Source: Teseptimavirus T7
Sequence record: PP384395
Length of the DNA: 41,194 nucleotides
Direction: 5' to 3' (one strand)
The translations under genes and the position numbers were made by a program. The stretch's first letter is position 1, and each line of letters opens with the position of its first letter. The notes under the pieces were generated by a model that was given only the letters and a program-made list of their open reading frames with translations, was not told where the DNA came from and made no database searches. This document shows positions 1 to 41,194 of the stretch, piece by piece.

Positions 1-33500: not shown

Positions 33501-34552
33501 TAGGGACCTTGAAGTATTCAACACAGGAACTGGCTGCTCGCTCTCCGTGGACTAAGCTACTGAACGGAACCACTAACTACCTTCTGGATGCTGCGCGTCA
33601 AGGTATGCTTGGGGATGTTATTAGTGCCACCCTAACAGGTAAGACTACCCGCTGGGAGAAAGAAGGCTTCCTTCGTGGTGCCTCCGTAACTCCTGAGCAG
33701 ATGGCTGGCATCAAGTCTCTCATCAAGGAACATATGGTACGCGGTGAGGACGGGAAGTTTACCGTTAAGGACAAGCAAGCGTTCTCTATGGACCCACGGG
33801 CTATGGACTTATGGAGACTGGCTGACAAGGTAGCTGATGAGGCAATGCTGCGTCCACATAAGGTGTCCTTACAGGATTCCCATGCGTTCGGAGCACTAGG
33901 TAAGATGGTTATGCAGTTTAAGTCTTTCACTATCAAGTCCCTTAACTCTAAGTTCCTGCGAACCTTCTATGATGGATACAAGAACAACCGAGCGATTGAC
34001 GCTGCGCTGAGCATCATCACCTCTATGGGTCTCGCTGGTGGTTTCTATGCTATGGCTGCACACGTCAAAGCATACGCTCTGCCTAAGGAGAAACGTAAGG
34101 AGTACTTGGAGCGTGCACTGGACCCAACCATGATTGCCCACGCTGCGTTATCTCGTAGTTCTCAATTGGGTGCTCCTTTGGCTATGGTTGACCTAGTTGG
34201 TGGTGTTTTAGGGTTCGAGTCCTCCAAGATGGCTCGCTCTACGATTCTACCTAAGGACACCGTGAAGGAACGTGACCCAAACAAACCGTACACCTCTAGA
34301 GAGGTAATGGGCGCTATGGGTTCAAACCTTCTGGAACAGATGCCTTCGGCTGGCTTTGTGGCTAACGTAGGGGCTACCTTAATGAATGCTGCTGGCGTGG
34401 TCAACTCACCTAATAAAGCAACCGAGCAGGACTTCATGACTGGTCTTATGAACTCCACAAAAGAGTTAGTACCGAACGACCCATTGACTCAACAGCTTGT
34501 GTTGAAGATTTATGAGGCGAACGGTGTTAACTTGAGGGAGCGTAGGAAATAA
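30596..34552 (+). CDS. 16: Gene 16, internal virion (core) protein D with N-terminal lytic transglycosylase domain
   Basis: 1318-aa ORF; SLT-like motif ESRFVPTAKSKTGPLGMMQFTKATA near the N-terminus. Confidence 0.95.
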   Translation: MDKYDKNVPSDYDGLFQKAADANGVSYDLLRKVAWTESRFVPTAKSKTGPLGMMQFTKATAKALGLRVTDGPDDDRLNPELAINAAAKQLAGLVGKFDGDELKAALAYNQGEGRLGNPQLEAYSKGDFASISEEGRNYMRNLLDVAKSPMAGQLETFGGITPKGKGIPAEVGLAGIGHKQKVTQELPESTSFDVKGIEQEATAKPFAKDFWETHGETLDEYNSRSTFFGFKNAAEAELSNSVAGMAFRAGRLDNGFDVFKDTITPTRWNSHIWTPEELEKIRTEVKNPAYINVVTGGSPENLDDLIKLANENFENDSRAAEAGLGAKLSAGIIGAGVDPLSYVPMVGVTGKGFKLINKALVVGAESAALNVASEGLRTSVAGGDADYAGAALGGFVFGAGMSAISDAVAAGLKRSKPEAEFDNEFIGPMMRLEARETARNANSADLSRMNTENMKFEGEHNGVPYEDLPTERGAVVLHDGSVLSASNPINPKTLKEFSEVDPEKAARGIKLAGFTEIGLKTLGSDDADIRRVAIDLVRSPTGMQSGASGKFGATASDIHERLHGTDQRTYNDLYKAMSDAMKDPEFSTGGAKMSREETRYTIYRRAALAIERPELQKALTPSERIVMDIIKRHFDTKRELMENPAIFGNTKAVSIFPESRHKGTYVPHVYDRHAKALMIQRYGAEGLQEGIARSWMNSYVSRPEVKARVDEMLKELHGVKEVTPEMVEKYAMDKAYGISHSDQFTNSSIIEENIEGLVGIENNSFLEARNLFDSDLSITMPDGQQFSVNDLRDFDMFRIMPAYDRRVNGDIAIMGSTGKTTKELKDEILALKAKAEGDGKKTGEVHALMDTVKILTGRARRNQDTVWETSLRAINDLGFFAKNAYMGAQNITEIAGMIVTGNVRALGHGIPILRDTLYKSKPVSAKELKELHASLFGKEVDQLIRPKRADIVQRLREATDTGPAVANIVGTLKYSTQELAARSPWTKLLNGTTNYLLDAARQGMLGDVISATLTGKTTRWEKEGFLRGASVTPEQMAGIKSLIKEHMVRGEDGKFTVKDKQAFSMDPRAMDLWRLADKVADEAMLRPHKVSLQDSHAFGALGKMVMQFKSFTIKSLNSKFLRTFYDGYKNNRAIDAALSIITSMGLAGGFYAMAAHVKAYALPKEKRKEYLERALDPTMIAHAALSRSSQLGAPLAMVDLVGGVLGFESSKMARSTILPKDTVKERDPNKPYTSREVMGAMGSNLLEQMPSAGFVANVGATLMNAAGVVNSPNKATEQDFMTGLMNSTKELVPNDPLTQQLVLKIYEANGVNLRERRK

Positions 34553-34572
34553 TACGACTCACTATAGGGAGA
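34550..34572 (+). promoter_or_regulatory. T7 promoter phi17 (class III)
   Basis: taatacgactcactatagggaga. Confidence 0.95.
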
Positions 34573-34624
34573 GGCGAAATAATCTTCTCCCTGTAGTCTC
34601 TTAGATTTACTTTAAGGAGGTCAA

Positions 34625-36286
34625 ATGGCTAACGTAATTAAAACCGTTTTGACTTACCAGTTAGATGGCTCCAATCGTGATTTTAATATCCCGTTTGAGT
34701 ATCTAGCCCGTAAGTTCGTAGTGGTAACTCTTATTGGTGTAGACCGAAAGGTCCTTACGATTAATACAGACTATCGCTTTGCTACACGTACTACTATCTC
34801 TCTGACAAAGGCTTGGGGTCCAGCCGATGGCTACACGACCATCGAGTTACGTCGAGTAACCTCCACTACCGACCGATTGGTTGACTTTACGGATGGTTCA
34901 ATCCTCCGCGCGTATGACCTTAACGTCGCTCAGATTCAAACGATGCACGTAGCGGAAGAGGCCCGTGACCTCACTACGGATACTATCGGTGTCAATAACG
35001 ATGGTCACTTGGATGCTCGTGGTCGTCGAATTGTGAACCTAGCGAACGCCGTGGATGACCGCGATGCTGTTCCGTTTGGTCAACTAAAGACCATGAACCA
35101 GAACTCATGGCAAGCACGTAATGAAGCCTTACAGTTCCGTAATGAGGCTGAGACTTTCAGAAACCAAGCGGAGGGCTTTAAGAACGAGTCCAGTACCAAC
35201 GCTACGAACACAAAGCAGTGGCGCGATGAGACCAAGGGTTTCCGAGACGAAGCCAAGCGGTTCAAGAATACGGCTGGTCAATACGCTACATCTGCTGGGA
35301 ACTCTGCTTCCGCTGCGCATCAATCTGAGGTAAACGCTGAGAACTCTGCCACAGCATCCGCTAACTCTGCTCATTTGGCAGAACAGCAAGCAGACCGTGC
35401 GGAACGTGAGGCAGACAAGCTGGAAAATTACAATGGATTGGCTGGTGCAATTGATAAGGTAGATGGAACCAATGTGTACTGGAAAGGAAATATTCACGCT
35501 AACGGGCGCCTTTACATGACCACAAACGGTTTTGACTGTGGCCAGTATCAACAGTTCTTTGGTGGTGTCACTAATCGTTACTCTGTCATGGAGTGGGGAG
35601 ATGAGAACGGATGGCTGATGTATGTTCAACGTAGAGAGTGGACAACAGCGATAGGCGGTAACATCCAGTTAGTAGTAAACGGACAGATCATCACCCAAGG
35701 TGGAGCCATGACCGGTCAGCTAAAATTGCAGAATGGGCATGTTCTTCAATTAGAGTCCGCATCCGACAAGGCGCACTATATTCTATCTAAAGATGGTAAC
35801 AGGAATAACTGGTACATTGGTAGAGGGTCAGATAACAACAATGACTGTACCTTCCACTCCTATGTACATGGTACGACCTTAACACTCAAGCAGGACTATG
35901 CAGTAGTTAACAAACACTTCCACGTAGGTCAGGCCGTTGTGGCCACTGATGGTAATATTCAAGGTACTAAGTGGGGAGGTAAATGGCTGGATGCTTACCT
36001 ACGTGACAGCTTCGTTGCGAAGTCCAAGGCGTGGACTCAGGTGTGGTCTGGTAGTGCTGGCGGTGGGGTAAGTGTGACTGTTTCACAGGATCTCCGCTTC
36101 CGCAATATCTGGATTAAGTGTGCCAACAACTCTTGGAACTTCTTCCGTACTGGCCCCGATGGAATCTACTTCATAGCCTCTGATGGTGGATGGTTACGAT
36201 TCCAAATACACTCCAACGGTCTCGGATTCAAGAATATTGCAGACAGTCGTTCAGTACCTAATGCAATCATGGTGGAGAACGAGTAA
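34625..36286 (+). CDS. 17: Gene 17, tail fibre protein
   Basis: 553-aa ORF MANVIKTVLTYQLDGSNRDFNIPFEYLARKF. Confidence 0.97.
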   Translation: MANVIKTVLTYQLDGSNRDFNIPFEYLARKFVVVTLIGVDRKVLTINTDYRFATRTTISLTKAWGPADGYTTIELRRVTSTTDRLVDFTDGSILRAYDLNVAQIQTMHVAEEARDLTTDTIGVNNDGHLDARGRRIVNLANAVDDRDAVPFGQLKTMNQNSWQARNEALQFRNEAETFRNQAEGFKNESSTNATNTKQWRDETKGFRDEAKRFKNTAGQYATSAGNSASAAHQSEVNAENSATASANSAHLAEQQADRAEREADKLENYNGLAGAIDKVDGTNVYWKGNIHANGRLYMTTNGFDCGQYQQFFGGVTNRYSVMEWGDENGWLMYVQRREWTTAIGGNIQLVVNGQIITQGGAMTGQLKLQNGHVLQLESASDKAHYILSKDGNRNNWYIGRGSDNNNDCTFHSYVHGTTLTLKQDYAVVNKHFHVGQAVVATDGNIQGTKWGGKWLDAYLRDSFVAKSKAWTQVWSGSAGGGVSVTVSQDLRFRNIWIKCANNSWNFFRTGPDGIYFIASDGGWLRFQIHSNGLGFKNIADSRSVPNAIMVENE

Positions 36287-36346
36287 AAACACGTGGCAAA
36301 CATTCCAAACCGGAGCCATACAGTACAAAGCACTCTTAGGCCTCTG

Positions 36347-36507
36347 TACCCACGCCGAAACAAGCGCTCATGAGCCCGAAGTGGCGAGCCCGATCTTCCC
36401 CATCGGTGATGTCGGCGATATAGGCGCCAGCAACCGCACCTGTGGCGCCGGTGATGCCGGCCACGATGCGTCCGGCGTAGAGGATCGAGATCTCGATCCC
36501 GCGAAAT
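36347..36507 (+). other. Plasmid backbone fragment (pBR322 tet-region sequence that lies upstream of the T7 promoter in pET-type vectors), includes a BglII site at 36488..36493
   Basis: acccacgccgaaacaagcgctcatgagcccgaagtggcgagcccgatcttccccatcggtgatgtcggcgatataggcgccagc...gatcgagatctcgatcccgcgaaat recognised as pET vector sequence; not T7. Confidence 0.85.
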
Positions 36508-36530
36508 TAATACGACTCACTATAGGGAGA
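36508..36530 (+). promoter_or_regulatory. Second, cassette-borne copy of the T7 phi10 promoter with gene-10 leader/RBS (36531..36586); no lac operator
   Basis: ttaatacgactcactatagggagaccacaacggtttccctctagCaataattttgtttaactttaagaaggagatataCCATGG; one mismatch to native leader in the XbaI site, NcoI at the start codon. Confidence 0.95.
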
Positions 36531-36556
36531 CCACAACGGTTTCCCTCTAGCAATAA

Positions 36557-37297
<741 letters not shown>

Positions 37298-37348
37298 CTC
37301 GAGCGAGCTCCCGGGGGGGGTTCTCATCATCATCATCATCATTAATAA
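37298..37348 (+). other. Polylinker (XhoI, SacI, SmaI) plus untranslated 6xHis codons and tandem stops, downstream of the mCherry stop
   Basis: ctcgagcgagctcccgggggggg ttct catcatcatcatcatcat taataa; mCherry stop taa at 37295..37297 precedes it. Confidence 0.9.
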
Positions 37349-37391
37349 AAGGGCGAATTCCAGCACACTGGCGGCCGTTACTAGTGGATCC
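37349..37391 (+). other. Cloning-vector polylinker scar (TOPO/pCR-type: EcoRI, SpeI, BamHI)
   Basis: aagggcgaattccagcacactggcggccgttactagtggatcc. Confidence 0.75.
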
Positions 37392-37450
37392 GGCTGCTAA
37401 CAAAGCCCGAAAGGAAGCTGAGTTGGCTGCTGCCACCGCTGAGCAATAAC

Positions 37451-37497
37451 TAGCATAACCCCTTGGGGCCTCTAAACGGGTCTTGAGGGGTTTTTTG
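37451..37497 (+). terminator. Second, cassette-borne copy of the Tphi terminator (pET T7 terminator region 37393..37497)
   Basis: 105-bp block gctgctaacaaagcccgaaaggaagctgagttggctgctgccaccgctgagcaataactagcataaccccttggggcctctaaacgggtcttgaggggttttttg identical to native 24107..24211. Confidence 0.95.
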
Positions 37498-37600
37498 AAA
37501 GGGGCCGTCAATATCAGAAATAAGACGACGACCCTCGAACGATGATGCTCACTCTCGGAAAGACGTGTAGTCCACGGATGGACTCTCAAGGAGGTACAAG

Positions 37601-37804
37601 GTGCTATCATTAGACTTTAACAACGAATTGATTAAGGCTGCTCCAATTGTTGGGACGGGTGTAGCAGATGTTAGTGCTCGACTGTTCTTTGGGTTAAGCC
37701 TTAACGAATGGTTCTACGTTGCTGCTATCGCCTACACAGTGGTTCAGATTGGTGCCAAGGTAGTCGATAAGATGATTGACTGGAAGAAAGCCAATAAGGA
37801 GTGA
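37601..37804 (+). CDS. 17.5: Gene 17.5, holin
   Basis: GTG start after aaggaggt RBS; 67-aa ORF MLSLDFNNELIKAAPIVGTGVADVSARLFFG with a hydrophobic segment. Confidence 0.9.
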   Translation: MLSLDFNNELIKAAPIVGTGVADVSARLFFGLSLNEWFYVAAIAYTVVQIGAKVVDKMIDWKKANKE

Positions 37805-37809
37805 TATGT

Positions 37810-38079
37810 ATGGAAAAGGATAAGAGCCTTATTACATTCTTAGAGATGTTGGACACTGCGATGGCTCAGCGTATGCTTGCGGACCTTTCGGACCATGAGC
37901 GTCGCTCTCCGCAACTCTATAATGCTATTAACAAACTGTTAGACCGCCACAAGTTCCAGATTGGTAAGTTGCAGCCGGATGTTCACATCTTAGGTGGCCT
38001 TGCTGGTGCTCTTGAAGAGTACAAAGAGAAAGTCGGTGATAACGGTCTTACGGATGATGATATTTACACATTACAGTGA
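37810..38079 (+). CDS. 18: Gene 18, terminase small subunit (DNA maturation protein A)
   Basis: ATG at 37810; MEKDKSLITFLEMLDTAMAQRMLADLSDHE; 89 aa. Confidence 0.9.
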   Translation: MEKDKSLITFLEMLDTAMAQRMLADLSDHERRSPQLYNAINKLLDRHKFQIGKLQPDVHILGGLAGALEEYKEKVGDNGLTDDDIYTLQ

Positions 38080-38081
38080 TA

Positions 38082-38130
38082 TACTCAAGGCCACTACAGA
38101 TAGTGGTCTTTATGGATGTCATTGTCTATA
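38082..38130 (+). promoter_or_regulatory. RNase III site R18.5
   Basis: atactcaaggccactacagatagtggtctttatggatg hairpin. Confidence 0.55.
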
Positions 38131-38173
38131 CGAGATGCTCCTACGTGAAATCTGAAAGTTAACGGGAGGCATT

Positions 38174-38605
38174 ATGCTAGAATTTTTACGTAAGCTAATC
38201 CCTTGGGTTCTCGCTGGGATGCTATTCGGGTTAGGATGGCATCTAGGGTCAGACTCAATGGACGCTAAATGGAAACAGGAGGTACACAATGAGTACGTTA
38301 AGAGAGTTGAGGCTGCGAAGAGCACTCAAAGAGCAATCGATGCGGTATCTGCTAAGTATCAAGAAGACCTTGCCGCGCTGGAAGGGAGCACTGATAGGAT
38401 TATTTCTGATTTGCGTAGCGACAATAAGCGGTTGCGCGTCAGAGTCAAAACTACCGGAACCTCCGATGGTCAGTGTGGATTCGAGCCTGATGGTCGAGCC
38501 GAACTTGACGACCGAGATGCTAAACGTATTCTCGCAGTGACCCAGAAGGGTGACGCATGGATTCGTGCGTTACAGGATACTATTCGTGAACTGCAACGTA
38601 AGTAG
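38174..38605 (+). CDS. 18.5: Gene 18.5, Rz-like spanin (inner-membrane component)
   Basis: 143-aa ORF with N-terminal hydrophobic segment MLEFLRKLIPWVLAGMLFGLGWHLG. Confidence 0.9.
   Translation: MLEFLRKLIPWVLAGMLFGLGWHLGSDSMDAKWKQEVHNEYVKRVEAAKSTQRAIDAVSAKYQEDLAALEGSTDRIISDLRSDNKRLRVRVKTTGTSDGQCGFEPDGRAELDDRDAKRILAVTQKGDAWIRALQDTIRELQRK
38289..38540 (+). CDS. 18.7: Gene 18.7, Rz1-like spanin (outer-membrane lipoprotein) embedded in the +1 frame of 18.5
   Basis: 83-aa ORF wholly inside 18.5; lipobox-like LICVATISGCASES. Confidence 0.75.
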   Translation: MSTLRELRLRRALKEQSMRYLLSIKKTLPRWKGALIGLFLICVATISGCASESKLPEPPMVSVDSSLMVEPNLTTEMLNVFSQ

Positions 38606-38626
38606 GAAATCAAGTAAGGAGGCAAT

Positions 38627-40387
38627 GTGTCTACTCAATCCAATCGTAATGCGCTCGTAGTGGCGCAACTGAAAGGAGACTTCGTGGCGTTCCTATTCGT
38701 CTTATGGAAGGCGCTAAACCTACCGGTGCCCACTAAGTGTCAGATTGACATGGCTAAGGTGCTGGCGAATGGAGACAACAAGAAGTTCATCTTACAGGCT
38801 TTCCGTGGTATCGGTAAGTCGTTCATCACATGTGCGTTCGTTGTGTGGTCCTTATGGAGAGACCCTCAGTTGAAGATACTTATCGTATCAGCCTCTAAGG
38901 AGCGTGCAGACGCTAACTCCATCTTTATTAAGAACATCATTGACCTGCTGCCATTCCTATCTGAGTTAAAGCCAAGACCCGGACAGCGTGACTCGGTAAT
39001 CAGCTTTGATGTAGGCCCAGCCAATCCTGACCACTCTCCTAGTGTGAAATCAGTAGGTATCACTGGTCAGTTAACTGGTAGCCGTGCTGACATTATCATT
39101 GCGGATGACGTTGAGATTCCGTCTAACAGCGCAACTATGGGTGCCCGTGAGAAGCTATGGACTCTGGTTCAGGAGTTCGCTGCGTTACTTAAACCGCTGC
39201 CTTCCTCTCGCGTTATCTACCTTGGTACACCTCAGACAGAGATGACTCTCTATAAGGAACTTGAGGATAACCGTGGGTACACAACCATTATCTGGCCTGC
39301 TCTGTACCCAAGGACACGTGAAGAGAACCTCTATTACTCACAGCGTCTTGCTCCTATGTTACGCGCTGAGTACGATGAGAACCCTGAGGCACTTGCTGGG
39401 ACTCCAACAGACCCAGTGCGCTTTGACCGTGATGACCTGCGCGAGCGTGAGTTGGAATACGGTAAGGCTGGCTTTACGCTACAGTTCATGCTTAACCCTA
39501 ACCTTAGTGATGCCGAGAAGTACCCGCTGAGGCTTCGTGACGCTATCGTAGCGGCCTTAGACTTAGAGAAGGCCCCAATGCATTACCAGTGGCTTCCGAA
39601 CCGTCAGAACATCATTGAGGACCTTCCTAACGTTGGCCTTAAGGGTGATGACCTGCATACGTACCACGATTGTTCCAACAACTCAGGTCAGTACCAACAG
39701 AAGATTCTGGTCATTGACCCTAGTGGTCGCGGTAAGGACGAAACAGGTTACGCTGTGCTGTACACACTGAACGGTTACATCTACCTTATGGAAGCTGGAG
39801 GTTTCCGTGATGGCTACTCCGATAAGACCCTTGAGTTACTCGCTAAGAAGGCAAAGCAATGGGGAGTCCAGACGGTTGTCTACGAGAGTAACTTCGGTGA
39901 CGGTATGTTCGGTAAGGTATTCAGTCCTATCCTTCTTAAACACCACAACTGTGCGATGGAAGAGATTCGTGCCCGTGGTATGAAAGAGATGCGTATTTGC
40001 GATACCCTTGAGCCAGTCATGCAGACTCACCGCCTTGTAATTCGTGATGAGGTCATTAGGGCCGACTACCAGTCCGCTCGTGACGTAGACGGTAAGCATG
40101 ACGTTAAGTACTCGTTGTTCTACCAGATGACCCGTATCACTCGTGAGAAAGGCGCTCTGGCTCATGATGACCGATTGGATGCCCTTGCGTTAGGCATTGA
40201 GTATCTCCGTGAGTCCATGCAGTTGGATTCCGTTAAGGTCGAGGGTGAAGTACTTGCTGACTTCCTTGAGGAACACATGATGCGTCCTACGGTTGCTGCT
40301 ACGCATATCATTGAGATGTCTGTGGGAGGAGTTGATGTGTACTCTGAGGACGATGAGGGTTACGGTACGTCTTTCATTGAGTGGTGA
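38627..40387 (+). CDS. 19: Gene 19, terminase large subunit (DNA maturation protein B)
   Basis: GTG start after taaggagg RBS; 586-aa [36 protein letters not shown]. Confidence 0.95.
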
Positions 40388-40468
40388 TTTATGCATTAGG
40401 ACTGCATAGGGATGCACTATAGACCACGGATGGTCAGTTCTTTAAGTTACTGAAAAGACACGATAAAT

Positions 40469-40491
40469 TAATACGACTCACTATAGGGAGA
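40469..40491 (+). promoter_or_regulatory. T7 promoter phiOR near the right end
   Basis: ttaatacgactcactatagggaga. Confidence 0.95.
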
Positions 40492-40645
40492 GGAGGGACG
40501 AAAGGTTACTATATAGATACTGAATGAATACTTATAGAGTGCATAAAGTATGCATAATGGTGTACCTAGAGTGACCTCTAAGAATGGTGATTATATTGTA
40601 TTAGTATCACCTTAACTTAAGGACCAACATAAAGGGAGGAGACTC

Positions 40646-40795
40646 ATGTTCCGCTTATTGTTGAACCTACTGCGGCATAGAGTCACCTACCGATTTCTTG
40701 TGGTACTTTGTGCTGCCCTTGGGTACGCATCTCTTACTGGAGACCTCAGTTCACTGGAGTCTGTCGTTTGCTCTATACTCACTTGTAGCGATTAG
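40646..40795 (+). CDS. 19.5: Gene 19.5, small protein of unknown function
   Basis: ATG at 40646 after aagggagg RBS; MFRLLLNLLRHRVTYRFLVVLCAALGYASLTGDL; 49 aa, too short for the ORF track. Confidence 0.75.
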   Translation: MFRLLLNLLRHRVTYRFLVVLCAALGYASLTGDLSSLESVVCSILTCSD

Positions 40796-40889
40796 GGTCT
40801 TCCTGACCGACTGATGGCTCACCGAGGGATTCAGCGGTATGATTGCATCACACCACTTCATCCCTATAGAGTCAAGTCCTAAGGTATAC

Positions 40890-41030
40890 CCATAAAGAGC
40901 CTCTAATGGTCTATCCTAAGGTCTATACCTAAAGATAGGCCATCCTATCAGTGTCACCTAAAGAGGGTCTTAGAGAGGGCCTATGGAGTTCCTATAGGGT
41001 CCTTTAAAATATACCATAAAAATCTGAGTG
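40890..41030. repeat. Right-end array of short imperfect repeats (cctaaag / cctaagg / ccataaa units)
   Basis: Reiterated short motifs immediately left of the right terminal repeat, mirroring the left-end array. Confidence 0.65.
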
Positions 41031-41034
41031 ACTA

Positions 41035-41194
41035 TCTCACAGTGTACGGACCTAAAGTTCCCCCATAGGGGGTACCTAAAGCCCAGCCAATCACCTAAAG
41101 TCAACCTTCGGTTGACCTTGAGGGTTCCCTAAGGGTTGGGGATGACCCTTGGGTTTGTCTTTGGGTGTTACCTTGAGTGTCTCTCTGTGTCCCT
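41035..41194. repeat. Right terminal repeat of the T7 genome (160 bp)
   Basis: Identical to 1..160. Confidence 0.95.

Follow-up and report, generated by a model that had tools for sequence, protein, structure and literature searches.

A designed second Tphi terminator ahead of the lysis and packaging genes in a T7 mCherry reporter phage

The window analyzed here, the whole 41,194-nt stretch of sequence record PP384395, contains a second, exact copy of the T7 terminator Tphi directly upstream of the lysis and packaging genes, as the first-pass annotation of this DNA had proposed; it ends 104 nt upstream of gene 17.5, whose GTG start codon is at 37601. The element was designed as the 3' end of a synthetic reporter cassette (T7 promoter, mCherry, Tphi) carried by the already published PHEIGES phage T7-mC-g17-o. 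We consider it likely that this designed terminator would make genes 17.5-19 dependent on read-through and that their resulting under-expression would slow lysis, an explanation that draws on the position of the terminator, on the promoter map behind it and on re-analyzed culture-lysis curves of this phage and two sibling constructs.

Identity and layout of the reporter cassette

Comparison of the window with wild-type T7 (V01146) revealed three differences: an additional A at 1897, G in place of A at 22630, and a 1,270-bp insert (36287-37556) that replaces 14 bp (TTGGTAAATCACAA) of the spacer between genes 17 and 17.5. From 37557 to the right end the window is 100% identical to wild type, and the coding DNA of genes 17, 17.5, 18, 18.5 and 19 is unaltered. 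GenBank PP384397 ("recombinant T7_mCg1o") carries a cassette 100% identical to the insert and PP384393 ("T7_mCg10o") a nearly identical one, and in both records it is annotated as an added T7 promoter plus mCherry. Primers listed in Supplementary Data 2 of PMC10933291 match both junctions, with gp17-oho1-as and oho1-mcherry-s covering the left one (36263-36365) and oho2-mcherry-as and gp17-oho2-s the right one (37478-37577), and this published primer design explains both the loss of the 14 bp and the end of the cassette at TTTTTTG. In addition, the accession table of the PHEIGES paper (Levrier et al., Nat Commun 2024; PMC10933291) lists T7_mC-g17-o as PP384395. Judged by the siblings, the primers and this table, the window is T7-mC-g17-o or its exact equivalent. 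A natural origin, or a novel regulatory element, is ruled out because only the insert and the two background changes separate the window from V01146 and the insert matches published primers; what had been treated as a property of "a T7 genome" is a deliberate, published design.

The two small changes, the extra A in the gene 0.6B region and the gene 9 substitution N227S produced by A>G at 22630, are shared with sibling PP384397 and therefore belong to the laboratory-strain background rather than to this construct. The dropped 14 bp correspond to wild-type 36286-36299, at the 36286/36287 junction; for any phenotype that the phage shows, their loss and the terminator are confounded. The parts of the insert and its right flank, all on the + strand, are as follows.

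36287-36346, +, oho1, a 60-nt synthetic "orthogonal" assembly overhang forming the left scar; absent from wild-type T7
36347-36507, +, pET/pBR322-derived backbone (161 bp) upstream of the cassette promoter; absent from wild-type T7
36508-36586, +, T7 promoter of the cassette (consensus class III; +1 G at 36525) with the gene 10 leader and ribosome-binding site
36587-37297, +, mCherry ORF, 236 aa, with its own TAA stop; Pfam GFP family, E = 3.9e-45
37298-37392, +, untranslated vector polylinker with a His6 stretch, read from the sequence as ...tacaagTAActcgag...catcatcatcatcatcatTAATAA...
37393-37497, +, cassette Tphi, comprising 57 bp of native upstream context and the 48-nt terminator; hairpin 37457-37492, U-run ending in G at 37497
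37498-37557, +, oho2, a 60-nt synthetic overhang forming the right scar; matches primer gp17-oho2-s
37558-37600, +, remainder of the native 17-17.5 intergenic region (compared with V01146), with a small hairpin and the gene 17.5 Shine-Dalgarno sequence (AAGGAGGT)

The left scar begins directly after the gene 17 stop codon (36284-36286) and matches primer oho1-mcherry-s and the reverse complement of gp17-oho1-as. The adjoining 161 bp, which are identical in PP384397, match pET-type plasmid backbones and tet(C) fragments. The cassette promoter (36508-36528) shows 0 mismatches to TAATACGACTCACTATAGGGA, and the same sequence is annotated in PP384397 as "T7 promoter added for mCherry cassette"; together with its surroundings (36502-36585) it repeats the native phi10 region (22882-22965) with one mismatch, a C for A at 36551. 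That base converts the XbaI site TCTAGA in the gene 10 leader to TCTAGC. The mCherry ORF has an identical copy annotated as mCherry in both siblings, and because the His6-coding stretch (37298-37345) lies 3' of its TAA stop, that stretch is untranslated and the reporter is untagged. The resulting order of consensus T7 promoter, gene 10 leader and ribosome-binding site, reporter ORF and Tphi, absent from wild-type T7, is that of an expression cassette. Beyond Tphi, oho2 supplants the native downstream sequence, to which it has no identity, and the intergenic remainder lacks the first 14 bp of the native spacer but keeps the small hairpin and the Shine-Dalgarno sequence.

The cassette resembles those of pET and pIVEX vectors in its phi10 promoter and leader (84 bp, identical but for one base), its usual Tphi fragment, its polylinker and its His6 remnant. 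In contrast to those vectors, it resides in a phage genome, is bounded by 60-nt orthogonal scars, has no lac operator and carries the altered XbaI site (TCTAGC). Two pairs of direct repeats follow from this design, one with the native phi10 region (22882-22965 and 36502-36585; 84 bp, 1 mismatch, 13.6 kb apart) and one with the native Tphi region (24107-24211 and 37393-37497; 105 bp, exact, 13.3 kb apart). Recombination between the repeats would remove essential genes 10/11-17; phages with such a deletion should not survive, and the cassette should therefore be comparatively stable. Antisense to mCherry runs a 265-aa open reading frame (36569-37366, - strand), most likely a by-product of the G+C-rich (62%) codon-optimized mCherry rather than a real gene.

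The extra terminator and the genes behind it

The 48-nt Tphi sequence (CTAGCATAACCCCTTGGGGCCTCTAAACGGGTCTTGAGGGGTTTTTTG) occurs in two exact + strand copies, the native one at 24164-24211 and the cassette one at 37450-37497, with 0 expected by chance; the coordinates 37451-37497 given in the first-pass annotation thus have the right end and a start that is one base off. Identity between the copies is uninterrupted over 105/105 bp (37393-37497 and 24107-24211) up to the terminal G of the U-run, which is exactly where the cassette amplicon ends (primer oho2-mcherry-as). For the RNA of the cassette copy, folding predicts a hairpin (15-bp stem, 6-nt loop) with U6 directly after it (-24.2 kcal/mol, z = -2.3 relative to shuffles). 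The element, which has phi13, phi17 and the cassette promoter upstream of it on the + strand, thus shows the hairpin and U-run of a class I terminator.

A generic terminator-pattern scan of 34400-41194 passed over the cassette Tphi. The probable reason is that pairing of two U within the stem reduces the tail window to fewer than five T; such scans can miss even the well-known Tphi, and the missed call is no evidence against the terminator. An Rfam search of 36000-38300 returned nothing above the gathering score, the osmY hit (18.6 bits compared with 46.9, E = 0.36) being a chance match.

The features around and behind the two terminators are listed next.

24107-24211, +, native Tphi (3' of gene 10), which served as template of the cassette copy
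37601-37804, +, gene 17.5 (holin); DNA as in wild type; Pfam Phage_holin_2_2, E = 7.5e-38
37810-40387, +, genes 18, 18.5/18.7 and 19 (terminase small subunit, spanins and terminase large subunit); annotation from V01146 and PP384397
40469-40489, +, phiOR, the first T7 promoter past the extra terminator; 0 mismatches; annotated in V01146 and PP384397

Gene 17.5 is the first gene 3' of the extra terminator, and the block of genes 18-19 is 100% identical to wild-type 36300-39937. With <=3 mismatches allowed, a consensus search detected no T7 promoter between 36528 and 40469; the class III consensus was matched perfectly at phi6.5, phi9, phi10, phi13, phi17, the cassette promoter (36508-36528) and phiOR. 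The V01146 annotation holds a single T7 terminator, after gene 10, and none between phi13/phi17 and the right end. Because no consensus promoter was found between the extra terminator and phiOR, genes 17.5, 18, 18.5/18.7 and 19 need read-through of 37497, whereas gene 19.5, which lies downstream of phiOR (40469), is exempt. The proposal that late transcripts for 17.5-19.5 must all pass Tphi therefore holds for 17.5-19 and fails for 19.5.

The two Tphi sites share their 105 bp, their strand and their polymerase, and behind each of them essential, promoter-less genes depend on read-through; genes 11 and 12, which have no promoter, are entirely read-through-dependent behind the native Tphi (PMC2952870). 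Unlike the native element after gene 10, the cassette copy sits after gene 17, retains only 57 bp of native upstream context and is followed by synthetic sequence immediately past its terminal G. Moreover, the lysis and packaging genes behind it have evolved with no terminator in front, unlike those behind the native site.

Published efficiencies suggest how large the effect could be. The core Tphi hairpin terminates with 62% efficiency in vivo, and with higher efficiency in the larger upstream context of expression plasmids (PMC9157156), and efficiencies up to 95% are reached in vivo at low levels of T7 RNA polymerase (PMC2952870). In the mechanism that we propose, the extra hairpin would be reached by polymerases that started at phi13, phi17 or the cassette promoter or that had read through from further upstream, about 60-95% of them would release there, and genes 17.5, 18, 18.5/18.7 and 19 would become read-through-dependent in the manner of genes 11 and 12; the 62-95% range should be read with the caveat that it comes from other contexts, this copy keeping only 57 bp upstream and having a synthetic downstream flank. 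Flux arithmetic that takes all class III promoters as equal, with no occlusion and no differential decay, would put transcription of 17.5-19 at 0.50, 0.28, 0.14 and 0.07 of wild type for efficiencies of 0.62, 0.80, 0.90 and 0.95, respectively, a drop to about 7-50% of wild type of which the cassette promoter would restore a minor part. The same arithmetic assigns that promoter 22-32% of the transcripts passing the terminator; since its transcripts meet the same hairpin, compensation by the cassette promoter, suggested earlier as a partial remedy, can contribute but only to a small extent. Overall, the extra terminator probably lowers expression of the lysis and packaging genes behind it.

Antitermination could weaken this effect. 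As G-rich abortive transcripts from class III promoters accumulate, they block hairpin formation and lower Tphi efficiency, and late in infection they can antiterminate Tphi strongly (PMC2952870), so that termination may be low at the late time when 17.5-19 are needed. Carried to its limit, this argument leads to an alternative in which the extra Tphi is almost silent late in infection and the slower lysis described below arises from some other effect specific to the locus. Abortive transcripts of phi6.5, phi9, phi10, phi13, phi17 and phiOR act on Tphi as antiterminators in vitro as well as in vivo, T7 lysozyme should enhance antitermination late in infection (PMC2952870), and the cassette itself brings one further class III promoter of this kind. 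In RNA-seq of T7 infections, read depth is nevertheless clearly lower past the native Tphi at both 5 and 9 min (PMC6938266), and we judge a nearly silent extra copy to be unlikely.

Culture collapse in published plate data

Lysis kinetics were obtained by re-analysis of the Source Data of PMC10933291, which contain OD600 curves of phage dilution series on E. coli B. The plate blocks are labeled "OD WT" (wells A/E), "OD gp10" (C/G) and "OD gp17" (D/H); the remaining block, B/F, was assigned to g1-o (T7_mCg1o) by elimination, and its columns B5-B8 match the values of the Figure 2d sheet. For each well, collapse time was defined as the time in which OD fell from 90% to 10% of the peak-to-floor amplitude. 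Because collapse lengthens with peak OD in all phages, the comparison was both OD-matched and OD-adjusted. All curves were recorded on one 96-well plate, with a single lysate of each phage at a low, unstated multiplicity, and collapse duration serves as an indirect proxy for lysis timing. At a matched peak OD of 0.05-0.16, collapse times were as follows.

g17-o: 24.2 ± 1.4 min (range 21.9-26.0), 12 wells, peak OD 0.05-0.16
wild type: 15.0 ± 3.0 min, 8 wells, peak OD 0.05-0.16
g1-o: 14.9 ± 2.7 min, 10 wells, peak OD 0.05-0.16
g10-o: 14.1 ± 0.9 min, 12 wells, peak OD 0.05-0.16

The g17-o range did not overlap those of wild type, g1-o or g10-o, and a linear model adjusted for peak OD gave differences of +8.6 ± 0.7 min for g17-o, +1.0 ± 0.8 min for g1-o and -0.1 ± 0.6 min for g10-o. 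The expectation of altered lysis timing in the first-pass annotation thus gains indirect support, in the form of slower lysis by this plate-data proxy (24.2 compared with 14-15 min); the slow collapse fits the prediction made from the terminator without proving that the terminator is causal.

One way to read these curves is that there is no real phenotype and that the slow collapse of g17-o is an artefact of one plate and one lysate, reflecting stock quality, defective particles, debris or plate position, so that the terminator would have no measurable consequence for phage growth. All wells do belong to one plate-reader run in which each phage was represented by one stock, with input titres that differ and are unstated. 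Furthermore, the time shift per dilution step is non-specific for g17-o, g1-o also being slower than wild type by this measure, and the authors of PMC10933291 report no kinetic difference. The effect was present, however, in 16/16 analyzable g17-o wells, across four dilutions and in plate rows D and H, without overlap with the 30 OD-matched control wells, and the two siblings, made and handled in the same way, behaved like wild type. These observations make an artefact highly improbable.

Two causes specific to the phage also appear unlikely. Plateau mCherry at similar peak OD was about 200 units for g10-o, about 120 for g17-o and about 45 for g1-o (Figure 2d sheet); since g10-o fluoresces more and has normal kinetics, mCherry burden is unlikely to cause the slow lysis. 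Second-site mutations are unlikely at the consensus level, as both background changes are common to g1-o. Nor is the phage grossly defective: the g17 construct gave the highest cell-free assembly titre, 2e8 PFU/ml, and it remains fully viable.

If the terminator contributed little, the slow collapse would have to come from something else at the insertion site, the candidates being the 14-bp spacer deletion, an altered 5' UTR or altered processing or stability of the 17.5-19 message, and a changed 3' end of the tail-fibre message. The insertion does delete TTGGTAAATCACAA, add 60-nt scars and change the 3' flank of gene 17, and processing and decay strongly shape T7 transcript levels (PMC6938266). 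On the other side, the predicted accessibility of the gene 17.5 start region was 0.39-0.41 in wild-type and engineered sequence alike across four window sizes, so that masking of the 17.5 ribosome-binding site by the new upstream RNA is unsupported, and the native Shine-Dalgarno sequence and small hairpin are retained. To our knowledge, the deleted 14 bp contain no functional element. No function is annotated there in V01146 either. We therefore regard these candidates as rather improbable sources of the delay.

A further alternative places the main consequence of the insertion not in reduced gene expression but at the right end of the genome, through interference with entry of the last 3.7 kb or with delivery of polymerase to the concatemer-junction pause site. 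Transcription draws most of the T7 genome into the cell, and polymerase that has paused at the concatemer-junction site is implicated in T7 packaging. The class II pause motif ATCTGTT is indeed found just past the terminal repeat, at 161-167, its only + strand copy, with none in 36287-37600. We give this alternative almost no weight, since the native Tphi at 24.2 kb presents the same obstacle to entry in wild type with no known harm and phiOR, located past the new terminator, feeds the junction independently.

Weighed against these alternatives, read-through dependence of genes 17.5-19 offers the best account of the plate data. Under-expressed holin and/or terminase would lead g17-o, alone among the three siblings, to collapse cultures about 9 min more slowly, and in these re-analyzed published data such under-expression is the most likely reason for the delay. 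Deletion of the holin gene in T7 causes a modest delay of lysis (PMC2680503; PMC8365609), which makes reduced holin, possibly together with reduced terminase, a reasonable cause; by the same token, if complete loss of holin produces only a modest delay, partial reduction alone may not explain a near doubling of collapse time. We are about evenly divided on the more specific proposal that the holin-terminase-spanin block has been accidentally gated by read-through, set by terminator efficiency and late antitermination together, and that this gating causes the approximately 9-min slower collapse.

Sibling constructs and cassette placement

The siblings T7_mCg1o (PP384397) and T7_mCg10o (PP384393) carry the same cassette in the same background (+A at 1897, gene 9 N227S) and differ from g17-o in what lies around the terminator. 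There are two Tphi copies in g1-o as well, but class II promoters (phi1.1B, phi1.3 and others) lie behind the extra one. The g10-o cassette was placed upstream of a single, shared Tphi and no terminator was added. Of the three constructs, g17-o alone has a terminator ahead of a promoter-less block, and g17-o alone shows slow culture collapse.

The biology involved is ordinary, namely the best-known T7 terminator in a deliberately built and published reporter phage. For phage engineers, the result suggests that the effect of a promoter-gene-terminator cassette depends on where in T7 it is inserted: when it follows gene 17, its terminator would intercept the sole transcription feeding the holin, spanin and terminase genes, and in the paper's own plate data the g17 insertion site, unlike the other two, nearly doubles the time of culture clearing. 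The obvious fix is to omit the terminator or to place a promoter after it. If read-through gating is true, g17-o would provide a ready-made assay of Tphi read-through in a real infection, and the timing of T7 lysis would be tunable by editing one hairpin.

Two further observations concern the siblings. Across the three constructs, the mCherry plateau rises with the number of strong class III promoters that precede the insertion site. In PP384397 the cassette (5845-7115) was inserted at wild-type 5844, inside phi1.1A (+1 at 5848), and this promoter is missing from the annotation of that record.
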